From Trichodelitschia bisporula (taxonomy: Eukaryota), in the NCBI GenBank assembly GCA_010356995.1, contig ML996687.1, positions 125,803 to 189,802 on the forward strand: DNA of 64,000 nucleotides. Direction: 5' to 3'. Each line of letters begins with the position of its first letter. Positions within the stretch are counted from its first letter, which is position 1. The notes under the pieces were generated by a model. The model saw only the letters and a program-made list of their open reading frames with translations. It searched no databases and was not told the origin of the DNA. Position numbers and translations under genes: made by a program. Shown here piece by piece: positions 1-64,000 of this stretch.

Positions 1-62
1 AGAGGTTCGGCATTACCCAACACTATTCCGTTAGCTCAAACTCCAGTACCCAAAGCCTATAC

Positions 63-913
63 TCAATCCCACTTCGTCGTCAACCCCCCCCTCGACTTAA
101 CCTGCAACTTCTTCTCCTGCTCCGCCTCCTGCATCTTCCTCTGCCCCTCCGGCAGTAGTCTCCTCTCAAGCGTACACTTCACCCTCGCCCTGCCCCCCAC
201 CTTCCTCCCCTGACTCAGATCATCCTCATACCGATCATAATACACCGCCCACTTCAACCCATCCTCGCGTTCCTCCTCCTCCACCACCACAAACCCATCA
301 AAACCCTCCAATATCACATCCCTCTCATCCTTACTCCAGTCCCAGGGTCCGACGATGTGCTCGATGGATGTGCTCCTGTTCCCGTGCCGCAGTTCTAGCG
401 TTTTTTTGTCCACGTAGATCCAGTTCAGCATCGGCGGGTCGTTGGAAATGGTGCTCACGAGCCCGAGTTCGGGCGGCGAGCGCGCGTCGTCTGGGTACTG
501 GATGTAGAAGCCCGTGAACGGGTGCGGTGCCGGCCCTGTCTTCGCTGGCGCGGGCATACCCTCCTCATCCCTCGGCCAGAGCCAGACCTGCGCCGTCAGC
601 ACCTTTTCCGAGCAGCAGCGAGGTCCTTCCGGTGGGTGGGGCGGAGGGAGGAGGAGGAGGAGGAGGAGGAGGAGGAGGGGGAGCGCAAGCCTACCTTATC
701 ATGCCTGAGCACCACCATACACTTGGAAATCTCCTGCGCCTTAGGACTATCCCCCTCACACACGGCATCGATATAAAACTTAAACATGCGCGTCTCATTG
801 TTCGCCTCCTCGTTGACGCGTTTTTGTTCCGCGACGCCTTCGGCCACACCGGTTACGACGGGGATGCCGGTTATGATGCCGCCGAAGAAGACGCCGAGGG
901 GGATGAGGGCCAT
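63..913 (-). CDS. Conserved fungal hypothetical protein (2 exons; intron 588-694)
   Basis: ORFs 596-913 and 63-602 join in frame (…VLRHDK|VWLWPR…) through a GTAGGC…GCTGAC…CAG intron; hydrophobic N-terminus; motifs LNWIYVD, GPWDW. Confidence 0.75.
646..678. repeat. (GGA)n microsatellite inside intron
   Basis: About 10 tandem GAG/GGA units within intron 588-694. Confidence 0.9.
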
Positions 914-1814
914 GGTTGGGGGTGCTGTTGGTCGGAAATGGTGTTGGATCGGAGATGGGTGTTTTTGGGGTTGGAGGGGTATGGTTTCAGGATCGGAAGT
1001 GTGTTTTGAAGATCTGAAGATTGTGTTGCTGGAGTGGGGTTGTTGGGTGCGGGGTGCATTTGTGGAGGATCGACGAGGCTAGAGGCGTGACGTCATGTGG
1101 GCTGAGGGGCTGGTGGCCAACTTTGCTGCGCTAGGCGAGGCGCGGGTGCGCATAGTCGGGCCTAGAAAGAACTCCATGCAGGGCGTGGAATTGATCTCCT
1201 TGCATGCAGCCTTCTACAGTACGCCATCCAGAGCTTCAGCCTTCATCGTCGGCCGAACGAACCGAGTCCGAAAGCTCAAGCATAGCACCAACCCCACCAT
1301 ATCCCGAGTCCTGACATCTGCAGGAACAACAACCTTATTACCCACCCTCTAAGTAAACAAGCAATCTTCATCACTAATCGTCCAATATCCCGGCTCGAAC
1401 CCCACCGTCCCCCCCCCCTCACGTGACAACATCAACCCGAGACGCTGCAAAGCGGGCGGGAACGAGCCGCGCTACCGTCTTACCAACCGAGTACGCCGGC
1501 AATATGTACTTCATCTGTAGTCTATGCGTCCCGGTCCCTGGCGGCGCGCTGCCCGACCCGTGCACCGTTCGGCCACTCGCTCCCGTCGTTCGGACCTGAC
1601 GTCGCTTTCGTTCAGGGAAGTAGACTCATATGCGCTGCTCCGATCGGCTATGAACTAAATCGATGTATTTGTCCGCCTATTGCTGAGGATATTGGCCTCG
1701 TATACGCGCTGGGATGGTGTGGGGGTATAAGACGCGCTCGTCGGACGGCGGGTCCGGAGGTTAAGCTCTCAGGGCCATTCCTTCGTTACTACATTCTTTA
1801 TCACAGTTCCTGAC

Positions 1815-3400
1815 ATGGCCGCTCTCCTTGCCGGCCTCCTGACCTTCGCGCCCCTCGCGCTCGCCGCCCCCCAAGCTCCAGCCTCAGCGTTCCGCCCCGG
1901 CGGCCCCGTCGTCACGACAAGCGGGCACATCGTCGGGCAGGCCTCAAGCTGGCAACCCAGTGTAAGCGAGTACCTAGGCATCCCCTTTGCGCAACCGCCC
2001 GTCGGGCCGTTGCGCTTCGCCGCCCCAAAGCCATTCAACAACAAAGGGCACATCAGCGCGACAAAATGGGGCGCCTCATGTCCCGCCAACGTCGCCTCGC
2101 CGCCGAACTCAACCATCACGTATACATCCGTCGCGGCGACAGTCTTCGGCATCCTGGGCCAGGCGGGGGATACGTTTGACGAGGACTGTCTGACGCTGAA
2201 TGTGTGGAGCGCGCCGGGCAAGGGCGAGAAGGCGAAAGCGGTTATGATTTGGATTTATGGCGGCGGGTTTAATACGGGGAATAGCCGGTCGCCCGCGTAT
2301 AACGGCGCGCGGCTCGCGGCGGAGCAGGACGTTGTTGTCGTCAGCGTGAACTACCGCGTCAACATCTTCGGCTTTCCCGGCGCGCCCTTCCTGCCCGACC
2401 TCAACCTGGGTCTGCTCGACCAGCGTCTGGGCGTCGAGTGGGTGCGCGACAACATCGCGGCCTTCGGGGGGGACCCGAAGCGCATTGTGCTCTTCGGCGA
2501 GAGCGCGGGCGGCGGCTCGGTCGACTACCACTCCTTCGCCTTCACCAAGGACCCGATTGTCACGGGCTACATCCCGGAGTCCGGATCCGCGGCGAATATC
2601 CCCGGCAGCAGCACGAATCGCAGTTTGAGCTGGTACGGCGCCAGTGCGCAGGCGGGGTGCGGCGGCGCCGAGGCCGGCGCGAAGACCCTCGAGTGCATGC
2701 GCAGCAAGAAGTGGACCGACATTCTGTCGGCGATTAAGGTGTCCGGCGGCGCGGCGGGGGGGATGACACAGTTCGGCCCCACGGCGGATGGGAAGGTGAT
2801 TTTCAACGACTACGCTGCGCGGCGCGCGGCGGGGAACTTCCACAAGGCGGTAAGTAGCACGCCTTTCACATTTTGACTCCACTAACCCCCAAGCCCATGC
2901 TAGTCGGCAACAACAACAACGAAGGCGGCCTCTCCGCGCTCATCGCCGCCGGCCCTCCCAAGACCGCCTCCTCGCCCAAAAGCAACGCCCGCCGCCAAGC
3001 AGCGCCAAACCTCGACTTCATCGGATGCGGGCCGCACGCCGCGGCCCTCGCCCGGCGCAACGCGGGCGTCAACGCGTGGCGGTACCTATACTCCGGTGAG
3101 TGGCCGAACCAAGACATCGGCACTCCGGGCGCGTGGCACGGCGCAGAAATCGGGATCGTCTTCGGCACGACGGAGTACCTGTCGCACCGGCCGGACACGG
3201 AAGAGGAGAAGAAGCTAGAGACCAAGGTGATGGGGGCGTGGAGCGCGTTCGCGAAGGACCCGGTCAACGGCCTTGTGAAGCTCGGGTGGCCGGTGTATGA
3301 CCCTGCGAAGCCGACGCTGATTCGCATTGGGGGGCCGAATTCGAGCGAGATTGCGTTTGTGGATAGGGCGAAGCTTGATGCGGGTTGCCCGGCGGCGTAG
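1815..3400 (+). CDS. Secreted carboxylesterase type B (alpha/beta hydrolase; intron 2850-2893)
   Basis: Signal peptide; YLGIPFAQPP, EDCLTLNVW, IYGGGF oxyanion loop, GESAG nucleophile, NNEG acid, WHGAE His; GTAAGT…CTAAC…AAG intron restores frame. Confidence 0.95.
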
Positions 3401-4149
3401 GTGGTAAAAGTTGGCGGATTGGATTTGGCGATTGCTTGAGAGGACTGCAGTAATGAAAAAGCTACCTGGTGTTTGTCGGGAGTCGCGATGCTCCATGTTC
3501 AGCCTTGCGTTTCGGTTTCTGGTGGCTCATTAGCATTCTGGCATCCGCTCGATCCCTCTTCGGAAAGATAGCAAATTCTCTTTATTTCATTGGCTCGTGT
3601 GAAATTTGACGTCCAACGGATCTCGAGGAAATCCTGCCCTCGGCCGTGAAAGCTGTTTTCACCCAGTTCGAAACGATATCACATCCGACAGCCGATGCTG
3701 GCAGTTTATTGGACAGAGCGATATGAAGCTCCGCCGCCGGGTTGAGGTATTGAGAGACAACATTGATAACGCAGACTCGCTCTCGAAGAAAAAAAACAGC
3801 GGTGAATTCTCTCCGACAAGCCCAGCGCCGACTCCGCTGGCCGTGAACAAAGTCGTCGTCGAGGTTGAGCGGGTTTAGCGCGCCCTATTGATGGCTTGTG
3901 TCGTGGCTAGCCCGATGCACCCGTCGCACCATCTCATGTGGCGCATGCCGGGTTCACAGCCACTGACGATGTCCGTCGACCATGACTTGCTAAACACCCG
4001 GCTTCATCGGCAAATTGAAGGCTAGAACCAACGGGCCCGCACTACAGTCCGTCTCGCGGGGCATCCGTGCAAAGGCGCATTGAGGCAGGCGATGACAATT
4101 TTTTTTTCTCGTGCGAGGACGGCCGCACTGCTGAGTGCGCGACACGTGT

Positions 4150-4445
4150 GAGAAGCTCGCAGCACGTTGGCAGCTGGACCTCTTTTTCAACCTCTGAAGG
4201 ACATCTCCAACGCATTACACTCACTGGGACCTTAGCCAGGACTGCAAACTTTTAGCGGAAAACGTGGCCTGGATCGCGAACAAGCTGAACGACGTCCCCG
4301 TTGGCGAGGGCAAGTTTGCGACATAAGTCAACCTTTCCGCTAAAAGTTTGCAGTTCCCGCTAAGGTCCTGGTAAGCGTCCTGGGAGATATCCTGCAGACA
4401 GCGCTTGAGAAAGGTTCAAGCTTCCAACGTGCCGTGAATCTCTCT
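4150..4445. repeat. Long imperfect inverted repeat (fold-back, ~110-nt arms)
   Basis: GGACCTTAGCCAGGACTGCAAACTTTTAGCGGAA (~4227-4260) is the near-exact reverse complement of TTCCGCTAAAAGTTTGCAGTTCCCGCTAAGGTCC (~4335-4368); pairing extends outward (GCACGTTGG/CCAACGTGC). Confidence 0.85.
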
Positions 4446-5459
4446 TGAGGGCGCGGTACAAGCGAGGTTTTCGAGGGCTTCTGCATCGTGGCGGACAGAG
4501 ATGATGAGCTAGTAGGTGGAGTGAGGGTTCGGGGCTGTATTCTGTAACTAGTGAATTAAGGCGACGGCAAGTACGTACACAGACGGCGTCTGTAGTCCTT
4601 CAGTCGCCACTTTGCAAGAGTGTTGTCAACTGCAAAGAATCAGTGTCTCGCAGATGTTGAGGTTGAAAGCGTGCCGTCTCGTCGCAAGCAACAAAGATTA
4701 TCCCGACACTGATCGATCCACCACCGTTCCACGAACAAGGGTGCTCAGTCACACCCGGGCAGATTCCTTGGCTGCAATTTACGGTGAGCCGGTTGTGTGC
4801 TACTACTCGCGTCACTGCGCGCCGTTGCAATCGTGTTTCGAGAGTTGGCTTTGCTCTCTGATGGCAGAGTTTGCGCCCTGCTGCGAGGGGCGAATGGCGT
4901 CAAATTCGTTGCAAGTAGGAAGCGGAGGGATCGTTTGATACTTGATCGTCTCGTGACGGTCACAAAGCCAACTTTCTTGCGTGCATCGCTTGCGGCAAAC
5001 AGCGCGGCCCGGGGCGTTGCTGCGTCGTCTGGTACGTGTGGTCTGGAGGTTGCCAGGGCCGTGGCGGTGCCAGATTGTCTCATTGCTGATTGGACAAAAG
5101 CCACTCCTCCAAGGCGAGATGGGATGCCAAGTAACGGCCAGAGGTTAATCAGGTTAGACTGAATGCACAGATGGCAGGCGATTCGGCTGTGGCTCCTTGG
5201 CGGAGAAGTGCTCTGGTCGCCCTGCAGACCGTGCGCAGCGCCACGGAGTCCGTCAGTGGCTGCTCCACGTCATAAGAGATTTGTCGCGAAAGTTGGGGTG
5301 GGTGGGTTCAAGGAAGCGTACCATCCTGGAACCTTGAAAAGTGGTTCGTCCCTTTACTAAAAGCGAGGAGTGCCAGCGAAACATCACCCCACTCGACCTC
5401 TCTCCCCCTCCTAGATTTATCGCAAACATCCAAACGTCGCCATCAATTCGACCGCCACG

Positions 5460-6425
5460 ATGGCATTCGGCAGCATGGCTCTCAAGAGCCTGGTCGCCTT
5501 CATCTACATGCTCTGCTTCTGCTGTGCAGCTATCATCCTCGGCGTCTATTCCTATTTCCTCTCCGTCCAGGCCGACCACAAGCAGACCCTCGCGCCTATT
5601 CGCAACTGGGAACGCGCAGTCGAAGGCATCGCGGGCATCGGCGTCGCGTACGCCATCATCGCCATCGTCCTCACCTGCTTCCTGGGCGGCAAGGCCTTCT
5701 TCGCCTTCCTCGGCATCTTCCTCGATGTGCTGCTCACCGCCGGCTTCGTTGCCATCGCTATCATGACCCGCGATGGCGCAGGCAAATGCACGGGCAACGA
5801 CATTAATTCCCCGATTGGCAACGGCGCATCGAACAGCAAGACAGGCTACGGCAGCGGCGGCTTCGGCACCACCAATTCCCACGACAGCAACCTGACGTAC
5901 GCGTCCACTCTCGGCTTCGCGTGCCGCCTGAACAAGGTCGCCTTCGCGGTCGCGGTCATCGGAGCGTGAGTATCCTCTCGTACGCACACTTACCATCACT
6001 GACAACCAAGCTTCCTCTTCCTCTTCGCCGCCCTCACCCAGCTCTGGCTCGCCCGTCACCACAAGCGCGAGAAGCGCCTCAGCGCCACCACCGCCCCTGC
6101 AGGCAAGCGCGGCTGGTTCGGACGCAAGCGCGGTGCGCGCGGTGCGGCCGTCGCACCAGCGGCTGGATACACGGGCAAGAGCGGAGGGCGCTGGTTCGGC
6201 AAGCGTAACCGCCAGCCCGTCGTGACCGACAAGTACTCCTCGACGCACCATGATACGGAGCTCGGCACTATTCCTGCGGCGGACACGAGCTACCACCATC
6301 AAACGCACGATGCTAATGCGAATGCGGCAATCCCGACTGCGGGTGGGTATCACACTGGCCCTGCTGGGACGAGCGTGAATCCGTATGGGTATGATAATGG
6401 GCATACGACGACGGCGAGGTATTAG
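5460..6425 (+). CDS. MARVEL-like four-TM membrane protein (intron 5966-6010)
   Basis: Four hydrophobic helices, CRLNKVAFAVAVI, spliced continuation FLFLFAALTQLWLARHHKREKR, basic/Gly-rich tail. Confidence 0.8.
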
Positions 6426-6677
6426 GCGTTTAGGGCGGCTGAATACGAGTGATGAGCGTTGCTATTAGTTAATCGTAATGGTTATGTCGTCTGTCACGTC
6501 TTTGACGTGGCAATAATCGTGTATGTCTCATGCCTCCTGTCATGTTGAGTGTGCCATATATCGTGAACGTCTCGAGCTTCCTGCCATGTTGAGTGGGCCA
6601 TAAATCGTGATTGATATCTCATGCCTCAATGCCCTCGGGTATACGTGCCACCAAAACTATCACTCCTCTCTCACCAT

Positions 6678-7054
6678 CTACTTCCTCCTCCCCTTCCCCA
6701 CCCCCCTCTTCGCCCGCCCCTCCTCCACAAACCCTCTCAACAATCCCTCCAACCCCTCATTCCTCCTCGCCAACAGTAGAACATCATCAACGTTCACCGT
6801 CGTCCTTCCAGCATGCTTCGCAAAAGCCTCGAGATCCCTAGCCGCAAACGCGATCTGCGTGTACACGAGCTCCGTCAGCGCGCCGATGAACTGCGGCGTC
6901 GCGTTGAAGGACGTGGATGCTGTGGTGCTGTCGATGATTTGGCCGATTGCGAACCAGAGGGCGGATTTTAGGCGCTGTTGGGGGTAAGTTGGTGGATTTA
7001 AGGAGGGTGTGGGGAGGCAGGTACTTCTTCGTCTTCGGGGTTGATGGGGGGCAT
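6678..7054 (-). CDS. MHF1: CENP-S/MHF1 histone-fold protein (intron 6975-7024)
   Basis: MPPINPEDEE|RLKSALWFAIGQI…NATPQFIGALTELV…DLEAFAKHAGRTTV..DDVLLLARRNEGL, characteristic of CENP-S. Confidence 0.92.
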
Positions 7055-7499
7055 TTTGTGGCTTGTAGTTCCTGTGGTTGTTTGCTGTAGCGAAGTTGTT
7101 GCTCCGCGATCGATATCTGGTATACATCCGTAGACGTGACGCGCAGCCAAGCCGGCCGGCTTGGCGACAGGGGAGTGAGTTGCGGCTTCCTTTTGTGGCG
7201 CACCTGTAAATGCGGGAGGATGCGCGATTATCGACTTCGACGTTTGACTTCGAATTTTCTCCAAACATTCGCAACCCCAACATCTCACTCTGACGGACTA
7301 CCACGAACATTCTTTCCACAAACGAAGACGTTACAGTCTGTACGCTACAAAACTGAATAACCTCTCTCTTACATCTATCCGGCATTTCTCGTATACACGA
7401 ATTGACACTTTGAAAGGCCCGCGGCTTCCCGCCACAGCGACGTGCAACTATCACAACCATCTCTGAGTACCTTCATCTCTAACTCAGTATAAAGGCGTC

Positions 7500-7949
7500 A
7501 TGTCCTGGGATGCGCCTCCCCCGCAGGGCCTCGCCAATGCGCTCGCCACCCTCAACACCTGGGGTGACAACTTCACGAGGAACACCTCGAGCGCCTTTGC
7601 CAACATGAGTGCGACGGGATACATCCGCCTGCTCGTCGCCATCTGCGGGTACCTCCTCCTGCGGCCATACCTCATCAAGCTCGGCGCGCATCTTCAAATG
7701 AAGTACCACAAGGAGGAGGAAGCACGTACGGAGGAAGAGCGCGCGGCTGCAGCGGCTGCGAACGAGCTACGTGGGGGACGGGTTGTGATTCCGGGCGAGG
7801 AGAGTGAGGATGAGGATGGTGGGTGGGGGCATGGGGCTAGAGTGCGGCAGAGGCGCCGGGTGAGGAAGATTGTGGAGGAGCATGAGCAGAAGCTGGCGGA
7901 GAAGGGGAACGAGAGTGATGCGGATATTGAGGAGTTGTTGGAGGAGTGA
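7500..7949 (+). CDS. PGA2: Protein-trafficking PGA2 family protein
   Basis: YIRLLVAICGYLLLRPYL TM motif, WG..AR.RQRR, acidic SDADIEELLE end; divergent from MHF1. Confidence 0.8.
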   Translation: MSWDAPPPQGLANALATLNTWGDNFTRNTSSAFANMSATGYIRLLVAICGYLLLRPYLIKLGAHLQMKYHKEEEARTEEERAAAAAANELRGGRVVIPGEESEDEDGGWGHGARVRQRRRVRKIVEEHEQKLAEKGNESDADIEELLEE

Positions 7950-8580
7950 GCGGTCATGGTGTGATGGTGGTATGCCGGCGAGTGGTATGAAGACTAGCCG
8001 GCGAGTGAACTTGATGGCAGGTGTTCGATTATGCATCGCTGTTACTTTGTGCTATCTGGTCTAGGAATGCGGTGTCGCCGTCTTTTCCCCACGGTCCGAT
8101 GATTGCGTATTACCGACTACAAGCTTCAACCCTAACTTACATCGGTCCCAGTGAACGTCCCCCAACCTCATCACATTCTCGTCGATATTCTAGACCGGCC
8201 ATGTACAGCAAGGAGCCCCTCAGCCACCTTGTCAGTATGCAGCATTCCCTACCACGGAATGCTCGCGCATCGCCTTCCAGAAAGTTCATCGCTGCACCGT
8301 CTCACCGACACCTTGCGTCAGCAGAACGTGCGCTAGCCCAGCCATGCGAACCGTAGTTGTCCTAGGGTCCTCATCGGGACCCGGGAGTTGCAGCTTCGCT
8401 ACGGCAGCTGTATGTGCAGAAGGTGACGCGTCCTTGCTTGGTATACGATATAAGATCAGAGGCCGCCCGGGAGTTCAGCTCACTGCAACCAACTCCAGTT
8501 GAACTCCCTTCATCACCCCACCTTGGGCTCCATCAACATTTCGAGTTATCCTCCTACGACTTGATATCACCTCCACAGTC

Positions 8581-9960
8581 ATGGCTTCCTCATGGCTCGT
8601 CCAGCTGCTCCTCGCAGCGCACGCTGCTGCGCATATGCAGCTGCAGATCCCGCTTCCCATTCGATCCCCGCTGTCCCCCAACAAGGGGCCGAATACAGAT
8701 TACGACTATCTAGATCCGCTTGACAAAACCGGGAGTAACTTCCCCTGCAAGGGCTATCAAACAGATGCGGCCCCCCCCACCGCCACTTACTCCGCCGGCG
8801 ACACCTACAACTTTACTCTCGCCGGCTCCGCCATGCACGGCGGCGGCTCGTGTCAGCTCAGCCTCTCCTACGATGGCGGGAAAAGCTTCCATGTCATCAA
8901 GAGCCTCATCGGCGGCTGCCCCTCCAGCCACGTCTACCCCTTCACCGTCCCGTCATACACCCCCTCCGGCAACGCCCTGTTTGCCTGGACCTGGCTCAAC
9001 AATATCGGGAACCGCGAGTTCTACATGGACTGTGCCTCCGTGCAGGTCAGCGGCGGGCAACCGGATGCAGCCCGCTTCAACGCGCTGCCTGGTATTTGGG
9101 TTGCGAATCTGGAGAGCGTGAACACGTGCACGACGACCGCGAATGTGGATCCTGTGTTTCCAGACCCGGGGCCGGAGGTTGTGTACGGTGGGGGTCTTGG
9201 ACCGGAGAGTCCAAAGTCCCCGGCGTACTGCGAGGTTGATGGTCGGGGGGCGAAGGCTGCGTCGGCGGGGGCGGAGGCTCCTGCGTCGACGGCGAAGATG
9301 GTTAAGCCTAAGCCGGCGGTGTTTCCGGAGTTTCTCACTACGATGGGTGAGAGGCCTACGGCGATGTTTCCGGAGTTTCTCACTACGATGGGTGAGGGGC
9401 CTACGGCGCCTGCGGCGGTTTCGACTTCGGCGGCGTCGTCGGTTGCTGCTGCGAGTTCTATGCCGATGCCGCCGATGGAGGGAATGGATCACGGTGGGAT
9501 GTCGGGGATGGACCACGGCGGCATGTCTGGGATGCATCACAGTGATATGCACGGGATGCATCACAGTGACATGGCAGGCATGGAAACTGGCTCCGAGCAG
9601 TCAGTGTCATACACCACGGTGGATACAACCACGACATGCACCTTGACGATCGGCAGCGCGAGTGGGACGGGAGCTGCGTCGAGTACATTCTCGACGGTAG
9701 TCGTCAGCAGCGCTGCTTCGCCCCCTCCGTCATCTGTTGCCTCTCCTCTTCCAACCGGAGCTTGCAACCCTGGGTCTTTCCTTTGCACCTCGCCTGCGGA
9801 GTTTCTCACCTGCGATCAGGACCCGCCTGGCCAGGGCGCGCCGTGGGACTGGAAGTACCCGAGGCAGGTTGCGGAGGGGATGATGTGTCTCCCTCACGTG
9901 GTGACGAGGGCGGATGGGAGCACGTATAGGGATGACCAGTATGTCAGAGCGACGACCTAA
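8581..9960 (+). CDS. AA11 lytic polysaccharide monooxygenase with Met/His-rich linker and C-terminal Cys-containing module
   Basis: Signal peptide ending AAA then His1 (HMQL); FPCKGY, MHGGGSCQLSLSYD, GGCP, FAWTW.N.IGNREFYMDCA, typical of AA11. Confidence 0.9.
   Translation: MASSWLVQLLLAAHAAAHMQLQIPLPIRSPLSPNKGPNTDYDYLDPLDKTGSNFPCKGYQTDAAPPTATYSAGDTYNFTLAGSAMHGGGSCQLSLSYDGGKSFHVIKSLIGGCPSSHVYPFTVPSYTPSGNALFAWTWLNNIGNREFYMDCASVQVSGGQPDAARFNALPGIWVANLESVNTCTTTANVDPVFPDPGPEVVYGGGLGPESPKSPAYCEVDGRGAKAASAGAEAPASTAKMVKPKPAVFPEFLTTMGERPTAMFPEFLTTMGEGPTAPAAVSTSAASSVAAASSMPMPPMEGMDHGGMSGMDHGGMSGMHHSDMHGMHHSDMAGMETGSEQSVSYTTVDTTTTCTLTIGSASGTGAASSTFSTVVVSSAASPPPSSVASPLPTGACNPGSFLCTSPAEFLTCDQDPPGQGAPWDWKYPRQVAEGMMCLPHVVTRADGSTYRDDQYVRATT
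9316..9405 (+). repeat. Two 45-nt tandem coding repeats (A.FPEFLTTMGE.PT)
   Basis: 9316-9360 and 9361-9405 differ at 2 positions. Confidence 0.95.
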
Positions 9961-10467
9961 TGACGGCCACAGTTGAGAGCCCGGTACAGTATGTGCGGAT
10001 GGTGGTGGGACAATGGCGAGGTAGGTCATTGGCTTTGCGTTGGCTTTGGGCATCTTGGTTTAATGATTTGAACGAATTGTACTGTAGAATGGGGAGAACG
10101 GCTGGATCTATCACTTGGGAAGGAAAAAGGGTTGCGGGAGTTGGTCTTCCTTGTACGTTATCTAGGGGTTTCGTCCCTCCTAGTTCAAATGCATCACATT
10201 CCCACCAAACCCGTTGTGCTACCCTACGAACGCATAATCCCGAGTTCATCCCCCGTTCTAGACGCACCTGCAGCACCCCCCCCGCCGCCGCCCGGGGCGA
10301 TTAGCTCCCGCACATGGCGCCGCATTAGTGGCCGCCGTCGCCACCAAAAACGCGGGGGGACGCGGAAGCTCCCACATCCCTCCTCACCGTAGCCTTGTCA
10401 ACCTCACCCCACCTCACCTCCCTCCATCCCATCCTCAACCTTCCCTCAACCCACCAAGCCCAAAAAA

Positions 10468-11473
10468 ATGGCCTGGACGCGCAAGAAAAGCATCGTCCTC
10501 CTCAGCATCCTCGTAAGCCCATCCCGCGAAATCCACTTCCTAGAACTAAATCAAGGCAGTGGCTTGCCCTCGCAACTGCCATCGGAGGGTAAGCCTTCCG
10601 CCCTCTAAAGCAAGGGTTGGGACTAATGAGCGAGGTACCTCCTGCACACGAGCACACACCTCCGCCTCCCCATCCCCACCGCCGTGTCCGCATTCACCCT
10701 CATCCTGCCCTCCATATCCGGGCTCGCACTCGCGTCTCTCAGCGAAGCGGCGCACCGCCTCGCGCTGCGTCTGCAGGGCGGGCACGGCACGCCGAGTCCG
10801 TGGCATCCGCTCGCTCTCCTCGTCCTCGTTATTTACAGCACGGTCCTCGCTACGCTCGGGGGGACGTATACGGGTGACATGGACTGCAGGCTGGAGGGCT
10901 GGTGGCAGAAAATGTACAGCGCGAAGGACGGGGCGGGGATACGGAGTATACAGGATGCGTTGGAGTGTTGCGGGTTGCGGAATACGGTGGATAGGCCCTG
11001 GCCGTTTCCGCGGGGGAAGGAGGTGGGGTTGGGGACGTGTCGGGAGATGACGGGGCGGAGTGTCGGGTGTCTTGAGGAGTGGGCGGGGCGGGAGAGGATG
11101 GTGGGGGGGTTGGTGGTGCTTGTTGCGTTTATGGTTGTTTTTTGGATGGTGAGTTTCAGGTCTCCCTTTCTCTTTGGGAGATTGATGTTTCTCCCTCGCT
11201 TTTGGGAGCGAAGCTGACGATTAGGCTGCTGTTGTGGTTGTTGGTGCGGAAGATTCGTCTTGGTTGAGGAGGTATCTGCGCGATGAGGAGGATTATATGG
11301 GGGAGGAGACGGTGAATGGTCGCGTTCGCCGGATTGAGGGGCAGTACCTTGATAACCCGGTCACGGAGGAGAATCCGTCTGAGGCTGGGAGCGCACAGGT
11401 TGGGGATGAGGACCGGACGCCGCTGGTTGTGCCGAGTCAATTAAGGGAGCCTGATGAACAGGTGCAGTGGTGA
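10468..11473 (+). CDS. Fungal tetraspanin Tsp3-like (introns 10513-10559, 10589-10634, 11149-11224)
   Basis: Four TM segments; large loop with C.L…W…KD..IR.IQDALECCG…PWPF, C…GC; splices restore one frame. Confidence 0.85.
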
Positions 11474-12242
11474 GGGGAGAGGCTGAAGTAGATCGTGATG
11501 GTAGGGTCCGGTGTGTGGATGGGACTCTGGTTGATGATGGGATGGCGATCAAATTGGATGCTAATGCGGGCCTGAGGTAACGACAGAGTGAGTGTCATTT
11601 AGGCACAAGATCATAACGAGAGTCTGGGTTTCGGTGTTTGGGTGAACGAGTAAATGACATGCAATTTGGGAGACAATCGGTCGAGGTCGTGTTCCATGTC
11701 CATGCTGTTCTTATCCTTCGGCCACTGTCAAGCAGGATGATTACCAGGAAGCCAAAGTGTTTATTACTGACGAAGCATAGTTCCAGAAGTGCCAAGATGG
11801 AGATTCTTTTGGATGACAGCGACTGATGATGATAATGGAGCGGTATGAAGGAAGCGAAGACATCAATTCACCATCAGCCCAGATATTCCACTCCAGCATC
11901 CATCACCGGAATAGCAGGGCACTTCCAACGATCCCTCAGTCAACCCGATCAAAACCATAACTCCAAATCAACGTAAAGCCGGCCCTCAACCACTATCAAT
12001 CCGCGAGGTTCTATCACCTCCACGAAGTCATGAGCCACAGCACCATTGACCATCCCACCAAACCCAAACTCCCAAAAAGACCAAGACAGACCCATCAACC
12101 GCCATCACTTCGAGGACACAACCATATTCCTCACCCTCTTCCGCCGCATAAGAAGCATCACAACCCCCACCACCACAGCCAAAAAAAAAACCCCACAAAG
12201 AACAACGTCCAGCAGAGGTTATGCCGTCCCCCACCCCATCCC

Positions 12243-12836
12243 TCACCCAGCTCCTTTCCCGCCATCCGGGTGCCCCTTCTCGCCCCCCGAGTGCAAAACG
12301 AGCAGCAATATAAAAGTCGCCACTAACCCAACGAAAACCATCCCGAAGAATAAGTTTACGAAGAGGATGACGAGCCTCCGCCGTCTCTCCTGACGGGCGA
12401 TGCTCGACGCCATGCTCCCCGCATTCATGGGCATCAACCATTCCTCGACGATCATGTTATCCGGACTGTTCATCGGACTCGGTGTCTCCTCTGCGGGCGG
12501 ACTGCTCGCCCCGCTTCCAGTGTTTAACGGGCTCATCTCGATTTGGGCTCTCCATGCTTGCTCGGCCGCACCGTGAGGACCGTCGTCGGTGGCGCTGGGG
12601 GGGTGGAGGGTGCCGGGGATGTTGATGGCGGCGTCGGCGGAGGGGGTGTAGGCTGAGGCGGGTGTGTAGGCTGGTGTGTAGGCTGGTGTGTGGGCTGGTG
12701 TGTAGGCTGGTGTGTAGGCTGGTGTGTAGGCTGGTGTGTAGGCTGGTGTGTAGGCTGGTGTGTAGGCTGGTGTGTAGGCTGGTGTGTAGGCTGGGAGGGG
12801 AGGGATGATGGGCCCGGAGTATGGCATGTCCGTCAT
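12243..12836 (-). CDS. Hypothetical single-pass membrane protein with (PAYT)n repeats
   Basis: Open frame from ATG 12836; Pro-rich N-terminus, RRRR then hydrophobic 24-aa segment near C-terminus. Confidence 0.6.
   Translation of the reverse strand: MTDMPYSGPIIPPLPAYTPAYTPAYTPAYTPAYTPAYTPAYTPAYTPAHTPAYTPAYTPASAYTPSADAAINIPGTLHPPSATDDGPHGAAEQAWRAQIEMSPLNTGSGASSPPAEETPSPMNSPDNMIVEEWLMPMNAGSMASSIARQERRRRLVILFVNLFFGMVFVGLVATFILLLVLHSGGEKGHPDGGKGAG
12661..12792. repeat. 12-nt minisatellite GGTGTGTAGGCT x11 (coding)
   Basis: 11 tandem units, one variant (Tyr>His). Confidence 0.95.
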
Positions 12837-13124
12837 TTTGGGTGGTGATGGTACTGGCACGCGGAGGAGTACTTGGACTTCTTTAAGTACTAGCTGTAAC
12901 AGCAGAGGTAAAGCGAGACGGGGAGGGTATCAAGCGAGGATGATGGTGCCATCGGCGAGCTGACGTGGAGAACTGTGCGATGCCTCAGGAGATCTGATAG
13001 CTACCTAGGCGTACCAAACTATCGCAACAGCGAGAAAGGGACCTAAGTCGCCACCGAGCCGTATTATCAACACCAACGAAGTCCACAGCGCCAGCCCTAT
13101 CTTAGCGAAGCCACGAGGCTCTCG

Positions 13125-15216
13125 CTACACAGACCCACCGCTCACCGTCCCAGGCGCGCGCCTAGCCTTCACACTCCTCATACTCAACCGCTGCCTCTTC
13201 CGCTGCCTATGCACTGGCAACCCCTTCGGCCCGGCAACAAGCCACGCCGACAAGCTCCTCCGCTGCCCGATCCCCTTCCCCTCGGGACTAAACACTTCCA
13301 CCTCCGGCAGCCGCGCGTCGTCCACGCTGCCGAGCGGGACAAACATGGCATCTTGCGGAGCCTCGAGTTGCCTACGTCGCACTTGCGCGACTATTTCGAC
13401 CCACCCGCAGCCTGCTATTAGAATGTCTGTTGCGTACATTGCGAACGGGAGGCGCTCGGGCTTGAGGCCTACGTCGTCTTTGCGCGTCAGTGGGCCGGCG
13501 TATTTGCGCGTTACGTCTGTTGTGAGGCGGAAGCGGCCTGCGGAAGCCATTTTGGAGTACACGGACGGGTCGGTGATAGTAGGGATGCCTGTCTCGCGCT
13601 GGCCCGTTTGGATAAGCTCTGCCTTTTCGGTAGAGGTAAGATGTGGCTGCAGGGGGACGAAGGGGTGGATCATGAAGATCTGGTCCGGGGTTGTGGGTGT
13701 GATGCGTACGAGGCCGCCGAGGAGGACTGATGACCCGGGCTTGACAACTATGCGTTCTGGTGCGAGGCGGGTTTGCATGATGAGATCGAGTTTGTTCTCT
13801 GGCTTGACGTAGGCTTCTAGCGTTTTGCGTTCTAGACCCGGTAGGTCGACTAACTCGCCTCGTCCGTTGCCAAAGGGGACGCGGATGGGCGATGCCGTGG
13901 TGCCGGGCAGCTCTGAAATGACGGGCATGACGGGATACTTGGTTTCCTGTTGTGGCGGCGGTAGGAGACTGTCGGTGTCCGAGAAGTCTTCGGGTTGCGA
14001 GTAAGGCTCCGGAGCGCCGATGACGGGGGTATACGACGCCAGCGGCTCTGCAGCGTCCGACTCAGCCGACACATCCTGCCTCGCCTGGTCAAGAAGCGCG
14101 CGTTTGCGCGCTTCTTCGCGCACACGGTCCAGGTTCACATCTTCACCACGTCCTTTGGGGAATACTGCCTCAAACAGGTTACTCTTGCCGACGTTGACTT
14201 GCCCGACGAACCAATTGCCGCCTCCGCGCTCCCAAATGGCTTCTTTGACATCTTTGGTCCACCACCCGCGCTTTGCACTCACACATCGCACTTTCCCCAG
14301 CCGCACAGAATGGCCGGACTTGCCCAATGCATCACGCAGAATCTCTTGTAGCACTGGCATCATAGTGTCGACATGCTCCTTCTTCGCCGCCAGAAGGTCC
14401 GACCGCGTGATGATGAAGCTCATCTCCGCCGCTTCACGCCCATGAGCGTAGTGATGGGTCTTAGACCGGCGGTTCCGAGAGCGAATGTGGGCGAGCGAAA
14501 GATGCTGCTGAATATTTGGGATAAGCGACATAGGGAAGTCGGCCGCGTCAATGACATGAAAGATGTGATTGCGTTTATGGGGCGATTCCGAGAGCGTCGC
14601 TTCGAGCGCATCTAGCGAGGGATGGGCTATGGATACTCCGGTACGGTGGTGGATGAGGTTATGGCAGCGGTCGCATATGGGAACGGCTGGGGGCGCCGGG
14701 GATGTCGACGGCGCGGAAGCTAGATGTTCAGCCTTGTGCTCGGGCATGTAGGAAAAGCTTACCTGGGAGCTCGGCCACACCGAGCTGCTCGCGGACATCT
14801 TCGGGCACATTTTCCAGTGCCGAGCTGAAGACTTGGTCCTCCGCAGCAGACTCCCCATGCTGGTACCCCAGAAATCTTCGCACGCCGCCGCGCGTCAGTG
14901 TGTAGAAGCCAGCCTCGTCAGGCTCGACAATTTGGCTTGGTGCGCCGCATCCGGGGCAAGCTAGGGGTAGTGACAATATTGGGTTGCTCGGTGGGCTGGA
15001 TTCTGCATCTTGAGGAGCCTGAGATGGCACATCGGCGCCAATTGTTCGTCTTGTCGAAGTCGACAGAAATTTCGCCTGTGCGGGAACATATCGTCGGATG
15101 GGTGGGCGAAACGGGGCGCGCGCAAGGGCAGGACAGAGGAATAGCGGTACGGAGGAGCGCGCAAGAGCGATCTCTTTGCGGAACACTTCGGTGAGCAAGG
15201 CGGTATTTAGCTTCAT
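13125..15216 (-). CDS. GEP3: Mitochondrial circularly permuted GTPase GEP3/MTG3 (NOA1/YqeH family; intron 14720-14762)
   Basis: Mitochondrial-type presequence, CPGC…CDRC Zn ligands, DAADFPMS, G4 TRSD, G1 GQVNVGKS, G2 PGTT, G3 DLPG, GCGWVE. Confidence 0.9.
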
Positions 15217-16100
15217 GTCGTCGTCCGTCGCTGGTGGGGAGGCTTGAGATCGAACACAGCACATGTAGATGTCGCAGGGTTGGAGCCTTGGCGGTCTCGG
15301 CGTTTGCGGAGAGGGCTCCGCAGAACGTCAGGATCGTTCTCCTCGAACGCACGACAGCAATTGAGGTTTTGATTGAGCTTCCTCATATCGTCACAGCTGC
15401 ACTAAGCAGATAGGGGAGCATTGATAAAGTCTAGTTGATTTTGAGCGCGGATTGAGTGATGCCATGTCGGAGTTCTTCAAAACGACAACTTCAAGTGGGC
15501 AGGACATATCTATTTCAATCATTCATAGAGTCTCGGCGGCCATCGTTATTCATGACAAGTTGGACACCTTCATTTCCTGCGCTGTATACAAAACGCCACA
15601 GTGCTGTAGTCTGCTGTCCCAAGTGCTGGAGTTTACGACCGTCTTCGGGACGAACCGTGACGATGCCCCACCGAAGCCGGGCCACATTGGCCGTGAACGA
15701 AGCCGTGCCTAGCCCTTGAGAAGCTTACCGGAAACTTTATCGGCTGCGCGGTCAATACAGAAGATCAGTACATGGTGCGAGAGTCGGACCCATGAGGAGT
15801 GTGGCTACGAATCGTGTCTGCTCAATTGCGAGGATTTGGTGACCGGGTTAATTGATGAGGTCATCGAGGGTAGTTGGATGTTCGTCTTAGTACGGCCGGG
15901 GCAATACAATTACACTTAAAAGACAGCGACACTGGGAGAATGCCAGTGACTTAAGCAATGGTTCCAACCATAGAGCTCAGTGATAATGGAGAGATGACGT
16001 TAACTGGCGATGGCATCTGAAAACGCCAAGTGTCTTCGGAATCGGAGAATCATGATCCGCGCTCGGCTTTTCGGCACCGAAATAGTTGCCGGCCCCTCTC

Positions 16101-16110
16101 AGCCAATCAG
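16101..16110 (+). promoter_or_regulatory. CCAAT box in the GEP3/aspartate aminotransferase divergent promoter
   Basis: AGCCAATCAG fits the extended Hap/CBC consensus, ~235 nt upstream of the ATG. Confidence 0.4.
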
Positions 16111-16338
16111 CGACGGCGCTATCCCCAGATTTCGCGCGGGTTGTGCGCGCAACGTCCGTGCTCAACGTGGGTTGATGTGTCACTTTCTGGGGCAAGTTTG
16201 TCGACAAAAAGAAACGCAACCCGATCACCACATCGCACGATTTTTTTTTCGACCGGTAGGCGCAATAGAACGACCACCTTCACCACAATCGCTATCTCCC
16301 TGATCATTACTAGTCAATTAAGACAGAAATCTGTGACA

Positions 16339-17855
16339 ATGTTGGCGCGCCAGGTCGCTCCGCGCGGGCAGCTTCGTGCCGCGGCGCGGATGATTTCCGC
16401 TTGGGCTAAGGTCCCCCAGGGTCCTCCTGTGAGTTCTCGCGCATCGCATTGCTGCGATAGCTGCTAATCTTTGCAGGACGTAAGATCCCGCCCAATTGAG
16501 CTCCCAGCGGTGCTAGATATCAGGTCGAGCTAACCGCCGCCCGCAACAGGCCATCCTCGGTAAGCTCCTGCATCCTCGGCGGTTGGCGCATAGTCACTCA
16601 TGCGCACAGGTATCACCGAAGCGTTCAAGGCGGATTCCAATCCCAAGAAGATCAACCTCGGTAGGTCTTCCCCATTACATTGCCAGCACCGGTGTTAACC
16701 ACCCAGGCGTCGGCGCCTACCGTGACGATCAGGGTAAGCCCTACGTCCTTCCGTCGGTTCGGCAGGCGGAGAAGTCCCTCGTGGATGAGGCTTTGGACAA
16801 GGAGTACGCTGGCATCACCGGTGTCCCGTCCTTCGTGAAGGGTGCAGTCGAGCTCGCCTATGGCCCGGACAGCCCAGTCATCAAGGAAGGCCGCGTCGCG
16901 GCGACTCAGACCATCTCGGGCACTGGCGCCCTGCGCATCGGCGGCGCGTTCATCCAGCGCTGGTTCCCCGGACAGAAGAAGGTCTACATCCCGACTCCGA
17001 GCTGGGCCAACCACGCTGCCGTGTTCAAGGACTCCGGGCTGGAGGTCGGCACGTACCGCTACTACAACAAGGACACGATCGGTCTTGACTTTGAGGGGCT
17101 CATCGAGGATTTGGCTAAGATGCCGAAGGGATCGATGGTTATGTTGCACGCCTGTGCTCACAATCCCACTGGTGTTGACCCGACCTTCGAGCAGTGGCGG
17201 GCGATCTCCGATGCTGTGAAGAAGGCCGAGCACACGGTCTTCTTCGACATGGCCTACCAGGGCTTCGCATCTGGCAGCGTCGACAAGGACGCCTTCGCCG
17301 TGCGTCACTTCATCGAGGAGGGCCACCGCCCGCTCCTCGCCCAGTCCTTTGCCAAGAACATGGGTCTCTACGGTGAGCGTGCGGGTGCCTTCTCCGTCGT
17401 CACGGAGTCGGCGGAGGAGAAAGCGCGCGTGGACTCCCAAATTAAGATCCTCGTCCGCCCTCTCTACTCTAACCCGCCTATCCACGGTGCCCGCATCGTG
17501 AGCAAGATCCTGACCGACCCCGCCCTGAACAAGCAGTGGCTGGGCGAGGTCAAGGAGATGGCCGACCGCATCATCCGCATGCGCGCTCTGCTCAAGGAGA
17601 ACCTCGAGAAGCTGGGGTCGAAGAAGGACTGGTCGCACATTACGAGCCAGATCGGCATGTTCGCGTACACCGGCCTGAACGCCGAGCAGATGAAAGTTCT
17701 GGCGGAGGAGGTATGTGGCCCTATTCTCTTCTCAGACGAAGCTAACAGCCCAGCACTCGGTATACGCCACCAAGGACGGCCGCATCAGCGTCGCGGGCAT
17801 CACGTCTGGCAACGTCGAGCGTCTGGCGCAGGCCATCTACGCGGTGACTGGTTAA
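16339..17855 (+). CDS. AAT1: Mitochondrial aspartate aminotransferase (exons 16339-16428, 16477-16479, 16550-16559, 16610-16660, 16707-17710, 17754-17855)
   Basis: Presequence; spliced [63 protein letters not shown] (PLP Lys), DGRISVAG. Confidence 0.97.
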
Positions 17856-20800
17856 ATATCAACACCATCTGCAACCTAGATATGTGATTAATCTCGATCT
17901 CCGGACGATCTAGACGGCATGGTACGGTATGGCGGCTGTAGATTACGGTAGCGGCTAAAATGCATCTGCTTTGCGCTCTCTACTCTAATACTGACTTGCA
18001 CTTTGCCGTGACTTTCCCAGTTGCTCGGTATATCCGCCCCTCGGTCCCGTGTGCGACATTCTTCGCACAAAGCCAAGCCCGCTCCCGCCTCCCGCATTCG
18101 CGGCCCGAGTCCGAACGCAAACGCCTCGGGCCCATTGCCACCTTGGCCTCACGATAATAGCAGCCCCTATCGCCATAAGCCCAGACACACCTCTCATCGC
18201 CGCTCTAAATTAAAACAAGCCGGCGGTAGAGCGGCGGCGGCGCAATACCACACCCGCACTGGCTCTATCGTGCCCCGCCGTAATTCCCGTCTACGGTACC
18301 CCCGTCCGCCACCGGTCCTACTGTGCATAAGATCTCGGAGGGCCTCCGCCGATCACTTCCCCGGGGAGAGAAGCGGCAGCGGCATCGCCGGGTCTAGACC
18401 TGCGGGCCGGGCGGGCCCCACGCGCATGCACGCGGAGGCGGTGGGCTGGGCGCCCGGCTCCGCGGGGGAGGGTACGTACCGTACAAGGGTAGTAGGGAAC
18501 CATACGGTACTGTACATAGTACTTTGGACCCTTGGTGGGTTTGCGGGAGTTCGAGCGGGAAGTGCCGCGGGGAGGTGAGAGGCCGGGTCGGAGAGTGCTG
18601 ACTGAAATGGGGATTTGGGGAGATGTTGAATGAGCGGTCGGTTTGCGGGTGGGGTTGATTGGTCCATTGGTCGTGGCCCGGTGTCGGTATCGCGGCTGGC
18701 GGCTGGCGGGTGTGGTCCATGGATCCGGGGCGCGGCGCGGCGCTGCGGGCGTGGGCTGAGGGGTGCGTCGCGTGGTGCTGGGGGGCCGAGGACATAGGCA
18801 CGATAGGTTGGTACTATGCCGTCTGAGGATAGAGCCGGTGGTTGTGCTGCGGGGAGTGGGGTGGGCTTGACGGTTAGGCGGGTTGATATTACATCATTGA
18901 TTGAATAGAGAGCCGGGGAGGAGGGGTGATAAGATTACCGACTTCCGCTGTATCGTCGTCTGGTGGGCTGTCCTCGTCTGGCGGGCTGATGTTGAAACAG
19001 GAGCCGGGGAGCTGGAGTTGGGTATTCGGTGTTTCCGATCGGTGGCCCGCTCTCGTGGAAGATGCAGGGCAAATCCACGGGTGTCGCAGGTGGGCGGTCA
19101 ACGGCTGGAATCGCGCGGGCGATCCCGGCGGGGTACTTGGGGTGGACGACGGTGGAGGAGTTGCTGTTACGCATGACGACGGTATGACGGCGGTTCAATA
19201 TGGTGGTGCGGGGCATTGATGCCTGTCCGACATTCAACAGTGCTGTGGTCGACCGACCACGATGTACATATCTCACGAAGTTTGGCCAATGGGGGTTCAG
19301 ATAGTGAACTTAACTTCCTCAATCCTGCACTCTCACTGCTGCACCGTGAAGAGCTTGTCGCCTGTCTGGCCACTCTTCGTCGTCTCCTGGTCGGCTCTGA
19401 GTCTGTCGGATGCGGAAAACCCACGCGAAGTGCTAAAGGACCACGGAACAGCAGAAGAAATACCGGGGTATCGAGCTGTTCGCCTACTGGACAGCGGGCT
19501 GACCTCCGGCACGACGCCGACTGCCTTAGAATGGTTAGTACTGGACAGCCGGGCCGCATGCGATGCCGGCAGACATGCGAATCTGAGGTCGCAGACGCGA
19601 GACTTGGCGCCATGCCCGGTGTCGTAGGAGGCGTTCTGTAGCGTGCGCGCGCAGACTCACGGACAGCCAACGGATTAAGTGATAGTGGGGGGAGTGTCAA
19701 CGACGAGCCCGTGCAGCGGGACATGACGATGATGCCATCGAGCGGAGTGCTGCGCGCAGCCGCGCGAGGTGAAATTCAAGATTTGACAGTTTTCAAGACT
19801 TCAACGTCCATGCCATCTCCATATATAGCGCACTGACTTGAGATGAACAGGATAAGTTCAGGAAAGAGTAATGAGAAGAAGAACCTGGTTGTCCCTTCCT
19901 CCTCTTCCTACTTCCTCCTCGTCCTGCTCCTCGCGACTGCCTTCTCTCCCAATCTTCTCTCCCACTCGACCGCTTCGGCCCTCCCCCCGCTTCACTCCCC
20001 AACCGGCCCCACCACCCCAAACCTTTCCCACGCCTAACCGTTTCCAGAGCGGGCTATGACGTAGGAGCCGTTGGCACGGAAATGCGGGCCAGACCCTGCT
20101 CCTTCGTCCTGCCCGGCCTCACTGCTCCAAGGGAAAAAAGAAGACCAGAGGCCAAAAAGCACCGCTCCAGCAACTGGCAAAGCAAAACGGAGCGATGCGC
20201 GCGCTGACTCTTCAGCCCCTCTCCCAATCCCCCATACAGCAATCGGCAGACCCTCCTGCCCTCGATCCACATACACCGGTTTTCACGCACACTCGCTCGC
20301 CTCTCCGTTCCACCTCCTCCGCCCAATCCAACCACCCCCGTCGCTACGCGCGCCGCATGATTGTTTCCGGTCGTTCGAGAACGTTGGAGCGTTGGGCGCA
20401 CAAGGAAACCGGCTGCGCACCTGGCATTTTAGAGTGTCAACACCGGACGTCCATTCTTAGCATCACTCGTATGGGGTACACTGGCGGCTTGCCGTCTGGT
20501 CTGATTCGGGCCTTGGAGGCGGCCACGGATATGTGCACAGTACTCGCACGTTGTCCTGGTCATCTCGCAACCGTCCAGATACCCGAAAGCGGCGCCCATC
20601 GGTAGCGTGCTTCTTTTGGGTTGTCGGTGTTCAGCAGCTCGAGTCCAGTGTTACAGACTGACTACGGTGGAAGTCATGGGAATCAAAACATCTCAAGGTC
20701 AGTATCAAGGTCAATCCCCACTCGTCATGATGAAATGCAATCGTGCGCCCACCAATCCTACCGTTTCCGGAGCAGATCGGAGGTGTGCAGCAATGTCGCA

Positions 20801-22096
20801 GGCTTCGACATAAACTCGCCATGCTTTTCGCCTCGCCTCGCAGCAGGCGGGTGGCATTCGACCGCAATCGCTTGACGCCGCCCGTCAGCACAAAGCGGGC
20901 GGCGGGGGGCGCGAGGAATCTAGAGCCTCTGATCGTCAGGTCGAACGGAGCAATCATGGCGGCGCAAAGCAGACAGCAGCATGCGCCAGAGCAGCACCCG
21001 CGTGCCGCAGAAGGCAGCAAGCCCTGCCGAGCGGAGATGGCGAAGTCGTGAGCTGTGCAGCCCGTGTTTGTCTCCGAACATCTGCCTTTGCTGCCCCGCC
21101 ATTCCACACAATCCTAAATGTTCCCAGCATCAAGGGCCCAACGCGAGAAGCCCATGACCCCACCTTTGCCTTGCCATTTTTGCGAAGAGCTAATAGGCCG
21201 GCCGGATATCTTTATTCTTTCTTACTCTATCGTGCCTTACCTTGTGTGCCTTTTGCATAAGTCCCACCTCCATCCTGTTCTTGGTCCATTTTATCATAAT
21301 CTTCTCATCTGAGTCCCGCCGTCCTTCCATATCACCGTCATCATTACCATCACCATCCCTCAGCGCTGTACCCCACCACCACCCTGTGATTTCCCGTGCC
21401 GTCGATTTCACCTAGGGGTCCCGCTTCCGCTCTTGCCTTTTACTATCCATTCCTTGCGCGCCTTGCCCCTCCTCTTCGAGCCACCCCTCCAACCCCTCCC
21501 CCCTCTAACCCCACCCAACACACACCGTCCGAGCCTGCCGAGCGCCTACCAATATCGCGCTACCTGTTCCTTACCAGTCAGCGCAAGCACTAGCTCGGGA
21601 ATATCAAAGCAGGTGCTTTGCAGCGGCCCTTAAGCCACAGGCTTGCCTCTCTGAAATCGCGAAACTTATCCTTCCCAAGCGCGCATCGAGCCGAAGCAAA
21701 GCAGAAAGAGCTCAAATTTGCCCCCCCCGCGCTTCTCCACAAGCATCGCCTTTGTCCCTATTGTACTTATCGACCCTAAAATTTTTTTTTCTTCCAGTCT
21801 TCTAGACCGCATCAAACCCGCAAGCAAACTCATACGCTCCCCCGCACGCTGTCCAGGACCTAGAACTTTACCTTCTATCACCACCTACGCACACCACATT
21901 CGCGTGCCCCTGCGTCATCAGAAACACCTGGACCCGGTGACCTCATCCACATCTTTGGATCTCCACTCTGCCTGTTTTTGCACACCCAGATCCGCTTCGG
22001 AAATCGGAGCTCCCGCTACGTCAGCAACACGTAGCTATTACACGTCTGAGGGCTTAGCGATTCTTAAGAAAACTTTCACCCAAAGCGCAGGTCAAG

Positions 22097-22647
22097 ATGC
22101 CGTCCAAGGAGGCAAGTATCCGCTTTTGCTAGCTCATGGATCGGGTGCTAACATATAGTAGATAAAAACTCCGGAGCAGCTCGTCCGGCTCCTCGAGGCC
22201 CACCCGGACCTCTTTGAGGTGTCGACCTTCCAGCAGATCCTTGAGATGGAGGATGACGACGAGAACCCGGTGGCGTTCAGCAAGAGCATTGTAGCGGACT
22301 ATTTTGACCAGGCTGATCTGACGTTCAAGCAAATGGACGAATATTTGTGGGTCAATGCTCCCTTCAACGGCTGCTGCTAACAAGCCCCCAGGGAGAAGCA
22401 AGACCTCAAGAACATCTCCAAGCTTGGTCACTTTCTTAAGGGCTCATCGGCTACACTTGGTCTGACCAAGCTCAAGGATAGCTGCGAGAAGCTGCAACAT
22501 TACGGTGACCGGCTCGATGAGGCGGGGCACAACCGAGTCTCGGACAGCCAGGTTAGCCTGCGGAATTGCAAAAAGACGATTGAACAAGCCCGGCGAGAGT
22601 TCAAGGAGGTGGAGGACATCCTGCAACCCTTCTACCAGGACGACTGA
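22097..22647 (+). CDS. YPD1: Histidine phosphotransfer (HPt) protein Ypd1 (introns 22112-22161 GC-AG, 22347-22391)
   Basis: Not in the ORF track; TFQQILEMEDDD…FSKSIV..YFDQA..TF; LGHFLKGSSATLGLTKLKDSCEKLQHYG with phospho-His. Confidence 0.93.
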
Positions 22648-23058
22648 CGCGTGACGACCTGAAAAGTGGTAGAGAAGGTAGGAGGGCAAGTTAATGGCCA
22701 ATGGGGACGGCAGGCTGAGACGGAGTAGCCATTTTCACATTGTTTCTTTGCCTTTTCCCAACCTTCCCGACGACCATGTTATGACTATGGCTACTCGAGC
22801 CCTATGTTTTTTCTTTGCATTAGACAAGCGGTTCCTCTACCCCTCGCTTGTGCTACGCTGTTCTTGTAAGAGACGGGTCCGGTCATCGCGGGCATGCCGT
22901 GGGGGGATGACTAGAGTTCGGGCCATGCTCGCCTTTGACAGTTGTGAGCGGTGGCCAGAGAGTGTGTGAAAGGCCTTGATCGGGTTTCCGAGTTGCCTTC
23001 AACCGGAGCCTACCCCTTTTCTCTTCCCCGGATGGTTGTACGGACTTTGGATTTTGCA

Positions 23059-23700
23059 TTAGCGCATTTGCCATCTACGGATACCTTGTTTTATACCAGG
23101 TCGACGGGAGGGGTTAGCCATTATGTACGCCCTTGTTGATGATCGCTCAATATGCGGAGCAGGAGGCATGTGCGGATATATGTTGATGGGTAGTCTGTCG
23201 TTGAGTATGCTATGTGGCGGAAAATTCATGCAGTTGCTGCGCTCTAGATCTGAGCTGTTCTGGTTCAAGGGTTTGTGCTCGGCTTTACTGACGTCCTCAA
23301 CCCTGGAGTTGTGGATCACAAGTCTGGGCTTTGGAGAAACTGGGACCTGGAAGCTGGTGCCTCGTGGCTTTATTGATGAGGTCTCGTTCTTCGGGGTCTC
23401 GCCGCTCTGATACAGGTTTGATGTAGTCGAGGATCTGGATGCGGCGTTCCGAGACCATTTAGGAGTGCTGTGATGGGAACGTTTTGATGACGAAATCTGC
23501 GCTCCATAAATACTCCCCGCGCTCCCTTCACGAAATCTCTCGACATGTTGCTCATCATCATCTCTTCCGATGGCTTTGCCTGGCACGATCGTCGACGCAA
23601 TAAAGTCAAAGTCACATGACGGTCCCATCTCAAAATCCACCTCAGGCGTCAATTGTTGCCTGAATCGCCAACGACGTCGGAGATCTCTCAACGACTTCAT
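23059..23700 (-). CDS. Possible orphan protein (213 aa, Ser/Arg-rich)
   Basis: ATG-initiated 213-codon ORF in less GC-biased DNA; no recognisable motif. Confidence 0.35.
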   Translation of the reverse strand: MKSLRDLRRRWRFRQQLTPEVDFEMGPSCDFDFIASTIVPGKAIGRDDDEQHVERFREGSAGSIYGAQISSSKRSHHSTPKWSRNAASRSSTTSNLYQSGETPKNETSSIKPRGTSFQVPVSPKPRLVIHNSRVEDVSKAEHKPLNQNSSDLERSNCMNFPPHSILNDRLPINIYPHMPPAPHIERSSTRAYIMANPSRRPGIKQGIRRWQMR

Positions 23701-24085
23701 CTCGTCATCAGGGCGGACGAGTTTACATTTTCAGTTTAAGCGCGCTTTTTTGCTTTTTAAAGAACGTCTAGGAATTGATGTTAATTTTGACATTTATCTT
23801 GTTGAATCAGACAGCCTCTTTATTGATGTCAACCATGTCAGCCTTCATGATTTCTTGAGCACATATCGTACGGAGAACGGACGCATGGTTCGTTGCCTCC
23901 GCAACTCAAGTTGCCTGATCCACCTTGGATGCGCAATTGAAACAGAGCTGGTGAATCTTATATCCGGCAGGCCGACTCGAACTCGGATTTCATTCGATTC
24001 CAGGAGCCAACATCACGGCCTCATTTTCCGTTTCTTTCATGGCCATCCATCCGCCGCACCTGCATTCCTTGGTACTCTTTACACC

Positions 24086-25216
24086 ATGCCACGAAAACGG
24101 ACTGCAGCACCCCCAGGGGAGGAAGACTGGATCAAGGACGCTGCCGTTGCTGCCGCTGAGACTGCCATCGAACAAGGAGGCATGACAGGCAGTAGGTCAT
24201 TGACGACCGCTACAACCATCACTACCACCACCACATCAAAAGCTTCCTCATCAGCACCTAATGCACAAAGCCGTACAGCAACAAAAGAAGCAGCTTACAC
24301 CACCACATCCACCACCCCCAAACCGAAGAAACCCAGCCTCACCCATTTTCTCTGCCTTCCGCTTGTAACGCCATCATCCCGCCCGCGACTCTTGCGGAGC
24401 ATCAACGAATTCATCGCGAAGTTGTGTGATGATGGCGAGAGCGAGCGAGTGCCTCGGTCCGCGATTCGGCCTGTTGGCACGCTGCATTTAACCCTTGGCG
24501 TCATGAGCCTTCAGGGTGCGCGACTAGAGGGCGCATTGAAGATGCTGAGGGGACTTGGGCGTGTGAATCCGGCGGAAGGCGGAGATGGGAAAGCGCCTGG
24601 GACTCATATCACACCAGACCGAACCCCTTCTGAAGTCCAAGTCTCATCTTCGGAGGCAGATACCAAACCAGCTGACTCGACGCCTTCAACTCCGGAGCCG
24701 CTGGTCATTTCTCTCACTGGGCTGCGCACTTTCCGCACTCCGCGCAAGGCTTCAGTGCTATTTGCAGATCCAACGGATACCACGGGGCGCCTCCAGGCGC
24801 TGGGCGAACGACTTCGGGAACTCTTCATGACTGCAGGGTATATCATTGATGAGGGACGTCCGTTGACTTTGCACGCCACAGTGATTCGTATGGGCTCTTC
24901 GAAGGCGGGGCAAGGGAAGGAGAAAGCGAAGACTGCGGCCCCGGAAGCTAAGGGTGCAGGTGCGAGGGCTGAAGTCCCTGAGAGCAAAGTCACCCCCGCT
25001 GCGGCTCGAAAACGCAAGCGGGCTCAACCGGCAACGCTCGATGCAACTGAGCTGATTGAGGAGTTTCGGGACTTCGTCTGGGCTGAAGAAATTCGAGTGG
25101 AGCGGGTCGCCATATGCAAGATGGGAGCGAAAAAAATCATTGGGGAGGGAGGGGAGGTGGTGGATGAGGAGTATGAAGTGGTTGAAGCGGTCGACATACC
25201 GGCGGGATGGTTGTGA
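24086..25216 (+). CDS. 2H phosphoesterase, AKAP7/ASCC1 (2'-5' RNA ligase-like) family
   Basis: LTHFLCLPL, two HxT motifs (TLHLTLGVM, TLHATVI), C-terminal ICKMGA…YEVV; start taken at MPRKR. Confidence 0.88.
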   Translation: MPRKRTAAPPGEEDWIKDAAVAAAETAIEQGGMTGSRSLTTATTITTTTTSKASSSAPNAQSRTATKEAAYTTTSTTPKPKKPSLTHFLCLPLVTPSSRPRLLRSINEFIAKLCDDGESERVPRSAIRPVGTLHLTLGVMSLQGARLEGALKMLRGLGRVNPAEGGDGKAPGTHITPDRTPSEVQVSSSEADTKPADSTPSTPEPLVISLTGLRTFRTPRKASVLFADPTDTTGRLQALGERLRELFMTAGYIIDEGRPLTLHATVIRMGSSKAGQGKEKAKTAAPEAKGAGARAEVPESKVTPAAARKRKRAQPATLDATELIEEFRDFVWAEEIRVERVAICKMGAKKIIGEGGEVVDEEYEVVEAVDIPAGWL

Positions 25217-25448
25217 GCCGCGTTTAGTGAGGAGTGAGTCGAACGATACACTGATAGGGTGGCTGTGAGCCACGTATAGTGAGTGCATACGCACCCTTGA
25301 TGTTGGGAATAGGCTGACTAGTGATGTGTTGTAGTCTTGAGAGCGGGGTTACTTTGGGGGTTTGTGACCATCCCGATTCACTCAACATCGAGCATATAAT
25401 GTATATAACTCGGTTCTCCGACTCCTTTCTATATCCGTCATTACCACA

Positions 25449-27587
25449 ATGTCTCTCATCAACTGGGTATCCGGCAGACGCCCCCTTTGCGGCTCGTGTC
25501 GCATATCCAACCTCACCAATTGGCTTGAAGCCAACATGAGCGTTGGTGAGAACCCGGGATTTTCCTGGGATAACTATATGCTCTGGGTATACCACAAATA
25601 TTCCAACAGTTGTTCGTTTTGTCGACTAATCATCCATTGCGCTAAATATAGTGGGATATCTGAAGTCACGGATGAGCACAACCCCGCCTTCATTGGCATC
25701 CGCTATGCTGGCAACGGGGAGCTGCGCCTGGCGCTGGACCCCTCCGGCAATACTAAGCTAGAGCGGCCCCTGTCCTATGGGATCCGCTTGTGCAAGCCCC
25801 GCACGTTGGAGCAGCTTAAACGGAAGACCCCTGAGGAACAAGCCGCTTTCAACCCTGAGGAGCTCGCCAGCTGGCTGTACAAATGCTGTACCCAGCACGC
25901 AGACTGCCAGGCCCTCGACCGCGCAGCCCCACGTCCGTCCGCCAATTTCCGCCTCGTGGACGTCGAGAACGGATGCGTCGTCGAGAATGTCGTCTCTGTT
26001 CCGTATTGCGCCCTCAGTTACACCTGGGGCAGTGGGTGCAACCTAGTCATCACGCCGGATAATGCCGACCAGCTGCGGACCAAGGGTGCGCTCTACAATC
26101 CTGATACGGCGACGCAGATCCCGCGGTCCGTTAAGGATGCCATGAGTCTTTGCCGAAAGATAGGGCAACGGTACCTGTGGGTCGATCGCTTTTGCCTTCT
26201 GATCGTAGGAGACACTCTAGAGCAACAGCTCGCCTCGATGGATATGATCTATCGTGGTGCGCAGCTAACTATTGTTGCCGCAGCGGGCCTGGAAGCAGAT
26301 TCTGGACTGCCGCCCTTCAACCTGCGCCCGGAGGACAACAAGCGGTTCTTCCATACCGAGAAGGTCATGGGCAAAGACCTGATTGCATGCCCTAATCCAA
26401 AGGGTACCGCGGCAGCGATTGCGGAGTCCTATTGGGCTTCCCGGGGCTGGACGATGCAGGAGTACGCGCTTTCAAGACGGGCCGTTGTCTTCACCGGCCA
26501 GCAGGCGTTCTTCGTGTGTGAACAGACAAAATGGGCCGAAGACTTTGGTCTCGGCCTGTGGAATGATCACCACGATGAGCAGCCTGACTGGGAGATTCCC
26601 TGCACGAGGATCCACGAAAATGACATATACAGCACTCAATTCCTGGAGCCCTACTCACGTCTGGTGGGTGAGTATATTCGCCGGCAGTTCACTGTCGAGA
26701 CCGACATCCTGCGGGGTTGCGCAGGCATGTTGAGCCGCCTTGCCGATGGCATTGGACAACATGTTTGCGGCCTTCCATCGAGGGAGTTTGGTGTTGGCTT
26801 GCAATGGACGGTGGATAAACCGGCTACCATTAAGCGACGGGATCAGTTCCCTAGTTGGTCATGGACTGGCTGGGTGACAACCTCAAAGAGTCGCCGTGGT
26901 GCCGGTATGTACCATAACCACTTGCTCGACAATACCTTCTCGACACTGGACTGCTGGCGGGCTAACGGAAAGGCTCAGCTGGAGCAGTTAGCTGAGTTCA
27001 ATTTGCCGAATCACTTCGACGAAGCTGTCAAATCGCTGTGGGAGAACCACATGCAGATGGTCGACGGGGTTATCATACCCCAGTTCGACACATTTTTACA
27101 AGACAACTTCGAGGCTCCGGCTGACTGGGAACAGCTACTGCAGTCGTTCGTCAACGAGCCTGCCCACATCGTACTGGATCCAAAGCATCGCATCTTCTTC
27201 TGGGCCAGCTGTGCCACTTTCCGCCTCAAGCAACAGCGTTCCGTCCCCTGGGACTCGGTGAATCAAGCGCAGTGCTTCGCGCTCCGGCACTTGCGGGGCG
27301 CGCTGCGGCCGGACCAGAGTATGTGCGGCTGGATGGACCGGCAGCTGTGGCTCGCGACGAACGAGCACGAGATTGAGATCGATCTCGTGGCCACGGCTAT
27401 AGGGTTGGACAAGCGGTCAGGCAAGGAGCTCAGGCTCGAAGATGTGTTCGTAAGCGCGGTGCCGGTGAGGCGGAGGGAGGATCTCGGGCGCGGGGTTGTG
27501 GAGCGGGAGGCAGTGGGGGCACTCCGGATTAGCGTCCCGGAGTGGTTGGCTGCGAGGCCGGTGAAAAGGCTCGTGGTCATGGTATGA
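25449..27587 (+). CDS. HET-domain (heterokaryon incompatibility) protein, intronless
   Basis: W…C..QH..C, FRLVDV, YCALSYTWG, RYLWVDRFC, MDMIYRGAQLTIVAAAG, RGWTMQEYALSRR, FPSWSWTGW. Confidence 0.92.
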   Translation: MSLINWVSGRRPLCGSCRISNLTNWLEANMSVGENPGFSWDNYMLWVYHKYSNSCSFCRLIIHCAKYSGISEVTDEHNPAFIGIRYAGNGELRLALDPSGNTKLERPLSYGIRLCKPRTLEQLKRKTPEEQAAFNPEELASWLYKCCTQHADCQALDRAAPRPSANFRLVDVENGCVVENVVSVPYCALSYTWGSGCNLVITPDNADQLRTKGALYNPDTATQIPRSVKDAMSLCRKIGQRYLWVDRFCLLIVGDTLEQQLASMDMIYRGAQLTIVAAAGLEADSGLPPFNLRPEDNKRFFHTEKVMGKDLIACPNPKGTAAAIAESYWASRGWTMQEYALSRRAVVFTGQQAFFVCEQTKWAEDFGLGLWNDHHDEQPDWEIPCTRIHENDIYSTQFLEPYSRLVGEYIRRQFTVETDILRGCAGMLSRLADGIGQHVCGLPSREFGVGLQWTVDKPATIKRRDQFPSWSWTGWVTTSKSRRGAGMYHNHLLDNTFSTLDCWRANGKAQLEQLAEFNLPNHFDEAVKSLWENHMQMVDGVIIPQFDTFLQDNFEAPADWEQLLQSFVNEPAHIVLDPKHRIFFWASCATFRLKQQRSVPWDSVNQAQCFALRHLRGALRPDQSMCGWMDRQLWLATNEHEIEIDLVATAIGLDKRSGKELRLEDVFVSAVPVRRREDLGRGVVEREAVGALRISVPEWLAARPVKRLVVMV

Positions 27588-28338
27588 AAAGAATTAAAAA
27601 TAGTCAAAAGAGAGTTTTGGATGGATCTTTGTCCTCATCTAAATGTGATATGATGCAATGTGACTCGCGATATCGAGGCTGCTGGTGTTGCACCGGCAAG
27701 GCTGATACATACCCATGACTCCGGTCCCCTGCTCCGTTCCGTCCGGATCGGTGTCTGACCTGCCAAGCCCGGACTGGGGGGTGATGAGATTCAGGGCGTT
27801 GGTTGAGCCTTGACAGCTCAGCAGTCCGTGCCACGAGTGTTGTCCAATCAGTTCTGAGTGACAAGGAGTCTTGCCCCATCCTTCCCTGCCGACGATCTCC
27901 CAAACAGAAAAACACCAAAGCTCCCTGTGCAGCTTCGCTCACCCCAAAACAAAGGTAAAAGCAAGCAATTCACCTGACTTGCAACAGCAACAGAACTGTC
28001 TGTCGTCGAGATCTGACAACTGACCACTGACTCTCCACCAAGTCCCTTTTGTCCTTCCGAATTCTTCCTCCTCTTCTTCTCCAATCCCCATTTAGACATT
28101 TACCCACCTTCTCATTCTCGCTGGTCCCCACTCTCGCTCTCCCTTCTGTCCTTTCCGCCTTCTGTCAACACCAGCTCCAACCACTCGCTTCGCACATTCC
28201 CCTCTATCCATCGCCCGGACGACAGCGCTACCCCAACCCACCAACCCCCCTCCGGCAGGTACGGCTGCCATGAAGCATTGAGATGTTCTCAATGCCCGTC
28301 TGCAGCCTCACAACTCCGCATATCTTATGGCATGAGGC

Positions 28339-31300
28339 ATGTCGCTCACTCCATCCAACCCCCGGATGACGAACCATCCATGGGGCCTTAGAGCTACTCC
28401 CTCCACTTCTCCCTTCATCAAAACATCTCCCGCAAAGTCGTCCCGCACGGCGCGCATGACCGATGCCGGTCTGTCGCTCCGCCGCGTTATCGGCACCACC
28501 GCCAGCTCGCCCAACGCCATCGACACGCTCTCGTCGGCGCGTTCTCTGGCATACACCGCCGGTGCTGCCGCCGTGATTACGACCTTTGACCGCGACTTTC
28601 AGTTGACACAGCGCTTTTACCGCGCGCGGCCTACGGCACTACCTCTTAATCCTTCGCCCTCCATCTACGAGCCATCCACGCCCACCTCTTCTTCCGAGTT
28701 CCGAAAACGGCCCACGGGGTCTCTGCGCGATGCTGGCGGTGCGACGGGGTCGCCTTTTGGCACGCCCAGCGCCGACTACAATGATGCGTCGGGGAGTAAG
28801 ACTTGGGCGGCGCGCGAGCGCGTCAAGGCGGCTACATGTGTGTCTTTCAGCCCGGATGGCAAGTACTTGGCCGTCGGAGAGGTGCGTGCGCTTTCGTTAT
28901 GCAGAGTGATGCTCACGTTACGCAGACGGGCTACCGACCCCGCGTTTTACTTTTCTCGACCTCCAAGGAAGCATCTCCGTACACGCCCTTGACCAGTCTT
29001 TCTGATCACACCTTCGGCGTCAAATGCATTGCCTTCAGTCCGAATTCACAGTACCTGGCAAGTCTGGGCACCGCGAATGACGGGTTTCTCTACATCTGGA
29101 GCATAAATAATAGGAACGGCGCTGCATCGCTGTACGCCAGTAATAAATGCACCAGCAACATCTTCCAGATCGCCTGGATGGGTACCACGCTCGTCACTGT
29201 TGGCACGCGGCATGTTAAGGTGTGGCGCGTCGACGGCTCTGGGGGAACGACACCTGTCAAGGCGGTCGCCAGTTTCGTTTCTACTAATTCCTCGCAAAAG
29301 CTTCTCTCTGGTCGCAACTGTCTCCTAGGACCATTGCTGGAGGCTACATTTACGGCGGTGGTGGGCGTTTCTAAAACAAAGGCCATTGTGTGCTCGGACC
29401 GTGGTGATATCTGCTTGTTGGACGACTCGGACGGCAACCAGCGCTTCGTTAAGGTCGCGGACGCTGGGTTCGCCGTTACTGCCGCTGCGCTCATGCCGGG
29501 CGGCCATGTGCTACTGGCTGGTACTGGAGGCGCAACGAAGACATTTGAACTGGACGTCCTCCTTCAGAACGAGGAGTCGGAGCCCAAGCAGCCGCTGGCC
29601 TCGAGAGACGCCGCTGGCAGCGACGCCGACTGCATCGTGGCTCTTTCCGTGCTGGGAAACCACATCGTCATGGTCGACGGTGGCCGTGTGATCAAGATCG
29701 TGCATTCGCTGTCACATACGGGCAGCGAACCACCGTCTATCACACTTCAGTTACCCGCTCATGGCGGGCCCGTGCAAGGAGTAAGGCCGTTCCCGGGGAC
29801 CGACAGCATTGATGCGTCGTTTTTTACATGGGCTACTGACGGCACGATTCTGTTTTGGAATCCGGAAGGCGCGTGCAAGCATACGATTCAGGTCGAGCTT
29901 GAGCAGACGGATGTCACAGACGACTTTGTGAATGAGCTTAAAGTTGTGAGGCTGTGTCCCCGGCCGGGAATTCTGGTGACGGGTGACAAGTGCGGCGTCT
30001 TGAGGTAAGACTTTTCCGGAGTTTTTAGCATGTATTGACAGTGGTAGGATGATGGATCAGAATTCCGGTGCTTGTAAATCTAGTTTCAGGGCACATGCCG
30101 GTGAGATTACGGACATCGCTGTCTACGAGACAAAGGATATGACGCTTATTGCGTCGTCTGGCCGGGATCGCGTCGTCCAGATTTTCAGCCGATCGGGGGA
30201 GAACTGGGATTTGCTGCAGACGCTTGACGAGCATGTCGGTGCTGTGACTGGGTTGCTATTCACCTCGGACGGCAACCAGCTGCTCTCGTGTTCATCCGAC
30301 CGGACGGTAGTCGTCCGTGAGGCGCTTACGCGGACAGACAACGGCAAGACGATCAAAGCTTTTATGATCCTCCGTACGATCACACTTAAGGCGACGCCGG
30401 TGTCGATGACGCTACCTTCGGACCGCGACGATATCTTGATCATTTCTACGATTGATCGAAATGTGCACAGATACAACCTGGGCAACGGGCAGTCCTGCGG
30501 GAGCTTCAAGGCGGCGGATGCAGATGGTGGAGATGCCGTCGTTGTCTCGTCACTCGTGCATGTCCCCACATACACCGGCCAGAACCTCGTCGCGGGCGTG
30601 TGCGGCTCGGACAAGTCCATCCGGCTGTACGACGAGAACGGCACCCTCCTCGGCCGCGACTGGGGCCACACAGAAGGCGTAACGGACCTAACGCTCATAA
30701 CACCGAAAAACGACGCCGGAGAATCAGGGCTCGTAACCGTCGCCGCCGACGGCACAGTCTTCATCTGGAACTTCGGCCTCAAAGGCACCAAGAACGAAAT
30801 CTCCCGCTCCATGGACCTCATGGGCGTATCCTCTCTCGGCAAGGAATTGGTAGTGAACCGCCCGCCCCTGCGCCGCGTCCTCAGTCAAACCGAAATGGCA
30901 AGATTTCAGCAGCGGAGCCCGGATCAGGATGTTGCTACGCCGACGGGTAAACCGCGCCTGCCGAAGCTGGAGAAGAAGAGTTCTAGGTTTTCGCTGGCGC
31001 AGGCGCCGAGGCTGGATCCGAGTCCGCTGACGACATATGCTTCGAGGCGCAGGCAGAAGGATCGCTCGCCTAGTCCGCCGAGTCCGCGGACTTCGCGTAG
31101 AGCGGAGAGGCGCCCGAGTATGGAGGTGCGGTCGAGGTTTAAGACGAGTTTTGGGGATACGGGTGGTCTCGGCGCGAGTACGGATTCTGTCTGCCGTAAT
31201 CTGCGCGCGTACCGCAAGAAACTCGCTACGAGCAGCGAGCATCTCAGCGCGGAGGCGCTACGAGAGTTGGAAAGGGAGTTGGGGCTCACGGCTAGGGCGG

Positions 31301-31614
31301 TCGGGGAGAAGGCGATGAAGAGCAGGAATGCGGTGGAGGAGAATGCGATGGTTAAGCTGTTGAGTCAGTACTCGGAACGGCTGCTTGAGATGCTGGATGA
31401 GAAGTTTTCGGCGAGTTTGGCGAAGCAGAGTGCGAGTCGGGGGGGGAGTTTGAGTGAGGAGGTTGAGGGAGGGGCGGGGGTGGAGGGGACGGATGGGGTG
31501 GGGAGTGGGAGTGGGAGTGGGAGTGGGAGTATCAGTGCGAGTGTGGAGTCGGGGGGGGAGACGAGTGCGAGTGTGGGGATTACGGGGGAGGGTAAGGCGG
31601 GGGTTGTGGGCTAG
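28339..31614 (+). CDS. WD40-repeat protein, MAPKBP1/WDR62-like (introns 28882-28925, 30005-30047)
   Basis: LRRVIGTT, FSPDGKYLAVGE|TGYRPR, HTFGV..IAFSP, multiple WD repeats, Ser/Arg-rich and coiled-coil tail. Confidence 0.9.
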
Positions 31615-31809
31615 GGAGTGCGTGGAGGGGACACTGGCGTTCACCATATTTCTTTGGCAGGATAAAGGGTGGTGGTAAATCAGGGTGGAGTGAGGGTGTT
31701 GTCGGCGTTTTCTTTGTTTGGGTTGGGGGATGGGATCGGCTGTTGATTGTAGGTGGGGTATTGTTGAGCAGTAATAGGCGCAATGTTCTGGTGGTTTCAC
31801 TTCGAGGGT

Positions 31810-33210
31810 GGAGGGCTTTGATGGGATGGGTGGTAGATGTGAAGGAGGCGTAATGCATCGTCTTCTCGGGTAGGTCTGTCGACCACTGACTGCGTGTGGC
31901 GTATCGCCTTCACCTCGACACAGCCTACGTAGTATGTTACATCTCGGCAGTTCGCAAGTTCGTTCCTATTCGGACTTGAAAGGACCATCAGCCACCATGC
32001 AGCATCACATGGCGAGTAGGATACTCACATACACATAACAGTCGGAAATTCGCCCCCTCCATGGTCACACTCTGAACCCGTCACGTCCGCCCCCCCCATC
32101 AAACGTCACCGCTTGAAGTAGACACGAGGCGGGAGCATCGATATGTCAGGTGGGAGCAACTTTATCCAAGGGAGAGACATGCTGTAATGTGCGCAGGATG
32201 GGAGGAAGGAGCATAGAAGGTTAAGTTACTTGGCATCATCGTGTCTTTGTTCTTGAGCGCCGCCGACTCTCGTCCTCTCTGTACTTTACCGAAACTTCGG
32301 TTTTCACGGTCGCTTCTGCAGGTTAAGGGCCTTTGCTCCCGTTGCTGCTGGACCGGCTCCCACGCCTTTATAGGTTCCTAGGGGCTTCTCCGGGCTGGAC
32401 GGTAGATGCGATGGAGGCGTGTAATGCGTCTGCTTTGGACGGGGCGGGCGACTAATTGTCTGCGGCACAGAAACTTCACCTCGGCACAGTACGCGCACAG
32501 CTCAGCAATTCACAGGTTCCATTGCTTCTAATTCGGACTGGAAAAGCACAGGTCAGCCACCATTCGAACTTGCAGCATCACAACTGGAGGATACTCACAT
32601 AACAGCGGGAAAATTCGCCACCTCTTCAGTTACAGTTTGGACGCGCCACGTCCTTCCCTTATAGAACGTCATTACTGGTATTACCTGTTTGCTGAGGGCT
32701 TTTTGGGCTGGATGGAGTAGATGCAAAAGGGGCACGTAGTGCATATTCCTCAGACAGGTCCTTGACCACTTACGTGCGGCACATCACCTTCACCTCATCA
32801 CAGTACACTCACCTTAGCAATTCATATCACGGAACTATGTCGGGACCCCATCCGGATTCCTTCCAGGTCTAGAGGGGAAGCTTCCTGCCAGCTCACGGGT
32901 GGCGACCGGTACTCTTGCCTTATGGCAGGAGCCTGGGGAGGGGAAAGTCTCTGTCTTTCTTTCCTACCTCTCCTCTCTTCTCCTCCGACACTCAATTTTA
33001 GTTGCACACTTAGCAGAGATGCAGGTTCGTGGCAATTCACAAGTTACGTTCCTTCTAACTCGGACTAGAAAAGCACCTGTCAGCCTTCACCCCCAACCCA
33101 CAGCATCTCGCGCGGGGGATACTCACATAATAGCGGGGAAATTCGCCACCTCCATAGTCACGGTTTGGACGCGCCACGTCTGTCCCCCATCAAAAGTCAC
33201 TGCTGGACTG
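31810..33210. repeat. Three to four degenerate tandem copies of a ~300-nt unit
   Basis: Shared cores TCGGACT.GAA..G.AC…TCAGCC, GGATACTCACAT, AAATTCGCC.CCTC, CACGTC at ~31945-32115, 32500-32680, 33030-33208; partial copy 32693-32825. Confidence 0.85.
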
Positions 33211-33889
33211 GCGCTTACGCCGTGCGCGTAGATCTTCTCCCCGAAGCTCAAATCCGGCGCGCTCAGACGGATCGTAGAATTCGTATACACTGCCTCATCA
33301 GCCCTCATCCCCAACCACATCCTCTCCGTCACTCACCATGCTGCCCTATCAGACCGGAGCAGTAATCATGGCACTCGACCGCAGTCTGGAACTTCATCCC
33401 GTGCCCAATCTGCTCGCTCAAGCTGCTGAGCACCTTCCCGGCACTTCCCCCGCGGCGTAGGATCGTAATCGATGTTCCCGTAGCTTCGTCGTACAGGTAC
33501 CGGAAGTTGAGAAAAGCGCCTTGTTCGATGGCCACCGATGGGCCGAGGGCTTTGGCTCCGTTCATGGTGCGTACGCCGGCGCACCAGCGGCCGGAGTTTC
33601 CTGGACACACGGCTTTATCTGTACTTATCACCCCGCCCTGTGCGCGGTTCCATTGTTCGCCTTTGGCCGCGACGCCGTCGGCTGGGACGCCGGCCCAGAG
33701 AAGAAGTTCGGCGCGTTGAGGGGAGGGCACTGCTGGGACCCGGAAGTTGGTTTCGGCTTCTGCGACGTAGACCCCCGCGGCTGGGGGGCCGAGGCGGAAT
33801 TCAGGGCCGAAGCGGGAGGTGCCTGCGATTGAGGCGGGGGTTAGGGTGTCTGCGGCTGTGAGAAGCGCGAGGCTGAGGAGGAGGAGCAT
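33055..33889 (-). CDS. Small secreted beta-rich protein (concanavalin/peptidase G1-like fold suspected; introns 33290-33336, 33065-33126)
   Basis: Signal peptide; LLLWAG, C…WC, VECH..C, YTNSTI.L..PD, DGGQTW; without the last splice the stop is at 33123. Confidence 0.75.
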
Positions 33890-34592
33890 CGTGGTGGTGT
33901 TATGGTGGTTGTGGTGGTGATGGCATTGTGGTTGAAGGGAATGAGGAAGGTATGTTCCTAAGGCATGTTCCGCAAGCCGATCTCCTTCACATTTCCCAAG
34001 GCGATCCAGTTAATAAACTATATTGCGCCGCCTTTGCGCCGCGATATGACGTCGAGAGCGAGCGTGTCGAAGAGGGCGATACCCGGCCCGCGCGCACTAT
34101 CGGCGCATATTACCCCCGGCTAACCCGCCATGATCCGCGATCCCCATCGGTAGGAACGCGCCGTGGAAACGGTGGCACGTATGTTACACACGACATTCGG
34201 GGAAGGTGCGCGCGAGATTACTGTCGCTTCCCTGGGCAGATAAGCATAGAGCTGCGCGTGGTTGAGAGTAAGTTCCCCCGGCCTCTCCCCGGCGTCAGCT
34301 GATAGCAAGTCCTATATTCCCCCCCCCCACCGCGCCCCGCGGCCCGCCCTTCCCGGTGACGATCCCATCTCCGCGTCCTGAGTGAGGCGAGATTGGGAGG
34401 CCGCCGTCGTGTGCGATAAATGGCGATCCTGTGCCTGGCCCGGTTTTGGCGGAGAGTGCCGCCGGACGTGCCATATGACATATGATCTTCCACGAAGGAA
34501 ACGTACGGCTCCGCTCGGGCGCTGCGTTCTTCTCCTCCGTGGGCGCTTGAACAAATACAGCACTGCGCTCATCGTCGCCCCCAAAACACATA

Positions 34593-35485
34593 ATGCCTCC
34601 CATCGCGGCCCTGCTGCTCCTGCTGGCTCACCTCGCCCTCGTCCTCGCTTTCCCGGCAGAGAGTGTGCCAAAGCAGGACATCTGCGCGTCCGGCCAGCGC
34701 TCCATCGTCGAAAACGCTTTCTCCCGCACACAGATCTTGACTTGGGCCATTGGCTCCGTGTCCAGCCCCGGGGCCACCTGTTCAGCAGTCATAAACCCCG
34801 CGTACAATGCCGAGTGGCAGCACGCCGTCACGAGCGTAACCTGGCGCGGGGCAGCCTTCCTCCCCGCGCGGGGACCGCACGCGCGCGTCGGTGTCGTATT
34901 TGGATTCCAAGGCTGGGCCCCCAAGGCGCGTCCCCACCCCCCCTCCCACCCACCTCAAACTAACCCGCGCAGACCTCCCTAGTAGCCGCCCTCTCCCCCC
35001 CCTACACCGCCCCCTGGAGCACCTCCGTCTCTGTCCCTGCCGAAAACCGCCTCTGGTCGCCCTGCGGCCTCGCCGCGCCCCCGCCGCTGGCCTTCACCTG
35101 GAGCGTGAACATCACGAATTTTAACCCGCCGCATGTTATTGCTGGCAAGATGGGGGATAAAGATCAGCCCGGGGGCGAGTTGACGTTGAGTATGGGGATT
35201 TTGTGGAAGAAGTGTGTGCCGGGCATGCTGGGGAATGTGACGCCGGAGCCGGGAACAGTGGTTGGGACGGCGCCGGTGGGAGGACCGGGTGCGGGGAAGC
35301 CGCCACCGGTGTTAGGGACGGCGCCGGGGGCTGCGGGTGTGCCGGTCCTCGCGCCGGTTGCCGATCTTGTGCCCACGCTCCCTGCGGCGGCGGGCGGAGG
35401 GATCGGGCCTGCGGCTGTGGATGGGCCGGCGACGTTCGAAGTGCATGGGCGGGGACGGCGGGATGCCGAGGGAAGGGACGGGTAG
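34593..35485 (+). CDS. Secreted DUF4360-like protein with Pro/Gly-rich tail (intron ~34926-34972)
   Basis: Signal peptide; SVTWRGAAFL…FGFQG, LWSPCG, W.KC motifs as in DUF4360 proteins. Confidence 0.7.
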
Positions 35486-36062
35486 TAAGCGGCCACGGAA
35501 TAGCAGTCACGGGTAGCAGTGTAAATAGCTAATGAACCAACATCTTGATGCTCCATTACATGCCAAATTAATGCTAAGAAGATGAATAACCAAAAACGGA
35601 CCGTCGATACAGTTGCGGCTGTCCTAACATGATGTAGATGTGGAAGGCGCATTATTATGCCAGGAAGGAGCATACAGGGACGTGATGTAATGAGTGCATG
35701 ATTGAAGGAAGGAGCAAGGGAGGATACTTGTGATGTGGTTATGGAAGGAGCATTCTTATGTCATCAAGGGATATGATGTAGTGTGAGTATCAAGGGAAGG
35801 AGCGTTCAAGGACATCGTGTACTTATGCCTCAAGAGTCTCTGACTCTTCTCCTTCCCTCGTCTTCCAATTCAACCTTCACAATTACCATAGTAGTGTATG
35901 CACGTGCCGTGAGCCCGTCAGTACATCAACTTGTCATTATATAATTAGTCTTCAAGAGTTTGTAACTATCTTCCTCTCTTCGTCTTTCAATCTTTAGTAT
36001 CAGTTCTAATTTGCCTTTGCACGCAGTACGCCTTTGCTCCCATGACAACGCTCCATCATCAA

Positions 36063-39000
36063 TCAATCCCCACCCGCCATCCGCCATTTAGGCTCCGAAA
36101 TGCCCTTGGGCTCATGCTTGTCTTCCGACTGATTCAAAACATAACCAACCACCTCCTCATCAGTGTCTATAGACCACCATTGCTCAGGGCGATCAATGAC
36201 ATGGGGATGATGCCTGTGCTTGGACTGGGAATGGAGAAAACTAGGCACTTCCCCATCGACCACCACGCCATTGAAGTCGACCGGCTTCCGGTGGTCATGC
36301 TCATCGGGTTCTCGAGGGGCCCGACGTGCGAGATGGTACTCGTCGGTGATCCCGGGAGAGCTCATGTGCTCGCCATTAGGTTGCTCTAGATGGTCAGCAA
36401 GCGAGCCGGCACCTCCAGGTTAGAGGACACACCCTCGGAGTCGACGGCGTACCTCACATAGCGCCCCGTAGGCTTGGGATTTTCCTTCCACAGCCTGGTA
36501 TGCAGCAAATTGTAAACCTCCGGATCAACCTCGACACTCTGCTTCTGACGCTTAACCTTATTAGCAGGCTCCTGGACCTTGACATACTTGTCGTAGTACT
36601 CCAAACCGCCATCTTCCGGCTCGCCAGCATAGTTAGGCGGCATGGGACCGCACTCGAATGTTCCTTCGTGCTCAATGCCCTTGTCGCGACACTTCCACCA
36701 CTCTTCCTGCTTCGCATGCGTGGCGTTGGATTTCTTCATCCATTGGGCGCGGGCCTCGGCGCCCCACATCTCCTTGCGGGGATACTTGACAATCAGCGCG
36801 TCGACGCACTTTACGTAGTCGTCGTGGACGGACAACCAATGCGGAGGCCAGCTGAATAACTTTGGAGTCGGGGGGAGTTCCTCTCCGCGGTCCTGCTTGG
36901 CTTTAACGTCGTTGCAGACGGCTTCGAGGCGCTCGTGGTAGATGGTGGACCAGTCGTCTTTTACGCGCTTCTTTCCAGCGGCTTTATCCGCCTTGGCCTG
37001 ATCTTTCGCGTGCTTCTTGTCCTGTTTCTCATCCTTCTTACGCTGCTTCTCGGCAGCTTTCTGGACCTTCTTACGGGCCTTTTCCTCCTTCTTACGCTGC
37101 TTTTTTGCTTCCTTTTCAGCCTTTTTGCGGGCTTTCTCCTGCTTCTTTTGTTCTTTCTTCGCCGCCTTTGCGACTTCCTTGGCGGCCTTCTTCGCCTCCT
37201 TAGCGCTTTTCTTGTCAGCGGCTTCTTGTGTCTTCTGAAGGGCATTCTCTTCCAGTTTCCGGGCCTTGTCGGCTGCCTCGGCTGCCTTCGGATCTTGAAG
37301 CATCTGCAATTTTTGCTCCTTTGGACTCAGGGGTATTTCGTCATCGCTATCGCTCTCTTCGTGATCGTGACCGAGGGTGTCACGCCGGTGGAGCGTCCTG
37401 TGCCCTTCCTTTTCCAGTCGATGGATCTCCTCAAGTTCCGCCTGGTGCTTTATATCGTGGTCTAGCTTCTGGGCGGTTGTGATCCTCATGGGGCCATGCG
37501 CTATCCCCGCCAGTGCGATTTCCCGGTCATACCTCTCCCGCTCCTCGGCGTCCTTTCCGTTGTAATCGACATATGCCGCGTTCTCCTGTGAAACTTCGTC
37601 CGGACTGACCTTGTACTCCGCCGCGATGTTCGGATTCACCGGCTCGGGGGGTTCCAGGTCCTTGACAGCAGCCTCATCCTGAGCGACCATCTCGTCGGCA
37701 AGCTTGTCCAGGTGCGTTGAGTCGTACTGCTGCTGCTTAAGCAAAGCTTTCGCCCAATGCTTCATTTGCCTAGATTTCTGCTCGAGGTACCAGTCACTGG
37801 TGGGCATTTCGTAAGGATAATGCAGCCGTGGGATGATGTCGTCGTACTCCTTTGGAGGACCCCACGGCGGCCGTTCCTCATCATCGTCGCCGCGCTTCAC
37901 AAGGATCGGCTCGCCAGTCGGCCGAGACTCCGTATTGCGCTTCATGAGATTCTCGTCAATCCACCCCGTGGCCGCCACTTCCTCATCGACCCACGTGGTA
38001 GCCACAGCCTCAACCGTGCGACTCGGCAGCGGCGCGCCCGGCTCCTCCAGCAACCCAGTAGGCACCGGCAAGTTGGCCTGCTCAAACATCTTCTTAAGCG
38101 CAATATCGACATCCACGAAAGCCTGCTGTTTGCGATTCGCACGCTCCTCCTCCGTGAACTCCGGCTCGGCGTCGTTGTCCTGGCGCTTGACGAGGCGATT
38201 ATCAACCCAGTCCTCTACCTCCGCTGGCATGGGCAAGTCGATATCGTCGTAGAAGCTCAGAATGGTGTTTTTCGCGACCTGCTTGAGGTCGTCAAAGGTT
38301 ACTTCGTAGTTGTCACCCCCCCCGGTAGACTCGAAGTTGTTGGGCGAGCGCTTGACGAGCCGCGAATCGACGAATTCCCGTACATCTGCCGGCATGGGCA
38401 TGCCGGCCTCTTCGTACGCGCCCTCGATCTCAAACTTTGCGGCTTGCTTGACGTCATCCTCGGTCACTTCCGCCGGGACTGGTACACTCGCGTATTCATA
38501 TACGTCTGCCACAGCGAGTTTCGCAGCGTCCTTACCTCCGTCTTCTGCTGCAGGGACGTTGTCCCACCCGGTACGCCCAAATACCGGCAACGGTAAATCT
38601 CCGTTTTCGCGCGAGTCAACGAAATCCTTCACGTCCGCGGGAGTCGGCAGATGTACCTCTGCGTACATATCTACGGCGGCAATTTTTGCGGCGAGTTTGA
38701 CTTCCTCCTTAGTGAGCGGATCGGTTCCCGCATCGCTGGGTTTGAGGTCCTCGGGCGTGCGCTTGACGAGCCGGGAATCGACGAAGTCCCGTACATCCGC
38801 CGGCATGGGCATGTCGCCCTCTTCGTACGTGCCCTCGATCTCGAGCTTCGCAGCATGTTTGACGTCATCCTCGGTTATTTCCGCCGGCATCGGTACACTT
38901 GCGTATTCATACACGTCCGCCACAGCGTGTTTTGTGGTATTCTTGCCTGCGTTTTCGGTCGCGAAGTCGGTTTCCCACACGCTGGGGTCAAACTTCGGCA

Positions 39001-41398
39001 CCGGCAGCTCTCCATCTTTCTGTGAGTAATAGAAATCCTTTATTTCAGCTGGCATCAGCAGATGTGACTCTGCGTACACGTTCGCGGCGGCCATTTTAGC
39101 GGCGAGCCTGACTTCCTCCGTGGTCAGCGGGTCGGTGCCTGCATCGCTGGGCTTGAGGTCCTCGAACGAGCGCTTGATATGGCCTGATTCGACAAAGGCC
39201 GCCACATCCGCTGGCATCGGCAGACCCGCGTCGGCGTACGTCTGCTCGACAATGATCTGTGCGGCGAGCTTGAGATCGACCTGCGTCACTTCCCCCAGTA
39301 CCGTCACTGCCACCGGCTTTGGTAGACCTGCGACTTCATACACTTTCGCAACAGCGAGTTTCGCAGCGTTTTTGACATTGTCTGCGGTCTTCGGGCCGTG
39401 TTCACCCTCTGCGTGCTCGCGCTGCGACTTAAGGTAGTCCTTTGCATACGCCGGAGTTGCGTCCTCCCCGGAGTGGACAAAGGCCCGTACATCTGCTGGC
39501 ATCGGCATATACGCATCGTTGTACAGGTCCTTGATGGCGAATTTAGCGCACAATTTGGCTTCGTCTTCAGGTGTCGACTCGGCATCTCTCACAACGGTCT
39601 CGAGGACTTGGGGTGAGCGCTTGGCGTGACGCGAGGCCTGCACCTTCGCCGGCTCTGGCGACTCCGTATGCTTGAGCACGGCGTCCAGCGCGAGATTCAC
39701 GGCGTCCTCGATTTCGGAAGAGGTTAGCGGGCCTGTTTTCTTCGGGCGGGCTTCGAGGTTGTTGAGCGCGCTTTTGGAGGGGAGAATGGTCGGGAGGATG
39801 CTCGACGGGGCCGGGGACCGGGGGACGAGGGAGATGGGTGCCGGGGCTGGCAACGTGTGCTGGACCAATTCGTGCGGCCAGTGGTCTTCCGAATCCTCCT
39901 CCACAACCTCGATGACGGGCCGCACGGGCGGGGGCCGCGCGCCGCGCATCAGCTTCAGGACGTTCGCGATGACGGCCGGGAACATCTGGTCGACGTCGAT
40001 GACTGTGCCGACGTGGACGGTGGGCGCGGCAACAGTGGGCGCAGTGACGGCGGGGACGGCGACGGTGGGGACGGTGATGGTTGTGGTCGTGCTCTTGACC
40101 GTGGTAGCGGGGACCTTGATAACCGTAGTCGACGTGAAGACCGAGGTGATGTCCGAGACCGAAGTTGTGGGATGCGGCGTGACCATCGTTTTCGTGAACA
40201 TCACGCTGATGGAAACTGGGGGCGGGACTAGCGACGGGGGGAGCTCGGCCCGCGCAACCTTCGGTCCCTTCTTTGTCATGGCGTCACCGACGGCGATGAG
40301 CGTTTCGAGAGGGACGTCGTCGGGGGTCGAAGGGGACGGGGACACGCTGCGCTTGTGAGCAGTCCCAGTGGGGCCGGCGATGAAATTCGTGGCCGTGACG
40401 ACATCCCAGACTTTCTCCTCCACCATGACTGTGCCCACGCGATCTGAGCCAAGGGGATATGTGACTGTGGACGGTGGGACGGGGTCAGGGAAACGGACGG
40501 AGCGGGCATGCTTAAGCGGCGTGGCCGTGACCGTGACGTCTTCAACCGCCTCTTGGATATACAAAACCGTATACTGCCCTTCCGGTGGCGCAGAGGTTGA
40601 GGTAGACTCTGCCAGTGTGGCCGGATGGGCGGAGCGGGGAGTGAGTACGGGCCAATGCAAGCTGGTGAAGACGCGCGGGGGGCCGTAAACGAAGATTGAC
40701 TCAATGGCTTCAATTACCCAGCTCGTGGCCTGGGCCTCTGGTTGAATAACTTTGGTGCCATCTGTGATTGGGGCGGGGTTCGGGTAGTCGCGCTTGGTGA
40801 TAAGCGGGGTGGGGTTAGGGATGTACGACATGGCCGTGACAACCTTCACAACTTCCTCGGAAACCATGACTGTGCCCACGCCATCAGAGCCAGCGGGGAA
40901 CGTAGTTGTCGTGGGGACCGGAGTGGGGAAGCCAGCGGAACGGCGGGACAGAGACAGCGAGGGGTCAAAGGTGTAGCTCGTAAATGTTACCACTTGCGCG
41001 ACTTGCTCAGATACCATGACTGTGCCCACGCCATCGGAGCCAGCGGAGAATGTGGTTGTCGTAGGTGCAGCCGGGTCGGGCAAGTCAGCAGAGCGGGCGG
41101 ACAGATGCAGAGCGGGATCAGAGATGTACGACATGGCCGTGACAACTTCCACGACCTGTTGGGAGACCAGAACCGTACCCATGCCATCCGACCCAGCGGG
41201 CAAGGTGATTGTCGTGGCCGGGCTCGGGTTGGGGAGCTGAGCAGAGCGGGGGGAGATGCGGGCCGTTGGAACGGAGGACGGGGTGACCATGGTCTTTGCG
41301 AACATGACACTTATGGGTACACCGCGCGGGACCAGTGAGGAGGTACTCCCTGAGTACCCACCTGGGAACCCAGGATGGGTGAGGGAGAGGGGTGGCAT
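36063..41398 (-). CDS. Large (~1,760 aa) repeat protein with recurrent KR/xR sites (intron 36386-36432)
   Basis: 1670-codon ORF plus GTGTGT…GCTGAC…TAG 47-nt intron joining the 36063-36365 frame; two internal repeat families and a Lys/Ala/Glu coiled coil. Confidence 0.8.
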
Positions 41399-41834
41399 GA
41401 TTGTGCCACCTGGGGATTGAGGTGGGTGTGGTTGTGGTGTGTGATGGTGGTGTGTGGTGTGCGTGGTATGGGTGAAGTGGTTGTGGACTGAAGAGGTGTG
41501 GGCGAGAGGAAGGAAAGCAGAGCAGGGCAGACCGGGTTATATACCTTCTCACACTTGGTGCTAGACCAAGAAGAGTACTGTTGATGGAAGTGTTCTCACA
41601 GTAGAGTAGCAGTGGGAACGTATGCTGGAGGTGATCGGATGAAGAGGAGAATCAAGATGGGCGGCCGACTGCTTTTATAGCATTTGGAGCCTTTGGATGA
41701 CGAAGCTGAGTTCCGGGCCAAGCCAGGACAACGTGGAGAGTCGTAAGTGTACCGTACTTTGAATGGGTCCTGATGACGAAGCCCACGATGCTTTGGGGAT
41801 GGTGTTGCTTTAGCGAGGGATGCGTACCGTGGTT

Positions 41835-42440
41835 GTCGGTGATGGTGATGCAATACCGCGAGATAGGTCCCAAGATATCAGCCAACACTATCGTAATTCC
41901 GTCAGCATTTATCAAGAAAGATACAGAGAGTCTGCAAAGAGTCCTAGAAGTGTACGATTACCACCGCGTAGTGGCATCATTGCGGCTCCTCAAGCGGCGA
42001 CTTGTCCTCTGCAACTCGTCCTGATGACGGCGAGCATTAGCAAGAGATGAGTACCGTACGCTTTCGATGATGGCGATGAACTACCGCGAGGTGGCTCCCC
42101 CGATATCATCTACACACACTGCACTTCCCTCAGCATCCATCAAGGCAGCCACACACGCAGCCCGTAAAGGGCCCTAGAAATGTAAGTCTACCGCCGTAGA
42201 CACGTCCGTTGTAGAAATGGCGCTGCATTACCGATGGGCGAGTACTGTAGCCTTCGGTGATGGCGGTACACTACCGCAGAAAGGTCTCAAGATCTCCTCC
42301 AAAACTACGGCAAATTCGTCAGCATTCATCAAGGCAGCTACCAAAGGCTCAAAAAGGGTCCCAGAAGCCTAACTTAACCAAGGTAAATGGCATCGTGTGA
42401 CTCCTCAAGTGGCGAGCAGTCCTCTCCAACTCCGGTCCGT
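41835..42440. repeat. Three degenerate ~190-230-nt tandem repeats upstream of the large repeat gene
   Basis: GATGG.G…TACCGC…GAT.TC…TCAGCAT..ATCAAG…CC.AGAA recurs at ~41841, ~42069, ~42259. Confidence 0.8.
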
Positions 42441-43023
42441 GACCGCGCAACCGCGGTTCCGCGCGGGCAACACTTCGCCGATCCAGGAAGGGTCTACTGC
42501 GAATGTGTCCTCTTGTGGGAGTGGAGACTCCATTTGTGTTCCCGCTTCATTCGCGTTCTGTAAACTCCTTACCCATCTTCGAGAGTTGCTCGAGCATTGT
42601 TCAAGAGCTGTTCGAGAGCTGTTCGAGAGTCGACTGAGAGCCGCAGAGTGCCGTGATCGGTTGTTAAATCCCTAACCCGCAATACCTAACCCACGTCTCC
42701 CCAACAAGATTAGCCAAGAGCATTCCCTACCGGTAAGCCACCCTTTAAGCTTCAAACTTTGTCTCACAAGCCGCGTCACACTCCCAACCATGAAAAAAAT
42801 ACACTCCGTTGAACTACCTACCGATCAATAGCAGCGCCACCGGCGTCTATCCCGTCTCTGTGCCGACAACCCCTCCCAACAAGGATAGTATTCACAAAGC
42901 CCTCCAAACGAAAGCAAGATTGCCCATACGCCAAAAAAATCATATCCTGCCAACATGCCCCAAAACGCCCGCCCATGCAGAAAACGAAGAGCAAAGGCTA
43001 CATATACCTTACACTCCCCCCTC

Positions 43024-43148
43024 NNNNNNNNNNNNNNNNNNNNNNNNNNNNNNNNNNNNNNNNNNNNNNNNNNNNNNNNNNNNNNNNNNNNNNNNNNNNN
43101 NNNNNNNNNNNNNNNNNNNNNNNNNNNNNNNNNNNNNNNNNNNNNNNN
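43024..43148. other. Assembly gap (125 N)
   Basis: Run of n flanked by C-rich sequence. Confidence 1.
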
Positions 43149-45627
43149 TCCCCCACCACCCCCCCCCATAAGCGGCGCCCTCTGCGCCTGCCACCCGGGC
43201 GCACTCTGCGGCCCATAATCCCCCCTCGGCCTATACGGATCATACCCCATCGGCGCCCCCACGGGGGCCTGGGGCCACGAATTAAGCGGCTTACGATTGC
43301 GGCGCATTTTGCGGGACTTAAAACTCCGCCATATGCAGCTGATAATCATGAGCAGGATGAGGCCGCCGACCGCAGCGCTGATGCCGATGACCAGGGGCCG
43401 GTGGTCGTCGATCCAGGATTTGATTTCTTTGCCGAAGTTGGAGCCTTTGCATGCGCCCTGTTTTGGGGGTTAGTGGTGGGCGAGGGGGTGGGATAGAGGG
43501 GTGAGGGGGGGGGAACTTACGTTGGAGCATTTACCCCCGCCGCCGCACGGCGTTCCGTCGAGGAAGTTTTGCTGCAGGCCGTAGCAGACGCCAGAGCCGA
43601 ATTCTGGACTCGCGCAGGACAGCGTGCATGTCTGCGAGTCGCACGCATAGGTATCGTTCCCCGTCGTGTACCCGCCCATCAGCGTCTTGCACTGCAGATC
43701 GCGGCTGGTGCAATGCCCACTCGCACATTTCAACCCACTTCCACAACCCTGCCCGTCCGGCGCCGTAGTATCTGCGGGACAGAGCGGATCGGCCCCCGTG
43801 CACGTCTCCTGCGGATCGCACACGCCCGTACTCGCGCGACAAACCGCCCCAGCAGGAGCAAGCTGGCAGCTGCGACAGCACTCCTCGTTCGCATCATCAC
43901 ACACCGCCCCGCTCTTGAATTTACACGTTGTGGGATCACAACACGCATTATTCCCGCACCCTGTCGTGCCACCACAATCACAATCCTCCCCCGGCTCCAC
44001 GATGCCATTCCCGCACTGCTGGCCGGTGATAGTCGTCACGCCCTTGTTATTACTGAGGCAGAAAGACTTGACGCTATTCCGGCCCATGGCCGAGCATATA
44101 TTCCCGATGGAGCAAGGGGAGAAACTCGTGATGCCCTGCACGGTGGACGGGTTCATGATGTATTTCTCGCCGGCGTCGCAGGTGGCGCTGGTGAGGGGGC
44201 AGCATTGCTGCGCCTTTGAGGTGCCGTCGGTGCAGGTGTCGCTTGTGCAGTCGTGTACGGCGCCGAAGGTGTGGCCTGTTTCATGGCTAAATGGTCTGTC
44301 AGATAGAGCTGATTGTGAGGGGGGGAGGGGGGACTCACGCAATAACCTGCCACTCGGTATTCGTCCTCGCAACCACATTCGCGCCGCTAACCGTCTGCTT
44401 CCCGGCGCCCGCCTGCGTCGCATTCCTGCTATCCGCCGCCTGGACACACGCCTGCCCCAACCAGGCCAGGCCCACCGCACTCCCGGTGGGACAATTCGTC
44501 AACAACGTCCAGTGGGAGTAATTATCCTGCTGCGTGCCACGCCACGCGGAGAACAGGTTCAGCCTTTCCTGGATGTCGACGCCTGTGGCCGCGCACGGCT
44601 GATTCCACCTAGCGCTGTCCGGGGCACTCGCCGGACACTTCGCGTTAGAGACGATGAGGTTCGCGAGGCCGAGGGAGATGTTGAAGGTGCGCTCGTAGAG
44701 GCTGGATGCGCTGTTCATTTGGCTGATGATGTTGGACTTGGCCAGATCCGCCGAGGTGAAGGACGCGGTGTATGCGCAGTCCGTGGCGACGCCGACGAGG
44801 GCGACTTTGCGCGTGCTGGGACACCCGGCTGTTTGTCCGATTGTGCTGGCGAGATTCACGCCGCCCGTGTTGCCCGCCCCGGTGCCCGTGTCCATCTGGC
44901 GCTTGCCGAAGAGGTGACTAACAGGTGTGGACCAAAAAGCGTCCTCGTCGTCGATGCCCGAGTAGACAGGATGCAGCGGGTCCATATTGAAATCCAGCCG
45001 ATCGGCCGGACAACCCAGGTCCACATCGCGCTTCCTCAACTCAATATGCCCACCCCCAGCATCAGGCCTTATATCCGAGTCACGATAAACCACCATCCGC
45101 CCCTCCCCCTCCTCCAGCACCGGATCGGCAGCCAACCTCGTCGCATCCCAATTCTCCCTCAACTGCACATGGTAATTATCCCTCCCCACCGCAAATACCC
45201 CATCAAAAACCGGCTCTTCCCCATCCTTATGCACCGTCGCTCTCGCCCACCCGACCTTCTCCCAACCACTTCCCTTCCTCACCCACGCATCGCCTAGGAA
45301 AACCCGATGCGCGAGTCTATCCACAACCTCCGTCCTCTCTACCTCGCCATCTTCGCCCAAATACCGCACTGTCGCGCCCTCGGGCAGTATATCATGGTTC
45401 GGCTCGAGCGCTAACCGTACATCGCTATCGAAGGCCTCGAAGCGCAGGCTGAAGTGCGAGAGGGCTGTGACTTTCCGCCCGGGTGCGTCGATGACGGCGT
45501 TGCGGACGAGCGTGATGCGGCTGAGCGGATTCCGGGCGACGGACGAGGCTGCGGCGAAGGAGGCGAGGACGAGGAGGAGGAGGAGGGCGCTGGCGCGCGA
45601 GGCCCGAAGGCCTTGAGAGGGGATCAT
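43149..45627 (-). CDS. ADAM metalloprotease-disintegrin (ADM-B/Mde10-like); C-terminus runs into the gap (introns 44287-44338, 43458-43520)
   Basis: Signal peptide, prodomain, GVATDC, HETGHTFGAVHD zinc motif, Met-turn YIMNP, CGNGIVE.GEDCDCG disintegrin, TM helix. Confidence 0.95.
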
Positions 45628-46787
45628 TCCTCCGCGATATGTGCTGGGGGCGATATTACCGACGCTGAATTGGGTAGACGATAGATCGGAGGATCGGGGA
45701 GGGAGCTGAAGCCGGTGAGATGCAAAGAGCGATCATAAGCCTATTCGCCCCAACGCAACCAGACGCAATGCTGTTAGAATCCTCAAGAAAACACAAAGAC
45801 AAAAGGAAGCAGAACGAGTAGTGTCGATGTCGTGTAGCAAAAGGTTTGAGCGACAGTATCTGTTGTGGATGTCGTTCTCTCTGGCACGAAAGATGCGACA
45901 GGCGAACCTCTCACAGCGTTGATCCCTTGCCAAAGGGTTGAAAGAGAGTGGATTTCAGGTTCGAGGGGGTCCGACGTAACACACTTTGGGGCGACACGGC
46001 AACACTCCTCAACACTACCCCTAAACAGGTTTAGCGCCACAAGCTCACTCGGGGCTGAGCAACGGGGGCCTTGGCAATTGCGCGTCTATTTTTGCCTGGG
46101 AAACGGGGTTTGCAAGGACTTTGCAACAGAAGTCATAGTACGCCACCTTGATAGTCCCTGCTTTCTCCTGAGCAAGAACTGTGGCAAAAGGCAGCTATAA
46201 CTTTCTTGATGGGGGCATGAGTTTTTCGCCAAGCCCTAAAGGGTAAGGCAGCCGTAGGGCCGGAAGTATGATTTTTGCGTGCAGTGGGCATCTTATCTTA
46301 TCAGGGTGGAGAGGGCAGATCTGCACAGCCGCGCTGCGGACGCAAGGCATCCAACTGGCTTTTGCTGCGCAGCAACACTTTTTGTCACTGTGGAGACGGA
46401 GATAATCACATCTCACATCATCTCGACCGTAACTTTGCACACCTCACCATCGCCATCATCATCAAGCAGTGAGAAAAAACCAAAGAAAATCGCATTGATA
46501 CATAGCACAGCGCCCCCCCCCCCCAACGCCCCGCTCATCTCCATACCACAGCACACCTCGTCGGAACATCTTCCGTTTCGCGTTTCTCGCCTCAGACACT
46601 CACAGCATGAGCCTCACCCTCCGTACTCTCCACCACCCTAACACCTATCTCACTTCCAAGAAACCATCTCACCCAAGAAAACCAAGCCACACCAACTAGA
46701 ACTACGACGGCATCCATCCATCCTTCCGGCCCAGCCTCATACGCGTCCCCAACCCTCGGCATGCCAGACCGGACCAATAGCCCGCGC

Positions 46788-49277
46788 TTACTTCTTGCGC
46801 GAGGCCTGCACGGTGGTGATGATCTTGTCGACGACGGAGGGGTCGGAGAGCTAGTCCCGTTAGCTGCTGTACAAATACTTGCATGCTGCATATTTCTCCG
46901 CGATGCCCGTCCGGCTGACAGGAAGCCAAGCGTGCGGGTCGCACCCCCAAGAGCCCGACCCCGCTCGACACCACCGCCAACCCCGCGGCATCGTCACCAC
47001 CACTTCAGCAACATCGCGGGGATCGGAGGCCACGGGACCACAGCTCCAAAACACAACAAGAACGCAGGATAAGAGGGCAAATAACTCACCGTCGAAGTAT
47101 CCCCCAGCTGATCCTCCTCCCCCGCCAAAATCTTCCTCAAAATCCTCCTCATAATCTTCCCACTCCGCGTCTTCGGCAAATCATCCACCGTAAAAATAGC
47201 CTTCGGCGCCGCAAACGGCCCAATGCTCTTGCGTACCTGCAGCACAAGCTCCTTCTTAATCTCATCCGTGTGGTCGAAGCCCTCCTTCAGGCTCACAAAC
47301 GCATTAACCGCCTGCCCGGTAAGGTCATCGCTAACGCCCACGACCGCAGCCTCGGCCACCGAATCTGCACCCGTTAGCCCACGTCTGCGCCTCGATTATC
47401 GGGATACTCACGGTGCTCAATAAGCGCGGCCTCGATCTCCGCCGTGCTGAGCCGGTGCCCGCTGACGTTGACCACATCGTCCACACGCCCCCGGATCCAG
47501 TAATACCCCTCGTGATCGCGCCCCGCGCCGTCGCCCGTGAAGTAATACCCCGGGTACACATTCAAGTAAGTGTCCATGTAGCGCTTGTGCGCGCCCCACA
47601 CGGTCCTGGCCATGCTGGGCCACGCCTGCTTGAAGGCCAGCACGCCCTCGACGTCGTTGCCTTTGATCTCTTCCCCGCTGACGGGGTCGATGATCGCGGG
47701 CTCGACGCCGAAGAAGGGGAGCGAGGCGCTGCCGGGCTTGGTCGGGGTTATGCCGCCCAGGGGCGTGATGACGTGCGAGCCGGTTTCGGTTTGCCAGTAC
47801 GTCTACGGGATGGGGTCAGCCTTGTTTTTTTTTGCTTTTTCTTGGGGAAAGCTGAGGGGGGGGGGGAGGGGGGGTTGAGGGGGACTTACGTCGACGATGT
47901 GCGCCTCCTCCTTGCCCACCGTCTCAAAATACCACTTCCACACCTCCGCCGCAATCGGCTCGCCCACGCTCCCAAGCACGCGCAACTTCTTCATCTTCGC
48001 CGTAACATGATGATCGCCCGCGCGCTTCAGCAGGCGCAGCGCCGTCGGCGCAACATAAAACTGCGTCACCTCATACTTCTCAATGATATCCCAGTAACGG
48101 GAGAAATTCGGATGCGCAGGCGTGCCCTCGAACACCACCGTCGCAACACCCAGCAGCAGCGGCGCATACACAACATACGTATGCCCGGTAATCCAACCCA
48201 CGTCGCCGCCGCAGAAAAACGTGTCGCTCGGATGGATATCAAACACGTACTTCCCTGTCGCCGCCGCGCCAACCAGGTACCCGCCCGTCGTGTGCATGAC
48301 GCCCTTCGGCTTCCCGGTGCTCCCCGAGGTGTAGAGCAAAAACAGCGGGTCCTCGGCGTTCATAGGCTCTGGCGCGATGTACGCGGGGTACTTCTCGAGC
48401 TCCTCGTGCCACCACAGGTCGCGGCCGGCGGTCATGGGGACGTCGGACCCGGTACGCTTGAAGACTAGGCAGTGCGTCACGTCGGGGCATTGCTTCAAAG
48501 CTTCGTCGACGATTTTCTTGGTCCCGATCACTTTGCCGCCGCGCTTGCCCTCGTCGGACGTGATCACGACGCGCGACTGCGCGTCGATGATCCGGTCCTT
48601 CAGACTGCCCGAGCTGAACCCCGCGAACACGACGGAGTGCACGGCGCCAATACGCGCGCAGGCCAGGAACGCGACCAGCGCCTCGGGCACCATGGGGAGG
48701 TAAATCGCCACTGTGTCGCCCTTCTTCACGCCCATCATCTTAAGCGTGTAGGCGAGGCGGGACACATCGCGGAGCAGCTCGCCATAAGAAATCTTGCGTC
48801 CCTGCCCAACATCATCGGCCTCGTAGATAATCGCCGTCTTATCCGGGTTGGCGAAGGCATGCCGGTCGACGCAGTTGTAGCTCGCGTTGAGGCGGCCCTC
48901 GAGGAACCAGGCGTTGTCGCCGTTGGCCAGGGACCCGCTGTGCACGGTTTGGAAGTCGCGCTCCCAGGTGAGGAGTTCCCGGGCCAGCCGGCCCCAGAAT
49001 TGGTCTGGCTTGGTGATGGATTCTTTGTAGAGTTCTTCGTAGTGCGCGAGATCCCGAAGATGGGGTTGCGAGGGGTGTTTCCTGCTGGGGTTAATTGGGG
49101 TTACACAGGAGGTGGACATGGGGGCATACTCGAAATACGGCTTAGGCACTGTGGGGGGGGGGGGAAGTTGTTAGCGGTGGTGCTTGAGACGGATGGAGGG
49201 AGAAGCTCACCATGGAAAGTGTCGACGTTGTGGGCCTCGATCACGACGGGCGTCGGCTTCACGTCACCTTCAGACAT
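46788..49277 (-). CDS. facA: Acetyl-CoA synthetase (multi-exon; last intron 46851-47089)
   Basis: [70 protein letters not shown], end [11 protein letters not shown]…ASRKK. Confidence 0.97.
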
Positions 49278-49499
49278 GATGACGGATCAAAGCGTTATAG
49301 AAAGACCAATTGGTTTGAGTGAAGAGAGAAACAAAAGCAGAGCAGTAAAAAGCAAAGCTGACACAACGTCTGGCGCTGAAGAGTAGGAATCGGTTCAGTG
49401 AAGAAAGAAAGCTTTTTGAGGGGCAGGTGTTGCGGACTGCGGGGTGAATTAGGGGGATATGAGGGGTGGGATGGGGGGTCAATTAATACGAACCCCGAC

Positions 49500-49510
49500 C
49501 GGGTAAATGG
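49500..49510 (+). promoter_or_regulatory. CSRE-like element (Cat8/FacB site) upstream of acetyl-CoA synthetase
   Basis: CGGGTAAATGG matches CGGNYNAAYGG, ~225 nt upstream of the ATG; SYGGRG (CreA-type) site at 49439-49444 nearby. Confidence 0.55.
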
Positions 49511-50990
49511 ACGGCGTTCAAAGCCGTGCAGGACCGGGCTGGATGTAGCGTGAGGCAACGGGGGGCACGATTGGGGGCGATGGGGGATGGGGTCACTGGG
49601 AGGGGTGGAAAGAGTCCCTTTCTTCCCTGGTGACTCGGGGATTGTGGGTACGAGGGAGGGCTAGTGGCTTGGGGAGGGGAGTGCGTTGAGGCTATTGAGA
49701 TGGGAGGAGTCGGTTGAGACTATTGAAGTCTTTTTGATTTCGGGATTTGGCGGGGGGGGGTTGAGAAGATGTGGATGTGGAAGATGCTCAGCGTGTGGGG
49801 AGCGGAGGGAACAGCAACAGAATAAAGCCGTGGGTAGTACGGGTACGAACGAGGAATTGCTCAAAAGGCTTTCTTTTCTCGAGCATAAAAAACCCCGCGA
49901 TGTACCAATTCAACCCCCTCTCCCCCTCCAAGCCGTGGCATGCAAGTGGGGTGACGAAAGAAAAGCGCCTCCGACCTCATAAAGCCATCTACCCCGCATT
50001 CAGCCCACCAATGCCTCTTTTCCTCCATCACGCGCACGCCGATTGCTTCCTTTCCACGCAATAACGCGAACTTCCTGTCCGTCTATCGGCGTGCTATGGC
50101 AAGTTAGCAGGATATGACCATCACACCTTAGCACAGCAGCCCAGCACTCCTCAATCGCGCAATTAGCACAAAAGCAAGCGGCCTGACCGTACCGTAACCC
50201 GCCGGACATCGTTTCTCCCCCCTGTCTCGGCCCAGGCTCGCAAACCGCGGGGCATCAAAGGCTTGCACCCAGCGGCATCCCTCGCGAAGTGATATCCGGA
50301 GCCCTCCAAAGCCGCACATCAATTCCACCCCCCTTCCCAGCCTATTACTCCCCCCATCTCACTTTAAACCCAGCGGCAAGCCCGCCGACCCTCCCCACAC
50401 CACCGAATCCGGGGTCCCCGTCCGCCCATCCCCCACACAGCGCCAGATCCGCCGGGGCGTGGCAAAGAACCTCCGAAGCCACGCCTTCCGGCCGCCCGGC
50501 GGGCGAACCCGACACAAGCAGCGAACCGCGGACCACGACACGCGGACCCAGTCCCGCATCACCGATGGCAACACCCGATGCCCTCCCACATCCCTCACTC
50601 CAAGCCGCCCAAGGAACGCCTAATCCCCCCCAACCGCCGAATCCAGCCCGCGCGTCCCTGTCGGACTCCTGTCGGAGGGTCGACTCCGGTGCGCAAGGCT
50701 GCGGTTAGGCGCCCCGCGGCGCTCCTAGGAACACGCTGCCATGCCCGCAGGCCAGAGTACTGTACCTGCAATATGGTATTCTGGGCGCCTGTGCATGCTA
50801 CTGTATTAATGTCGGATTCTCCGTTCAAAGACTGTGGGGGCTATCATTGCGCGCCTTGTGCTCGTACGGTATGCGCCGTCCCATTCTCGCACGACTGCAT
50901 AAGTTACGCCACACCGCAAGCATGCCCATGCACCCCGCTTCTCCCCCGCGCCCGATCATCCCATCGGGGCCAAGCACTGCACTGCACGCC

Positions 50991-51033
50991 CTCCCTTCCC
51001 TTCCCTTCCCTTCCCTTCCCTTCACTTCCCTTC
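50991..51033. repeat. (CCCTT)n microsatellite
   Basis: About 7-8 pentamer units. Confidence 0.9.
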
Positions 51034-51547
51034 ACCCATATCAAACCACCACGACGCCACAGCGCCATATCCCATCGCCCGGCACCCAGTGACGGGAGTC
51101 GCGCGCGCCCTTCTAGCCTTCATCCAGAAGCCGGTCGCGAGGGATAGCCTTACTATGCAACGTCCCCTCCCCCACCACCACGCCAAGCACCGTATATTGC
51201 CCTTAATAGCCGGCGGTAAGATGGCAGAGCGGGGTAAGGGTGAAAGGAAGCCTTAAGGAGTGGTACGAGGCTTGGATGTAGGATTTGGGGGAGTTTGGGC
51301 TGCGCGGATGGGGCTAGAGGCGGGGTACGGCGTCCCGCGGCGTGCTGGTCATGGACTAGAGGGGGGAGATGCAGCCCTATCGAGGCCGAGATGATTGCCT
51401 GGGGAACGGATATAGATCGTGCAACGCGGTTAGAGCGGTGGGACCTTGGACGTTGCACGGCGACGCGAGGTGGTTGGTCATCCCGCGCTGTCTTTGTTGC
51501 GTCCTGGGTCTGTACTCCGAACCCGACCTTCTGAAGAGTAAGGCTTA

Positions 51548-51720
51548 ACACGTGCAAGGCAACTGTGCAAACTGAAGATTGAAGCAAAGACGAAGAGAGG
51601 AAGAGAGGAAGAGAGGAAGAGACTCTCAAGAATGAATACGCGTTAATGCTAAGCATTCTACTATGCGCACATTACATCATGTCCCTTCCTCGGATAAGAC
51701 TGCTCCTTTCGTGTCTACAT
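51548..51720. repeat. Dispersed repeat, copy 1 (similar to 60478-60650)
   Basis: ACGTGCA…ACTGTG.AAACTGAA…CGAAGAGAGGAAGAGACTCTC.AG…GAATAC…ATGC.AAG.AT shared by both copies. Confidence 0.75.
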
Positions 51721-52000
51721 TACCTTCCACCGTCCGGTCATAGGAAGGTTGATGAGCTTCAACTAAGGAGCGACGATGTCTACGGTCTATGGCCGAGCAG
51801 AGCTTCGTGCAGAAATAGAAGTGCCAGCGACACCTTAGCGTATAAGAAACGACGATCTGCTTCATGTAGACCGTCTTTTCCCAACCGCTAAAGTATCAAT
51901 GGCTCTACTACTTCCACACAAAGCCCCACAAGAACCCAACCCATTACATTACCTCAGCGCTCTCAACCCCCAAAAAATGCAACCCATCCACAAAACCCAT

Positions 52001-53692
52001 CTACCACTCCCTCACCAACTTAAACCCCCCAGGCACCTGCCTCTGAAACACCCTCCTCGGATCATACTTCCTCGCCACCCTCCCCAAAAACTCCGCACTC
52101 TCCTCCCCATACCCCCTCACCGGATCCTGAAACCTCGCGGCGTAATTCAGATACAAATACGGAGAATCAACTTCCATCTCCTCCGCCTTCTTCCTCGCAT
52201 CCGCAAACATCGCCTCCGCTGCCGCCTCCACCGTAGCATCATCCGCGGCGCTCTCCCACGTCGCCGTCAGCAGCACAAGAATCAAATCCTCCTCCTCCTC
52301 CTCAAGCCCCAACGCATTCCCGCCGCTCCTTTTCGCAAACCCCGTAACCGCCCTACTCAGCGCCTGGTAACTCATACTAAACCGCAGCCCCTGCACGGCC
52401 GCCAGCCCCGTCGCCGTGGCATTCCCGATTTGAAAGAAAGCCTCCATGTACTCCGCGCTATTAACATGCGTCAACGTGACGAACAGCTGTCTATCGCCCG
52501 CCGGATTCGTCTCCGCCATCTGCAGCGTCAGCGCCGTCAAACTCGCCGGCTTGACATCCAGCGTCGTGCCCGGCATGTTCAGCGCCGGGGCTAGAATCGC
52601 AGGCGTGCTGTTGACCGGCCGCGTGTAGTGCACGTTGCTGGTTACGAACCAGCTACCCAGCTGCTGCAGGTACGTGTAGCTGTGGATCCAGGCGCTCGCG
52701 GGGTCCGCCGTGTTCGCAGTGTAATTGGCGAAGTATGCGAATAGTGCCGGGCGTTGCGAAATGTCGTGGAAGGCCATACCGCCCCACATCATGCCCAACG
52801 GGAACGCGGCGAGGTCAAACCGCGTCACGATGCCGAAGTTGCTCGACCCGCCCTTGAGCGCGCGGAAGAGATTCCGATTCGTGTTCGCGTTCGCGTTGAC
52901 CACCGCCCCCGAAGCGAGCACAACCTGGAAATTGACCACCGCATCAGCAACGAACCCGCGCTCGCGGCTGAAGAACGATATCCCACCTAAGCCGTGCCAT
53001 TAGCTTCCTCTTTTGAAAAACGGAACACGGCACGCACCACCGGTAACCAACCCCCCCACCCCCACCGTCGCCACCCTCCCCCCACTCACACCCAGCCCCA
53101 CAGCATCGAGCTTGGAATACACATCCGCCCAGCGGTTTCCCGGGCCCACGGCTACGGTCTTGCGGTCTGGGGACGGGTCGACTTGTTTTAGGTCGGATAG
53201 GTCGATGGTTACGCCGCCTTGTAGGCTGGCCCAGCCGGGGATCGGTGTATGCCTGGACAATCAGCCTTGTCCCAATTTCCAATCCTCGGAACTCACCCCC
53301 CACTCCGCACCGCAAACGGCACCCTCCCCGCCCACCCCGCCGGCGCCTCCTTCGCCGGAACTGCTTCCCCCTCCGCCATCCCCACTCCCTTCGCATTCTT
53401 CCTCCACCCTCCCTGCCCCCACCCGCCCAACCCATAATACGGCCCCCCACGATACGGCCCCGGTCCACCGCGTCCCCACCGCGGCCCGCCCGGGTACTCG
53501 TAATGCCCTTGCTTTGAGCGCGGGCGTGGCTGCGCTGAATACCCATCGGCATCATCCCTCTCCCCCCCACCAGTCAAAATCCTTACCGCAGTCGCAACAT
53601 CCGCCGCGCTGGCGGGGACGACAAAGCACGCGGGCGCGACTTCCTGCACTTGCTTCGCCCAGTAGGAGGACTGTTGGGATGCGTAGCGGGTG

Positions 53693-53741
<49 letters not shown>

Positions 53742-53892
53742 GCTTATTGAAAAGGGGAGGTGGATGGAGGGGGGGCGAACGTACAGCTGCAGCAACGCTC
53801 GCGGGATCGGCTACCACCGGCCCCTGAGGCCGGGCCGCGTCGTCGGCGGCCACCACGGCGGCCAGGCCCAAGGGTAACCAGTGAAGGCGCAT
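52001..53892 (-). CDS. Secreted FAD-linked oxidoreductase (BBE/VAO-type FAD_binding_4), multi-exon
   Basis: Signal peptide MRLHWLPLGLAAVVAA; PACFVVP.SA.DVA, FAVRSGG|H (covalent-FAD His), GGRVATVGVGGL, LFRALKGGSSNFGIVTRFD, YLNYA…KYDP..VFQ. Confidence 0.9.
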
Positions 53893-55541
53893 ATCGGCTA
53901 ACTCGGCTCTAACGAGGGACTCGGCACACAAGGAAGGACTTTTGCAAAGAATGGACGCGGGCAGCACAGCACACCACCGGCAACTTCCGCACAGGGGAGC
54001 AATCAACCGCACGTGGAAGCAAGGTAACCACGGAAGAGAAGCGAATGAAGTCTCGTACGCGCCACCGTGACTGGCAGGTGCTGTCATCTTAAGCACGCTG
54101 AATGGGGCGGTTGGCTCGCTTGGTAATTAGCCCGGCGGCTGCTACGCGGCGGTAGTGCGTGCCGTGGGCCGCGCAGACGATGGACTCGCACATATTGATG
54201 TGCGCCTGCGGGCGGGATTTGATGAGGGCGGGTGTACCTGTACATCCCTGGTGTTGTACGTGTGCGCGCTTCGGCTGAGGAGGTGCCGAGCTAGTGTAAT
54301 ATCGACACACGCGAGGGGAGTGGGGTTAAGTGGAGTGAGATGCTGGAAGTGGTTTGCGATGCTAGGGCCTTGGCTGAGATTGGGCTGGTGCTTGACACTG
54401 ATAGCGGCTGCGGCTGCGGGTATCTGGTATGTGCGTAGACGCGCAGACTGCTGCGCCGCCGAGTTGACTTTCCCATGAGCATGTTGTTGAGATGCAAAGG
54501 CCAGTCTGCCGGTCAGCACATGTCATCCCGAACGCCCCCCGGAGCCCTCGCGTCCCGGTATCACTGCCGGTCCTTCCTGCACGCTGCAAGCGAGGTAGGG
54601 CCCCAGGCCCCTCATCCCTCAGAACCACATGTCGTACGCCCGCTTTCCAACCAGGCTAGCACAGGTGCTATAAACAGCGCTGTATAGGGCAGGCAACAGG
54701 CTTCGACGGAATGGGCCGGAACAAGTGCCTCGCCAGGCCAAGGATGTGTCGATGTCCCACCCCAGCCTTGCCAAGGCACTGGGCTGGCCTTGTCTGTGCG
54801 CGCCTTGCGGCTCCTAACTTGAGACGCGGCGCAATGAATCGGGCTTTCAGGTCTGGCGTTGGGGGATATTGCTGGGCACGGTTGTTGTGTAGCGTCTTGT
54901 GGCCGTTGGAGGCGTCGATGTAGCTTCTGTGCGGATTCTTCGTCGTACGTCGATGTGCTGCTGAGACTGACGTTCTTATCAGACCAGCCTCCGCGAAACC
55001 GGACAGGGACTGGGGATGCTGCAAGCACCTCACCACCCCCCGGGCCCCCCTCACGTCATAGCCGAAGCCGCGGTACGTTCTCCGCTTCATATCTCGGGCA
55101 CGTCACGCGTGGCCGCGAGCCACCGTGATCGTCCTCGGGATGTACCAACGCCAGGCCCGCACGATTCGCCCTCATATCACATCGTATCCGAACCCCGGAC
55201 CTGCCGTTCTGGGTCCCACGCCTGGCCGCCCATCGAGTATGGATGCAATATGCGCGGGCCCGCCCGTGATAAGCCTGTATCGAACGCACCCCGTCCAGCA
55301 CCCGTGCATTCCCCGAAAGCGCTCTCCCATTCCCAACGCACCCCATAACGAGGAGGAAATGCACCTTCTCTGCTCGAATCCCTATCCCTAGCCCACATGC
55401 AAGGCGCCGTCAACGGCCGTGACTCGCGCCCCCACCATGGTGCTGGATTATCTTGGATTATAACCCGTCGAGAGAAGAGGTATCAAGCGTTCGAACGGTC
55501 TTGACCAGAATTGAGGGGCGCCGCTCCCACCGCTTCTCGCC

Positions 55542-56908
55542 ATGTCGGTCAACTACCGGCTGCACCCGGCGAAAGTCAACAAGACGCAGTTGCTGGCGAC
55601 GACATGGACGATGGCCAGCGTGGCCACGGTCTTCTTCATTGCGCGGATGGTAGTGCGGATCAAGTACTCACGCGCCGTTTTCGTGGACGATGCCTTGGCA
55701 TGCTTCGCGCTCGTGTGCCTCATCGCCAACGCCATCGTCATCACGCTCATGTGTCCGATGATGTATGCGACGCTACAACTGGCAAGCCTGGGCCTCGGCC
55801 GGCGAGCGAACCTGTTCGACGACGTTATTCTGTACATGCGGTACCAGTTCTCGTCGACGCTTCTCTTCTGGACCTGTATCTGGCTCGTCAAGGCCAGCTT
55901 CCTCGCCTTCTTCAAGCGCCTGACGCTCAATCTGAAGGCGCACACGATTGCCTGGTGGGTCATCGCCGGCCTGACCATTGCGGGCTATGCCGGATCCGTC
56001 ATTTCCTATCCGCTATCGTGTAGTTCGTTCAACGACGCTCGTAAGTCCATCCATCCATCCATGAAAAACGACTTACGCGACCAGTGGCCTGCGAGCACCC
56101 ATACAACATCCGCATCGCTATAATCTCTCTCCGTCTCAGCACCGCGCTCGACATCGCCACCGACGCCCTAATCATCGCCTTACCAATGTCACTTGCCTGG
56201 CGCGTACGCCTCCCCTTCCGCACGCGCCTTGCCCTAAGCGGCGTCTTCGCCCTCGGCGGCTTCATCGTGCTCTTTGCCATCATCCGCGTCATCGTCACCG
56301 ACACCAAAACCTCACGTCCCGAAGTCTCATGGCTGAACCTATGGTCAGCCATCGAGTCATCCATCGCCGTGATCGTGTGCAACCTCGCGCCCTTCAAGAC
56401 GCTCTTCACGGGCCGCATGGCGGCCTACACCAGCAACCCCTACCAGTACAACCGGCAGTATCCGCGGCGCGAGAAGCAGTCCTCGACCAACCAGCTCAGC
56501 AGCTCGCCCAAGTCGCACGCGCAGTCGCACTCGCGCTCACTGTCACACTCGCAGTCGCCGATGACGCGGGATGGGGCTGAGCCGGGGGAGCGGACGCCGG
56601 GGCGGGACGATGTGGGCCGCAGCAAGTCGAGGCGGGCGGGCGGCGTGTATCCGAAGCGCGGATTGCATACCCATGTGTCGTCGATACCGCTCACTGATCG
56701 ACCGCAGGAGCATAGGCAGGGAGCTATCATTGTGACGAGAGAGGTGAATCGCAGGGAGATTCCGGCCGATCAGCTTACTATTGATACGGAGAGGTCGATC
56801 GGGGAGAAGGAGGGCGCGAGGACGATGTGGACGGATCAGCAGAGTGTGGAGTCGGCTGAGATGATACTACCGTCTACGCATTCCTCCAGCCATGTACATA
56901 ACAGATAA
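55542..56908 (+). CDS. PTH11-like integral membrane protein (fungal rhodopsin-type domain, no CFEM; intron 56041-56084)
   Basis: R..VR…DD, WLVKASFLAFFKRL, DIATDALIIALPM, F.LG.F…AIIR, WSAIESSIAVIVCNL. Confidence 0.88.
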
Positions 56909-57273
56909 TTGGGTCATTTTGGGTATTGGGTATTCTGCTTTGATATTTGGAAGGTTTAGTCGATAGAGGGCGGCGCATGATGGGTTGGATTGATACCGCG
57001 CATACTTATGATTTTAGTTAGCAACTTCTTGAACTCAATTTTGTGAAGCGTGTCCAGTCATTCCCTTAATAACTGAAAGGGAGATCTTGTGGTAAAAAGA
57101 ATAAAGATCGTAGCATCGATTCTCAGCCAACTCGAAAGCGCTCGATAGGAGTTTGGAGGCCAGGCAGCTCAAGGCGGGAGGCGTCCGCGGAACCCGGCAG
57201 AACAACCCGCCGGCTTTTCCTCGACCGCATTCAACCTTCAAGGTCAACCGAAGAATTGTCGCTATCACCATTG

Positions 57274-60200
57274 ATGCTCTCCGCAGCCTCCAAAACTCGA
57301 ATGAACGTCCCTCCAACCCGATCCGCAGCATCGGTCTACCGAGCCGCGCTCCAACCGCCCAGAATCCACCCGCAACGCTTCCCATTCCATTCTTCGGCAA
57401 CCCATCGCTCAGCCACAGAGCCCGATGCCCCTCCTTCGAATACCACCGCGCCCAGCGCGCCAAAGACCGAGTCCGCTGCACCGGAAGCGGCAAATGCAGG
57501 AAATAATACCGCTGAGACGAACACCGTCCCTGTCGAAGAACAGTTAAAGCGGGCACGAAGAGAGATATCGCAGTACTCCGCCCGACTAGAACGACTCAAT
57601 GGCGCCCGCGGCCGGCGCACACGCCGCACGCGGCAAGAAACCGCAGAAGTGTCCACAAAAGTACTCCCAGACTGGTTCTACACCCGGAACGTCAAGCTCA
57701 ACGACGGATCCCTCCGCGACGTGACCATCCCCGAACTCGGACCGCACTTCCTCCCCGACTTTCAAGGTGTGCGCTATCAAGAACAAGCTATCGCCCCCAG
57801 CGAACGGCAGCGCGTAAAACTAGGCATCATCCCGCATCCTACCCTCCCAGAGCCCTTGGAAGTGAGCCTGGACCACTCTGTGTATCTGGAAATATGCGCT
57901 ATTATAGCGGCTAGCTTTGCGATTGCGAAGAGCGGCGCGCCTATCTCGTTCCCTGTGTCGAAGACGAATCTAGCGCTGTATTGTTCGGCGGAGGGGAGCG
58001 AGGCGTTCCTCGACGTCATTGTCCAGACGGTGGCGGCGGATTCGGGCGCGGACGTCCTCCGCCTCGACGCGCAGGATATTGCCGAGCTCAGCGCCTATTA
58101 TCTGCCTGAAGGCCCAAAGGTCGCAGTCCAGACGGTGCGCAGTTTGGGGTTTGATACGTACAACCAGCAGCGGCGCGATGAGGAAGAGCAAGAGGAGGAG
58201 GACGAGGAGGACGAGCCGGAGTACGGGAGAAGCCCCTTCCAAGACGCGTTCCAGGGACTGGGCAAGGCTTTTGTCGTCGAGCGCCCGGCGTTCAAGCGCC
58301 CGGCTGGACACATGCCTAGGGATAAGCAAAAGGTGGAATTTCAGAATGCTGGCGGGTTCTTCGTGTCGGAGGACTTGCCTACTGCGAAATCGGCGGCGGA
58401 AAATGCGGACCTGGCGAGGTTCTTGGACTCGCTCATCGAGGCCGTCCATATGAAGAGAAAAGAGGTAGGCCAGGGGCATAGCGCTTCCGCTACCAAAGAC
58501 GACGTGCCTGCCTCGCCGCCGGCCGTGGAGGTCACCGAAGAAGTCTCGCCGCCATCCGAAGCAGTAAAGCCTACGGACACTCAGGCAGATACGCCCGCAC
58601 CGCGTGCCGCCGAACAACAAGACCCCAGCCTCATCGTCTACATCCCCGACCTCATGAATATGGTGTCCGCCCCCATCGGCGACCGCCTCCTGGAAGCACT
58701 ATCCGACGTCGTCAGCCGGCGACGCAAATCCGGCGAGCAAATCATGATCATGGGCACAAGCAGCGACCCCGACCTAGCGCGCGACGGACAAGACGCGCAA
58801 CGCCTCCTGCACACCGCAAACGAAGGTTCGCTGTACCACAGCATCTACCTGCCCTCCACGCTCCTCGCTCCCCCGCCCGACACCGCGCTCACCCTCACGG
58901 ACCTCGACCCCGCCTCCACGCCGTACTACTACAACGGGCACTCCGCGCTGCGTCCCGTCCGTGGCTCAATCTTCGACCATCTCAAAGCGCAGCGCGTGGC
59001 GCAAATAAACACACGCCACATCGCGGATATGCTCGCGCGGCTGTACCCGAGCCACATGGCCTTCTCCCCCAGCAAACCCCTCGTCCTCCCACCCGCTATC
59101 ATATCCGGTTTCGCATTAGATACCCGCATCCTAAAACAAGAAGAAGCGCACCACATCGCCCTCGCCGCCATCGGGACCCACGCTTCGAACCCCACCACGC
59201 CCTACATCGAAGACACAGACATAATCAGCGCCCTCGCCGTCCTCCGCGATTCCGACACAGCCCGGCGCTGGTCCGCCCGCCCCCCCTCCACCCCCGAGTC
59301 CCTCCCCACCACCCCCAACACCCCACGTGGGCCCGACCTCACCGCCCTAAAAGCCTCCTGCAACACGTACGAGAAACGTCTGCTGCCCGGGATAATCCCC
59401 CCCTCCAGCATTCGCACCACCTTTTCCGACGTACACGTCGCCCCCGCGACAATCTCCGCCCTCAAACTCCTCACCTCCCTCTCCCTAACCCGCCCCGACG
59501 CATTTACCTACGGCGTGTTACGCACTGATTCCATCCCCGGCCTCCTCCTCTACGGCCCCCCCGGCAACGGCAAAACCCATCTCGCAAAAGCCGTCGCCGC
59601 CTCCAGCGGCGCAACCATGCTCTCCGTCAGCGGGAGCGAGATAAACGACATGTACGTCGGCGAGTCGGAAAAAAACGTCCGGGCTATCTTTACGCTGGCG
59701 CGCAAACTAGCCCCCTGCATCGTGTTCATCGACGAGGCGGACTCGATATTTGCGTCCCGCGGGGAGTCGAGGGCGAGGCCGAGTCATAGGGAGACTATAA
59801 ACCAGTTTCTGAAGGAGTGGGATGGGATGAGTGAGCGCGCTGTTTTTCTGATGGTAGCGACGAATAGGCCGTTCGATCTCGATGACGCGGTGTTGAGACG
59901 CTTGCCGCGGAGACTACTCGTCGATCTCCCCACCCAGACCGACCGCGAAGCCATTCTGCGCATCCATCTCGGCGCCGAAAAGCTCGACCCAGCCGTGAGT
60001 ATCGCAGACCTTGCAGCCCAAACGCCCTTCTACTCCGGCTCGGACCTCAAGAACATAGCCGTCGCCGCCGCGCTCGCGGCTGTCAAGGAGGAGAGCGAGG
60101 CCGCCGAGCAGGCCGCGGCGAAAGGGGAAGCGTATACGTTTCCGGAGAGGAGAGTGTTGTGTCCAAGACACTTTGAACATGCGCTCGGTCAGATTAGCGC

Positions 60201-60345
60201 GAGTGTGGGCGAGGACATGCAGTCCCTGGCCGCGATACGCAAGTTCGATGAGCAGTATGGGGAGAGGAGGGGACGGAGGGCAAGGAGGGCTTGGGGGTTT
60301 GGACAGCATGTGGTTAAGGAGGAGGCGGCGAGGGTGCGGACGTAG
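57274..60345 (+). CDS. AAA+ ATPase of the Msp1/spastin group with long N-terminal extension, probably mitochondrial
   Basis: Arg-rich presequence; Walker A GPPGNGKT, pore loop MYVGESEK, Walker B VFIDEAD, SRH ATNRPFDLDDAVLRRL. Confidence 0.92.
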   Translation: MLSAASKTRMNVPPTRSAASVYRAALQPPRIHPQRFPFHSSATHRSATEPDAPPSNTTAPSAPKTESAAPEAANAGNNTAETNTVPVEEQLKRARREISQYSARLERLNGARGRRTRRTRQETAEVSTKVLPDWFYTRNVKLNDGSLRDVTIPELGPHFLPDFQGVRYQEQAIAPSERQRVKLGIIPHPTLPEPLEVSLDHSVYLEICAIIAASFAIAKSGAPISFPVSKTNLALYCSAEGSEAFLDVIVQTVAADSGADVLRLDAQDIAELSAYYLPEGPKVAVQTVRSLGFDTYNQQRRDEEEQEEEDEEDEPEYGRSPFQDAFQGLGKAFVVERPAFKRPAGHMPRDKQKVEFQNAGGFFVSEDLPTAKSAAENADLARFLDSLIEAVHMKRKEVGQGHSASATKDDVPASPPAVEVTEEVSPPSEAVKPTDTQADTPAPRAAEQQDPSLIVYIPDLMNMVSAPIGDRLLEALSDVVSRRRKSGEQIMIMGTSSDPDLARDGQDAQRLLHTANEGSLYHSIYLPSTLLAPPPDTALTLTDLDPASTPYYYNGHSALRPVRGSIFDHLKAQRVAQINTRHIADMLARLYPSHMAFSPSKPLVLPPAIISGFALDTRILKQEEAHHIALAAIGTHASNPTTPYIEDTDIISALAVLRDSDTARRWSARPPSTPESLPTTPNTPRGPDLTALKASCNTYEKRLLPGIIPPSSIRTTFSDVHVAPATISALKLLTSLSLTRPDAFTYGVLRTDSIPGLLLYGPPGNGKTHLAKAVAASSGATMLSVSGSEINDMYVGESEKNVRAIFTLARKLAPCIVFIDEADSIFASRGESRARPSHRETINQFLKEWDGMSERAVFLMVATNRPFDLDDAVLRRLPRRLLVDLPTQTDREAILRIHLGAEKLDPAVSIADLAAQTPFYSGSDLKNIAVAAALAAVKEESEAAEQAAAKGEAYTFPERRVLCPRHFEHALGQISASVGEDMQSLAAIRKFDEQYGERRGRRARRAWGFGQHVVKEEAARVRT

Positions 60346-60477
60346 ATGTTGGTTGGATGTAGAGAGATATGGTAGCTCTTGTAATAACATGACTATGACG
60401 TGGAATCTCCTGTTCCGTAGCCCCGCTTGGGAGTCGAGTACAAGTGCCCGAGGGGGATATGGGAGGAGAGGCTCATT

Positions 60478-60650
60478 TACGTGCAGAGGCGACTGTGGAA
60501 ACTGAAACTGAAGTAAATGGCGAAGAGAGGAAGAGACTCTCGAGGCTTGAATACATTATGCCAAGTATCCTCCTTTGATCCTTTTTTCCATCATACTCTA
60601 ATTACAGTATGACCCTCCTTTACATAGAATGCTCTTTCCTGATATATCAA
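60478..60650. repeat. Dispersed repeat, copy 2 (similar to 51548-51720)
   Basis: Same orientation and shared cores as copy 1. Confidence 0.75.
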
Positions 60651-61186
60651 TGCTCCTGCCTTATATCCACAGCAGGAGGAGACTGCGGCAGGTATGGAGT
60701 CACATACTCCGGCCCCCATTGGCCTTGCAGCTAACCTTCCTCAAGGTTCTCAATACCGGTGCCGAGTAGGGCGAATATGACAGAATCCGGAGCTTCAGAC
60801 TTTACTAGGTCGTGCCTCCTGATACGGAACTCAAGCCCTGTTGTCTCAACGTACCTGTTCCGAGTCTCGTTAAAAGCTCGCCGACGTCCAAATGTACTAA
60901 GGGGCCATCGTGACCCCGAAATTTCGTTTCAAGGTCTCAACCGCTGGAAGATACACGGATTCACCTTTGTACCGTATATCCATCAAAAGGGTCGTCATAA
61001 AGATACCGTCAAAATCTCCGCGTTACTCGCCTTGACCCTCAATGGCCTATGAGCCAACCTCCCTCAAGCTCTCACTTCCGGTGCCAGGTCCCGCGTTCCC
61101 GCGACACCATCCCGTCGTTCCAGATCTTCCCAAAGCCAGACTCTCCGCTGCCCATCTTGAATTCAATAGCTTCAATTTCACCACAT

Positions 61187-62223
61187 CTACTTCCCATCCA
61201 CGCTCCCCGCCGCCACATCCCCCGCCCACTCCCTCCACCCCCGTCCCAGCACCTCCTCCACCCCAACCAACCCCTTCGCAGCCGTACTCATCTTCCTCTC
61301 CTTTCCCCCCGCCCCCGGCCCCGTATTCGCATACTCATAAAACAGCGGCTTCGCATCCTTCGCCATCGGGCCCCACCCGCTCTTGCTCACCACGTCGCCG
61401 AGCACGCATTCTTGGAACATAACCCGCGCGTGCACCCGCCACGGCCGACCTAGCAGCACGCGTCCCTTTAAATCTTCCTTGCCTTCGATTTTTGATTTGG
61501 AGATTACGATCCAGGCGGGGTCGGAGGGGGTGGAGCGGCCAGAGGCGGTGATGGCGCCGGAGCCTGTGGATGTGAGCACGCTGTGCGAAATCCACACTGA
61601 TGCCATGCCGAAGATATAGTCTACGGCTCCGGTGATGTGCGAGGATGTGTAGAGCTGTGTGCCCGCGCGCGCGTACAGCGTGTCTTGGTACGAAGACAGT
61701 GCCACGCCGTGGTACACATGCGTGCCGGTTGCAGACAACCTACCTGGGTTAGCCGGCGCTGGCAAGCGTCCAGAGGGTGCAAGAAGGACACCCACGCAAC
61801 CGCCTGCTTCCCCTTCCCATACCCATTCCTAACATTCACATTATACATCGCAAAGTGCGGGACATCCACATGCAGCGTCGCACTCGCAATCAAGCTCCCC
61901 GCATCCGGCGAACTGAGGGTATTTGTCAAGGTCGCGGTGTTTGCGCGGAAGTCGGACGTGTCCGATGTGGAGCCGTAGATGGTGAGCAGGGCTGTGCGGC
62001 TGGTGATGTTCGTTTGCCCGGCGTAGGTGCCGGGGTGGAGGAAGATGCAGGATTGCCGGGAGGGCGGGAGGGCGGCGAGACCGGCGGTGAGGGTTTTGTG
62101 GGCCTGGGTGGGCCCGACGGACAAGCAGCCAGGGGGTGGGGTGAGGCGGGATTTGGTGCTTTGGCGGGGGAGGAGGGTTGAGGATGTTGGGGGGAGGAGG
62201 AGAAGGAGGGGGAGAAGGAGCAT
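61187..62223 (-). CDS. Secreted pectin methylesterase (CE8; intron 61740-61795)
   Basis: Signal peptide; IF..PGTY, QAVA|L, YQDTLY, GAVDYIFG, LGRPW, FYEYANTGPGA. Confidence 0.93.
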
Positions 62224-62614
62224 TTTGGTGGTGATGGGTGCATCGTGAGGGCGGCGATGGTAGTTGGGAAAGGGATATACAGGTATGGGTAGGGCATATG
62301 GGCTGGAGATGTGTACGCGGTCGGGGACTCGGTCACTCGTTTCGAGTATTGGGCCGACGGCGGTGGATGGTGTGGTGTGGGGTATATTGCGGGGAAGGGG
62401 TGACACTATATTTTGCGGAGAATTGGGCGTTCAAGTGCCCGTTGTATAGAAATGCATATACGCAAGGCTGAAGGCTGGGCATTTAATCCTCGTACTAGAA
62501 CTAGTTCTAATCCAGCCCACGGACCCGTCATCGCCGTCATCGCCCTTCACAACCCGCCCCAAAGCCCACGCTTGCTGATATAATGCCAAAGCTCTCCAGA
62601 GACAACATAAAGTC

Positions 62615-63204
62615 TCAAACGAAGTCCACCCCAAGTACCGCAACAAATAATCCCTCCAACCAACCCCACGCACTACCCCTCCCCCACCCCCCCTATCCGC
62701 CTCTCCACAACCCTCTCCTCATGCGTCCCCACCCCCTCCCCCTCCTTCCCCCCCGCCACCCTCTCCCCGCTCCGTCCTCCAGGCTCGAACACGCACCCTA
62801 CGGCCAGCCTATGGTGATCATGTCCTATACGCTGCGCGGGGGCGGGCGGCCAGACTATGTCGCGGTTGGTGAGGGTGGGGTAGAGGAGGGAGAGGGCGGT
62901 TTGAGGCGTAGACTAAAGCGGGAGGTTAGCCGCTTTCGAGGATATTGTAGGAGGGAAGGGGGCACACCTCATTCCGCTCTCTCGCGGCCCAGATTAATCG
63001 CTCCGCGCTGAGCAGTGTAGCATGCCCCTCCTGCACCGCAAGCCGGGTGGCATACGGCGTAGGCGAGCGAGGGTGAGGGGGGCGCTGCGGCCGCGGGGCC
63101 GGATCGCGGGGAGGCTCAAACCGCCCCCTGAATTCGTTGTAATTCTCTGCCGCCTCCGCCTCCCTGATAGCCGTGGTCCTATCGTCGCCGTAGTAGGTGT
63201 TCAT
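62615..63204 (-). CDS. Hypothetical protein (2 exons; intron ~62913-62967)
   Basis: ATG 63204; GTGTGC…GCTAAC…TAG intron keeps the frame open to TGA at 62615. Confidence 0.45.
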
Positions 63205-63778
63205 ATTGGTAGACACTCGTGGGGCAGAAGGCGAAGTCGTTTTCTCAAAGTCGTTTTCTCGAAGTCCTCGTCTCAAAGTCCTCACCTCCCCTCGCTCCTT
63301 TAAACCCACACCCGCCCCGCTCACACTTCCCCCGCCCCGCAGCCCGGCTTCTGCAATGCACGGCGGTGACGAGGGAGAAGCAGGACCCTGCTCATATGCA
63401 GGCCGCCGCCACGAGGGCCGGGCCGGGCGCGGCGGGAGGGAGAGGGAGGGGGGGCGGAGGGTGGGGCAGGATAGTGGTTGAAAGATCAAAGCCAATGGCG
63501 CGGCGCCGGCCCGGGCCCCACTGCCGTGCGACGCGGAGCTCGAGGCCGCGAAGCGGGTAATGCTGCTGTACATCTAAGCCGTGCATCGTACGGCATAGCA
63601 GGCGGGCCCGCGGCAGGGCGGACGATGCTGTGTAACTACCGCCGGGCTGCGGGTCTGCGGGTCTGCGGGTACCCGGCGTGCAGATCAGGGGAGAGACTCT
63701 GTGTCACCGACCCGGACAGGAAGCGGGTACTCGTACGTATTTCTAAGCTACCTACCTACGGATGTGCGTCACCAGGCT

Positions 63779-64000
63779 CTACGTCCTCGCGCGCCGTCTC
63801 GCCCTCTCCTCCGCCCTCCCCTCCCGTTCCCGCTGACGCTCAAACCGTTCCATCTCGCGCTCCATCCTCTCCCTTTCCCTCTCCTCCCGCCTGCCCTTCT
63901 CCCCCTTCTCCACCCTCGCCACCGCGTTCTCCGCCTCTCTCTCCCGGACCCGCCCGACGAGATATCCCCACCCCCCATGCCCGAGCGCGCGGGTCCACAC
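63779..64000 (-). CDS. 3' end of a gene truncated by the window edge, with Arg/Glu-rich coiled-coil tail
   Basis: Open frame …WGYLVGRVREREAE…RERERMEREMER to a stop at 63779. Confidence 0.5.
   Translation of the reverse strand: MWTRALGHGGWGYLVGRVREREAENAVARVEKGEKGRREERERERMEREMERFERQREREGRAEERARRRART

Follow-up and report, generated by a model that had tools for sequence, protein, structure and literature searches.

A CopA-like Met/His octapeptide array in the linker of a secreted fungal AA11 LPMO: a candidate tethered copper-binding tract

The linker of a secreted lytic polysaccharide monooxygenase (LPMO) of Trichodelitschia bisporula carries a Met/His-rich repeat recalling those of bacterial copper proteins. 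This raises the question of whether the repeat handles copper for the enzyme that bears it or is simply a stretch of linker. An earlier note, made from the sequence alone, had proposed that the enzyme carries its own copper reservoir or chaperone in cis. In what follows, the window is the whole 64,000-nucleotide stretch of DNA that was analysed and the query is the LPMO encoded in it (Table 1). Published work is cited by accession, from the available portions of each text.

Table 1. Position of the LPMO gene, its parts and its nearest neighbours in the window
Feature	Position	Strand	Basis or remark
CENP-S	6678-7100	-	intron joint 6974-7025
PGA2	7500-7949	+	neighbour
AA11 LPMO gene (P0001)	8581..9960	+	single open frame, 459 aa, secreted, no intron seen
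Signal peptide, aa 1-17 (His becomes residue 1)	8581..8631	+	hydrophobic stretch; alignment of His18 with the first residue of 7P3U
AA11 catalytic domain, aa 18-217, AfAA11A-like (clade I)	8632..9231	+	homology and fold
Brace residues His18 and His86	nt 8632, 8836	+	alignment to AA11s
Asn140, Glu146, Tyr148 (second sphere/axial)	nt 8998, 9016, 9022	+	alignment to AA11s
Ser/Ala/Thr/Gly/Pro-rich linker, aa 218-393 (176 aa), predicted disordered	9232..9759	+	pLDDT, composition
45-bp tandem duplication, 15-aa unit x2, recent, not Met/His-rich	9314..9408	+	96% match
Met/Pro residues leading into the tract, aa 294-298	9460..9474	+	translation
CopA-type octapeptide array, aa 299-334 (4x MxGMxHxx, then half a unit); putative site of Cu(I) binding	9475..9582	+	
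Folded Cys-containing C-terminal module, diverged X278-like, putative chitin-binding	9760..9957	+	model, profile match
Weakly tetraspanin-like gene	about 10470-11470	+	two short introns near 10512-10634

The enzyme and the layout of its linker

Sequence and model together indicate that the gene product is an AA11 LPMO with a complete set of copper ligands, close to AfAA11A, the chitin-active clade I enzyme of Aspergillus fumigatus. The sole Pfam match of the 459-aa protein is to AA9 and lies below threshold. All three PDB sequence matches are AA11s, AfAA11A being represented by 7P3U (E 6e-60). The model of the catalytic domain superposes on this structure with a TM score (by target) of 0.93 and an rmsd of 1.4 Å over 200 columns, at 52% identity, and the five best Foldseek matches are AA11s as well (E 4.5e-25 to 1.6e-14), AA9s appearing only from 1.8e-6. 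The query shares with AfAA11A the His-brace and the Asn/Glu/Tyr second sphere (axial Tyr with Glu and Asn) defined for AA11s in PMC12186267, and mature H69, N123, E129 and Y131 do not vary across 104 aligned sequences. The match to 7P3U, the fold and these invariant residues bear out the family assignment made in the earlier note. The leader and the alignment with 7P3U suggest that the signal peptide is cleaved before His18, and by analogy with AfAA11A the substrate would be chitin (cf. PMC12186267). The best-matching named homologues are Dothideomycetes (among the best 120 of 379 matches).

AfAA11A is described as a single-domain protein (PMC9550227), to which the query adds the long linker with its array and an X278-like module. 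The order of catalytic domain, disordered linker and Cys-containing C-terminal module is shared with three-part AA11s such as Neurospora CWR-1, whose linker is of GS type and whose last part is X278 (PMC9550227). However, CWR-1 clusters apart from AfAA11A, the closest solved relative of the query (PMC9550227), and the linker of the query differs in having a Met/His array. No cwr-2-type partner was found among the neighbouring genes tested. In the AlphaFold2 model, the catalytic domain and the C-terminal module (pLDDT about 90) are confident, and pLDDT falls below 50 for most of mature residues 207-369 between them.

Pfam gave no match for the C-terminal module. An hhalign comparison with the X278-like C-terminal modules of homologues, which were picked by pattern and labelled X278-like in this analysis, gave a probability of 93.7 and an E of 2e-7 over 40 columns. 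Sorted by pattern, the X278-like module precedes a second module in 67 homologues and stands alone, as in the query, in 19. A single-sequence model of the module is poor (pLDDT 57), and its weak fold matches to small chitin-binding domains (Der p 23 and Avr4, Z 2.4-3.1) were discarded as evidence, with Z of 3.1 or less on a poor model. The neighbours tested encode CENP-S, PGA2, a weakly tetraspanin-like protein, a carboxylesterase, a GTPase-like protein, an aminotransferase and one frame without family; no copper-handling gene was found among them. Elsewhere in the window (about 41400-41515, minus strand), a 1716-aa frame includes a His/Thr-rich stretch with 11 Met+His in 40 aa; the true start may be downstream of it.

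Translated in the frame of the plus-strand ORF, the tract at 9460-9582 gives aa 294-334, with the letters quoted in the earlier note. Two parts of that description are to be amended. The repeat is real, though instead of two plus two units of different types it forms a single continuous 8-residue array from Met299 (nt 9475). It does lie in the linker, not directly behind the catalytic domain but in mid-linker, 77 residues past Cys217 and about 60 residues ahead of the folded C-terminal module, which had been left unmentioned. Residues 294-335 (42 residues) include 12 Met, 7 His and 6 acidic residues and no Lys or Arg. The richest 40-aa window contains 18 Met+His, a count never reached when the protein was shuffled 20,000 times (maximum 13), and ranks first among the 250 open frames of at least 100 aa in the 64,000-nt window; the second-ranked (13 Met+His) is the antisense frame of the tract itself. 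An antisense ORF of 202 aa (8953-9561, minus strand) had no Pfam match and was regarded as a shadow frame. At 9480-9584, Tandem Repeats Finder reports 4.4 copies with a period of 24 bp (75% match). Across the 25.8-Mb genome, the back-translated pattern MxGMxHxxM occurs five times, four of them in the tract and the fifth isolated within a 93-aa frame, and a reversed control pattern has no occurrence; single MDHxxM matches elsewhere in the genome (12/14) are likewise isolated. A search of the ESM Atlas with aa 270-360 returned no usable feature match, all structural rows having TM below 0.5.

Likeness to CopA/CopB repeats, spread and constraint

The likeness to CopA/CopB repeats proposed in the earlier note was recovered at the protein and the DNA level. 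A protein search with aa 290-340 alone gave 18 non-self matches among 96 candidates of 252-804 aa; all 18 are CopA-family multicopper oxidases and none is named CueO. In a search of plasmid DNA, nine of the ten matches listed (224 records) fall within copA or copB. When the four full units are compared with 24 distinct CopA octamers, in whose profile columns 4-6 are fixed by the search anchor, 30 of 32 positions hold a residue seen at that position, both misfits being a change from Asp to His. CopA, a PcoA-type multicopper oxidase of Pseudomonas and Marinobacter, and CopB share with the tract the 8-residue period, the tandem M-x-G-M-D-H-x-x consensus and the variable positions, and in all of them the repeat is an insert inside a copper enzyme located outside the cytoplasm. 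They differ from the tract in that the host here is a fungal LPMO, with 4.5 copies, Asp replaced by His in two units and unrelated flanks. No sign of shared descent was found, the host being an AA11 and the flanks having neither protein nor DNA similarity. CopA octapeptide repeats bind copper. The tract may work like them, judging from its sequence, but its host protein is not a CopA. The Cop/Pco systems are described in PMC7558416.

The earlier note had also drawn a parallel with Ctr N-termini. An origin from Ctr finds no support in the genome, where a search with the tract missed all three Ctr loci and the Ctr N-termini differ from it, nor in Pfam, which detects no Ctr domain in the AA11 protein. 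One of these Ctr genes (L011:1268-1555, on G000:C17) has an N-terminal Met/His repeat of its own, with 15 Met+His in 30 aa and a unit unlike that of the AA11 tract.

On the sequences compared, the array is lineage-specific and nearly all relatives are without it. MxGMxH is found in the query only, both among 253 AA11s (query included) and among the 242 scored out of 272 examined, 18 having no anchor motif and 12 a linker shorter than 40 aa. The runner-up has 10 Met+His per 40 aa (237 proteins with tails of at least 40 aa). The motif is absent from the 35 scorable of 64 metagenome loci (20 without anchor motif, 9 with fewer than 40 readable linker residues) and from the three AA11 paralogues of the genome. 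A six-frame scan of the 30 AA9-matching loci of the genome found no tract on the matched strand; their Met-containing windows count at most 6, save one of 11 opposite the matched strand. No tract-bearing orthologue was found in the best 120 of 379 matches, the best 150 of 1727, the 23/23 matches of the search with P0143 or the 64 metagenome loci, a sample that leans to clade I, so that rarer carriers may stand further down the lists. No close orthologue appeared among the matches listed and the metagenome loci, where the nearest relatives share about 59-61% of their catalytic-domain residues with the query. The three paralogues (L002, L003/L005 and L004/L006, on G000:C7, C4 and C9) have Ala/Ser/Gly-rich linkers and single Cys-containing C-terminal modules.

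Met/His-rich linkers are rare in this sample: one other AA11 has two MDHxxM-like units, while MxGMxH itself stays with the query (1/242). Histidine-rich linkers are a different matter. A density of 5 or more His per 40 aa is seen in 7 of the 22 single-module proteins (query included), against 2/64, 0/13 and 5/143 in the other groups. A Fisher P of 1e-6 for this enrichment was rejected as non-independent and post hoc, because the carriers represent about three lineages, one of which is oversampled. In the clade of P0143, six of seven members (P0143, P0278, P0141, P0279, P0157 and P0280, not P0142) have a His/Asp-rich segment right after the catalytic domain, and that of P0280 has two tandem [DH]HxxM motifs. 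A Coniosporium pair has a similar stretch. The His-rich linkers outside the clade of the query are His/Asp-rich and mostly Met-poor, and come from two clades, one oversampled by targeted search. The P0143 clade consists mostly of single-module clade I AA11s, and as candidate metal-binding LPMO linkers its segments may be better conserved than the query tract. Five proteins of this clade also have a conserved Pro/Ile/Ala-rich motif further down the linker; P0157 is a fragment.

The position of the query differs between FastTree and the quick tree. In the careful tree it falls inside a 97/97 subgroup, with no firm place within it, and the His-rich label undergoes three changes, labels having been set by eye with P0158 and P0090, which have other His-rich stretches, labelled plain. 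A count of one change on the quick tree was rejected, as unlabelled rows were uncounted. Constrained trees outscore the quick free tree (p-AU 0.74) and a shared origin of the His-rich linkers is not rejected. There are hints from these sequences that metal-type linkers recur in the subgroup of the query. Outside this subgroup, the AA11 P0158, from a 90% cluster of six, has a poly-His stretch that directly precedes its C-terminal module and counts 10 His in 40 aa.

Comparison of the repeat copies gives signs that the array is old and kept at the protein level, since units 1 and 2 differ by 5 synonymous and 0 non-synonymous changes whereas the two copies of the 45-bp duplication, 50 bp upstream of the array, differ by 0 synonymous and 2 non-synonymous changes. 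Over the whole array, adjacent units give a pN/pS of 0.13. These signs are weakened by the controls, all repeats having been chosen by amino-acid identity, which favours a low pN/pS: the repeats of L004 and L008 are without non-synonymous change, and the synonymous bias is unspecific because the plain SAAAP linker repeat of paralogue L002 has a similar pN/pS (0.16). The positions of the replacements appear more specific to the array than pN/pS. Five of the six adjacent-unit replacements fall at positions 2, 7 and 8, which are also variable in CopA (P about 0.02), and none affects M1, M4 or H6 (P about 0.04), both P values being drawn from small post hoc counts with positions picked with the data in view.

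Possible roles of the array

By analogy with known copper proteins, we favour, with a probability of about 0.5, the reading that the array works as a tethered sponge for Cu(I), of low affinity, with a role in copper recruitment or scavenging. The copper reservoir of the earlier note is upheld in part by the intact ligands of the AA11 host, the likeness to CopA/CopB and the signs of constraint; the absence of the tract from almost all homologues and from the three paralogues stands against it. The gain of a Met/His octapeptide array in the long disordered linker of a secreted AA11 would be specific to this lineage. The array would bind copper at multiple sites, with low affinity and a preference for Cu(I), as its 12 Met and 7 His and the precedents of CueO and MMH-CBM2 suggest, and would hold it close to the His-brace. 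It could help to draw Cu(I) from chelated pools in order to load or reload the apo-enzyme, and could mop up copper from damaged active sites, with less runaway formation of H2O2 by free copper as a result. It would be an accessory tuning element, catalysis being possible without it, because nearly all homologues are without it. In favour of the sponge reading, the tract rides on a copper enzyme with intact ligands, and His-rich linkers recur in single-module AA11s. Against it, the linker is prone to slippage, as its second, recent duplication of 45 bp indicates, the His-rich linkers of other clades are mostly poor in Met, and the neighbouring genes tested include none for copper handling.

Three published systems bear on this reading. 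The Met-rich accessory segment of E. coli CueO is poorly conserved and proposed to act in transient Cu(I) binding and recruitment or in maturation; it helps to recruit chelated Cu(I), and its deletion leaves copper resistance in vivo almost unchanged (PMC11494321). In CueO, however, the domain lies over the site of the substrate, which is Cu(I), whereas here copper is the cofactor and the tract sits on a far tether. The MMH (Met-Met-His) site on the CBM2 of ScLPMO10C and other actinobacterial AA10s prefers Cu(I) and protects these LPMOs, by copper scavenging and contact with the active site, from the self-reinforcing inactivation driven by copper freed from damaged enzymes; delivery of copper to apo-LPMO is mentioned as speculation only (PMC12703677). 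MMH-CBM2 and the tract both place Met/His in cis on an LPMO, with one such enzyme per genome, and it is by analogy that Cu(I) preference and protection are proposed for the tract. MMH-CBM2 is a single, folded, bacterial site kept across genera, whereas the tract, in a fungal AA11, is disordered, repeats its unit several times and is unconserved in the homologues seen; predicted disorder, the lack of a Pfam CBM2 match and the AA11 catalytic domain place the query outside the MMH-CBM2 group. The third system, PcoAA14A, is like the query a fungal LPMO with a disordered region, which binds about 0.5 Cu through His with a Kd of about 31 µM (10.1101/2025.11.04.686606). That tail is terminal, cationic, His/Cys-based and antifungal, whereas the tract is internal, Met-dominated and acidic.

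The earlier note did not recognise the architecture as characterised. This stands for the form: a CopA-like array within the disordered linker of a fungal AA11 appears to be undescribed, and is known from one lineage. No report of a Met/His repeat in the linker of an AA11 or other LPMO was found in the open-access literature, supplements excluded; the whole word 'metal' is absent from the main text of PMC8615602, a survey of LPMO disordered tails. It does not stand for the concept, since copper-binding LPMO appendages in cis have been known since 2025 from the AA10 CBM2 and the AA14 tail. Should the sponge reading be true, the tract would be a portable, 36-residue module for buffering or delivering Cu(I), a third natural design beside these two and the first such copper tract on an AA11 within the open-access literature searched. 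It would be easily grafted onto biomass-degrading LPMOs.

A lesser though real possibility is that the array is a generic spacer, a low-complexity repeat born by slippage and kept as flexible sequence, which would bind copper in vitro without biological effect. Disordered regions are common and variable in LPMOs (PMC8615602), and the array is missing in 241 of the 242 scored homologues, a second duplication occurred within the same linker and a plain linker repeat of a paralogue has an equal synonymous bias. However, Met and His are rare in such linkers (at most 5 per 40 aa in 217 of 237 tails), the replacements spare the Met/His columns and follow the CopA profile, and the motif is almost unique in the genome. 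If the tract is inert, it would illustrate how slippage in a linker can converge on a copper motif.

It is rather unlikely that the array goes beyond a sponge and acts as a cis metallochaperone, which would strip Cu(I) from environmental or cell-wall chelators, load or reload the His-brace, be convergent with the CopA octapeptide and mark a self-metallating class. In that case, the roughly three gains of His/Asp- or Met/His-rich linkers among clade I AA11s with a single module would define self-metallating LPMOs and offer a direct handle on how secreted LPMOs acquire and retain copper.

Active-site capping, proposed for MMH-CBM2 (PMC12703677) and for DUF-B of EcLPMO, is a doubtful analogue, in which His residues of the tract would ligate the catalytic copper when substrate is absent and damp off-pathway chemistry. 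The 77 flexible residues between catalytic domain and tract would allow it, and inter-domain His ligation has precedents in AA10s (PMC12703677; a prediction for one AA10 in PMC12767849). These precedents, however, are folded domains with a docking face whereas the tract is predicted to be disordered, and its many equivalent ligands fit a pool better than a single cap.

There is a similarly slim chance that the tract is a sacrificial antioxidant, whose Met residues would absorb H2O2-derived oxidants as methionine sulfoxide, metal binding being incidental. Methionine can serve as an oxidant sink and the linker has 16 Met within a 172-aa stretch. In addition, LPMOs are damaged by H2O2 when substrate is absent (PMC12186267, PMC12703677). 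This role leaves the fixed His column and the CopA register unexplained, and a secreted protein may have no reductase at hand to recycle the sulfoxide.

Origin of the array and its presence in the message

The array that we read as a copper sponge would probably have arisen by local tandem duplication, converging on the CopA motif. Convergence appears more likely than transfer because there is no flanking similarity and one of the three Ctr genes has a different Met/His repeat. That the array is instead a fragment of bacterial copA or copB inserted in the fungal linker, which would be compatible with the functional readings, is quite improbable. The Pseudomonas CopA P0122 has 18 residues identical to the tract, and the plasmid DNA matches are as strong as E 8e-11. 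Nevertheless, the 18-mer is one 8-mer repeated, DNA identity is merely 69-76% and limited to the repeat, no record spans 80% of the sequence searched, and on the protein side the flanks are unmatched. The Met/His repeat of the Ctr gene L011 also argues that tracts of this kind evolve within the fungus itself.

Two runs of one sample, both RNA by guess, contain the gene. They behave like RNA, since intron joints are seen in the flanking genes and depth between genes is near zero in run X1. Probable RNA contigs cover 8396-9349 and 9367-10165, with no joint within the gene. Contig 4 of run X1 (9367-10165) spans the tract without a mismatch, gap or joint, which makes it very probable that the mature message includes the tract. 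Depth is low in both runs, and contig depth is unfit for ranking expression. It is barely credible that the tract is an assembly error or an intron absent from the protein: although the X1 contigs break at 9349/9367 within the 45-bp repeat, none of the contigs listed bridges catalytic domain and tract, and both low-depth runs come from a single sample, the frame is unbroken from the signal peptide through the conserved C-terminal module, and the contig across the tract is free of differences and joints in a run that does show intron joints in neighbouring genes.

The repeat protein L008 (G000:C10:16608-19721, minus strand, 568-aa frame) is apparently secreted and has a Cys-rich N-terminal part followed by several His/Pro-rich repeats. 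Each of these repeats opens with a dibasic site, and the protein resembles a protease-processed repeat precursor.
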